IMG/VR virus record: IMGVR_UViG_3300022552_000376
Origin: a virus
Strand: one strand, 5' to 3'
DNA length: 26,618 bases
Shown: piece after piece, positions 1 to 26,618 of the stretch
How positions within the stretch are numbered: position 1 is the first letter of the stretch
Layout: every line of letters begins with the position of its first letter
Position numbers and translations under genes: made by a program
The notes under the pieces: model-generated
Databases searched by the model: none
Seen by the model: only the letters and a program-made list of their open reading frames with translations
Told to the model about the DNA's origin: nothing

Positions 1-5
1 GTACT

Positions 6-113
6 AGGGGGGAGGGAAGAGGAAGGGGGAAGAGGAAGAGAGGGGAAGGAGAGAGGGGAGAGAGAAGAGGAGGAGGAGGAGAGGGAGAGGGAGAGAGAGG
101 GAAGAGAGGGAGG
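6..113. repeat. 108-nt pure polypurine (G/A-only) low-complexity tract
   Basis: No C or T between positions 6 and 113; contains several G3-G6 runs and GAG/GAGA iterations. Confidence 0.95.
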
Positions 114-163
114 CTCAAATTGGAGTGTATGCACAAAACTGTGCATTAACAAAACACTCTTAT

Positions 164-183
164 TTGTTCATACTTGTTCATAC
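164..183 (+). repeat. Perfect tandem repeat, 2 x TTGTTCATAC
   Basis: Copies at 164-173 and 174-183. Confidence 0.9.
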
Positions 184-267
184 TGGAAAGGTAGCACAAA
201 CCTTTCTGTGAGTGTTACTAAAATTCTCACTTTAGAACTTTTCGGATGTTTAAACTTTTCTTTCGTT

Positions 268-285
268 GAACGAATGCTTTAAATA
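268..285 (+). promoter_or_regulatory. Putative archaeal promoter (TATA box TTTAAATA)
   Basis: TTTAAATA at 278-285 with a purine-rich segment upstream; sits about 25 nt before the GC-rich structured region starts (~309). A second TATA-like TTTAAACT lies at 249-256. Confidence 0.6.
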
Positions 286-307
286 GTGTTGAAAGAAAGT
301 GATTAGT

Positions 308-664
308 GATGAGCGGGGGTGGAGGGGGACGCACCCCCGTGAGGCAGGCGAGGTGGCGACGAGGCGAACCCAGCCTCGTAGGCAAGGTGATGAACTCCTC
401 CCTTCAGGGTAAGGAGTGATTGCCATCGCTCTTGAGAGGGAGCGGGTAGATGCCACCCGACCTGTGAGGTGTTCCTACCCGCTGTGAGTGATATGGTGGT
501 AGATGCACTTCCCCTGTGGAAGTTTCCTACCACCAGAGTGTGTGGATGCTCTCCCAGTTGAGGAGATTCCCACACACGAAAGAAGAGCGGAGAGCAAGTT
601 TCTGAAACACAGGTTAGCGGATGCTCTCAACAACTGCTCCATCCTCATTTTCCCTTTATTTTTT
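308..664 (+). ncRNA. Putative structured non-coding RNA (or long structured 5' leader), unknown family
   Basis: GC-rich island between a TATA box and a T-rich tract. Stems: 314-321/332-339, 359-365/373-379, 381-385/420-424 (k-turn), 427-433/438-444 (GAGA tetraloop, 2 G-U pairs), 441-449/475-483, 494-502/527-535, 538-545/570-577, 590-596/622-628; possible end-to-end pairing 308-316/634-643. Confidence 0.7.
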
Positions 665-666
665 CC
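641..666 (+). terminator. Pyrimidine/oligo-T tract, putative terminator
   Basis: ATCCTCATTTTCCCTTTATTTTTTCC directly after the last stem of the structured element. Confidence 0.55.
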
Positions 667-683
667 AAATCACAAGTTTCATC

Positions 684-713
684 CTCCCTTCACTACCGCA
701 AGGAGTGGGGGAG
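684..713 (+). promoter_or_regulatory. GCAA-tetraloop hairpin upstream of the first gene
   Basis: CTCCCTTCACT-a-CC-GCAA-GG-AGTGGGGGAG with one G-U pair and a bulge, 14 nt upstream of the SD at 727-733. Confidence 0.55.
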
Positions 714-742
714 GCGATTTTTGGATGGAGGTGTTGGATGAG

Positions 743-1213
743 ATGGATGTGAAAGGGCTGGAAAGGTTGTATGAGAGCGTGTGGCGTGAGGATGGAGCAA
801 AGGAGAGGGCTGGCGAGAGGAATGGCTCTGGTATAGGTGTGAGGGGAAATGGAGCAAGGAAAAGAAAGAGAGCGTTATGGAGACAAATCAAAGAGCCAGT
901 TTCTCCAAAGGGACTTATTCGCTTTGAGAACGGTGTATTCAGGGTTGTGCAGAGATTTGGGCAGTTGTATGTTGTGCCAAAGTGGAGATATGTGCGGATA
1001 ACAGGAAAGGGAAGGAAGACAATTCAGGAGGCACAGGAAATTCCAGTAATGACTTACGAGCAATTCTTTGACAAATATCTCTCACACATGCAGAGATGGA
1101 ACACACCAGACATTAATGGCATAAGGATTTCAGGAGTTCAGCAGAAGTTCCTGAAGAGTATTGCGGAAGAAGGAGTGCTTCCGATGACTGGTGACATAGT
1201 GAGGGGGTGCTAA
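743..1213 (+). CDS. Hypothetical basic protein (~156 aa)
   Basis: SD GGAGGTG at 727-733 precedes the in-frame ATG at 743. The longer 503 start runs through the hairpins and T-tract. Contains an Arg/Lys-rich patch RKRKRALWR. Confidence 0.7.
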   Translation: MDVKGLERLYESVWREDGAKERAGERNGSGIGVRGNGARKRKRALWRQIKEPVSPKGLIRFENGVFRVVQRFGQLYVVPKWRYVRITGKGRKTIQEAQEIPVMTYEQFFDKYLSHMQRWNTPDINGIRISGVQQKFLKSIAEEGVLPMTGDIVRGC

Positions 1214-1258
1214 ATGTGGAAAAGGGGTAAAGGATTTACCTCTCGGTGGTGGTGAAGG

Positions 1259-1423
1259 ATGAAAACAATAGAGGAAGTTATTGTTAAGATTGTCAACACA
1301 GGGATAAACACATATATTGAACTACCAGAGAAGATACCGCAGTTCAGTGATGGTGAGCGGTTAGAATACAGAGAAGCACAGGATGGAACTGCTGTGATAG
1401 TGAAGTATCCTTTCAAGGATTGA
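1259..1423 (+). CDS. AbrB/MazE/SpoVT-like small DNA-binding protein (54 aa, not in ORF track)
   Basis: MKTIEEVIVKIVNTGINTYIELPEKIPQFSDGERLEYREAQDGTAVIVKYPFKD resembles the swapped-hairpin pattern K-V-x-x-x-G-N-S-x-x-I-x-L-P; SD GGTGGTGA upstream. Confidence 0.6.
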   Translation: MKTIEEVIVKIVNTGINTYIELPEKIPQFSDGERLEYREAQDGTAVIVKYPFKD

Positions 1424-1437
1424 TTGGGGTGTTGAGG

Positions 1438-1674
1438 ATGTGTGTAGAAGCAGAGGATGTGAGGAAGGGGTTGGAGAGTATAGACAAGGAAATTCAGCGA
1501 TTGAGGGAAGGGCGACGGTTGATTGAGAATGCATGGGCTCGTTTCACATTAATGCACAAAGATGATGTTGCAGATGTATTGAACACAGCATCTCACATGG
1601 TAGAGAAGGAGTTGGAGAGGTTGGAGAGAGCGAAGAGAATGTTTGAGGAGGAGTTAAGAAGGTTGGAAGGATGA
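1438..1674 (+). CDS. Coiled-coil hypothetical protein
   Basis: Charged heptad-like helices; start uncertain (1420 or 1438). Confidence 0.65.
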   Translation: MCVEAEDVRKGLESIDKEIQRLREGRRLIENAWARFTLMHKDDVADVLNTASHMVEKELERLERAKRMFEEELRRLEG

Positions 1675-1710
1675 CTTCTCCTCTCTTTTTCTTTCTTTTC
1701 TTCCACTTCC
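1675..1710 (+). terminator. Pyrimidine-rich intergenic tract, putative terminator
   Basis: CTTCTCCTCTCTTTTTCTTTCTTTTCTTCCACTTCC right after the stop codon. Confidence 0.55.
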
Positions 1711-1762
1711 ACATGCAAGGGTGGTGCTGTTTTGGCACTATCCCATGATGGAGGTGGGTGTG

Positions 1763-1999
1763 ATGGGTGGAGTAGGATATGTGGATGTTGTGTTTGTGGA
1801 AAGAAATGGAAGCAGAGAAACATGGGTTGCGAAGTGCCCATTCTGCAAGCAGTATGCAACGATTGTCAGAGAGCGAAGGATTGTGAGGGATGGGTGTGTT
1901 GATGTGGAGTGGAGAGTAGAGGAGGCGTGTATTCACTTCTGCAACCTGTTTCCACTCGCATACACAGCGATGTTCTCCTCCTTTTCGGAGGGGAGGTGA
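1763..1999 (+). CDS. Small Zn-ribbon-like protein
   Basis: SD GGAGGTG at 1750-1756; CPFC plus a downstream C-x-H-x-C. Confidence 0.6.
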   Translation: MGGVGYVDVVFVERNGSRETWVAKCPFCKQYATIVRERRIVRDGCVDVEWRVEEACIHFCNLFPLAYTAMFSSFSEGR

Positions 2000-2005
2000 A
2001 GTAGG

Positions 2006-2596
2006 ATGGAGGGGATGAAAGGGATAAGAGCGGAGTTTGAGGAGTATTTGGAGAGCGGATTTCCAGAGGAGATTGCGGTGCTGAAAGCAGTGGCACATCA
2101 CTTCGCACCTACAACGCCAGGTGTGTGGCGAGAGATTGAGAGTGCCATTTGTGAGATAGCATGGAAGAGGAGGAACATAATAGAGAGTGTGCCAGAAAAA
2201 TACAAAGATGCTGTAAAGGAGTTGCTTGCATGCACTCGGTTGATAAAATACATGGATAACCTCACTCTTTCGTGGGGTTGGTTCAATATTGCTCTTGACA
2301 TAAAGACCTACACATACTTTGTAACTTCTCAGCATCCATCCTTACCATACATTATTCCATACAAGGTAGTAACAAAGAGCAGTGATTTTGAGTTTTACAC
2401 TGATTTTGAATTTATGGTGGAAGAAGGAGAACTTGTGATGCTTCGCACAAATGCCAATTCTTCGGCAAACTTTGAAGTCATAGGTCTATTCATAACAGAT
2501 GATGGATGGCTTTTGGAGGTTAGGAGAAGTGAGAGAGGGTTGAGGGCAATATCAACACTGGAGGAGATTTTGATGGAGGAAGGTGATGAAGAATGA
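2006..2596 (+). CDS. Hypothetical protein (~196 aa)
   Basis: SD GGAGGTGA upstream; ATGA overlap with the next gene. Confidence 0.75.
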   Translation: MEGMKGIRAEFEEYLESGFPEEIAVLKAVAHHFAPTTPGVWREIESAICEIAWKRRNIIESVPEKYKDAVKELLACTRLIKYMDNLTLSWGWFNIALDIKTYTYFVTSQHPSLPYIIPYKVVTKSSDFEFYTDFEFMVEEGELVMLRTNANSSANFEVIGLFITDDGWLLEVRRSERGLRAISTLEEILMEEGDEE

Positions 2597-2937
2597 GAGG
2601 GATGAAAGGGATAAGGGGGTGTCTTGACCTCACTGTGTTTCAGGATGAAGAGCCACTAATCACCTATTTCCTCTTTCCAAGGACGAAGTTGGCATTTAGG
2701 AAGTTCAGGAGTGGAGAAAAGAGAGGAACAATAGAGGAAGTGGATTACAATTTCGCATTTGAGTTGTGTAGGGAGTTGTGCAGTTTTAAGGCGAATGGAA
2801 GAAGAGTAGAAGGGACATTTGTTCGGTGGATAAAGAGGAAGGAGAAAGGGCAGGTGAAGAGGCAGAGTGATGTAGTAATGCAACTGTTCAAGAAAGGAAA
2901 GGTGGAATTGAGTGGCTTAATATTTGTGAGGAGGTGA
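2593..2937 (+). CDS. Hypothetical protein (~114 aa)
   Basis: Overlap-coupled on both sides. Confidence 0.7.
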   Translation: MRGMKGIRGCLDLTVFQDEEPLITYFLFPRTKLAFRKFRSGEKRGTIEEVDYNFAFELCRELCSFKANGRRVEGTFVRWIKRKEKGQVKRQSDVVMQLFKKGKVELSGLIFVRR

Positions 2938-3119
2938 GGAGAATGGATTTTGATGTGCTTTCACCTGAAGTCCAGAAGGAAGTAGAACGCAGAGTAAGAG
3001 AAGGAATGCTTAAAACTATTGACACAATCCTAAAATCCTCTTGTATCAGCGAGAACTACCGTAGGAATTTAGAGTATATGAGGCGGATGTTTCTACTTGA
3101 AGAGGCGAAGGAGGGTTGA
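2934..3119 (+). CDS. Hypothetical helical protein (61 aa)
   Basis: Overlap-coupled; start uncertain. Confidence 0.6.
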   Translation: MRRMDFDVLSPEVQKEVERRVREGMLKTIDTILKSSCISENYRRNLEYMRRMFLLEEAKEG

Positions 3120-3343
3120 GTGAAATGCAAGAAGAGGAGATTGTGAATTTTTCTGATGTCGTGAGGAAAGAAGTGATGGAGATAGTAAATGAGCGAGAGT
3201 GGTGGTGTCATCACTGCTCTACCTATATGCCTGTTGACCCAGTGATTGAAATCAAGGAAGAGAATGGAAGAAAGGTTGCAACAGTTAAACTCTACTGTGT
3301 TGCTTGTGACACACTGTTGGATATGTTTTGCAAGTATGTGTAG
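3116..3343 (+). CDS. Zn-finger protein
   Basis: CHHC ... CVAC. Confidence 0.65.
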   Translation: MSEMQEEEIVNFSDVVRKEVMEIVNEREWWCHHCSTYMPVDPVIEIKEENGRKVATVKLYCVACDTLLDMFCKYV

Positions 3344-3356
3344 AGGTGTGTGGAAA

Positions 3357-3905
3357 GTGGTGGAGAAGTTGGAGGTTTTCTGTCCTAACTGTCATCGTTA
3401 CGAGGAATACGAGGATGGAGAGTGTAAGTGGTGTGGATTTAATCACATACGGAAGTTATCAGTGAAGGAGCGAGAAGCGGGATTGTTTGCTTATGGTATT
3501 TGCTCATTTGTTAGAGCAGAGAAGATAATGGAAATCACTGATGGACTGACCACACTTCTTGTTCTGAAGGTGAGATATACGAAGGATGATGTGGATTGGT
3601 GGGTAGTGAAGGAGAGAATAGTGGAGACGGGCGGGATAACACCAAAGGAATTGAGGCGTGAGGTTCTTCACATAGCATCTGACTTTAATGATTTGCTTTC
3701 ATTCCTTCAGAAGCGACTGGAAGTAACAGAAGGAGTGGAATGGAAGGAGGTGGTAGAGAAAGAGGTAAGAAGAGACCATCCAGAGCGGTGGTGGGAGACA
3801 ATCACAGTTATTGAGAGAGTGAGGAGGGGAGAAATTGTGAACAGGAAGCCAACAAAAGAAGAATTAATGAAGTTACTTGCTCCTATGGTGGAAGGAGGTG
3901 AGTAA
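3357..3905 (+). CDS. Hypothetical protein with N-terminal Zn ribbon
   Basis: SD GAGGTG at 3343-3348 before GTG 3357; CPNC ... CKWC. Confidence 0.7.
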   Translation: MVEKLEVFCPNCHRYEEYEDGECKWCGFNHIRKLSVKEREAGLFAYGICSFVRAEKIMEITDGLTTLLVLKVRYTKDDVDWWVVKERIVETGGITPKELRREVLHIASDFNDLLSFLQKRLEVTEGVEWKEVVEKEVRRDHPERWWETITVIERVRRGEIVNRKPTKEELMKLLAPMVEGGE

Positions 3906-3906
3906 G

Positions 3907-4185
3907 ATGAAGGACATAAAGGAGAAGGTGGAAGAGATGGAAAGAGAGGTGTTTGAACTCAAGGCTTTGGATGTGGAAGATGCAGCATTTCACACTCTTG
4001 GATGCATAAAATCTTTGCGTTCATCATATCTCTTACTCAAGGCAAGGGAGATGACAGAAGAAGATGTGAGGAATGTGCTGAAGGACTTGGATGATGCAGT
4101 TAAATGCCTTCAGGAATCATTCTACTACTTGAAGGATTGGATGGAGAAGTATATGTTGAGGAAGAAGGAGGTGAATGAGGAATGA
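3907..4185 (+). CDS. Helical/coiled-coil hypothetical protein
   Basis: SD GGAGGTGA at 3894-3901, ATG at 3907. Confidence 0.7.
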   Translation: MKDIKEKVEEMEREVFELKALDVEDAAFHTLGCIKSLRSSYLLLKAREMTEEDVRNVLKDLDDAVKCLQESFYYLKDWMEKYMLRKKEVNEE

Positions 4186-4553
4186 AAACAGCAACATTTC
4201 CTCTTTCTTTCTTCAACAAGGTATATCAGCATTTTGCTCCATACTTTGAGGATGACAACGACATTCACTTTGACCCTACTGGAATATTCATTCAAGCAAT
4301 TCTCCCTCCCTCTCCACAGTTGGAGGAAGAGGAAGTGATTTTCAGTGAAGGAGAAGAGATGCGAATGTTTGTTGCTCATTTCAGTGAATGCACGGTTATT
4401 GGATGGTGCAGAGGCGATTTGAAGGAAGAGAGAGTTGCAGACATTCTCAAGGACTTCACGGCACAGAGGTTGTGTAACTCAAGCAGACATGAACAAGAGA
4501 AGGAAGCACTTCGTTTGTGGAATTGTGATTTGTTTGTTTTTGGGAAAGAATAA
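4182..4553 (+). CDS. Hypothetical protein (123 aa)
   Basis: ATGA overlap with the upstream gene. Confidence 0.7.
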   Translation: MKTATFPLSFFNKVYQHFAPYFEDDNDIHFDPTGIFIQAILPPSPQLEEEEVIFSEGEEMRMFVAHFSECTVIGWCRGDLKEERVADILKDFTAQRLCNSSRHEQEKEALRLWNCDLFVFGKE

Positions 4554-4575
4554 ATGAAAGGGAGGTGATGTGTGT

Positions 4576-4914
4576 ATGAAAATTGTTGTGAAGGGGTTGC
4601 CAAGTGGAAGGACATGGAATTATCAGAGAATTGCAGAGCATATCAAGCAGGATGTTCTGCAACTGTTGCAGAAGAACAAGGACACTGTTGAGGAGATAAT
4701 TACAAGGAACAGGGGAACACTTAAAATCCTTTTGAACGAGGAGGAGATACGGAAGTATGCGAAATTGGGAAAGAAGGAGTTGCCGAAGTTCAAGATGCAA
4801 ATAATGCGAGTGAAGAAGGCAATTCAGAATGAACTTGGATGGAAAGTGAGAATATATGATGCGAACAATTTGGTGATTTACTTTGATGCAGAGGCACTTA
4901 ACACACTGATGTAA
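4576..4914 (+). CDS. Hypothetical basic protein
   Basis: SD GGAGGTGA at 4561-4568. Confidence 0.7.
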   Translation: MKIVVKGLPSGRTWNYQRIAEHIKQDVLQLLQKNKDTVEEIITRNRGTLKILLNEEEIRKYAKLGKKELPKFKMQIMRVKKAIQNELGWKVRIYDANNLVIYFDAEALNTLM

Positions 4915-4927
4915 GCAGTTTCACGCA

Positions 4928-4953
4928 TTTCTTCTCTCTCTTTTTTCCATTTT
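4928..4953 (+). terminator. Pyrimidine-rich intergenic tract, putative terminator
   Basis: TTTCTTCTCTCTCTTTTTTCCATTTT followed directly by the SD GAGGTGA. Confidence 0.55.
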
Positions 4954-4967
4954 GAGGTGAGGATGTG

Positions 4968-5588
4968 ATGAAGGATATTGTAGATGTTCATTATGGTGAG
5001 CCTAAAAGAGGATGCGGATTTCGCAAAATTTCTTCAAGGTCAAAGGTTTTCTACTACCTTTGTGGAAGTGGAATATCTCTTCCTTGTGATAGGTTACCAT
5101 ATAAGTTGGATGTGTGTCCAGTTTGTGGAAGTGGATTGAAGTTTCACAGAGGTTTTCAGTGGCTTGACTGGAGAAGATACGCAGGAGAACATAATGAATG
5201 TGAGTGTGATGAATACTGCTATGTTTGTCATCCAAGGCAAGGAGAGAGATATGGATTGATGTGGGTTGGAGAGCGGTTTTATACACCAAGGTCATTCACA
5301 CTTGAGGCAGAAAGGTTGGGTGTGAGTAAATTAGTTCCAACTCTTCCAAAAGAACTTGAGATTGGCAAGACAAAGGTTTTACTGGCACATAGGAAAGCAT
5401 GGAAAAACAGGGAGCCAGCGATATTTTATGCATTTGTGGTGAAAAGAGTGGATGTGCTTGTAAAAGCAGAGGAAGCAGATGAAGAATGGGTAGAGCGGTT
5501 GAGAGAGAAGGGAGTGAATGTGATTATTGTTGGAAGGAATGAGGAGAAGCAAATAACATTAGAGGAGGTGAGTAAGAATGAGGTGTGA
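4968..5588 (+). CDS. Cys-rich hypothetical protein (multiple Zn-binding motifs)
   Basis: RGCG, CPVC, CxC-x3-CxxC; near the C-terminus a PIP-like QITLEEV. Confidence 0.8.
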   Translation: MKDIVDVHYGEPKRGCGFRKISSRSKVFYYLCGSGISLPCDRLPYKLDVCPVCGSGLKFHRGFQWLDWRRYAGEHNECECDEYCYVCHPRQGERYGLMWVGERFYTPRSFTLEAERLGVSKLVPTLPKELEIGKTKVLLAHRKAWKNREPAIFYAFVVKRVDVLVKAEEADEEWVERLREKGVNVIIVGRNEEKQITLEEVSKNEV

Positions 5589-5922
5589 AATCTGTGGAGT
5601 GGAGTTGAAAATTGAGCATGACACTAAATTCGGTTATGTTACTTTCTATTGCCCAAACTGTTCAATTAAAAGACAGATGGAATGGATTAGGGTTGCAAGG
5701 AAATCTCGTTCTGCATATATCACAGCAACACTCCACAGTTTGGAAAGAAATGAAGATGTCTATTTGTCAGCTGTTGGAGGAGAGAGGATAACAAAGATGT
5801 TCTGGTGTGTGCATACAATCACAATTCAAGGAATTGCAGAGATTTCAAACACGACAGTGCGACGACTGAATGGAGGAGCGGTTGAAGTGGGTATTGTCCT
5901 TCACAGGAAGAAGGTGAAGTAA
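5578..5922 (+). CDS. Zn-ribbon plus Alba-like nucleic-acid-binding protein
   Basis: CEIC ... CPNC, followed by VARKSRSAYITATLHSLERNEDVYLSAVGGERITK, resembling Alba (VGKKPVMNYVLAVITQF..EVxIKARGRAISR). Confidence 0.6.
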   Translation: MRCEICGVELKIEHDTKFGYVTFYCPNCSIKRQMEWIRVARKSRSAYITATLHSLERNEDVYLSAVGGERITKMFWCVHTITIQGIAEISNTTVRRLNGGAVEVGIVLHRKKVK

Positions 5923-5923
5923 A

Positions 5924-6877
5924 ATGGAAATGGAGAAAGATGCAACACTTCTCACAAAGTATCGTCCAACAAGTTTAGATGAAATCAAGGGACAGGATAG
6001 AGTGGTGAGGTTGTTGAAGTCAATTTCCTCAATTCATTCAGCACCACACTTTCTCTTTGTTGGAAGGAGTGGAGTAGGAAAAACAGCAACGGCATACGCA
6101 TTCGCTTCTTGGCTTGGCGTTGAAGTAGTGGAGATGAATTCAAGTGATGAGAGGGGGATTGACACTGTGCGTGAGAAGATTAAGACAATTCTGTTTTCAG
6201 CATCACCAAAGATTTTGTTGTTGGATGAGGCTGACCAGATGACCAAAGATGCACAGTTTGCATTAAGGCGGTTAAGTGAGATTGTAATTCAGAAGAACAT
6301 GCCAACTCGCATCATAATGACAGCAAACTATGAGTATAGGATTATCACAGCAATCAAATCACGATTTGCAGTGCTCCGCTTCTCACCACTGAAGGAGGAG
6401 ACAATTGCAGAAATTGTGAAAGATGTGATGAAGAATGAGAACATCAGAAATGATGAAAGGATTGTGCAGTTGATAGCAAAGGTATCAAAGGGAGATGCAA
6501 GAAGTGCGTTGAACTATGTTGAGATGCTGAAGAGGATGGACTATGAGGCGTTTGTTTCATATATAGCAGAGGAGGCAACAAGGGTTTCGCTGGCGAAAGA
6601 GGTGTTGGATGCTTGTGTTGATGGAAACTGGCAGAAGGCATACTTCACACTCAAATCACTGTTTTACACACATCAAGCAGATGGAAGGAGAGTTGTTGAA
6701 GTGCTATTTGATGCAATTGAAGATTTGGAGATTTCACCATACGAGAAACTTCTGATTTACAGGTCGCTGGCATTCGCAGAGCAAGGAATTAATGCAGAGT
6801 GCAACCCACTTGTTCAACTTTCTGCATTTGTTGCTGACACAATTAGAATACTCCATCATTCTGATATGGTGAAGTAA
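5924..6877 (+). CDS. rfcS: Replication factor C small subunit (clamp loader)
   Basis: KYRPTSLDEIKGQ, Walker A GRSGVGKT, EMNSSDERGID, Walker B LLDEAD, AQFALRR, SR arginine finger, C-terminal collar helices. Confidence 0.92.
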   Translation: MEMEKDATLLTKYRPTSLDEIKGQDRVVRLLKSISSIHSAPHFLFVGRSGVGKTATAYAFASWLGVEVVEMNSSDERGIDTVREKIKTILFSASPKILLLDEADQMTKDAQFALRRLSEIVIQKNMPTRIIMTANYEYRIITAIKSRFAVLRFSPLKEETIAEIVKDVMKNENIRNDERIVQLIAKVSKGDARSALNYVEMLKRMDYEAFVSYIAEEATRVSLAKEVLDACVDGNWQKAYFTLKSLFYTHQADGRRVVEVLFDAIEDLEISPYEKLLIYRSLAFAEQGINAECNPLVQLSAFVADTIRILHHSDMVK

Positions 6878-6878
6878 A

Positions 6879-7574
6879 ATGGATGCACAAAAGATTTTCC
6901 CAATCTCATTTTCAGACATTTACAGGTATTTGAAATGCCCATTCTCACTACTCTTGAGGAAGCAGAGAGCACCAAAAATTGAGACAATCTCACCGAAGCA
7001 CATAAAGAGAGGTGAAATTGTGCATGAGATTGTAGCACAGTATTATCGCAAGTTACTTGGTAATGATGTTGTTTATGAGAGAAGAAAAGAGCCGTTTCAG
7101 GTGCTGATGCAAATTAGTGGAACAAATGAGTATGAGCGATTTTTCAAGAACTTTCTGAAGTTTGAGGAGAGAAGAATTCAGAGAGGGTGGGAAATTGTTG
7201 AAGTTGAGCAGGAGCATATGACACAGTATTTCAGAGGAATTTGTGATGCAGTATTCTGTGATGAAAGAGGGAGGAGAATTGTGCTTGACTGGAAGGTTTC
7301 ATCATATTTCAACAAAAATTATGAGATGCAAGGAGCAATCTACAAGCATATAGCAAGTGCTGACACAGTTATTTTCCTTTTGCTTGGCAGTGGTCGTGAA
7401 ATTGTTGTAAATGTAAAGGAAGCAGAGAGAAAACTTCAAGAGATTGTGAGAAGGATGTTGGAAGGAAAATTTGAGAGGAATGAGGATGAGAAAGTATGTA
7501 GTGAATGCGAATATTCAGTATTTTGCCTTCAGCAGAAGTATTGGAACTGCTTTGAGGAAGTGATGTGGAGATGA
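6879..7574 (+). CDS. Cas4-like/AddB-type PD-(D/E)XK exonuclease with 4-Cys Fe-S cluster
   Basis: SFSDIYRYLKCP, G-x3-H, RGICDAV, LDWK, QGAIY, C-terminal CSECEYSVFC. Confidence 0.85.
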   Translation: MDAQKIFPISFSDIYRYLKCPFSLLLRKQRAPKIETISPKHIKRGEIVHEIVAQYYRKLLGNDVVYERRKEPFQVLMQISGTNEYERFFKNFLKFEERRIQRGWEIVEVEQEHMTQYFRGICDAVFCDERGRRIVLDWKVSSYFNKNYEMQGAIYKHIASADTVIFLLLGSGREIVVNVKEAERKLQEIVRRMLEGKFERNEDEKVCSECEYSVFCLQQKYWNCFEEVMWR

Positions 7575-8251
7575 GGATTGAGGAAGTGCGAGAAGAGGTG
7601 AAGAGAGCAGTTAAAAGAAGGGAGCCAATTCTGCTTTACGGAAAGTCAGGAGTGGGAAAGACATCAGTGGTGTATGATGTTGCTCACGAGTTAAATATGA
7701 GTGTAAGTGAAATCAACTCATCACTCTGTCGTGATACAAGTATTGTTCAGCTGATAAAAGTGCAACTACAGAATGGAACACTGACACCAACAATTCTCCT
7801 ACTTGATGAGGTGGATGGATTTACTCATATTAAAGAATTGTGTAAAGCACTCAAAGCAAGTGTGAAAGTGCCTGTCGTGCTAACTGCAAACGAATTCTCA
7901 CGAAAGATGGAGTGTATGAAGGGAATTGCAAGGGTGATATATGTGACAGAGCCAGAGTTTGCAGATGTTGGATTTGTTCATATCAAGGACTTCAGACAGG
8001 CAGAGTTGGTGAAGAGAGGAATAAGTGATGGATACTTTGATTTGAGTGAGGAGGAAGAGTTTGAGAAGGCACTACTCACTGGTGATTTTACTATGCTTGG
8101 ATACTCAAATGAAGTTGCAGAGAAGTTACTTGATGCATCAGCACAACACCTTCAAGGATTTTATGCACTTGCATTTGCTATTGCTTTGAAAGTCTGTGAT
8201 GATGTAAAGGATTTGAGAGTATTGAATGGTATGAAAGTCAAGAGGAGGTGA
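7565..8251 (+). CDS. rfcL: Short RFC-large-subunit-like AAA+ ATPase
   Basis: LLYGKSGVGKTS, EINSS, LLLDEVDG, VVLTAN; adjacent to rfcS; only 228 aa. Confidence 0.7.
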   Translation: MEMRIEEVREEVKRAVKRREPILLYGKSGVGKTSVVYDVAHELNMSVSEINSSLCRDTSIVQLIKVQLQNGTLTPTILLLDEVDGFTHIKELCKALKASVKVPVVLTANEFSRKMECMKGIARVIYVTEPEFADVGFVHIKDFRQAELVKRGISDGYFDLSEEEEFEKALLTGDFTMLGYSNEVAEKLLDASAQHLQGFYALAFAIALKVCDDVKDLRVLNGMKVKRR

Positions 8252-8258
8252 GATAATA

Positions 8259-9095
8259 ATGGATGTTGAGGAGAGGTTGAAGGGGTTGGCGACACAGTTT
8301 AACATGGATGTTGAAAGAGTGCAAGGGATTTTCAATAGACATATGCAGAACGAGAGGGTTATGAAATATGATGGAGAGAAGAGAGTGAAGATAGCACTAC
8401 TTTTCACACGGCAAGAGTTGATGAAACTGAAGGCGAGTATAACAGTCAATTTCATTCCGATTGGTGTTTTTGTGGAAAGGCAGTATGGCACAGATATGCT
8501 TGGATTTATACTGAAAAGTAATGAAGGAACAAGTGTTGAACCGTTTGTGTTAAGAATTCCAGCAAAATATCAGAAATTTGTTGATGATGCCGAATTCTTT
8601 GCAGTATATTCTCTCTCATATAGGGATGACGGAAGGAGCAACATTTATACATCTGCTGAATTTCTGAAGGCAACGAACATAACGGATGAAATTTCTTTTA
8701 TCAAGAAATTCTGGAATGTTGTGGAGTTGAATGGATTGAGGGAGGGAGTAAGCAAACAGAAGAGGTGCGAAGAAGAAGGAAAGCAAATACCAGACCCTTT
8801 AAGGAAACTTTTCCTTTTTGCAGGTATTGTGGAAAGGAAGCGAAGAGGGACAAGTAAGAAAGGGACACAGTATGTAGTTGTTGAGGTGAGCGATGAAACA
8901 CTACCAGTGAGGGAGGAGCTGTATCAAGATGAGGAGGGAAATCCTGTCGTGATGACACCAAACATAAGCGTTTGGCTCCATCATAGGTTTGATGTTATGA
9001 ATGAGGGAGATGTGTGTATGTTTCTTGGAACACTTCAACGAGGAAATGATGCAAAGTTATTTGCAAATGCCTGTAATGTGTGGATAATTGAATAA
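8259..9095 (+). CDS. OB-fold ssDNA-binding protein (RPA-like)
   Basis: Helical N-terminus, then beta-rich OB-like segments (YVVVEVSDET ... ISVW ... EGDVCMFLG); replication-gene context. Confidence 0.55.
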   Translation: MDVEERLKGLATQFNMDVERVQGIFNRHMQNERVMKYDGEKRVKIALLFTRQELMKLKASITVNFIPIGVFVERQYGTDMLGFILKSNEGTSVEPFVLRIPAKYQKFVDDAEFFAVYSLSYRDDGRSNIYTSAEFLKATNITDEISFIKKFWNVVELNGLREGVSKQKRCEEEGKQIPDPLRKLFLFAGIVERKRRGTSKKGTQYVVVEVSDETLPVREELYQDEEGNPVVMTPNISVWLHHRFDVMNEGDVCMFLGTLQRGNDAKLFANACNVWIIE

Positions 9096-9113
9096 GTGGG
9101 AGGTGATGTTATA

Positions 9114-10169
9114 ATGGCAGATTTGGATGAAATGATTAAGGATTTGCTTGGTGAGAAGGGTGAGAAGAGGGAAGAGGAGAGCGAGGAGAAAGAGGAAGGC
9201 AGAGAGGAGAATGTAGTGAAGGAAGAGGTGGTGGAGAGTAGTATTCAGAGTGTTCAGAGGGAACAGGAGCAGAAGGAAATTCCTCCTCAAGTTACCTCTC
9301 CTTCGTTATCTCACTCTTTAGTCATAGAAGCTGGGCAAGTGGAACAGAGAGGAGAGAGTGGGCAAAGGGTTTTGAATATTGCAGGTTATGATATTGAACT
9401 TGATGAGGACACACAAAAGTTAGTGTTTTTAATAGCAGGAGAGAAAGGAGCTGGAAAGACAACTTTGGCATTTGCTTTTGATGGAGTGAAACTATGCATT
9501 CCATTTGACACCAAGTCCTTTGTTGTGAAGAGGACACTCTACAACAACGACAACAACATAATTATTGCTTCCTGTCTGAAATATCTTGCGGACGCAATTG
9601 TATTTGACCAGATAACAGAGGCATCAGCACGATTTTATGATTGTGTAACGAAGTTACTTGAGCACATTCTTCAGAATAATTCAGAGTTTCAGGGAAGGAA
9701 GATTGACTGGATAATACTTGATAATTTTGAGAACTTTTCAAGAATTGCAGAATATACAGCACGCTTTCACAACAAACTTCAGGCGTTTGACACACCACAG
9801 AAGGACATCTTTTTCAAAATCTGGGGAGAGCGAAACTGGTATATTCGCAACATTTTCAATCTTACATATCACATCGCAAGGAAAGGCGTGATATACACAG
9901 TGTATTTAACGGAGAGAGAGGAGATTGTGAATGGAGAGGTGCGACAGAAGAGGAAAGAGCCTGCGTGGGTAGATGCTGTGAAGTATGAGACAGATATTGC
10001 GTTGAAGGTTGAGAGAAAGGAGAGGAGATACTTGGTGGAGGTGCTGACTTCAAAGTATGACAACATCATTCCAAATGATGCGATAATTGATGTGACAGAT
10101 GTCTTCAAGACAGGGTTTTTCACAGTGCTTCAGGACAAGTCAAGGGTGGTGCTTCCAAAGATTTTGTGA
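9114..10169 (+). CDS. AAA_24/Sak4-like RecA-fold ATPase
   Basis: Walker A AGEKGAGKTT, Walker B WIILDNFE; acidic disordered N-terminus; SD GGAGGTGA at 9099-9106. Confidence 0.7.
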   Translation: MADLDEMIKDLLGEKGEKREEESEEKEEGREENVVKEEVVESSIQSVQREQEQKEIPPQVTSPSLSHSLVIEAGQVEQRGESGQRVLNIAGYDIELDEDTQKLVFLIAGEKGAGKTTLAFAFDGVKLCIPFDTKSFVVKRTLYNNDNNIIIASCLKYLADAIVFDQITEASARFYDCVTKLLEHILQNNSEFQGRKIDWIILDNFENFSRIAEYTARFHNKLQAFDTPQKDIFFKIWGERNWYIRNIFNLTYHIARKGVIYTVYLTEREEIVNGEVRQKRKEPAWVDAVKYETDIALKVERKERRYLVEVLTSKYDNIIPNDAIIDVTDVFKTGFFTVLQDKSRVVLPKIL

Positions 10170-10184
10170 GGAGGTGTAGAAAAA

Positions 10185-11186
10185 ATGATGAACACTGACC
10201 TCCTCTTTTATCCATTTTTTCCACGAGAGATTGGTATTCCCTCTAACTCTTACTTTCAGAGAAGGACTTGCACAACTTCAGAATTCTTTGAAGGGATTGA
10301 CAAAGCAAGGTGGAGTAAGAAGCAAATATATGCTGGAGTTTATGCACTTGATAATGAGAAAGTTGTGATTGACAGAATAGCATTTGATATTGATGCTCCA
10401 TCACTCATAACAGCAAAGAAAGTTGCACTGAAACTCTGTTCAATTCTTAATGATTTGGATTTGCAACCTGTTATTGTGTTCAGTGGAAGGAAGGGATTTC
10501 ATGTTTATGCTTTTCTCACTGCAAAGGAAATGAACAAGGCGTTTGCGAGATGCATAACAAGGTTATTGTGCTTGGAACTCACAAAGGAACTTCCTGAAAA
10601 AAAGTTTGTTGATACTCACTTCTTTGGAAATATACGGGGAATGCTTCGTGTTCCAAATACACTACATTCATCACGACACTATGCAATACCACTAACACAA
10701 GAAGAACTTATGAGGTATGATATAATGGATATAGTGAGGAGAGCAAGGTCAGTAAGAGATATTGATGGAATTGAAAGGGATGATAGAACAGTGATTGATA
10801 TTGCTGATGAGGTGCAAATACAGACAACACGACATACCAACAATAATTACTCCGTTCAGAGTGGAGAGAATGTGGGAGAAATAGGTATGGATATAATAAG
10901 AGAACTTGTGCGTGAATGTGTTATTGATGAACTACTCACAAGTTCAGAGCCTGCACACATTTTGCGATTTGACTTTGTTTCAGAGTTGATGTGTGCAGGA
11001 TTTAGTGAGGAGGATGTATTAGGGATTTTCATACGCTACTTCTCGTTTTGGGATGATTTTGATATTGAGGAAACTCGTTATCAAATTCACCACATTTTCC
11101 AGCACAAGTATCTTCCTCTTTCTTGCAGTAAGTTGCGAGAATATGTGAGATGCAGAAGATGTGGATGGTGGTATTTGTGGAGGTGA
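10185..11186 (+). CDS. priS: Archaeo-eukaryotic primase: PriS catalytic domain fused to a PriL-like C-terminal domain
   Basis: FDID (DxD), FSGRKGFHVY, LRVPNTLH; C-terminal Cys/His-containing helical domain (ECV, H-x2-RF, LSCSKL, CRRC). Confidence 0.85.
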   Translation: MMNTDLLFYPFFPREIGIPSNSYFQRRTCTTSEFFEGIDKARWSKKQIYAGVYALDNEKVVIDRIAFDIDAPSLITAKKVALKLCSILNDLDLQPVIVFSGRKGFHVYAFLTAKEMNKAFARCITRLLCLELTKELPEKKFVDTHFFGNIRGMLRVPNTLHSSRHYAIPLTQEELMRYDIMDIVRRARSVRDIDGIERDDRTVIDIADEVQIQTTRHTNNNYSVQSGENVGEIGMDIIRELVRECVIDELLTSSEPAHILRFDFVSELMCAGFSEEDVLGIFIRYFSFWDDFDIEETRYQIHHIFQHKYLPLSCSKLREYVRCRRCGWWYLWR

Positions 11187-11191
11187 GGAGG

Positions 11192-13417
11192 ATGAGAGGA
11201 TTGCTTATAACAATACACAGGTATGGAAGAAGGATTATGATGTGGATTAGGAGTGAGGATGGAAAGAAGAGGAAGGTGTATGTGGATGACTTCTTTCCAT
11301 ACTTTTATGTTCAAGATGCAAGTGGTGAATACAAGAGTTTGTTTGGTGAGAAGGTGAGAAGGATTGTGGTGGATGACCCTTCAGAAGTGCCAAAGGAGCG
11401 AGAGAAGTATGGAAAAACATATGAGGCGGACATTCCATTTGTGCGAAGATTTCTAATTGATACAGGCATCAAATCAGGATTGGAGTTTCCACAATTTGGC
11501 ACGGTAAGTTGGAAAGAGATTAAACCTGTTGAAGTAAATATTGAGCCTGTGGTATTGTATTTGGATATTGAGGTTGTTTCAGAGAAGTTTATTGAGCCAG
11601 AGAAGGCAACAGAGCCGATTGTTGCACTCTCATTCACAACAAACAAAACAGATGTGATTTACACACTCACAGTGAAGTTTGAAAAGGAAGTGAATGAGAG
11701 GAATTGGAAAGTAATCTCCTTTCCAACAGAGGAGATGCTCCTGAAATTCTTTGTTCAGATGTTGTGGAAACTAAAGCCTGATATTTTGACAGGATGGAAC
11801 ATCATAAAATATGATTATCCATACTTATTGAAGCGGTTTGAGCATAATGAAATTTATCTTGATACATCCTCTTTTGAGGTGTTTGACTTATATGAGGCAT
11901 ACAGGAAACTTTATCACCAACCCTCATATCATCTGAAGCGAATAGTTGAGTTTGAGTTTGGAGAGAAGCGAGAGAGTTTCGCTGATGTCAGGCACTTATG
12001 GGAGAAGGACAGACAAAGATTTCTTGAATACAATCGTGATGATGTGAGAGATGTGAAGAGGATTGATGAGAAGCATAATATCATCAAATTCTTCCATACA
12101 CTAAAGACAGCTGTGGGAGTTGAGGAACTTGATGGGTGTTTCTCATATTCACGGTTAATTGATACACAACTTTTAAGGATTGCTCGTGGGATGAATGTTG
12201 TGCTTCCGACAAAGACAGACAAAAATAAACGAGAGAAGTATGAGGGAGCAATTGTAGATGTCTGTGGAAAAGGCATATACAGGAATGTCGCTGTCTTTGA
12301 TTTCTCACGGTATTATCCCAATATTATTCACACTTTTTTCCTCTCACCAGAGAACCTTATTGTGGGTGATGAGAAAAGTGTGATAGAGATTGATACAGGG
12401 AGGCGAAAGGTGAGGGTGAGAAAGCGAAAAGGAATTGCACAGCACTTGCTTTCACTGTTCTTCAGAATGAGAGATGAAATTGAGGAGGAAATGCGAAAAG
12501 TTCCTGTTGGAAGTGAGGAATATCACTCGTTGGACCTGCGGAAACAGGCAATAAAAGGATTGACAAATGCTGTGTATGGTGTTTTTGGCTTCAGTGGCTT
12601 TCGCTTGTTCAGAGTGGAACTTGCGGAAGCAATTACAGCACTTGGAAGAGAGGGAATAACAGTTGCAAAGGAGATTGCATCAAGACACGGTTACAGAGTT
12701 GTGCTTTCTGATACAGACAGTATCTATGTGCAGTTACCATTTGAGAGAGTTTCAGAGTTTCAGGAAGTATTGAATAACGAAATTGCAAGGTATTTCAGAA
12801 CAAAATATGGTATTGATGATGTTGAACTCAAACTAAAGTTTGAGAAGTATGTGGATAAGATTTTGCTCACAGGAGTGAAGAAGCGATATGCGATGAGAGT
12901 TATATATGAGGGAGGTGAGTGTGATTATATGGTAGTGAGAGGATTTGAGAATGTGAGAACTGACTACTCACTCTTCACTCGTGAGATGATGGATGAGTTG
13001 TTCAGAATGATATTGTATGAAGGAAATTCAAGAGAGAGGTTACTTGAATTTCTGGAGAGAAAGAGGAAGGAGATGAAAGAGCGAGATATAGCAGAGATTG
13101 CTATTCCGAAGGGAATTCGCAAACCGTTAGAACAGTATAATGCAACCACTCCTCCTCATATCAGAGGTGCAATATATGCGAACAAGTATTTGGGGGCAAA
13201 TTTCACAGTTGGAGACAAAGTGCTAATGCTGTATGTGAAGGGTATAAGAGGATTTCCACCGACAGATGTCCTTGTTTTTAATGAGGAAATACCAATTGAT
13301 GAAGTTGAAATTGACTGGAAGAGGATGGAGGAGGTGAATATTTTGAAGAGAGTTGAGCCTATTCTGGATGCTCTTGGCATTTCTCTTTCCTCTTTTTCAC
13401 AGTCCAAACTCTTCTGA
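11192..13417 (+). CDS. polB: Family B DNA polymerase (RNA-primed type) with 3'-5' exonuclease
   Basis: Exo I YLDIEV, Exo II GWNIIKYD, Exo III YNRDDV; polymerase motifs DFSRYYPNII, KGLTNAVYG, SDTDS, KKRY. SD GGAGGTGA favours ATG 11192. Confidence 0.96.
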   Translation: MRGLLITIHRYGRRIMMWIRSEDGKKRKVYVDDFFPYFYVQDASGEYKSLFGEKVRRIVVDDPSEVPKEREKYGKTYEADIPFVRRFLIDTGIKSGLEFPQFGTVSWKEIKPVEVNIEPVVLYLDIEVVSEKFIEPEKATEPIVALSFTTNKTDVIYTLTVKFEKEVNERNWKVISFPTEEMLLKFFVQMLWKLKPDILTGWNIIKYDYPYLLKRFEHNEIYLDTSSFEVFDLYEAYRKLYHQPSYHLKRIVEFEFGEKRESFADVRHLWEKDRQRFLEYNRDDVRDVKRIDEKHNIIKFFHTLKTAVGVEELDGCFSYSRLIDTQLLRIARGMNVVLPTKTDKNKREKYEGAIVDVCGKGIYRNVAVFDFSRYYPNIIHTFFLSPENLIVGDEKSVIEIDTGRRKVRVRKRKGIAQHLLSLFFRMRDEIEEEMRKVPVGSEEYHSLDLRKQAIKGLTNAVYGVFGFSGFRLFRVELAEAITALGREGITVAKEIASRHGYRVVLSDTDSIYVQLPFERVSEFQEVLNNEIARYFRTKYGIDDVELKLKFEKYVDKILLTGVKKRYAMRVIYEGGECDYMVVRGFENVRTDYSLFTREMMDELFRMILYEGNSRERLLEFLERKRKEMKERDIAEIAIPKGIRKPLEQYNATTPPHIRGAIYANKYLGANFTVGDKVLMLYVKGIRGFPPTDVLVFNEEIPIDEVEIDWKRMEEVNILKRVEPILDALGISLSSFSQSKLF

Positions 13418-13436
13418 AAGGAGGTGAGAAAGGAGA

Positions 13437-14318
13437 ATGGAGGAGATGGAGGAGAGAGTTGAGGAAATGAACGAGAGTATGGAAGAAATGAGTGGAGAGG
13501 GGGTAGTAGTTGAGGAAGAGAAGAGTGAAGAAGTGAAAGAGGAGAAGGAGAGAGTGCCAGTGATTGAGTTTGACATCGCAAGAGATGCTCTATTGGAGTT
13601 CATAAACCTTGCAAGTGCAGGCGGTTTGCTTGATGAAATCTCCTTCACTGCTTCGGAGAAGGGACTTGTAGCGGTGAATGTTGACCCTGCGAATGTTATG
13701 TTGAGTGCAGTAGTGTTTTCAGCGGACTTTCTGCTTAAAGCACCAAAAACAAAACGAGAGAATTTGTGGATAGAAGCGGACAGAGTTAGCAAGTTGCTCA
13801 CGCACATGGAGAAGGATGATATTCATGTAAAAATCACAAAGGAGAAATTTGAGATGAAGTCAGCAACAAAGAAAATAGTTGCACCACTACTTGCAAGAGA
13901 AGGGAGGAAGGACATCTCAAAGATTGTTGAAATTTCAGATGATTTGAAAATTGTGCCAAAGTTTGAATACAACTATAACTATGAGCTGGAAGTGTCAGAA
14001 TTGTTGAATGCACTGATGATAAAGGATGCAGATATTGTCTTTCAGTGCTACAAGAATGGTGTGAGCATAACGCAGTATGATGTTGAAGGAGAGTATGAGA
14101 CAACAACACTTCTCAAATTTGCAGAGGAAGGAGAGACGGAGTGCAAAGTCATTCTCTCATATGAATATCTGCGAAAAATTCTTTCAGTATGCGATAAGAG
14201 CAATTATGTTCTGTGCAAGTTCTCAAAGGAAGTGAAACCTGCTCTGCTTCAGTATGCAAGTCCAAACGGATGTGATGCAGTATTCATAATTGCACCGAGA
14301 ATTGAGGGGAACTTCTAA
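13437..14318 (+). CDS. pcn: PCNA sliding clamp with acidic N-terminal extension
   Basis: DEISF..SEKGL..VDPANVM, YLRKIL, C-terminal FIIAPRIE. Confidence 0.9.
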   Translation: MEEMEERVEEMNESMEEMSGEGVVVEEEKSEEVKEEKERVPVIEFDIARDALLEFINLASAGGLLDEISFTASEKGLVAVNVDPANVMLSAVVFSADFLLKAPKTKRENLWIEADRVSKLLTHMEKDDIHVKITKEKFEMKSATKKIVAPLLAREGRKDISKIVEISDDLKIVPKFEYNYNYELEVSELLNALMIKDADIVFQCYKNGVSITQYDVEGEYETTTLLKFAEEGETECKVILSYEYLRKILSVCDKSNYVLCKFSKEVKPALLQYASPNGCDAVFIIAPRIEGNF

Positions 14319-14342
14319 TTTCTCTCCTCTCCTTTTATTTTT
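14319..14342 (+). terminator. Pyrimidine-rich intergenic tract, putative terminator
   Basis: TTTCTCTCCTCTCCTTTTATTTTT right after the PCNA stop. Confidence 0.55.
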
Positions 14343-14359
14343 GCTTAAGGTGAGGAGAA

Positions 14360-14653
14360 ATGCCACGAAAGGTGTTTGGAAGTTTAGATGAATTCAAGCG
14401 ATGGGTTGGAGAGGTGGCAACACCAGAACGCTTCACTTTCAATATCACAGAGGAAGGAGAGATTATAGCAGAGCCAACAAAGACAACACGACCACTTGTT
14501 TATGCATACATTCGCATTACAGATGCAAAGAAAGTGGAAGAGATGGAGAAGATGTTGAAGGAGGCTGGATTTCAAGTGTGGAAACTGAAGGCGTATGAAT
14601 GGGACACGGAGAAGGCAGTGGGTGTGAAAGTGAGAGTGGAAGAGGAGGTGTGA
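14360..14653 (+). CDS. Hypothetical protein (97 aa)
   Basis: SD AGGTGAGG upstream; clean ORF. Confidence 0.75.
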   Translation: MPRKVFGSLDEFKRWVGEVATPERFTFNITEEGEIIAEPTKTTRPLVYAYIRITDAKKVEEMEKMLKEAGFQVWKLKAYEWDTEKAVGVKVRVEEEV

Positions 14654-14657
14654 AGAT

Positions 14658-14963
14658 GTGAAAAAGGTTGATGTGAGAAGTGTTGCGTGTGATGTTGTAG
14701 TTGTAGTGGAAGAGAAGAACAGAGAATATGGCAGTGCCTTCCAGAAGGTTAGTGAAATTCTCAATATTCTCTTTCCAAATGGCATCTCAACAAACAAATA
14801 CCACGATGTCGCAATTCTTGTCAGAGTGCTTGACAAGATTTGCAGAATTGCGAGTGCAAATGACAAGGATGTGAAGAAAGATGCATGGCTTGACATTTGT
14901 GGATATGCCTTACTGAGATTGAGTGAAGGTGATTTAAATGGAACTAAGAGTGAGAGAGTATAA
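14658..14963 (+). CDS. Nucleotide-modification-associated helical protein (DUF1599/DUF6378-like, all-alpha NTP pyrophosphatase-like)
   Basis: EKNREYG ... LDKICRI ... DAWLDICGYALL pattern. Confidence 0.65.
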   Translation: MKKVDVRSVACDVVVVVEEKNREYGSAFQKVSEILNILFPNGISTNKYHDVAILVRVLDKICRIASANDKDVKKDAWLDICGYALLRLSEGDLNGTKSERV

Positions 14964-15156
14964 GTTCAACGACGGAGAGAAGAAAGTGGAATATGTCATT
15001 CCACCAACAAATACTCCATTCTTCAGTGTTGTGTTCAGTAAGAAAGGTGAAGTGAGGATGGTAGCAATTCATCAAAGAGTGCTTGAGTATCATGAGGCGG
15101 TGGTGTTAATGTCGTTATTGTGCGGAGTGATTAAAAATGAGGAAAGGATACAGTGA
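14938..15156 (+). CDS. Hypothetical protein (72 aa)
   Basis: Overlaps both neighbours; SD-like GAAGGTGA upstream. Confidence 0.6.
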   Translation: MELRVREYKFNDGEKKVEYVIPPTNTPFFSVVFSKKGEVRMVAIHQRVLEYHEAVVLMSLLCGVIKNEERIQ

Positions 15157-15466
15157 TGAATACAGAACAAAGCAAATGCTGGTAGAGCAGTATGGAAAGG
15201 ATAATGTTATCAAAGTAGCAATTGGCTCTTTTGGTGCTGACTTTCTCATACTCAACAAAGGAAAGTTGGTGAAGGTAGTGGAGGTGAAAGGAACAAGGAA
15301 AAAAGTGTGGCATCCTCTACCAAGGGAGAAGGAGCAGTTGCGGAGAATTTTTCACTTCTCACAAATTCATGAATGTGAGGCAGAGGTGTGGATTTGGACG
15401 AAGAATAGAGGAAAGAAGGAATTAAGGATTGAGGATGTGGAGAAGTTTGTGGAGGGAGGATGCTGA
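15137..15466 (+). CDS. hjc: Hjc-like Holliday junction resolvase (PD-(D/E)XK)
   Basis: RKGYSDEY (G-x2-x-E), GADFLIL, VEVK. Confidence 0.75.
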   Translation: MRKGYSDEYRTKQMLVEQYGKDNVIKVAIGSFGADFLILNKGKLVKVVEVKGTRKKVWHPLPREKEQLRRIFHFSQIHECEAEVWIWTKNRGKKELRIEDVEKFVEGGC

Positions 15467-15642
15467 ATATGCTAACCAAAGTTACAAAAGCAAGGAGGGA
15501 GTGGATTTGCTACAGATGTGGTAGGGTCATCAGAGTTGGCGAGAAATACATAAAGGTGATGTCGCCATTTCAGCGAATTGAACTCGGAATGGAGGCGATT
15601 TGTTGGGATTGTGCCACTCCTGAAGAGAGAGAAGATTTGTGA
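15460..15642 (+). CDS. Small Zn-finger protein
   Basis: KARREWICYRCGRVIRVGEKY ... CWDC. Confidence 0.7.
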   Translation: MLNMLTKVTKARREWICYRCGRVIRVGEKYIKVMSPFQRIELGMEAICWDCATPEEREDL

Positions 15643-15654
15643 GGTGGTGAGGAG

Positions 15655-15807
15655 GTGCTGAAAATAGGGTTTAAGGGCAGAATAGATGCTTCTACCTTGA
15701 GAGAATGCGTTGAGGCAATTCTTGCTGTCGTTGACGAGGCTCGCCTTAAGATAAGCGTAGAGTTGTGTTGCGTCGTTTCTGCTGTGGGTTTGGAAGGGGG
15801 GTGCTGA
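15655..15807 (+). pseudogene. 50-codon ORF resembling the N-terminus of a cellular euryarchaeal PCNA (fragment or mini-protein; not in ORF track)
   Basis: MLKIGFKGRIDASTLRECVEAILAVVDEARLKISVELCCVVSAVGLEGGC versus the recalled pattern MFKAxIxAxxLKDxIxAxxxLVDEARFxI. Confidence 0.6.
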
Positions 15808-15810
15808 AGG

Positions 15811-16110
15811 ATGAGGATATGTTGGGAGAAGAGAGAAGAGATTGAGAGATTGAGTAAGATGCCAATAGACTACTTAGAGGGAAAGATTAAGGATTGTGCG
15901 GAGAAAATAGCAAATGCCCTACTCAATAACAAAATCCAAGAGGCAAATTCATGGATGGAGCAGGCAAAATTGTATGCTTATGCAAGAAAGGAGAAACTAA
16001 AGGTGGAGCAAGTAAAGTTACATGTCAAAAAAGGAAGGAAGAAGTGGGAGAAATTAATGGGAAGAGAGGATGTTAAATGGGAGGATTTGGAAGAGGTGGA
16101 AGGGAGGTGA
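15811..16110 (+). CDS. Hypothetical helical protein (99 aa)
   Basis: Clean ORF in the operon. Confidence 0.7.
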   Translation: MRICWEKREEIERLSKMPIDYLEGKIKDCAEKIANALLNNKIQEANSWMEQAKLYAYARKEKLKVEQVKLHVKKGRKKWEKLMGREDVKWEDLEEVEGR

Positions 16111-16116
16111 TGCATA

Positions 16117-16371
16117 ATGGAAGGGTTTATGGAAGATGTTTTTCCTCTCTGTGAGATGATTATGGAAGAGTGCAGAAGAGAGAGGAAGAAAGAAGAGATT
16201 GTGAGGATATTCTCATTTGTGCCAGAGCAAGTGATTAACACAATACTTGAATTCCTCTGTCAAACTGAATTCTTGAAAAAGGAGGGAGAGAAGTATAAAC
16301 TCACCAAAACAGGAAAGGCATTCCTTGATTTACCTATGCCAGAAGGAGGTGATGAGTTTGATGCAAATTAA
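16117..16371 (+). CDS. Small winged-helix protein
   Basis: C-terminal wing ILEFLCQTEFLKKEGEKYKLTKTGKAFL; SD GGAGGTGA upstream. Confidence 0.65.
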   Translation: MEGFMEDVFPLCEMIMEECRRERKKEEIVRIFSFVPEQVINTILEFLCQTEFLKKEGEKYKLTKTGKAFLDLPMPEGGDEFDAN

Positions 16372-16765
16372 TCCAAAGGAGGTGGTAGAGAAAGGTTATC
16401 TCAAACTCTCTCCTTATAGCAAAGTTCAGCAAGTTGGAATTGATTTGTCAATTGAAGCAGGAGTGGAAGTGAGGAAGCATAGATGGCAGTTAGTGCGAGT
16501 GAATGAGGAATTCCACCTTCCTTCAGATGTCTTTGCTCTACTGTTTCCACGAAGCACGATGTTCAGGTGGGGTTTGATTGTGGAGTGTGGTGTTGTTGAA
16601 CCTGGGTATGAGGGAAGACCAGTGGTAGTAATACATGCAACATCTCTAAATGCAGGAGAAGAAGGCATAATCCTCAACAAAGGTCAGAGAATTGTGCAAG
16701 CAATTTTCTTCAAAGCAAACTCCGCTTCAACATACAACGGAAGTTATCAAGGTGAGGGGTTGTGA
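16361..16765 (+). CDS. dut: Trimeric dUTPase / dCTP-deaminase superfamily protein (probably dUTPase)
   Basis: QQVGIDL, PRSTMFRWGL, GVVEPGYEG, GQRIVQ, YNGSYQ; lacks the deaminase H-x-T-A-G and catalytic Glu pattern. Confidence 0.8.
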   Translation: MQINPKEVVEKGYLKLSPYSKVQQVGIDLSIEAGVEVRKHRWQLVRVNEEFHLPSDVFALLFPRSTMFRWGLIVECGVVEPGYEGRPVVVIHATSLNAGEEGIILNKGQRIVQAIFFKANSASTYNGSYQGEGL

Positions 16766-16917
16766 GTGATGTGGAGCAAGTTAAGTTTGTTATTGCATAT
16801 CTGAAAGGTTTGTTGAGAGATGCAAAGAGAAGAGGAGATGAGGAGGAGGCGATGTATATTGAAGAAGTTATCGGAGTTTATGAGGCGAGATTACAATCTC
16901 AAAACAATAATAACTGA
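16762..16917 (+). CDS. Small hypothetical protein (51 aa, not in ORF track)
   Basis: GTGA overlap with the dut stop and SD GGTGAGG; MSDVEQVKFVIAYLKGLLRDAKRRGDEEEAMYIEEVIGVYEARLQSQNNNN. Confidence 0.5.
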   Translation: MSDVEQVKFVIAYLKGLLRDAKRRGDEEEAMYIEEVIGVYEARLQSQNNNN

Positions 16918-17125
16918 AGAGTGCTGTGAGTTGGTGAGAGTGGAAGTGATTTGTTTCACAGCAAACACATCATTTCCACTCCTCACACTCTCATATAACA
17001 AATGCACAAAACACTTTGTTCTTGCAATTGAGAGGAGATTTGTCACACAGAAATCAACACTTCAGGCTCTAACTGAAGCGTTAGAGAAAGTGAAGAAGGT
17101 GATGAAAGATGGTAAGGTGGAGTGA
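16820..17125 (+). CDS. Hypothetical protein (start uncertain; overlaps the preceding small ORF)
   Basis: From the ORF track; overlaps 16762-16917 by up to 98 nt. Confidence 0.5.
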   Translation: MQREEEMRRRRCILKKLSEFMRRDYNLKTIITEECCELVRVEVICFTANTSFPLLTLSYNKCTKHFVLAIERRFVTQKSTLQALTEALEKVKKVMKDGKVE

Positions 17126-17324
17126 AGTGAGAAAGAGATTAGAGACAAAGGAAAAGTATATGTTTCCAATATTCTGCTTCCTGTTTGGTGTTGTTGTTGG
17201 GAGAGAAGCGACATTACAAGCAATAGCATCGCTTGTCTTTGCATTCACAGGACTGGGAATAATAGTGATGATTTACTACGCACTACTTCTCATATCAACA
17301 CTTGCATCAGTAAAGGAGAGTTAA
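17109..17324 (+). CDS. Small two-TM membrane protein
   Basis: Two hydrophobic stretches. Confidence 0.65.
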   Translation: MVRWSEVRKRLETKEKYMFPIFCFLFGVVVGREATLQAIASLVFAFTGLGIIVMIYYALLLISTLASVKES

Positions 17325-17329
17325 GGAAA

Positions 17330-17351
17330 TCTCTTCCTATTTTTCCTTTTT
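17330..17351 (+). terminator. Pyrimidine-rich intergenic tract, putative terminator
   Basis: TCTCTTCCTATTTTTCCTTTTT before the nrdD SD. Confidence 0.5.
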
Positions 17352-17370
17352 AGTAGGAGGTGATGTAAAA

Positions 17371-19152
17371 GTGAAAACAGTAGAGGAATACATCACCAAG
17401 AAGACATGGAGAGTGCATGAGAATGCCAACCGCATACCAAGTATAGGTGGGCTGAAGACATACATAGCGGAGAAGATAATTGCAAAATACACTCTCTCCA
17501 TTTATCCAGAGGAGGTGAGAAATGCACATCTACTTGGGCAAATCCACATACATGACCTTGGACACGGAATTGGAGGATATTGCAGTGGGTGGAATTTGCT
17601 TCAGTTACTGACACAGGGCTTCTATGGAGGAAGAGGCACGCTGAAGTCAAAACCTCCAAAGCACTTCACATCAGCACTTGGTCAGTTGCTTAACTTCATA
17701 GGAGTGATTTCGCAGGAGTGGGCAGGTGCTCAAGCAGTGAATTCATTTGACACTTTACTTGCACCATTCATTCACTACGACAAACTCTCATACAGGGAGG
17801 TAAAGCAAGCAATTCAGGAGTTTGTGTTTGGACTGAATGTTGCATTAAGGTTTGGGCATGAAACACCATTCACAAACATTACATTTGACATTACTACTCC
17901 AAGTGATTTGAGAGATATGCCAATAGTAATTGGTGGTGTGCCACAGGACAAGACCTATGATGAGTTTGAAAAAGAGAGGGAGATGATAAACAGGGCATTC
18001 TTGGAAGTGTTGGTAGAAGGAGATGCTGATGGAGCAGTTTTCCGTTTTCCAATTCCAACATACAATATCACAAAGGAGTTTGATTGGAGTAATGGATTTG
18101 CAAAGGTTCTTGCAAAAGCAACAGGGATGTTCGGCGTTCCTTACTTCCAAAATTGCATTAGTGGAGGAATAAATCCAGAAGATGTTAGAAGCATGTGCTG
18201 TCGCTTGAATTTGGATTTGAGAGAGTTGCGAAAAAAGACAGGAGGGTTGTTTGGCTACAACGATAACACAGGGTCAATTGGTGTTGTCACAATCAATCTT
18301 GCACAAATTGGATTTCTTGCAAAGGATGATAGTGATTTCTTTGAGATGTTGGATGAGAGGTTGGAGATTGCAAAGACAGCACTTGAAGTGAAGAGGAAGG
18401 TAGTAGAGGAAAACTTTGAGCGAGGATTGTTTCCATACACAGCACAATATCTTTACACACTCAACAATCACTTCTCAACAATTGGAGTTGTTGGTGGAAA
18501 TGAGATGTGTTTGAACTTTCTCGCATGTTCAATTGCAGATGACTACGGAAAGAAATTTGCAGTGAAGGTATTAAAGCATATCCGTGACAAAGTGAGAGAG
18601 TTTCAGGAAGAGACAGGACATCTCTACAACTTGGAAGCGACACCAGCAGAAGGATGCTCATACCGTTTGGCAAAGATTGACAGAAAGAGGTTTGGAAGAA
18701 AGATTATCACATCAGGAACAACAAAAGCACCATTCTACACAAACTCAACACAACTACCAGTGGATTGTGACTTTGATTTAATTGATATGCTCAAGCATCA
18801 AGAGGAGTTACAGACGCTATACACAGGAGGAACAGTCTTTCATGTATATCTGGGTGAAGGAATTTCAGAAAGTCAGTGTTATGAGATTGTGCCAAACTTC
18901 ATCACTTGGCTCTGCACAAGGTTCAAACTTCCATACTATACACTCTCGCCGACATACTCAATTTGCAGAAATTGCTCAAAGCGTTTCAGTGGAGAGGTTC
19001 AGAGATGTGGAGAGTGTGGAAGTGAGTGCGAAGTGTATTCCAGAGTGGTGGGATACTACTCATCGGTGTATGATGCATGGAACATAGGAAAGAGAGAGGA
19101 GTGGAAGAGGAGGAGGATGTTGAGTGTTGGAGAAATCACACCAACACTATGA
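17371..19152 (+). CDS. nrdD: Anaerobic (class III) ribonucleoside-triphosphate reductase
   Basis: ENAN, IHIHDL..YCSGW, QEWAGAQ, TPFTN, FPIPTYN, SMCCRL, TGSIGVVTINL, EATPAEG, YTGGTVFH, CRNC ... CGEC, glycyl-radical loop SRVVGYY. Confidence 0.96.
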   Translation: MKTVEEYITKKTWRVHENANRIPSIGGLKTYIAEKIIAKYTLSIYPEEVRNAHLLGQIHIHDLGHGIGGYCSGWNLLQLLTQGFYGGRGTLKSKPPKHFTSALGQLLNFIGVISQEWAGAQAVNSFDTLLAPFIHYDKLSYREVKQAIQEFVFGLNVALRFGHETPFTNITFDITTPSDLRDMPIVIGGVPQDKTYDEFEKEREMINRAFLEVLVEGDADGAVFRFPIPTYNITKEFDWSNGFAKVLAKATGMFGVPYFQNCISGGINPEDVRSMCCRLNLDLRELRKKTGGLFGYNDNTGSIGVVTINLAQIGFLAKDDSDFFEMLDERLEIAKTALEVKRKVVEENFERGLFPYTAQYLYTLNNHFSTIGVVGGNEMCLNFLACSIADDYGKKFAVKVLKHIRDKVREFQEETGHLYNLEATPAEGCSYRLAKIDRKRFGRKIITSGTTKAPFYTNSTQLPVDCDFDLIDMLKHQEELQTLYTGGTVFHVYLGEGISESQCYEIVPNFITWLCTRFKLPYYTLSPTYSICRNCSKRFSGEVQRCGECGSECEVYSRVVGYYSSVYDAWNIGKREEWKRRRMLSVGEITPTL

Positions 19153-19167
19153 TGCAGTGAGGCAGGA

Positions 19168-19192
19168 TTTATTTTACTTTCTTTCTCATCTC
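19168..19192 (+). terminator. Pyrimidine-rich tract after nrdD, putative terminator
   Basis: TTTATTTTACTTTCTTTCTCATCTC. Confidence 0.5.
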
Positions 19193-19207
19193 AAAAATGT
19201 GAGAGTA

Positions 19208-19363
19208 ATGAAGTGCTCAAACTGTGGAGCAGTAATTGCAAAGATTGAGGAAGGAATGTTTGACATTTTCAATTGTTCATGGAGATGTAAAAGATGTGGA
19301 ATGTTATGGCTTTCATCAGATTTATGGGTTATTGAAGGAGATGTGATAACACCATACAGGTGA
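19208..19363 (+). CDS. Small Zn-ribbon protein (51 aa)
   Basis: MKCSNCG ... CKRCG; the 19124 start would run through the T-tract. Confidence 0.6.
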   Translation: MKCSNCGAVIAKIEEGMFDIFNCSWRCKRCGMLWLSSDLWVIEGDVITPYR

Positions 19364-19370
19364 TGTAGAA

Positions 19371-21194
19371 ATGTGGAACTTGTATCGTGAAGGGAGTTTA
19401 GTGCCTCCTCTCATCTATTCAGATGGAAGAACACAAGAAGATGTTGTGCAAGAAATACTTGATATGTTCAAGGAAGGGAAGAGAATAGTATTTTTACATG
19501 GAGCGGTTGGAACAGGAAAGAGTGCAATTGCTCTCAATCTTATTTCTCATTTCAAGCATGGAGGAATTGTAGTTGTGCCAACAAAGATTTTGCAGAAGCA
19601 GTATGCAGATGATTACTGTAAGCGAAACAGGTTCAAAATCAGAAGTGGCAGAGGCTTCTTGAGGATTGACGAAATCAAGGGGAGAGATAATTTCAGATGC
19701 CTTCTGAAGAAGTGCTCAACATCAAGTCGTGAATTACTATGCACACGAAAACTCTCAAAGCGTGAGAGAAGAATTGATGTAGCAAAACACTGTCCCTTCT
19801 TCTCACCAATTGTTCATGGAAAGTTTAAGGAGAGAGCGGAGGAGGAACTTGAGTGTGAATATGAGAGTTTAGAGTATATTGGGTGTGATGGAATGATGCG
19901 AGCAGTGTTAAGGAGAGGAAAGAAGATTTGCACATATCACAGACAGTTCAAGGCATATGCTGAAAGTGATGTGATAGTAATGAATTCTGCGATGTGGCTA
20001 ACTGAAACACTTGGAACAGGGCGGAAGCCGTTGAGGGATATTGAAGTAATTGATGAATGTGATTTATTCTTGGACAGTCTCACATTTGAGAAGAGTATTA
20101 CACAATTTACATTCAGAAAGATGAGACAGGAAGTGCATGAGTATGAGAAGGAGTGCAGAAAAAAGTATTTTCAGCTGACATCACTTCAGGAGTTTGCTGA
20201 AGCACAAAAACAGATTAAAAAACTCTATCAGAGGATTGCTGATGTAGAAATGGACTTTGAGAAAATTCTGCTAAAAGGAAATTATAGTGGAGTTGCACGA
20301 GAGTGTGATGTCCTCTTTCTTGAGGAGTTTGCTGAACTATATCGTGAAGTATATGGTAGTGGAAGTGAGACACTTGAGTTTTTGCTTCAATTCTCAAGTG
20401 TGTTGTATGCAGTGGTGGAAAATGAAAAAATCACATTCTTTCTTCCGAACATGAAACTTGTGATGAAGAAGTTACTTGACCGTTCAGCAGAGCATATACT
20501 GATGATGTCAGCCACAATTCAAAGTGAGGAGGTGCTTCAGAATTTCTATGGACTTGAGAACTTTGGAATTGTGATAGGAGAGCCAGAGTTTCAAGGAGAG
20601 TTACGATTGATGAAATGTGGATGTGAGGAGGTAATAAATGCAAAGAAATGGAATGATGAAGAGTTTAAGAGGAGATATTGGAGCAGTGTGAGAAGGATGA
20701 TTAAGTTGGCAACATCACCAACACTTGTGCAAATCCATGCATTCAAGTATTTACCACCACAAATTCGTGAGAGTGTGAGAAAAGAGAAGAGTGTTAAAGT
20801 GGAGGAGACAACTTATTCAACAGTAATGACAAGAGGAGTGGATTTGAGGGATGACTTGTGCAGAAGTATTGTGTTGTTGAAGTGTCCATTTCCAGATTTG
20901 AATTCTCCTATTCTTCAGGCAATCAAAAACTATGTTGGTGAGAGTGTGTTTTGGCAATATTATCATGACATAATGAGAAGAAATCTCATTCAGTATGTTG
21001 GAAGAGGACTACGACACATGAATGACTGGGTAGAACTGTGGTCACCAGATAAACTTGTGCATACATTTCTAAAGAAATACTGGAAAGGAAGGATTGTAGA
21101 GTGTGATATGACAAGGAAGTTTGAAAAATCAACCTTTGACGAAAATTTTTTATGCTCAAAAGACAAATATCTTGAATGTGAAGGGAGGTGGTGA
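19371..21194 (+). CDS. XPD/Rad3/DinG-family SF2 helicase with Cys-rich (Fe-S) insertion
   Basis: GAVGTGKS, KGRDNFRC, multiple Cys, VIDECD, MSATI, TRGVDL, LLKCPFP, QYVGRGLRH. Confidence 0.9.
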   Translation: MWNLYREGSLVPPLIYSDGRTQEDVVQEILDMFKEGKRIVFLHGAVGTGKSAIALNLISHFKHGGIVVVPTKILQKQYADDYCKRNRFKIRSGRGFLRIDEIKGRDNFRCLLKKCSTSSRELLCTRKLSKRERRIDVAKHCPFFSPIVHGKFKERAEEELECEYESLEYIGCDGMMRAVLRRGKKICTYHRQFKAYAESDVIVMNSAMWLTETLGTGRKPLRDIEVIDECDLFLDSLTFEKSITQFTFRKMRQEVHEYEKECRKKYFQLTSLQEFAEAQKQIKKLYQRIADVEMDFEKILLKGNYSGVARECDVLFLEEFAELYREVYGSGSETLEFLLQFSSVLYAVVENEKITFFLPNMKLVMKKLLDRSAEHILMMSATIQSEEVLQNFYGLENFGIVIGEPEFQGELRLMKCGCEEVINAKKWNDEEFKRRYWSSVRRMIKLATSPTLVQIHAFKYLPPQIRESVRKEKSVKVEETTYSTVMTRGVDLRDDLCRSIVLLKCPFPDLNSPILQAIKNYVGESVFWQYYHDIMRRNLIQYVGRGLRHMNDWVELWSPDKLVHTFLKKYWKGRIVECDMTRKFEKSTFDENFLCSKDKYLECEGRW

Positions 21195-21218
21195 AGCAAG
21201 GCGTATGATGCGAGGAAA

Positions 21219-21560
21219 ATGAGGAGAGTTGCAAACTTCTTGAGGAATGTTGGTAGGAGTTTGAAGGAAGTTCTTACACACAAGAGCAAAGGATACAACG
21301 ATATGGTGATGATGGCAACAGCAATCATAAGCACAGTCGTTGTTGCAATAATCGGTGTTTACATTTCATCACAGATATGGAATACTGCGCAGTTGGACAG
21401 TTCCTCACCGTTCAACACAGCGATGAATGCTGCGATAAACATCATGAACACGACATTTCCGTTGATTGTCGTCGTTGCAATTGCTATCATAGCAGGTGTG
21501 ATAATGACATACCTACTTGGTGGGTTCGGTATTGCTGGTGGTGGTAAGAAAGGAGAATAG
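21219..21560 (+). CDS. Putative major capsid protein of spindle-shaped-virus type (hydrophobic helical hairpin with basic leader)
   Basis: Basic amphipathic ~25-aa leader, two long hydrophobic helices separated by a polar linker with an NTT sequon, short charged tail; followed by a strong hairpin/T-tract. Confidence 0.7.
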   Translation: MRRVANFLRNVGRSLKEVLTHKSKGYNDMVMMATAIISTVVVAIIGVYISSQIWNTAQLDSSSPFNTAMNAAINIMNTTFPLIVVVAIAIIAGVIMTYLLGGFGIAGGGKKGE

Positions 21561-21574
21561 GCAGTAAGACAGTG

Positions 21575-21620
21575 GAGGAGGGTCTTTTTGTCCCTCCTCA
21601 CATTCATTTTTCTATTTCTT
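21575..21620 (+). terminator. Hairpin plus pyrimidine tract after the putative capsid gene
   Basis: GAGGAGGG (21575-21582) / CCCTCCTC (21592-21599), then CATTCATTTTTCTATTTCTT. Confidence 0.7.
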
Positions 21621-21678
21621 CCATATCTTCTACATATCTACCCTCTCGTCAAACTTTTAACTTTTAGGTGATGAGAAA

Positions 21679-22008
21679 ATGAAAGAGAGAAATTATGAGA
21701 GATTTATTGAGATACTTACACCTCCGTCTGATATAAAACTTTTATGTCACATTTTCCAACTTTATGAGTGGGGAATAAAGGAATTCACCAAAAAAGATTT
21801 GAATTTGTGTAAAAATCTGGAAATATGGTCAATAAAACACTCTCTCCAAAGATTACAAGAGAAGGGATTTGTGAGAGTAAGAGGTATTGCCAAGCGACCC
21901 AATAGCAAGATGTGGATGAAAGTTTATGAACTGAATGAGGAAAATGAGATTGTGCAGAAGTTACTTGAGTTGTTCAAAGTTGTTGTAAATGGAGGTGAGA
22001 ATGTATGA
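21679..22008 (+). CDS. Winged helix-turn-helix protein, putative transcription regulator
   Basis: SIKHSLQRLQEKGFVRV ... KVYELN wing pattern. Confidence 0.75.
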   Translation: MKERNYERFIEILTPPSDIKLLCHIFQLYEWGIKEFTKKDLNLCKNLEIWSIKHSLQRLQEKGFVRVRGIAKRPNSKMWMKVYELNEENEIVQKLLELFKVVVNGGENV

Positions 22009-22241
22009 AAAATGTGTATGCAAAGTATGTGAGAGCAAGACTTGAACAAGGAAACTTGATTATTGAAATATCAAAAGATGCATTCAAGAATGATGAAGCA
22101 AAGAAGGAGACAGTGAAGGAGTTGAAGCAACTCATCAAAACCTACTTTGGCTTGCGATTTTTCATTCGCCTTTCAGTGGTGTATGCTCTCACAGCACTCT
22201 TCTGTGCAAGTGTTGCATTAGCGATTGTTCTGGTGAAGTGA
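22005..22241 (+). CDS. Small protein with C-terminal TM anchor
   Basis: Hydrophobic C-terminal ~25 aa. Confidence 0.7.
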   Translation: MKNVYAKYVRARLEQGNLIIEISKDAFKNDEAKKETVKELKQLIKTYFGLRFFIRLSVVYALTALFCASVALAIVLVK

Positions 22242-22242
22242 A

Positions 22243-23682
22243 ATGAGAAAATGGCTCCTTGCTTTGTTTGGAGTTGCAGTTGTAGTGAAGTTGGCAATTC
22301 TCTTCACAACACAGTTCCAGCAACCTTTAATCGTGATGGACGAGACACTCTACTTCCTGCAAGCAAAAGAGATTTGGACAAATCACACCTACATCCTTCA
22401 CAACAAAACATTTGGAGCACAGTATCCACCACTCTACCCATTACTTCTCTCGCCACTCACAGTGATTGCAGATGTGAACTTGAGGTATATGCTTGGACTG
22501 ACAGTGAATACAATCATTTCCTCTCTCCTCATCTTTCCTGTGTATGAGATTGCAAGAATGTATCTGCAGGAGAGGAAAGCACTTATTGTTTCCGCAATCA
22601 CAGCATTTGCACCAATCTCACTCACCTACTCATTTGTGTGGATGAGTGAAAATTTGTATTTCCTTCTTTTTGCATATTCAGTGCTATGGATTTTGAGGGA
22701 TGAGAGAGTGAAGGCAGGAATTGGTGTCGGATTAGCAACACTGACAAAAGTAATTGGACTTGCCCTTATACCATTCATGATTTGGAAGTTCAGGAAGCAC
22801 TCAATAGTGCCAGTAGTGTTAGCATTATCACTTGCCTCAATTCACTTCTTTCTATGCTTGAATGCAACAGGAGAAGCAACAGGCTATCATTATCATCCAC
22901 ACACACCTTCCTCACCATTCTTCATTCAGTTGTTTCTTGCATTTGTGTATTTGAGTTGTGCAACTGCTCCTGCTCTTCTGAACCTTGATTTCAAGAAGCA
23001 TTCCGATGTTATTGCTCTTACTCTCTCATACACAGTTTTAGTAGCATTTGCCTCACAACTTCCACTTGCACATGGAAGGTATTATGAGTGCTTAATTCCC
23101 ATTTTGCTCATTCCTGTTTTTGATGAATTTGCAAGGACAAGAGCAAAGACAATTACTTTGTGTATTGTCGCATATCTCTTCTTTGCTCTCCCAACACTTA
23201 TCCATGCAGACTTGGTGAATGCCTCACTAACTCTTCCCATAATCCTCTCAACGGCATCCACCCCTCTTATAGTGTTTGTGATTACTTTTGCTTTCCTCTA
23301 TGCCTACATTCTGACAAGGAGTGAGAAGTGGAGAAATGCTGTTGCACTTTCACTCCTCACATTCATTTTGATTGGGAGTTCAGTAGCAAATCTCTACGAA
23401 ATGCATAAAATCTCAAAACAGGAGAGAGAGTGTGTTGTGTTCAAGCAATTGAAGCAGAATTCAGGTGAAGATGTAGCATTCCTTGCAGACAAAGAGGAGT
23501 GGTGGGCAAACTACTGCTTATGCTGCTTCTATGCTCAACACTTCCTTCCTCTCGCTTCCTCACCTACCACAAAGTATTTAATAGTGGAAAAGAAAGGAAT
23601 TAATGAAGGGCAGAAACATATAGCAAGGCTGGAGAGGTGTGGTGAGGAAGATGAGGTGCTCGTTGTGGAGGAGGTGAAATAA
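22243..23682 (+). CDS. Polytopic GT-C fold glycosyltransferase (PMT/ArnT-like)
   Basis: MDETLY in the first loop, YPPLYPLL, SENLY, LATLTK, GRYY; about 11-13 hydrophobic segments. Confidence 0.8.
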   Translation: MRKWLLALFGVAVVVKLAILFTTQFQQPLIVMDETLYFLQAKEIWTNHTYILHNKTFGAQYPPLYPLLLSPLTVIADVNLRYMLGLTVNTIISSLLIFPVYEIARMYLQERKALIVSAITAFAPISLTYSFVWMSENLYFLLFAYSVLWILRDERVKAGIGVGLATLTKVIGLALIPFMIWKFRKHSIVPVVLALSLASIHFFLCLNATGEATGYHYHPHTPSSPFFIQLFLAFVYLSCATAPALLNLDFKKHSDVIALTLSYTVLVAFASQLPLAHGRYYECLIPILLIPVFDEFARTRAKTITLCIVAYLFFALPTLIHADLVNASLTLPIILSTASTPLIVFVITFAFLYAYILTRSEKWRNAVALSLLTFILIGSSVANLYEMHKISKQERECVVFKQLKQNSGEDVAFLADKEEWWANYCLCCFYAQHFLPLASSPTTKYLIVEKKGINEGQKHIARLERCGEEDEVLVVEEVK

Positions 23683-23683
23683 G

Positions 23684-23884
23684 ATGGTGTGGAACATTCT
23701 GTTGGAAGCATATACAAGGAGAGGAGAGTTGGATAAACTACATGCAATTGTAGAAGTAATTGAAGAGGTGTATAGAAAGCAATTGAGATACCTTGATAGA
23801 ATTTGGAAAATACTTGGTAAAGGAGGTGATGAAAATGAGATTGAAAAAGGAGCAGAGAGAGGAAATGAAGCAGAAGATTGTTGA
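23684..23884 (+). CDS. Hypothetical protein (66 aa)
   Basis: Starts directly after the upstream stop. Confidence 0.55.
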   Translation: MVWNILLEAYTRRGELDKLHAIVEVIEEVYRKQLRYLDRIWKILGKGGDENEIEKGAERGNEAEDC

Positions 23885-24059
23885 GTTTCTGAAAAATGTT
23901 AATGGTCATATAGCAACAATTCCGATGCTCGCAAAAGTAATCAAAGCATCTCCACCAACAGCAAAGTCAATTGTTGGAGAGTTGGAAGTGGAGAAGAAAG
24001 TGAGAATTGTGAGGTTGGGTAACGACTACATAGTGAAGTTGGAGAAAGGAGGTGAGTGA
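23835..24059 (+). CDS. Small winged-HTH DNA-binding protein
   Basis: SD GGAGGTGA at 23822-23829; TIPMLAKVIKASPPTAKSIVGELEVEKKVRIVRLG. Confidence 0.7.
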   Translation: MRLKKEQREEMKQKIVEFLKNVNGHIATIPMLAKVIKASPPTAKSIVGELEVEKKVRIVRLGNDYIVKLEKGGE

Positions 24060-24065
24060 GTAAGA

Positions 24066-24680
24066 ATGAGTGAGGAGTATTATGCACAGAAAGAAGGAGA
24101 AGGAGAAGAAGAGCAAGAAGGTGTTGAAACAGAAGATTTTGATGAATTTGATACAGTAGCACCTGAAGGAAGATTACCAACACCACATATCAGAGCAGAT
24201 GAGACACTTTTTGATAATGAATTTGTTCGCTTTCTTGATGCACTCTTAAAGGACAGCACAACAAAGGAAATCGCAGAATACATACTCCGCTCATCTCTTT
24301 CAATCACGGCAAAGGAGAAATTGATTTTGTATGCATACACACTTCTTCACAGAGAGTTTGCAATCACAAGGCTTCGGGGAGAAAGAGATTTGCAACGCAT
24401 TCTCATTCAGAAGTCACTAATTGATGCTGACCTTCCACTTGGACTGACAAAGTTTGACCTCACACCAGAATTCCATCATATTGTTGGCTTAATCACAATC
24501 AAATTCCAAGCAAAACTCTTAAGGAGCATGGATGGATTTGAGAGAATTGCACTCGTATCGCAGAGGCAAATAGTGGCGAGGGAAGAAATGCGAATGGATG
24601 AATATGAATTAAAGGAGAGATTGAGGCGGTATCCGCAACGAAGTTTCATAGGCATTTTACCATTCTTTAGGAGGAGGTGA
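24066..24680 (+). CDS. Hypothetical protein with acidic N-terminus (204 aa)
   Basis: SD GGAGGTGA upstream; acidic tail, helical core, RSMDGFER motif. Confidence 0.8.
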   Translation: MSEEYYAQKEGEGEEEQEGVETEDFDEFDTVAPEGRLPTPHIRADETLFDNEFVRFLDALLKDSTTKEIAEYILRSSLSITAKEKLILYAYTLLHREFAITRLRGERDLQRILIQKSLIDADLPLGLTKFDLTPEFHHIVGLITIKFQAKLLRSMDGFERIALVSQRQIVAREEMRMDEYELKERLRRYPQRSFIGILPFFRRR

Positions 24681-24914
24681 ATGAAAAAAATGAGGAAGAG
24701 ATATATGCCTGCGTTTATCTTGGAAGGAATGGCACTTGCAGGAATGGCATACAATCTTGTGGAAATGCTTGTAACACGCAATATTCTAATGATGAGACCT
24801 ATGATTTGGGTTTTAGGAGTGTTGATAACAATACTAACGACACCTGCATTTATTCTTTGGCTATTGGAGAGAAAGGAAAGGAAGAAAGTATCAGAAAGGG
24901 GTGATATAGCATGA
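24681..24914 (+). CDS. Two-TM membrane protein
   Basis: Two hydrophobic helices and a basic C-terminus; ATGA overlap with the next gene. Confidence 0.7.
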   Translation: MKKMRKRYMPAFILEGMALAGMAYNLVEMLVTRNILMMRPMIWVLGVLITILTTPAFILWLLERKERKKVSERGDIA

Positions 24915-25738
24915 TTATCGTCCCTGAATTCCTATTTTTCGGCTTCCTCCTTTGGGCGATAATTGCATCTATGGCTTTGGTGATGTTCGCACTCGCAATC
25001 AAAAGATATGCTCCTGAAGCCTTTATTTTCTGGAGGGCAAGAAGAGAGGGTAAGCCATTAGCGTTAGTTCATTATCCAGAGGGAATTGTCAGAGCATATA
25101 TTCCAAGAGAGGAGAGGAGGTTAAATCCCTCTGTGACGAACTATTACTATGTTGGTGATGTCGGTATAAAGTTCAAAGGAACAAATGCAACACTTGAGAG
25201 ATGGAATGGAAGAATACCAATCTATCATTACTTTGTGAACATTCCTGAAACAATTGCAACGAGAGAGGCAGTAGCATTTTCACAATTCAAGGACTACCTG
25301 AAGGAGCATAAAATTGATGTAAGTGGAATTGAGGATATTGCATTCTTTGTTATCTCTCGTTATGAGAAGTATCTGGGAAAGGGATTATCACAAGAAGAGG
25401 CGATGAGAAGAGCATTAAGCGACACAGGGCTTGACAACGAGGAAATGGTGCAAAAGATGATTAACCTTCTCAAGTTCATAGAGAAGAATAGAGAGGAGAT
25501 TGAGAAGATGAAGACAAAGACAGGGCAATTCACATATCAGGTGATTGCGAATGCAATTGACACAGTTTCAGCATACACATCTGCGAATGTTGCTCACACA
25601 AAAGCAGTGCTGGAAAGTGCAATAAGAGAGCAGTTAGGAAGTGAGGTAAAGGATTACATCAAATATGGAATGCTGATTTTCATGGGTTGTTTGGGATTAG
25701 GTGTGCTATTCATTCTGACACATACATTTATGTCATGA
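24911..25738 (+). CDS. Membrane protein with N- and C-terminal TM helices (275 aa)
   Basis: Hydrophobic residues ~5-30 and ~252-272 flank a soluble domain. Confidence 0.8.
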   Translation: MIIVPEFLFFGFLLWAIIASMALVMFALAIKRYAPEAFIFWRARREGKPLALVHYPEGIVRAYIPREERRLNPSVTNYYYVGDVGIKFKGTNATLERWNGRIPIYHYFVNIPETIATREAVAFSQFKDYLKEHKIDVSGIEDIAFFVISRYEKYLGKGLSQEEAMRRALSDTGLDNEEMVQKMINLLKFIEKNREEIEKMKTKTGQFTYQVIANAIDTVSAYTSANVAHTKAVLESAIREQLGSEVKDYIKYGMLIFMGCLGLGVLFILTHTFMS

Positions 25739-25755
25739 GGAGGTGATGATGAAAG

Positions 25756-26103
25756 ATGATAAAAGTGAAGGAGAAGGCAATTTGGATTATGTTCCTTCTC
25801 TTTATTCTTACTGATGCAATTGCTTCTCTCACTACCTATGTTGGAATTACATATCTCGGTCTCTCTGAACAGAACCCTTTTATGGCAGAAATGTTCACAA
25901 AGTATGGAATAGTTCCTACACTTATTATTGCTACTCTTATAACATTTGCTTTAGGAGTTGGTGTTGCAATCTTAGGGACACATCCACGAACACAAGGGTC
26001 ATTCAACTTACCCTCTTTTATAGGTTTGAGTATATTTACAGTGTTAACTTTAGATAATGCTTTAGGAAACATCATAGCCATCTTGGAGGTGATTTTGAGA
26101 TGA
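25756..26103 (+). CDS. Small polytopic membrane protein (DUF5658-like)
   Basis: D..ASLTTYVGI..LG.SEQNP pattern with 3-4 TM helices. Confidence 0.65.
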   Translation: MIKVKEKAIWIMFLLFILTDAIASLTTYVGITYLGLSEQNPFMAEMFTKYGIVPTLIIATLITFALGVGVAILGTHPRTQGSFNLPSFIGLSIFTVLTLDNALGNIIAILEVILR

Positions 26104-26618
26104 CAAAGGTGATATGTGACATTTGTGGAAAGGAGATTGACAAACGAGCAATTCACTTACACATGCGAAAACATGCAGATGAGATGCAGAGGTGGACACA
26201 AGAAACAGAAGTTGAAGCATCTGATACCGAAAGCAGTAGCATTCCAAAAAGAGGAATTGATGTGCTAAATACATGGGATTGGGGCTATCATACACTTCTT
26301 CCTAATCTCTGGTGTGTGATTAATAACAATAATGAGACATACATTACACCAGTGCTTGCTCTGCACATTAATTCAGATGGTGGATGGATTGCAATATGTG
26401 ACAGAGAAGGAAAAGTGAGGAAAGTTGAGGACTTAAACAGTGAATGCATCCTTTGTGCAACGAGACGGGAGGCGGAGAAAGTGGTAAGAATACTTCAGCG
26501 AGCAAGAGGAAATAGTGAGAGTATATTTGGAAAGTTTGCAAAAAGGTTCAGAGAGCGAAGAGAGAAAAGGAAAGAGGAGAGACCAGTAACTGTGAGCAAG
26601 GAGACGATGACACAGTTA
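26100..26618 (+). CDS. C2H2 Zn-finger protein, truncated by the window end (not in ORF track)
   Basis: ATGA overlap; MTKVICDICGKEIDKRAIHLHMRKH; open for 173 codons to the last base. Confidence 0.8.
   Translation, partial: MTKVICDICGKEIDKRAIHLHMRKHADEMQRWTQETEVEASDTESSSIPKRGIDVLNTWDWGYHTLLPNLWCVINNNNETYITPVLALHINSDGGWIAICDREGKVRKVEDLNSECILCATRREAEKVVRILQRARGNSESIFGKFAKRFRERREKRKEERPVTVSKETMTQL

What the first reader, a model, noticed from the sequence alone, without database searches (positions are those of the whole stretch)
308..664. Candidate novel viral structured ncRNA (~340 nt) with its own promoter and terminator
This GC-rich, almost continuously pairable island sits in an otherwise purine-biased coding genome, bounded by a TATA box (278-285) and an oligo-T tract (648-664). 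It shows RNA-type hallmarks: G-U pairs, a GAGA tetraloop, a k-turn, a repeated internal loop and possible 5'-3' end pairing (GATGAGCGG 308-316 with CTGCTCCATC 634-643). I do not recognise it as tRNA, SRP, RNase P, a CRISPR array or a known ribozyme. It could be a sponge, scaffold, packaging RNA or regulatory leader, possibly acting with the Alba-like or basic proteins in the window (inference).
Basis: partly seen in the sequence, partly recalled or inferred. Interest (0 to 1): 0.85.

Follow-up and report, generated by a model that had tools for sequence, protein, structure and literature searches.

The report
Conserved structured leader RNA, archaeal virus
Spindle-shaped viruses of deep-sea methane-eating archaea all begin their early-gene transcript with the same small folded RNA, found in no RNA database, onto which different strains graft 0 to 500 extra bases of folded RNA; it most likely controls whether transcription runs on into the virus's DNA-replication genes.

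Summary
Real, conserved and undescribed, but the 340 nt is not the unit. The window is a close relative of ANME-1 virus PBV082 (Pletoitzamnavirus; 84% identity over 8.7 kb). All 44 related loci that reach far enough upstream of the next gene carry the element. The invariant part is about 70 nt (313-379) just after the predicted start: two hairpins with compensatory changes, G-U:A-C 16:0, and near-invariant loops (GGG and CCC, a probable kissing pair). The first hairpin is 27/28 identical in a virus whose neighbouring protein is only 31% identical. The k-turn hairpin is lineage-specific. Positions 425-635 are a variable insert (0-502 nt) with 0, 1 or 3 hairpins sharing one internal loop. No Rfam match. 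A U-tract follows, but the downstream gene and a 21-kb replication arm show no canonical promoter of their own, so the RNA is also a leader. Best reading (0.38): a cis-acting read-through/antitermination leader, working like phage HK022 put. Main rival (0.30): a stand-alone trans-acting small RNA. No expression data could be obtained. The scan had not noted this RNA on other DNA.

The parts
232..247 (-). Leftward BRE/TATA-like element, back to back with the main promoter (degenerate in the window, clearer in relatives)
   Evidence: Conserved position and consensus in all clades; function inferred
270..285 (+). Rightward promoter: BRE-like purines and TATA box TTTAAATA (278-285); predicted start about 308
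   Evidence: TATA box at 25-35 nt before the P2 core in every locus with enough DNA; only canonical intergenic TATA on the + strand of the window
313..340 (+). P2: 9-bp hairpin, 10-nt loop GRRGGGRAMG; invariant core
   Evidence: Four columns with two-sided changes, 99% paired; G-U 16, A-C 0; 27/28 identical in L169
359..379 (+). P3: 5-7-bp hairpin, loop ending in ACCC(A); loop can pair with the GGG of P2 (kissing, inferred)
   Evidence: Four columns with two-sided changes; kept in the distant clade with a different stem
381..424 (+). P4 hairpin (394-399 with 412-417) with k-turn-like base; lineage-specific
   Evidence: C helix 5 bp in the window, 2 bp or more in 10 of 22 variants, absent in distant clade
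425..635 (+). Variable insert (214 nt here; 0-502 nt in relatives): GAGA hairpin 428-443, three hairpins with a shared internal loop 442-482, 494-535, 538-577, and hairpin 590-627
636..664 (+). Conserved pyrimidine segment (636-646) and two U4 tracts (648-664): terminator-like / cleavage site
   Evidence: At least one U4 tract in 29 of 31 distinct loci; U4 tracts are the aCPSF1 signal (PMC8716108)
683..714 (+). GNRA-capped hairpin just before the ribosome-binding site; probable 5' protector of the downstream mRNA
   Evidence: Three columns with two-sided changes; duplicated before an inserted gene in L121 and L123
727..1213 (+). RBS (727-733) and gene X (start most likely 743; basic, beta-rich, weak Pur-alpha/SSV1 A100-like fold)
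   Evidence: About 60 homologues; upstream ATG at 725 is out of frame or stopped in 11 relatives; fold matches Z 3.6-4.0 only

Best explanation
A cis-acting leader RNA at the head of the early/replication transcript. Shown: conserved promoter, two covarying hairpins within 0-8 nt of the predicted start, a U-tract, then a promoter-less gene train. Inferred: P2 and P3 fold first and dock loop to loop (GGG with CCC) into a compact ~70-nt domain; this domain, alone or with the product of gene X, acts on the elongating host RNA polymerase or on aCPSF1 so that part of the transcripts run through the U-tract at 648-664 and the later internal U-tracts into the 21-kb replication arm; the rest stop at about 660 and release a 100-650-nt RNA. 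The insert is an exchangeable, self-folding module that adds protein-binding sites (repeated internal loop, k-turns) and tunes the outcome. It works like HK022 put or an N/nut pair; it is not a member of either family.
For: Core present in 44 of 44 informative loci and always directly after the TATA box; loops near-invariant across proteins of 31% identity; no other canonical intergenic TATA on the + strand although six later gaps hold 1-4 U4 tracts; function tolerates 0-502 nt between core and terminator and even an extra gene before gene X, as a distance-independent signal would; size, two-hairpin build and position match putL (about 70 nt, two stem-loops, just downstream of an early promoter, effective 10 kb away; PMC9378689); terminator read-through is documented, mechanism unknown, in the spindle-shaped virus SSV1 (PMC9608457).
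Against: No functional or expression data. Leaky internal terminators occur in 38% of Methanococcus operons (PMC10450193), so no antiterminator is strictly needed; non-canonical promoters may have been missed. Large inserts under structural selection are not required by this model. L194 and L195 keep the core but have a TATA-like box and no U4 tract after it. The kissing pair never varies, so it is untested by covariation. No RNA antiterminator is known to me in archaea.
Confidence: 0.38

Rival explanations
1. A stand-alone, abundant viral small RNA acting in trans (decoy or scaffold RNP): the P2-P3 core is the functional domain, the insert supplies multivalent protein-binding sites, and downstream genes are served by ordinary leaky termination.
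For: Own promoter and two-U4 terminator; inserts grow inside loops with stems preserved, like expansion segments (L120 vs L140); repeated internal loop with compensated stems; k-turn and K-loop motifs; TATA-like box before gene X in L194/L195.
Against: Never found apart from the head of the same operon (though loci were found through gene X); size varies sixfold among close, recombining relatives; no target complementarity found.
Confidence: 0.3
2. An autoregulatory operator: gene X protein (possible Pur-alpha-like single-strand binder) binds the purine-only P2 loop and represses its own expression, as T4 gp32 does on its leader pseudoknot (from my own knowledge).
For: Strict linkage to gene X; basic segment in the protein; top fold matches Pur-alpha and SSV1 A100 in two models.
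Against: Fold matches are at noise level (Z 3.6-4.0); up to 700 nt, a stable hairpin, or a whole extra gene can separate core and start codon.
Confidence: 0.1
3. A replication primer or origin-activating RNA (ColE1 RNAII-like), transcribed from one of two back-to-back promoters at the origin.
For: Junction between resolvase gene and replication arm; conserved divergent promoter and further hairpins at 110-230; G-rich 5' end.
Against: The virus encodes its own primase, PolB and clamp loader; no skew switch at the site; sequences left of the promoter are not conserved.
Confidence: 0.08
4. A ligand-sensing riboswitch of a new class controlling termination ahead of nucleotide-metabolism genes.
For: Conserved loops, possible pseudoknot, alternative pairing of the P2 5' strand with the pyrimidine segment; operon holds NrdD and a dUTPase/dCTP deaminase.
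Against: No compensated switch helix; variable 0-502-nt spacer; few conserved junction bases; alternative pairing is low-complexity G/pyrimidine pairing.
Confidence: 0.07
5. A DNA element (operator palindrome or single-strand hairpin), not an RNA.
For: P2 is an inverted repeat next to a promoter; both strands fold; no transcript data.
Against: G-U 16 versus A-C 0 (p = 3e-5, sequences not independent), GNRA loops, loop more conserved than outer stem, start-site position.
Confidence: 0.05

Closest known systems
Phage HK022 put RNA (putL)
   Same: About 70 nt, two stem-loops, directly downstream of an early viral promoter, ahead of a long transcript with terminators (PMC9378689).
   Different: No sequence or Rfam similarity; archaeal polymerase and aCPSF1-type U-tract termination; probable loop-loop kiss; variable inserts; activity not shown.
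conAn bipartite antiterminator (pLS20) and lambda N/nut
   Same: RNA element plus adjacent small protein gene at the start of a very long operon (PMC8191782; N/nut from my own knowledge).
   Different: In conAn the RNA lies downstream of the protein gene; gene X has no NusG-like or other family hit; no function shown.
Archaeal box C/D sRNA / k-turn RNAs
   Same: RUGAUGA motif opposite UGA forming a k-turn-like base in P4.
   Different: No D box near the 3' end, no guide segments; RUGAUG is the common RBS/start motif of this genome (about 48 copies); P4 absent in distant clade.
SRP RNA Alu domain
   Same: Two 5' hairpins with complementary loops.
   Different: Linker 15-23 nt rather than a short U-turn, no S domain motif, no hit to SRP models.
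CsrB/RsmZ-type sponge RNAs
   Same: Repeated motif-bearing hairpins in variable number.
   Different: Repeat is an internal loop, not GGA loops; present in 0-3 copies and dispensable; no partner known.

Membership tests
Any Rfam 15 family (riboswitches, SRP, RNase P, ribozymes, sRNAs) | Covariance-model match at or near gathering score | tested here: not met
   Best hits over the element 15-19 bits, E 1.6-9.6, far below cut-offs, in the window and in 13 relatives including insert-free forms
put-type RNA antiterminator | Two stem-loops, about 70 nt, just downstream of an early promoter | tested here: met
   definition from PMC9378689
put-type RNA antiterminator | Sequence similarity to put | tested here: not met
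   No match in 50,697 phage records or Rfam
put-type RNA antiterminator | Binds RNA polymerase and suppresses termination in cis | not testable with these tools
   Needs transcription assays
Standard k-turn | C helix, 3-nt bulge, tandem G.A/A.G (PMC5061560) | tested here: met
   In the window: 381-385 with 420-424, bulge 386-388
Standard k-turn | Conserved across homologues | tested here: inconclusive
   10 of 22 variants keep it with 2 bp or more of C helix; 6 lose the GA of that register; absent in distant clade
Box C/D guide sRNA | Terminal C and D boxes with D'/C' and two guide segments | tested here: not met
   Only CUGA is at 602, inside the variable insert; sR hits below 19 bits
SRP RNA | Short Alu junction plus helix 8 SRP54 motif | tested here: not met
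   Linker 15-23 nt; no helix-8-like motif
H/ACA guide RNA | Hairpins with variable guide pocket, apical k-turn and ACA tail | tested here: not met
   Internal loop is small and invariant, no apical k-turn, ACA not after each hairpin
Leader-peptide attenuator | Conserved upstream ORF | tested here: not met
   All three frames used; +1 and +2 indels among close relatives
Pletoitzamnavirus (the genome, not the RNA) | Synteny and identity with PBV082 replication arm | tested here: met
   84% over 8.7 kb, same gene order; genus described in PMC9894754
Pur-alpha/PC4-like fold (gene X) | Structural match above noise | tested here: inconclusive
   Z 4.0 (rmsd 4.0, 75 aligned) to SSV1 A100; Z 3.6 (rmsd 3.8, 81 aligned) to Pur-alpha

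The most novel reading that the evidence does not exclude
The first RNA-based processive antiterminator of archaea: a 70-nt kissing-hairpin RNA that modifies archaeal RNA polymerase or blocks aCPSF1 over 20 kb, and that doubles as a chassis on which viral strains exchange 0-500 nt of folded, protein-binding RNA cargo.
Probability: 0.22. Interest if true: 0.9.

Novelty: new variant of a known kind. Interest (0 to 1): 0.7.

Why it matters
Conserved structured RNAs are almost unknown in archaeal viruses; none turned up for this group in the papers searched. How spindle-shaped viruses read through their own terminators is open (PMC9608457), and a 70-nt element with invariant loops and a ready compensatory test makes it directly testable in laboratory archaea. 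Whatever the mechanism, an RNA with a fixed core and a hypervariable, structurally selected insert is a new family worth adding to Rfam, in viruses of the main methane-oxidising archaea.

Tried and rejected
Rfam scans, tRNA scan, phage and plasmid BLAST: nothing. Pattern scans of IMG/VR and of GTDB genomes gave only chance matches without the stems, so no cellular homologue was seen at that sensitivity; a model-based search of host genomes was not possible. The 236-aa ORF 503-1213 and the 204-aa calls in L190/L192 that run over the RNA are chance open frames (not kept in relatives). A leaderless uORF from 309 is not conserved. Resemblances recalled from memory to fluoride, c-di-AMP, TPP and guanidine-II riboswitches, iron-responsive elements, REP repeats and TIGR arrays had no support from cmscan and were dropped. 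Pairing of 636-643 with the start region (723-730) is perfect in the window but variants are not compensated. Alba identity of ORF 5578 not supported. No fold or family for gene X above noise. A second P2-like hairpin in L158 lacks a P3 partner and lies in a small ORF: left as a curiosity.

Full report
Observation. The stretch 308-647 is 57.6% GC against 40.9% for the rest, the TATA box is at 278-285 and the T-rich tract at 648-664. It folds better than all 100 shuffles (z = -4.25), but so does the opposite strand (z = -5.0). The three-hairpin block 440-580 (z = -6.4) exceeds all 111 background windows of the same genome. Rfam gives nothing near a cut-off, for the window or for 13 relatives.

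Genome. The window encodes a clamp loader, primase, PolB, dUTPase/dCTP deaminase, NrdD and a helicase and a hydrophobic virion-protein-like ORF at 21219. The gene after the element has a homologue in Methanophagales virus PBV082, with the same gene order and 84% DNA identity over 8.7 kb. [quoted passage not shown] The element sits at the head of the replicative arm, after a serine resolvase gene. The paper passages found do not mention a non-coding RNA.

Homologues. Using the downstream protein (gene X) I collected 60 loci. All 44 that extend far enough upstream carry the element; the other 16 end before or inside it. This sample is ascertained through gene X. Independent pattern scans of IMG/VR and of 185,579 GTDB genomes found only chance hits.

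Anatomy. The alignment splits the 340 nt into layers. (1) An invariant core: hairpin P2 (313-340, loop GRRGGGRAMG) and hairpin P3 (359-379, loop ending ACCC). In 28 sequences 98% of cells pair, eight columns change on both sides, 0 of 500 shuffles reach this, and slid controls fall to 41-51%. In 18 distinct P2 variants there are 16 G-U and no A-C apposition, which points to a single plus strand, that is RNA; the sequences are related, so the p-value is only a guide. P2 is 27/28 identical between the window and a virus in a Methanospirareceae MAG whose gene X is 31% identical. The GGG and CCC of the two loops can pair; the distant clade has a longer C run opposite five Gs, but the pairs never covary, so the kiss is inferred. 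(3) An insert of 0, 43, 83-87, 204-231, 363 or 502 nt, scattered over the gene X tree. The internal loop GAUGC/UUCC occurs in 0, 1 or 3 hairpins whose stems differ entirely yet stay paired. Larger inserts grow inside loops with the stems kept, and L120 carries an antisense copy of the core with mostly G-U-compatible changes. (4) A pyrimidine segment and U-tract, with at least one U4 run in 29 of 31 loci, the signal used by aCPSF1 (PMC8716108). (5) A covarying GNRA hairpin at 683-714, then the RBS and gene X, which most likely starts at 743.

Transcription unit. The TATA box lies 25-35 nt before the P2 core in every locus, so P2 starts within about 8 nt of the expected start. No TATA box lies between the U-tract and gene X except in L194/L195, and 278 is the only canonical intergenic TATA on the plus strand, while six later gaps hold U4 tracts followed at once by an RBS. 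The RNA is therefore both a terminator-bounded product and the leader of the arm (inference; non-canonical promoters cannot be excluded). No upstream ORF is conserved. A leftward BRE/TATA lies back to back with the promoter in all clades.

Mechanism. Best reading, 0.38: the core folds first and promotes or gates read-through, like HK022 putL (about 70 nt, two stem-loops, just after an early promoter, active 10 kb away; PMC9378689), possibly with gene X protein as cofactor as in conAn (PMC8191782). It explains position, loop invariance and indifference to spacer length. Against it, leaky internal terminators are common in archaea (PMC10450193) and the inserts are not needed. The rival trans-acting small RNA, 0.30, explains the inserts better and the strict position less well; the two share a released RNA and are separated by cis/trans tests. 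Autoregulation by gene X (0.10) rests on weak Pur-alpha/A100 fold matches (Z 3.6-4.0; A100 listed as a Pur-alpha repeat in PMC9608457). Primer RNA (0.08), riboswitch (0.07) and DNA element (0.05) are less likely. Shown: conservation, covariation, modularity, context.

Verdict. It belongs to no tested family and resembles known viral leader RNAs in design, hence new variant of a known kind; interest 0.7.

Noticed in passing
window 110-247, minus strand: Leftward promoter-like element followed by two hairpins and then a long pyrimidine tract (complement of the GA tract at 1-113): a possible second small RNA of about 100 nt; z = -3.95; sequence differs between lineages.
   Followed up: partly
L120:640-740: The 502-nt insert holds an antisense copy of the core (P2 5' strand and loop, P3 5' side) that would unfold it; changes are mostly G-U compatible.
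   Followed up: partly
L120 and L140, insert 3' half: A K-loop-like CUGA ... GUGAUGA motif and long rod-like stems in the large inserts; L156 has another rod-like insert.
   Followed up: no
window 1675-1760 and 1973-2000: Further pyrimidine tract plus GCAA hairpin, and a conserved hairpin that covers the RBS of ORF 2006 and resembles P4; kept in many relatives.
   Followed up: partly
L121 and L123, after the U-tract: A small Cys-rich gene with its own copy of the hairpin and RBS is inserted between the RNA and gene X.
   Followed up: no
L158:2217-2237: Second P2-like hairpin (loop AGGGGAAG) about 1 kb downstream, without a P3 partner.
   Followed up: partly
L169, L190-L195: A GC-rich clade of apparently smaller ANME-1 elements with gene X, a STIV B116-like gene and only the P2-P3 core; L194/L195 have a TATA-like box instead of the U-tract.
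   Followed up: partly
window 5578-5922: Zn-finger N-terminus with a C-terminal part that looks Alba-like by eye; no Pfam or PDB sequence support.
   Followed up: partly
window 21573-21640: Strong hairpin and long pyrimidine tract after the probable capsid protein gene: likely the main terminator of the arm.
   Followed up: no

Follow-up and report, generated by a model that had tools for sequence, protein, structure and literature searches.

The stretch of viral DNA analysed here (the window, 26,618 nucleotides) carries all of its genes on the + strand, and its GC skew is strongly positive throughout. Among the genes are those for an RFC-like clamp loader, a Cas4-like nuclease, a primase, a family-B DNA polymerase, NrdD, a dUTPase and an XPD-like helicase. 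The gene that adjoins the feature described below, ORF 725, lies at 725–1213 on the + strand and encodes 162 amino acids when read from the ATG at 725, or 156 when read from the ATG at 743. Its start, ATGGAGGTG at position 725, is conserved in relatives. Homologues of its product numbered 55, with identities of 59–99%, and one of them (P0033, 66% identity) is on OP413839, Methanophagales virus PBV082. PBV082 is a Pletoitzamnavirus of the Itzamnaviridae, a family whose members are spindle-shaped, have circular genomes and infect ANME-1 archaea (PMC9894754). By this relatedness to a classified member the window virus is an itzamnavirus, and ORF 725 is best explained as the first gene of its replication arm. 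No non-coding RNA is mentioned for ANME-1 viruses in the same paper, where 'non-coding' and 'ncRNA' each occur 0 times (PMC9894754).

The product of ORF 725 gave no Pfam, PHROG or usable Atlas match, and no Foldseek match at E ≤ 0.001. Its AlphaFold model had a pLDDT of 55, with a small beta-barrel at residues 47–98. Since the model is of low confidence and no fold or family was matched, the protein cannot be called RNA-binding.

Upstream of the gene, the window begins with a purine-only (G/A) repeat tract (1–115). In one relative (L050:1400–1500), a purine-rich repeat has a serine-recombinase gene on one side and the RNA promoter on the other, and from this position it follows that the tract in the window is intergenic and not a genome end. 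A serine-recombinase (resolvase) gene was found upstream of the same region in three relatives. The tract is perhaps related to an origin or to recombination. Also upstream of the promoter are an inverted repeat, TGCACAAAACTGTGCA, and a direct repeat, TTGTTCATAC, present twice (129–147 and 163–186); several relatives have comparable elements, which may be sites for a regulator.

For comparison we used 47 metagenome loci and 14 assembly loci encoding the neighbouring gene. An archaeal TATA box, TTTAAATA (278–285, + strand), is present in nearly every related locus. It lies about 20–25 nt upstream of the first conserved RNA nucleotides and, judged by what is known of archaeal promoters, is probably the promoter of the hairpin-bearing RNA. 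A conserved core RNA follows (306–424, + strand), then an insert with the three hairpin units (441–577), and then a 3' hairpin (585–640, + strand; seen in the fold of 425–640). The segment closes with a conserved 3' tail, GCTCCATCCTC, and an oligo-T run, TTTATTTTTT (655–664), which together span 636–664 on the + strand; tail GCUCCAUCCUC and oligo-T run recur in related loci. The run presumably acts as an archaeal terminator for this RNA. Just upstream of ORF 725, and outside the hairpin cassette, a further hairpin (683–714, + strand) pairs CCUCCC with the Shine–Dalgarno-like GGGGGAGG; it is conserved in relatives, with differing middle sequences. This order of TATA box, core, variable insert, oligo-T run, hairpin and gene was found in about 60 related contigs. 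We read the segment from near 306 to 664 as a putative virus-encoded + strand non-coding RNA or long 5' leader.

Some features near the start of the gene may be noted in their own right. The hairpin at 683–714, which would sequester the Shine–Dalgarno sequence, is likely a translational control element. The tail sequence CUCCAUCC (639–646) is the exact complement of GGAUGGAG (723–730), within which lies the conserved start codon of ORF 725; one relative (L026) retains this pairing of CUCCAUCC with GGAUGGAG through a G–U. The CUCCAUCC tail could thus be an anti-start element, in cis or in trans. Around the start codon there are three to four occurrences of the motif GGAUG.

The core RNA is present with or without the hairpin units. 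It begins with a box-C-like GUGAUGA (306–312, + strand), followed by hairpin P1 (313–340, + strand), hairpin P2 with the invariant loop GAACCCA (360–378, + strand) and a K-turn-like hairpin (381–424, + strand). When the core of 28 relatives was aligned (alignment A4), P1 and P2 were seen to covary, with double compensatory changes at eight of their pairs; in P1, for instance, GCGGGGGUG/CACCCCCGU stands against GGUGAGGUG/CACCUCACC. The core also has box-like elements GUGAUGA...GUGA, in the order C – D' – C' – D, separated by structured spacers that are very long. The proposed K-turn has an ambiguous register, and relatives with GGUGAAC lose the first GA. In the 3' hairpin of the insert, a fourth GGAUGC (619–624) resembles the 5' half of a unit, and the sequence GGTTAG(C/T)GGAT(G/A)CTCTC of this hairpin is conserved in relatives that carry the insert. 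RNAalifold on five full-length RNAs, too few of them independent, gave long-range pairings that disrupt unit 1 and show no covariation; these were not relied on.

The three hairpin units are all built alike. Each has an outer stem, an asymmetric internal loop with AUGC on the 5' strand and UUC on the 3' strand, an inner stem and a terminal loop. In unit 1 (441–483, + strand) the order is AGCGGGUAG, AUGC, CACC, a 10-nt loop, GGUG, UUC and CUACCCGCU, with an outer stem of 9 bp and an inner stem of 4 bp. Unit 2 (494–535, + strand) reads UGGUGGUAG, AUGC, ACUUCC, CCUGU, GGAAGU, UUC and CUACCACCA (stems of 9 and 6 bp, 5-nt loop), and unit 3 (538–577, + strand) reads GUGUGUGG, AUGC, UCUCC, CAGUUGA, GGAGA, UUC and CCACACAC (stems of 8 and 5 bp, 7-nt loop). 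The first-pass annotation had described three tandem hairpins at 441–577, and the sequence reads exactly so.

The same three sites were returned by a descriptor (outer stem of at least 5 bp, ATGC, inner stem of at least 4 bp, loop of 3–12 nt, TTC), which matched no other site on either strand of the window. On 500 dinucleotide shuffles of the window the descriptor gave a mean of 0.01 matches and a maximum of 1, and on 5000 shuffles of 300–700 it gave none; the objection that such a motif might be as frequent in shuffled sequence is answered by these counts of three real sites against 0.01 per shuffled window. The two-stem hairpin was the minimum-free-energy fold of each unit (z −3.1 to −4.0), and the folds persisted in the contexts 438–580 (z −5.5) and 425–640 (z −4.3). 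With a covariance model built for the hairpin unit (R1), units 1, 2 and 3 scored 56.1, 55.4 and 60.6 bits, the next best site in the window scored 12.9 bits, and no further or degenerate units were found elsewhere in the window. It is clear that the three hairpins are real structures, far beyond chance, and they are best explained as diverged tandem copies of one RNA module.

Units 1 and 2 of the window have CCUGUG in common, as had been pointed out from the sequence. The sharing holds in the window and is not kept by relatives: in L022–24, L050 and L053 the sequence in unit 2 is CCTGCG, and the loop of unit 1 in PBV082 is CAGTTGA, not of the CCTGTG type. The common CCUGUG is therefore probably a relic of duplication. 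Complementarity of the loops CCUGUG and CAGUUGA to 3' segments of the RNA was likewise not conserved in relatives.

Covariation was examined in a structure-consistent alignment (A3) of ten distinct unit variants from the window and related contigs. Across the ten variants 97.7% of the cells were paired, and both-sided changes were found at 8 of the 13 pairs. The covariation score was 0.70, compared with 0.23 in shuffles, of which none in 500 scored as high, and with 0.02–0.17 when the partners were slid. The proposal that the stems covary within a single genome was borne out, the stem differences between the units of the window being compensatory. The relatives offered a further check, namely whether any changed without compensation, and the changes in PBV082, L002 and L019 were all compensatory or G–U wobbles. 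In PBV082, unit 1 has the inner stem CACUC/GGGUG, the new loop CAGUUGA and one G–U in its outer stem, and unit 3 has the inner stem UCUUC/GGAGA. In L002 and L019 the basal pair is changed from A–U to G–C, together with one G–U.

The unit sequences are identical in most relatives, so that conservation of the loop could partly reflect recent spread, and covariation across genomes comes from few independent lineages (PBV082 and L002/L019, with single changes in L017/L187, L022 and L031). Within these bounds the alignment supports the view that the units are RNA structures under selection, with stems that covary around a conserved 4 × 3 loop.

The wobbles inside the stems (A3 columns 4/38 and 16/27, and the closing pair of unit 2 in L022) are all G–U or U–G on the + strand; on the − strand they would be C·A mismatches. 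The TATA box, the oligo-T tract and all of the genes point in the + direction too. The wobble pattern, together with the direction of promoter and oligo-T tract, indicates an RNA of the + strand, and on these signs the hairpin units are identified as a + strand RNA element.

The internal loop had been called invariant. It is identical in the three units of the window and only nearly so across relatives, where three rare variants occur: AUGC is changed to AUGU in L017 and L187, UUC to UAC in unit 3 of PBV082, and UUC to UUU in unit 3 of L031. On a rough reading of A3, only 5 of the 13 stem columns are invariant, and the seven loop nucleotides are changed in just three of the ten variants. In unit 1 of PBV082 both stems and the terminal loop have changed and AUGC/UUC is retained.

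When the loop is written in the register 5'-G-A-U-G-C / 3'-C-C-U-U, the change from UUC to UAC turns a presumed U·U into U–A, and that from UUC to UUU turns a presumed A·C into A–U. The change from AUGC to AUGU alters only the presumed bulged C. As two of the variants create Watson–Crick pairs and the third falls on an unpaired C, the loop is, on these few variants, best read as a stack of weak pairs (A·C, U·U and G·U) plus a bulged C.

Each loop strand AUGC contains an AUG, and that of unit 2, at 503, is in frame with the gene; translation starting at the loop AUGs had been put forward as another role. In the window ORF 503–1213 is open, and a public gene call (P0001, 236 amino acids) uses it. 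Only in the window is this AUG in frame with the gene. L022, L023, L031, L050 and L016, all with these same units, have a stop codon 3 nt ahead of the conserved start ATGGAGGTG, and in PBV082 only 99 nt are open upstream of the start. The extended frame would also cross the oligo-T tract, and the many relatives without units have no such extension. Translational control through the loop AUGs is thus almost certainly wrong, and the in-frame AUG of unit 2, refuted as a start by the relatives, is a coincidence. It may be noted that the 236-residue frame and P0001 over-extend the gene through units 2 and 3 and the oligo-T run, the conserved start being ATG 725.

The number of units per related contig was 0, 1 or 3 among the roughly 60 contigs, about half of which had none. 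Where units are absent, the K-turn-like hairpin runs directly into the tail (L003, 6, 8, 12, 13, 15, 26, 27, 32, 34, 36, 37, 46, 51, 52, 184–186 and 188), and a clean deletion scar, AGCGGGTAG|CCACTCTC, is seen in L028 and L056. Unit 1, the unit most often kept alone, is the sole one in L001, 7, 11, 14, 17, 20, 25, 30 and 187, and in L002 and L019, where it stands beside other structured cargo. All three units are present in the window and in L022–24, 31, 48/49, 50 and 53–55, as well as in PBV082, where the same RNA lies upstream of the ORF 725 homologue; L016, also of the three-unit group, is a sequence cut at its end. R1 found only the known units in the 61 fetched viral loci, and no further or degenerate ones.

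When the contigs were labelled by unit number (0, 1 or 3) on a maximum-likelihood tree of the neighbouring protein, 13 changes were needed, several of them forced by well-supported branches alone. Changes so scattered imply that the cassette was repeatedly gained, lost or recombined relative to the adjoining gene. The three hairpins are therefore an optional, exchangeable accessory cassette in the 3' half of the RNA. Among the relatives compared, none of the downstream genes co-occurred with the units; the Zn-ribbon protein of 5578–5922, for one, has a homologue of 95% identity in a locus that lacks units.

At the same position of the RNA some relatives have larger structured inserts, besides or instead of units (L002:495–900, L019:451–800 and L039:60–330). 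Among them are another GUGAUGA box and a hairpin with a GGGAUGC loop; the site of insertion acts as a hotspot for such RNA 'cargo'. In two other relatives a small Cys-rich, Zn-ribbon-like ORF lies between the RNA and the conserved gene (L004:2330–2560 and L005:440–680), with its own copy of the oligo-T run and Shine–Dalgarno hairpin.

Searches were also carried out beyond the viral relatives. In 68 ANME-1-order genomes, reached through a 16S probe pattern, R1 gave no match at E ≤ 0.1. When five ANME-1-order genomes were searched singly, the best match was 21 bits (E 0.13), which looks like chance. BLAST of 296–680 against the 68 genomes returned only a trivial 20-nt match in a pyrimidine tract, and the loop descriptor found no recurrent site on ANME-1 rRNA-operon loci. 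Mimicry of a host RNA was rejected, no copied host RNA having been found in the ANME-1-order searches. IMG/VR gave no relatives by the exact unit pattern, by the neighbouring protein (alone or as an alignment) or by the core-RNA pattern; two pattern matches lay inside unrelated coding regions and were discarded as chance. No relative of the neighbouring protein was found in GTDB genomes, and a literature search for archaeal-virus non-coding RNAs with L7Ae returned nothing relevant. As far as sampled, RNA and cassette thus appear restricted to these viruses.

The host genomes were also searched for nucleases of the RNase III family. RNase III domains are uncommon in archaea. The domain PF14622 scored above the Pfam cut-off in 45 of the 68 ANME-1-order genomes, in open frames of about 150–480 amino acids, and in a control of 14 genomes it matched in bacteria only. 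The host thus probably has an RNase III.

That the hairpins could not be assigned to a known motif was confirmed by comparison with Rfam, tRNAs, K-turns, bulge-helix-bulge motifs, H/ACA RNAs and loop E, none of which fits. Rfam 15 cmscan of window positions 1–1500 (E ≤ 10) gave only two chance-level matches, of 17.4 bits (gathering score 80) and 15.4 bits (gathering score 42), and neither spans the three units as a whole. The core RNA and the insert had no Rfam match, and ARAGORN found no tRNA or tmRNA in the window. A kink-turn was rejected on the 3' loop strand, UUC, which lacks the GA required for tandem sheared G·A/A·G pairs. For an H/ACA sRNA, an ACA box would be expected 3' of the units, where GUGAGU, GA and GAAAGA are found instead; there is also no K-turn or K-loop in the upper stem, the inner stems are plain Watson–Crick, and the loop offers 4 + 3 nt compared with about 9 or more guide nucleotides. 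The bulge-helix-bulge motif cut by EndA does not fit, the unpaired stretches being directly opposite each other with no register that leaves a 4-bp spacer. The sarcin–ricin or loop E motif (AGUA opposite GAA) does not match AUGC/UUC on the + strand or GAA/GCAU on the − strand, and a − strand reading is disfavoured by the wobble pattern as well. A CRISPR repeat or RNA anti-CRISPR was set aside, as most stem positions differ between units and there was no match in the 68 ANME-1-order genomes.

Several known systems resemble the units in working principle. The RNase III sites of phage T7 early mRNA (R0.3–R1.3, e.g. R1.1) are two-stem hairpins with an asymmetric internal loop. Like the units, they occur several to a viral early transcript, their stem sequences vary and the loop matters for recognition, and the host order of the units often encodes RNase III. 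The T7 sites differ in being bacterial, in lying between cistrons and in having longer stems, whereas the units lie inside an archaeal-virus non-coding RNA and are optional. ToxI and pseudo-ToxI of type III toxin–antitoxin systems also consist of tandem RNA modules followed by a terminator and a gene, with a copy number that varies between viruses (phage PhiTE escapes by repeat expansion), and ToxI RNA acts by binding a protein nuclease. Its repeats, however, are direct repeats of 36 nt, identical to one another, and form pseudoknots with ToxN, while the units have differing stems and only the loop in common; protein-family searches of the window found no ToxN-like gene.

In the guanidine-II (mini-ykkC) RNA, tandem hairpins upstream of a gene likewise have freely covarying stems and few invariant unpaired nucleotides. 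There, however, two bacterial hairpins dimerise around a ligand through invariant terminal ACGR loops, whereas in the units the internal loop is the invariant part and the terminal loops vary. Archaeal H/ACA sRNAs share the arrangement of one to three tandem hairpins with lower stem, internal loop and upper stem near a K-turn-like element. The operators of MS2, PP7 and lambda boxB are small viral hairpins in which a few unpaired bases on an otherwise arbitrary stem form a protein recognition site; they differ in being single natural copies with known partners, the units being present in 0–3 copies in an archaeal virus. By this comparison the units would be members of none of these systems, the nearest parallels being in working principle only.

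The reading that we prefer, with a probability of about one half, is that a trans-acting factor recognises the conserved loop, the copies serving multivalent binding, titration or processing. The RNA would start near 306 under the TATA box and end at the oligo-U of 655–664, upstream of the first gene of the replication arm. In each copy two ordinary stems, free to drift, would flank the same short stretch of distorted helix, and this stretch would be the docking site for an RNA-binding protein or an endonuclease. With one to three copies the RNA would bind or titrate the factor, or be processed by it, multivalently.

Other explanations were weighed against this one. A double-strand-specific nuclease might cut each hairpin, with the internal loop setting the cut, so as to release or stabilise the core RNA or part it from the downstream mRNA. 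The likeness to T7 R1.1 of a two-stem hairpin with an asymmetric internal loop repeated in the transcript of a viral early region, and the PF14622 domain in 45 of 68 ANME-1-order genomes, lend this some plausibility; the stems (8–9 plus 4–6 bp) are short for RNase III, no RNase gene was found in the window, and cutting cannot be essential, given the many relatives that have otherwise the same core RNA and gene with no units. Such processing is a concrete possibility, if a rather unlikely one. The units might instead be operators in a long 5' UTR, bound by the product of ORF 725–1213 in autoregulation or by another viral protein, and control read-through of the oligo-U or opening of the Shine–Dalgarno-sequestering hairpin. 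The RNA does always lie directly upstream of the same gene, with the oligo-T tract and the pairing hairpin between them, and its tail CUCCAUCC (639–646) is complementary to GGAUGGAG at the start codon (723–730). The units, however, do not co-evolve with the gene, as many relatives have gene, tail and hairpin but no units; their number is scattered on the gene's tree with 13 changes, and the ORF 725 protein has no recognisable RNA-binding fold (pLDDT 55), which leaves a role as leader operators unlikely. Conceivable, if unlikely as well, is an anti-defence decoy: hairpins resembling a substrate or partner of some host nuclease or RNA-binding defence protein, which they would titrate early in infection. 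The target would be an RNase III-family enzyme or a toxin–antitoxin nuclease, and the cassette would be tuned in copy number and exchanged among co-circulating viruses in the manner of anti-defence genes.

If the units were recent duplicates that merely fill the RNA or protect its 3' end from exonucleases, the loop would be the same for lack of time to change. The identity of unit sequences in many relatives is consistent with recent spread, and a structural role would also suit a cassette that is optional. The copies within one genome, however, have diverged at most stem positions, in a compensatory way, while the seven loop nucleotides stayed identical; unit 1 of PBV082 kept AUGC/UUC through changes in both stems and the terminal loop; and for protection a perfect helix would serve better than a helix interrupted by a 4 × 3 loop. 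A mere stabiliser is quite improbable on this evidence. An element acting as DNA, in the form of replication-origin hairpins or cruciforms or of sub-sites for a serine recombinase, might be suspected from the purine-only repeat (1–115), from the resolvase gene just upstream in relatives and from the GC skew, positive across the whole window. L051 and L052, however, keep resolvase and repeats with no units. The half-sites match within a unit and differ between units, which suits folding and not the binding of a dimer, G–U wobbles are tolerated on one strand only, and the units are flanked by a promoter and an oligo-T tract; a function in DNA is very improbable.

The RNA that carries the units is a putative non-coding RNA, previously undescribed, of viruses infecting methane-oxidising ANME-1 archaea. 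Archaea of this type consume much of the ocean's methane. To our knowledge, structured non-coding RNAs of archaeal viruses are almost unstudied, and here a virus-only RNA family of about 60 sequences combines a covarying core with a plug-in hairpin cassette of variable copy number. Were the decoy reading true, the cassette would be an archaeal counterpart of pseudo-ToxI or of RNA anti-CRISPRs. On the preferred reading of a recognition surface, the conserved loop would provide a handle, a 40-nt bait for the partner in a host not yet in pure culture. Should that partner prove to be a nuclease or defence factor of the host, the pair would be the first known RNA-level interaction between virus and host for these archaea.

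Follow-up and report, generated by a model that had tools for sequence, protein, structure and literature searches.

The window, by which we mean the whole stretch of viral DNA that was analysed (26,618 nucleotides; IMG/VR record IMGVR_UViG_3300022552_000376), has a GC content of 41%, is purine-skewed and carries virtually all of its genes on the + strand. A previous sequence-only reading had pointed to a 50-aa mini-ORF at 15655-15807 that would encode the first strand-helix-strand of PCNA. This ORF exists, and it had already been called by the gene callers behind a public protein collection (P0008). The mini-ORF and the features surrounding it are the following:

15137-15466, + strand: 109-aa Hjc-like ORF (Pfam Hjc / PD-(D/E)XK-like, E 0.008, below the curated cut-off); its counterpart is the left-hand partner of pcn in mobile elements
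15460-15642, + strand: 60-aa ORF with a Zn-ribbon (CxxC...CxxC), separating the PCNA fragment from the Hjc-like gene (DUF2688, E 3e-4, below the cut-off)
15643-15668, + strand: leader with a Shine-Dalgarno-like GGAGGTG, as in mobile elements; the present GTG start (15655) lies inside the motif
15655-15807, + strand: mini-ORF of 50 codons (GTG start, TGA stop), a chimera of the leader, PCNA residues ~2-33, filler and the leader of the next gene
15669-15762, + strand: pcn 5' patch encoding PCNA residues ~2-33 (first beta-strand, inner-ring helix, second strand), 85-92% nucleotide identity
15763-15788, + strand: junction filler with no significant pcn similarity (shuffle test, p 0.998) and many private bases
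15786-15810, + strand: leader of the next gene, with a Shine-Dalgarno motif and the TGA of the mini-ORF, whose last residues it encodes; 95% nucleotide identity to loci L064 and L065
15811-16110, + strand: 99-aa ORF of another module, with no homologue in pcn-bearing elements; its nearest diverged copies (L064 and L065) lack the PCNA piece

The virus also possesses a replication apparatus of its own, of which the following genes are relevant here (the first three were assigned with Pfam):

5924-6877, + strand: RFC small-subunit-like gene
6879-7574, + strand: PD-(D/E)XK (Cas4-like) nuclease gene
7565-8251, + strand: second AAA+ gene
11150-13417: PolB, family B polymerase
13437-14318, + strand: viral PCNA, complete and very divergent, with a 44-aa acidic N-terminal extension and no Pfam match

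Residues 45-291 of the product of 13437-14318 align end to end with residues 3-249 of solved archaeal PCNAs (PDB, E 5e-7), and a profile comparison with the PCNAs of ANME-1c and of the mobile elements described below gave an hhalign E value of 7e-5 at 22% identity; this ORF is therefore the virus's own, very divergent clamp. The clamp-loader genes and PolB give the virus a clamp system of its own. Additionally, Pfam matches identify a primase, a dUTPase/DCD, an anaerobic ribonucleotide reductase (NrdD) and an XPD-like helicase. An integrase or recombinase domain was not found by Pfam in the 35 window ORFs that were scanned; the window, which may represent less than the whole genome, contains no tRNA genes that could serve as alternative att targets. 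When we attempted to extend the window, the contigs ended at its start, and at most ~600 nt were gained at the other end. Three independent assemblies (L115, L116 and L117) end within ~15-90 nt of the first base of the window (window 1-20), which suggests a genome terminus or a repeat at this position.

Extent and edges of the PCNA match

In a search of 5.8e9 proteins, residues 6-33 of the mini-ORF matched the N-termini of seven full-length PCNAs (longer length class, 249-273 aa, with both PF00705 and PF02747) at 74-96% identity, with E values from 1e-6 to 7e-4; the best match was P0001 (93% over 28 aa). The 5' ends of pcn genes are 85-92% identical to window 15669-15762 at the DNA level. Taken together, the protein and DNA matches therefore show that the similarity is real and evolutionarily recent, and the PCNA-like strand-helix-strand is borne out. 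The suggestion that the fragment is more like cellular PCNA than the virus's own PCNA is was likewise correct, the latter being only ~22% identical to that group. Neither the mini-ORF nor the viral PCNA has any counterpart in PHROGs.

The match covers only a small part of a clamp. Significant similarity is confined to mini-ORF residues 6-33, and homology stops at mini-ORF residue ~36 (PCNA residue ~33), far short of a complete N-terminal domain (~125 aa); the C-terminal domain is missing, and the 50 aa compare with a ring-forming length of at least ~245 aa. What remains cannot form a clamp. PF00705 (PCNA_N) does not match the 50-mer at E<=10, and the sole PDB sequence match is to residues 2-35 of Haloferax PCNA (E 0.19). 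These two results would be in keeping with chance similarity or an assembly chimera, a possibility to which we nevertheless assign next to no probability: it is refuted by the E value of 1e-6 against 5.8e9 proteins, by 88% DNA identity to a host pcn (E 7e-24), and by the recurrence of the same junctions in four assemblies that differ in sample and assembler, namely the window and three others (L009, L010 and L011).

At the left edge, blastn similarity to the element locus L001 reaches back to 15648, into the leader. The alignment places GGG at 15667-15669 where the elements have ATG, or where a long pcn allele has an internal GTG; the upstream ATG of the long allele is likewise not preserved in the window. 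By this alignment, the ancestral pcn start codon is lost from the mini-ORF, and with it the native expression signals of the gene. The long allele itself is found in L002 (2236-2270) and also in L051, L014 and L058. It begins MSEDLADVRAIV, which resembles the N-terminus (MSEEEMADVRAIAL...) of a 106-128-aa ORF preceding pcn in other elements; this resemblance suggests that the long allele may be another deletion, joining the start of that ORF to pcn codon 2.

Within the patch, the 31 codons contain no stop and no frameshift. When 15669-15759 (91 nt) was compared with 43 distinct pcn 5' sequences, A15754 was the sole private base. The first third of the patch and the leader are closest to element alleles (L001, L002 and L051 type), and the remaining 3' two-thirds to host-type alleles (L006, 91.7% over 84 nt; L012, 90%), with a longest exact run of ~36 nt against L006, a known host allele. 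Since nearly all bases are present in the pool, yet the best single pcn 5' sequence is just 87% identical over 94 nt, the patch is a mosaic of circulating alleles. The single private substitution in 91 nt would mean either that the event is recent or that the patch continues to be exchanged with the pcn pool or kept in line with it. The sequence-only reading had proposed a recent host capture that is now decaying. A captured 5' piece of a PCNA gene is indeed present, and decay describes it only in part: the start codon and the body of the gene are gone, and the patch itself carries that one private substitution. The remark that the codons are C-rich proved weak, the patch having 17% C (67th percentile) and a GC content of 46.8% against 41% for the window (88th percentile).

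The right edge of the patch is a sharp break at 15762/63. The position agrees with the claim that similarity fades before the DPANV loop; the gradual fade does not. Past the break, the tail (15763-15810) resembles pcn no better than shuffled sequence does (p 0.998 for 26 nt, p 0.14 for 48 nt), and none of the loci has a match to it in the 1.5 kb that follow pcn (p 0.43). Similarity to pcn does not reappear in any other frame or in the DNA further on, and it was right that alternative frames do not restore the match. The last ~8 codons and the stop of the mini-ORF belong to the leader of the 99-aa gene. In L064 and L065, a different 95-aa ORF ends at this same TGA, 3 nt ahead of the ATG, and no PCNA piece is present. 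Moreover, the 9-mer GGCGAAGAG just upstream of the leader in L064 is the same as that of pcn codons 31-33, exactly at the point where the window switches partner, which would fit a microhomology-mediated join.

The Zn-ribbon ORF, the mini-ORF and the 99-aa ORF (15460-16110) are consecutive in one reading frame and are parted by TGA stops alone. Read-through of TGA, fusing the ORFs that begin at 15460, 15655 and 15811, was considered and rejected, given that TGA stops 27 of the 40 ORFs, those of PolB and NrdD included. Because TGA is the commonest stop in the window, we read the shared frame as coincidence together with stop-start coupling.

Host and mobile-element owners of the matching pcn genes

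One of the seven matching PCNAs (P0005) is 99% identical to the single pcn product of a Methanophagales MAG, isolate AOM70-1 (JANPRD010000002.1), in which pcn lies on a 302-kb contig and adjoins cobS and a PIN-domain gene. The patch matches this genome with 88% identity over 84 nt (E 7e-24), and PCNA residues ~2-33 are 77% identical to P0005 at the protein level, in the same order and frame. It is the sole near-identical stretch between the window and AOM70-1, the next best being nrdD with 64-66%. PCNA was found in 56 of the 61 genomes of the order that were searched (G001 included), that is, in 55 further genomes; the best 29 of these 55 PCNAs, and L008, share 41-76% of the patch residues. 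Among the 28 loci compared at the DNA level, no other species of the order gave a significant match to the patch. As AOM70-1 alone matches at the DNA level, the fragment points to the ANME-1c lineage and, as the sequence-only reading suggested, identifies the host lineage. ANME-1c is a thermophilic clade known only from the Guaymas and Pescadero vents (PMC9894754). No convincing CRISPR-spacer-like match was found between the window and the host MAG.

Two observations concern further pcn copies in this group. In a host-type contig (L006:244-498, compared with L007:7972-7974), 255 nt that include a 49-aa ORF are inserted ~30 nt ahead of the pcn start; the MAG does not have this insertion, which may represent a small mobile sequence that entered the promoter region of pcn. 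Another Methanophagales genome (G004) encodes two PCNAs (C7:7993-8721 and C1:15135-15881); one of these, from a different contig, is similar to the ANME-1c/element type (68% and 81% identity over its two matched stretches), and its gene may belong to an element that is integrated into the genome or was binned along with it.

The other matching PCNAs (P0001-P0003, P0006 and P0007; loci L001-L005 and L013-L063) come from Guaymas-type hydrothermal metagenomes, where they sit among many small ORFs without family matches. Tyrosine integrases and IS607/TnpB-type genes are found nearby, so the PCNA-bearing contigs are mobile elements. In one of these (L047), for example, 1362-5485 (native coordinates) includes an IS607-type serine resolvase by a 413-aa ORF and a separate TnpB (OrfB_IS605), and a tyrosine integrase is also present at 13144-13911. 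A DNA pattern derived from the patch found 51 JGI contigs, mostly such elements, and at least 15 different upstream contexts are joined to the same pcn 5' end among them. None of the 51 contigs carries virus DNA, and the element contigs have no terminal overlaps that would indicate circularity.

The gene order upstream of pcn is shared between these elements and the window. The Hjc-like ORF of the window is 74-78% identical at the amino acid level and ~80% identical at the nucleotide level to its element counterpart, which lies 3 to ~700 nt upstream of a full-length pcn in 11 element loci (L016, L021, L025, L033, L041, L043, L045, L046, L053, L056 and L057). In L016 it directly adjoins pcn; in the others, one or two small ORFs, sometimes with a Zn-ribbon, lie between. 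The Zn-ribbon ORFs themselves are not conserved: that of the window is not homologous to a 62-aa ORF upstream of pcn in L002, and the Zn-ribbon ORF that some elements have in this position (57 aa) is unrelated. Only two window genes, the PCNA fragment and the Hjc-like ORF, have homologues in pcn-bearing elements. The window order of Hjc-like gene, Zn-ribbon ORF and PCNA piece is thus that of the elements with a full pcn, and this shared synteny indicates that the fragment occupies the ancestral place of the whole gene and is no stray 90-nt insert. The source of the fragment is better described as a pcn gene pool common to the ANME-1c host and the PCNA-carrying mobile elements.

This bears on a direct and isolated capture, in which illegitimate recombination would have transferred ~100 nt of the host chromosome to the virus without an element intermediate or an earlier full-length viral copy. 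The 3' two-thirds of the patch, closest to host-type alleles, are what such a capture would leave, but its 5' third and leader are closest to element alleles, and the Hjc-like neighbourhood is shared with the elements and absent beside the host pcn. We consider such a capture decidedly unlikely.

Origin of the fragment

The surroundings of the mini-ORF vary among relatives of the virus. Two sequences (L009 and L010) match the window at 99.7-99.9% identity, and a third (L011) is 100% identical over 15008-16845 (1.8 kb), with both flanks differing by 6-80% per gene; judged from its sequence, this block points to a recent cassette transfer between virus variants. All four copies of the segment are identical across the mini-ORF. 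In L065, a 72-aa ORF lies downstream of the 99-aa gene, i.e. the gene order is different, and by comparison of these sequences the region is demonstrably mosaic. Scans of IMG/VR with the mini-ORF, the viral PCNA, the 99-aa ORF and the DNA pattern yielded no relatives, and a diverged relative carrying the mini-ORF was not found in IMG/VR, in the protein collection or among the copies of the 99-aa ORF. No relative of the virus was present in the GenBank phage collection, from which an element PCNA retrieved, by tblastn, only PCNAs of haloarchaeal and methanogen viruses, at 26-33% identity. Two short "homologues" of the mini-ORF (P0009 and P0010) were rejected as real truncations, as they are contig ends running into apparent adapter. 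The ends of P0009, P0010 and L065 and the tail of L012 (727-796), which the L065 ends match exactly, are presumably sequencing-adapter sequence, translated into spurious tails that mimic truncated PCNAs.

Our preferred explanation, to which we assign a probability of roughly two in three, is that the mini-ORF is a non-clamp relic of the first ~32 pcn codons, which a deletion or exchange within an Hjc-pcn module left behind at a mosaic junction. The virus, or its cassette, would once have held or exchanged a module consisting of the Hjc-like gene, a small ORF and pcn. A deletion or crossover would then have joined pcn codon ~33 to the leader of the unrelated 99-aa gene, a direction that we infer from the element gene order, perhaps at the short GGCGAAGAG microhomology. 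The only reason why the mini-ORF is still open is that its frame leads into the stop codon 3 nt ahead of the next gene's ATG. If translated at all, it is probably a passive coupling spacer. The virus has no need of the fragment as a clamp, because its own PCNA and RFC are present.

The relic would accordingly have no function as a protein, in contrast to a second proposal of the sequence-only reading, a peptide that interferes with the host clamp so that the viral clamp takes over. In the form considered here, such a peptide would poison the folding or assembly of the clamp of the host or of a rival element. The frame is open, tightly packed between genes and preceded by a Shine-Dalgarno-like motif, public data list it as a gene, and its PCNA part is almost unmutated. 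On the other hand, the ancestral start codon is gone, about one third of the peptide is incidental sequence encoded by the filler and the leader of its neighbour, and the nearest diverged copy of the 99-aa gene is not preceded by such a piece. Furthermore, by the established PCNA structure, the copied strands and helix belong to the core of domain 1 and not to its surface or interfaces. A complex prediction of the mini-ORF with host PCNA, run without controls and with an uncertain fold of the partner, scored 0.00 and weighs on neither side. Positive support for an interfering peptide was not obtained, and we regard it as very improbable. Sense-antisense RNA control of the host pcn was rejected as well: because the patch is oriented like all viral genes, its copy in viral mRNA is sense.

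Lesions and homogenised ends of pcn

Three independent lesions lie within ~25 nt after the same AAGATA in pcn: that of the window at ~+10 nt, that of L061 at +5 nt and that of L057 at +21 nt. In the element L061, pcn is cut 5 nt past AAGATA and joined to the 3' end of a gene whose position in L002 is ~2.7 kb further downstream. In L057 (5495-6215, reverse-complement orientation with pcn on +), a frameshifting 28-nt deletion in pcn occurs 21 nt after the patch. Fragments could be found only if the search pattern was retained, so breaks upstream of the pattern are missed; by a rough estimate, the chance of two further lesions falling within ~50 of ~660 possible nt is <0.01. Such clustering would be more in keeping with a specific site than with breakage at random.

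Additionally, host and element pcn genes are near-identical at their 5' ends (~135 nt) and 3' ends (~150 nt). Synonymous identity in codons 21-45 is 0.92-0.93 against a background of ~0.7, a value partly inflated by the selection of loci. At the 3' end, the host (L007:8666-8822) and some elements (L052 and L003) have virtually the same final ~150 nt of pcn, and the sequences diverge right past the stop codon. In another contig (L022:1-5453), a 98.4% host-type pcn is followed by element genes instead of cobS, the join being exactly at the stop codon.

The low chance of two further lesions so close together is the basis for a reading that goes further, in which the pcn ends (first ~135 and last ~150 nt) would be active recombination sites linking the ANME-1c chromosome, integrase-bearing elements and at least one virus, and the viral patch would be a working homology arm or pseudo-att site. 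Elements, and possibly the virus through its 94-nt patch, would enter and leave the host pcn by crossover with both junction genes intact, and failed or imprecise events would leave the clustered lesions 3' of AAGATA seen in the window, L061 and L057. We put this forward tentatively and think it rather unlikely.

A related proposal, which takes up the attP-like piece of the sequence-only reading, is that the ~90-nt patch is an attP-like site or homology arm with which the virus recombines into the host or element pcn. Recombination would restore an intact pcn 5' end from the viral leader and patch, and leave the host promoter and patch fused to a short viral tail. Near-identity to the host gene, with exact runs of ~36 nt against L006, is in its favour, as are the lack of any other window stretch highly identical in DNA to the host MAG (64-66% for nrdD), the near absence of private mutations in it, the near-identical pcn ends with raised synonymous identity, the join at the stop codon in L022, the lesions clustered right past the patch and the tyrosine integrases of the elements. 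However, identity to known host alleles is imperfect (88-92% over 84 nt), although the allele of the true host strain may differ. No recombinase was identified among the 35 scanned ORFs of the possibly incomplete window, and the patch lies mid-operon among small genes, not beside a recombinase. An integrated form was not encountered either: hybrid proteins of the attL or attR type were absent from the collection of 5.8e9 proteins (longer or near length class), the 51 JGI contigs are free of virus DNA, and the pcn of AOM70-1 is single, intact and has no adjacent prophage. Given the missing integrase and hybrid junctions and the intact host gene, the attP-like piece received no positive support, and we consider it unlikely.

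Significance and comparison with known systems

Under the preferred reading, a relic at a mosaic junction, the mini-ORF is most likely of no consequence as a protein, and its main use is host identification: it assigns an uncultivated virus to ANME-1c at about the species level without a CRISPR spacer. Moreover, the fragment shows that pieces of one essential replication gene pass between a virus, the chromosome of a key thermophilic methane oxidiser and a family of integrative elements. If the breakpoint cluster and the homogenised ends do represent a real recombination site, pcn would be an unusual hub of integration and exchange.

Compared with the PCNA of AOM70-1 (P0005), the fragment represents ~32 of 273 residues, with neither a complete PCNA_N nor a PCNA_C; it lacks the Ser/Pro-rich insert and the C-terminal half, and a ring is impossible. 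Compared with the pcn genes of the mobile elements, it has a similar leader and, alike, an Hjc-like gene upstream, but the elements keep a full gene of 245-260 aa where the window keeps the 5' patch alone, and nothing else is shared beyond the Hjc-like gene. The lesions of L061 and L057 are of the same independent kind, after AAGATA; they differ in that L061 is joined to the 3' end of an element gene, and L057 keeps the rest of pcn out of frame.

The pletoitzamnaviruses (Itzamnaviridae) are spindle-shaped viruses of ANME-1 (PMC9894754; bioRxiv 10.1101/2022.07.04.498658). Their flexible replication arm includes an RNA-primed PolB, a primase, PCNA and large and small RFC subunits, and cassettes are swapped in and out (bioRxiv 10.1101/2022.07.04.498658). 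The window resembles them in having the same replication set and in cassette exchange, a comparison of replication genes with the published description alone; the parts of that description considered here do not mention a PCNA fragment (bioRxiv 10.1101/2022.07.04.498658).

The mini-ORF most likely belongs to an ordinary class, that of gene remnants at mosaic junctions, and its recombination surroundings are of interest. Such remnants are known from tailed phages and archaeal viruses, where genomes evolve in a modular way. Like them, the mini-ORF is a short gene piece with sharp edges, with microhomology at the join and with other neighbours in close relatives, and it holds the position that the intact gene has in related modules (11 loci). 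Unlike them, it derives from an essential, host-type replication gene, is nearly free of private mutations, and comes from a gene whose ends are homogenised between host and elements.
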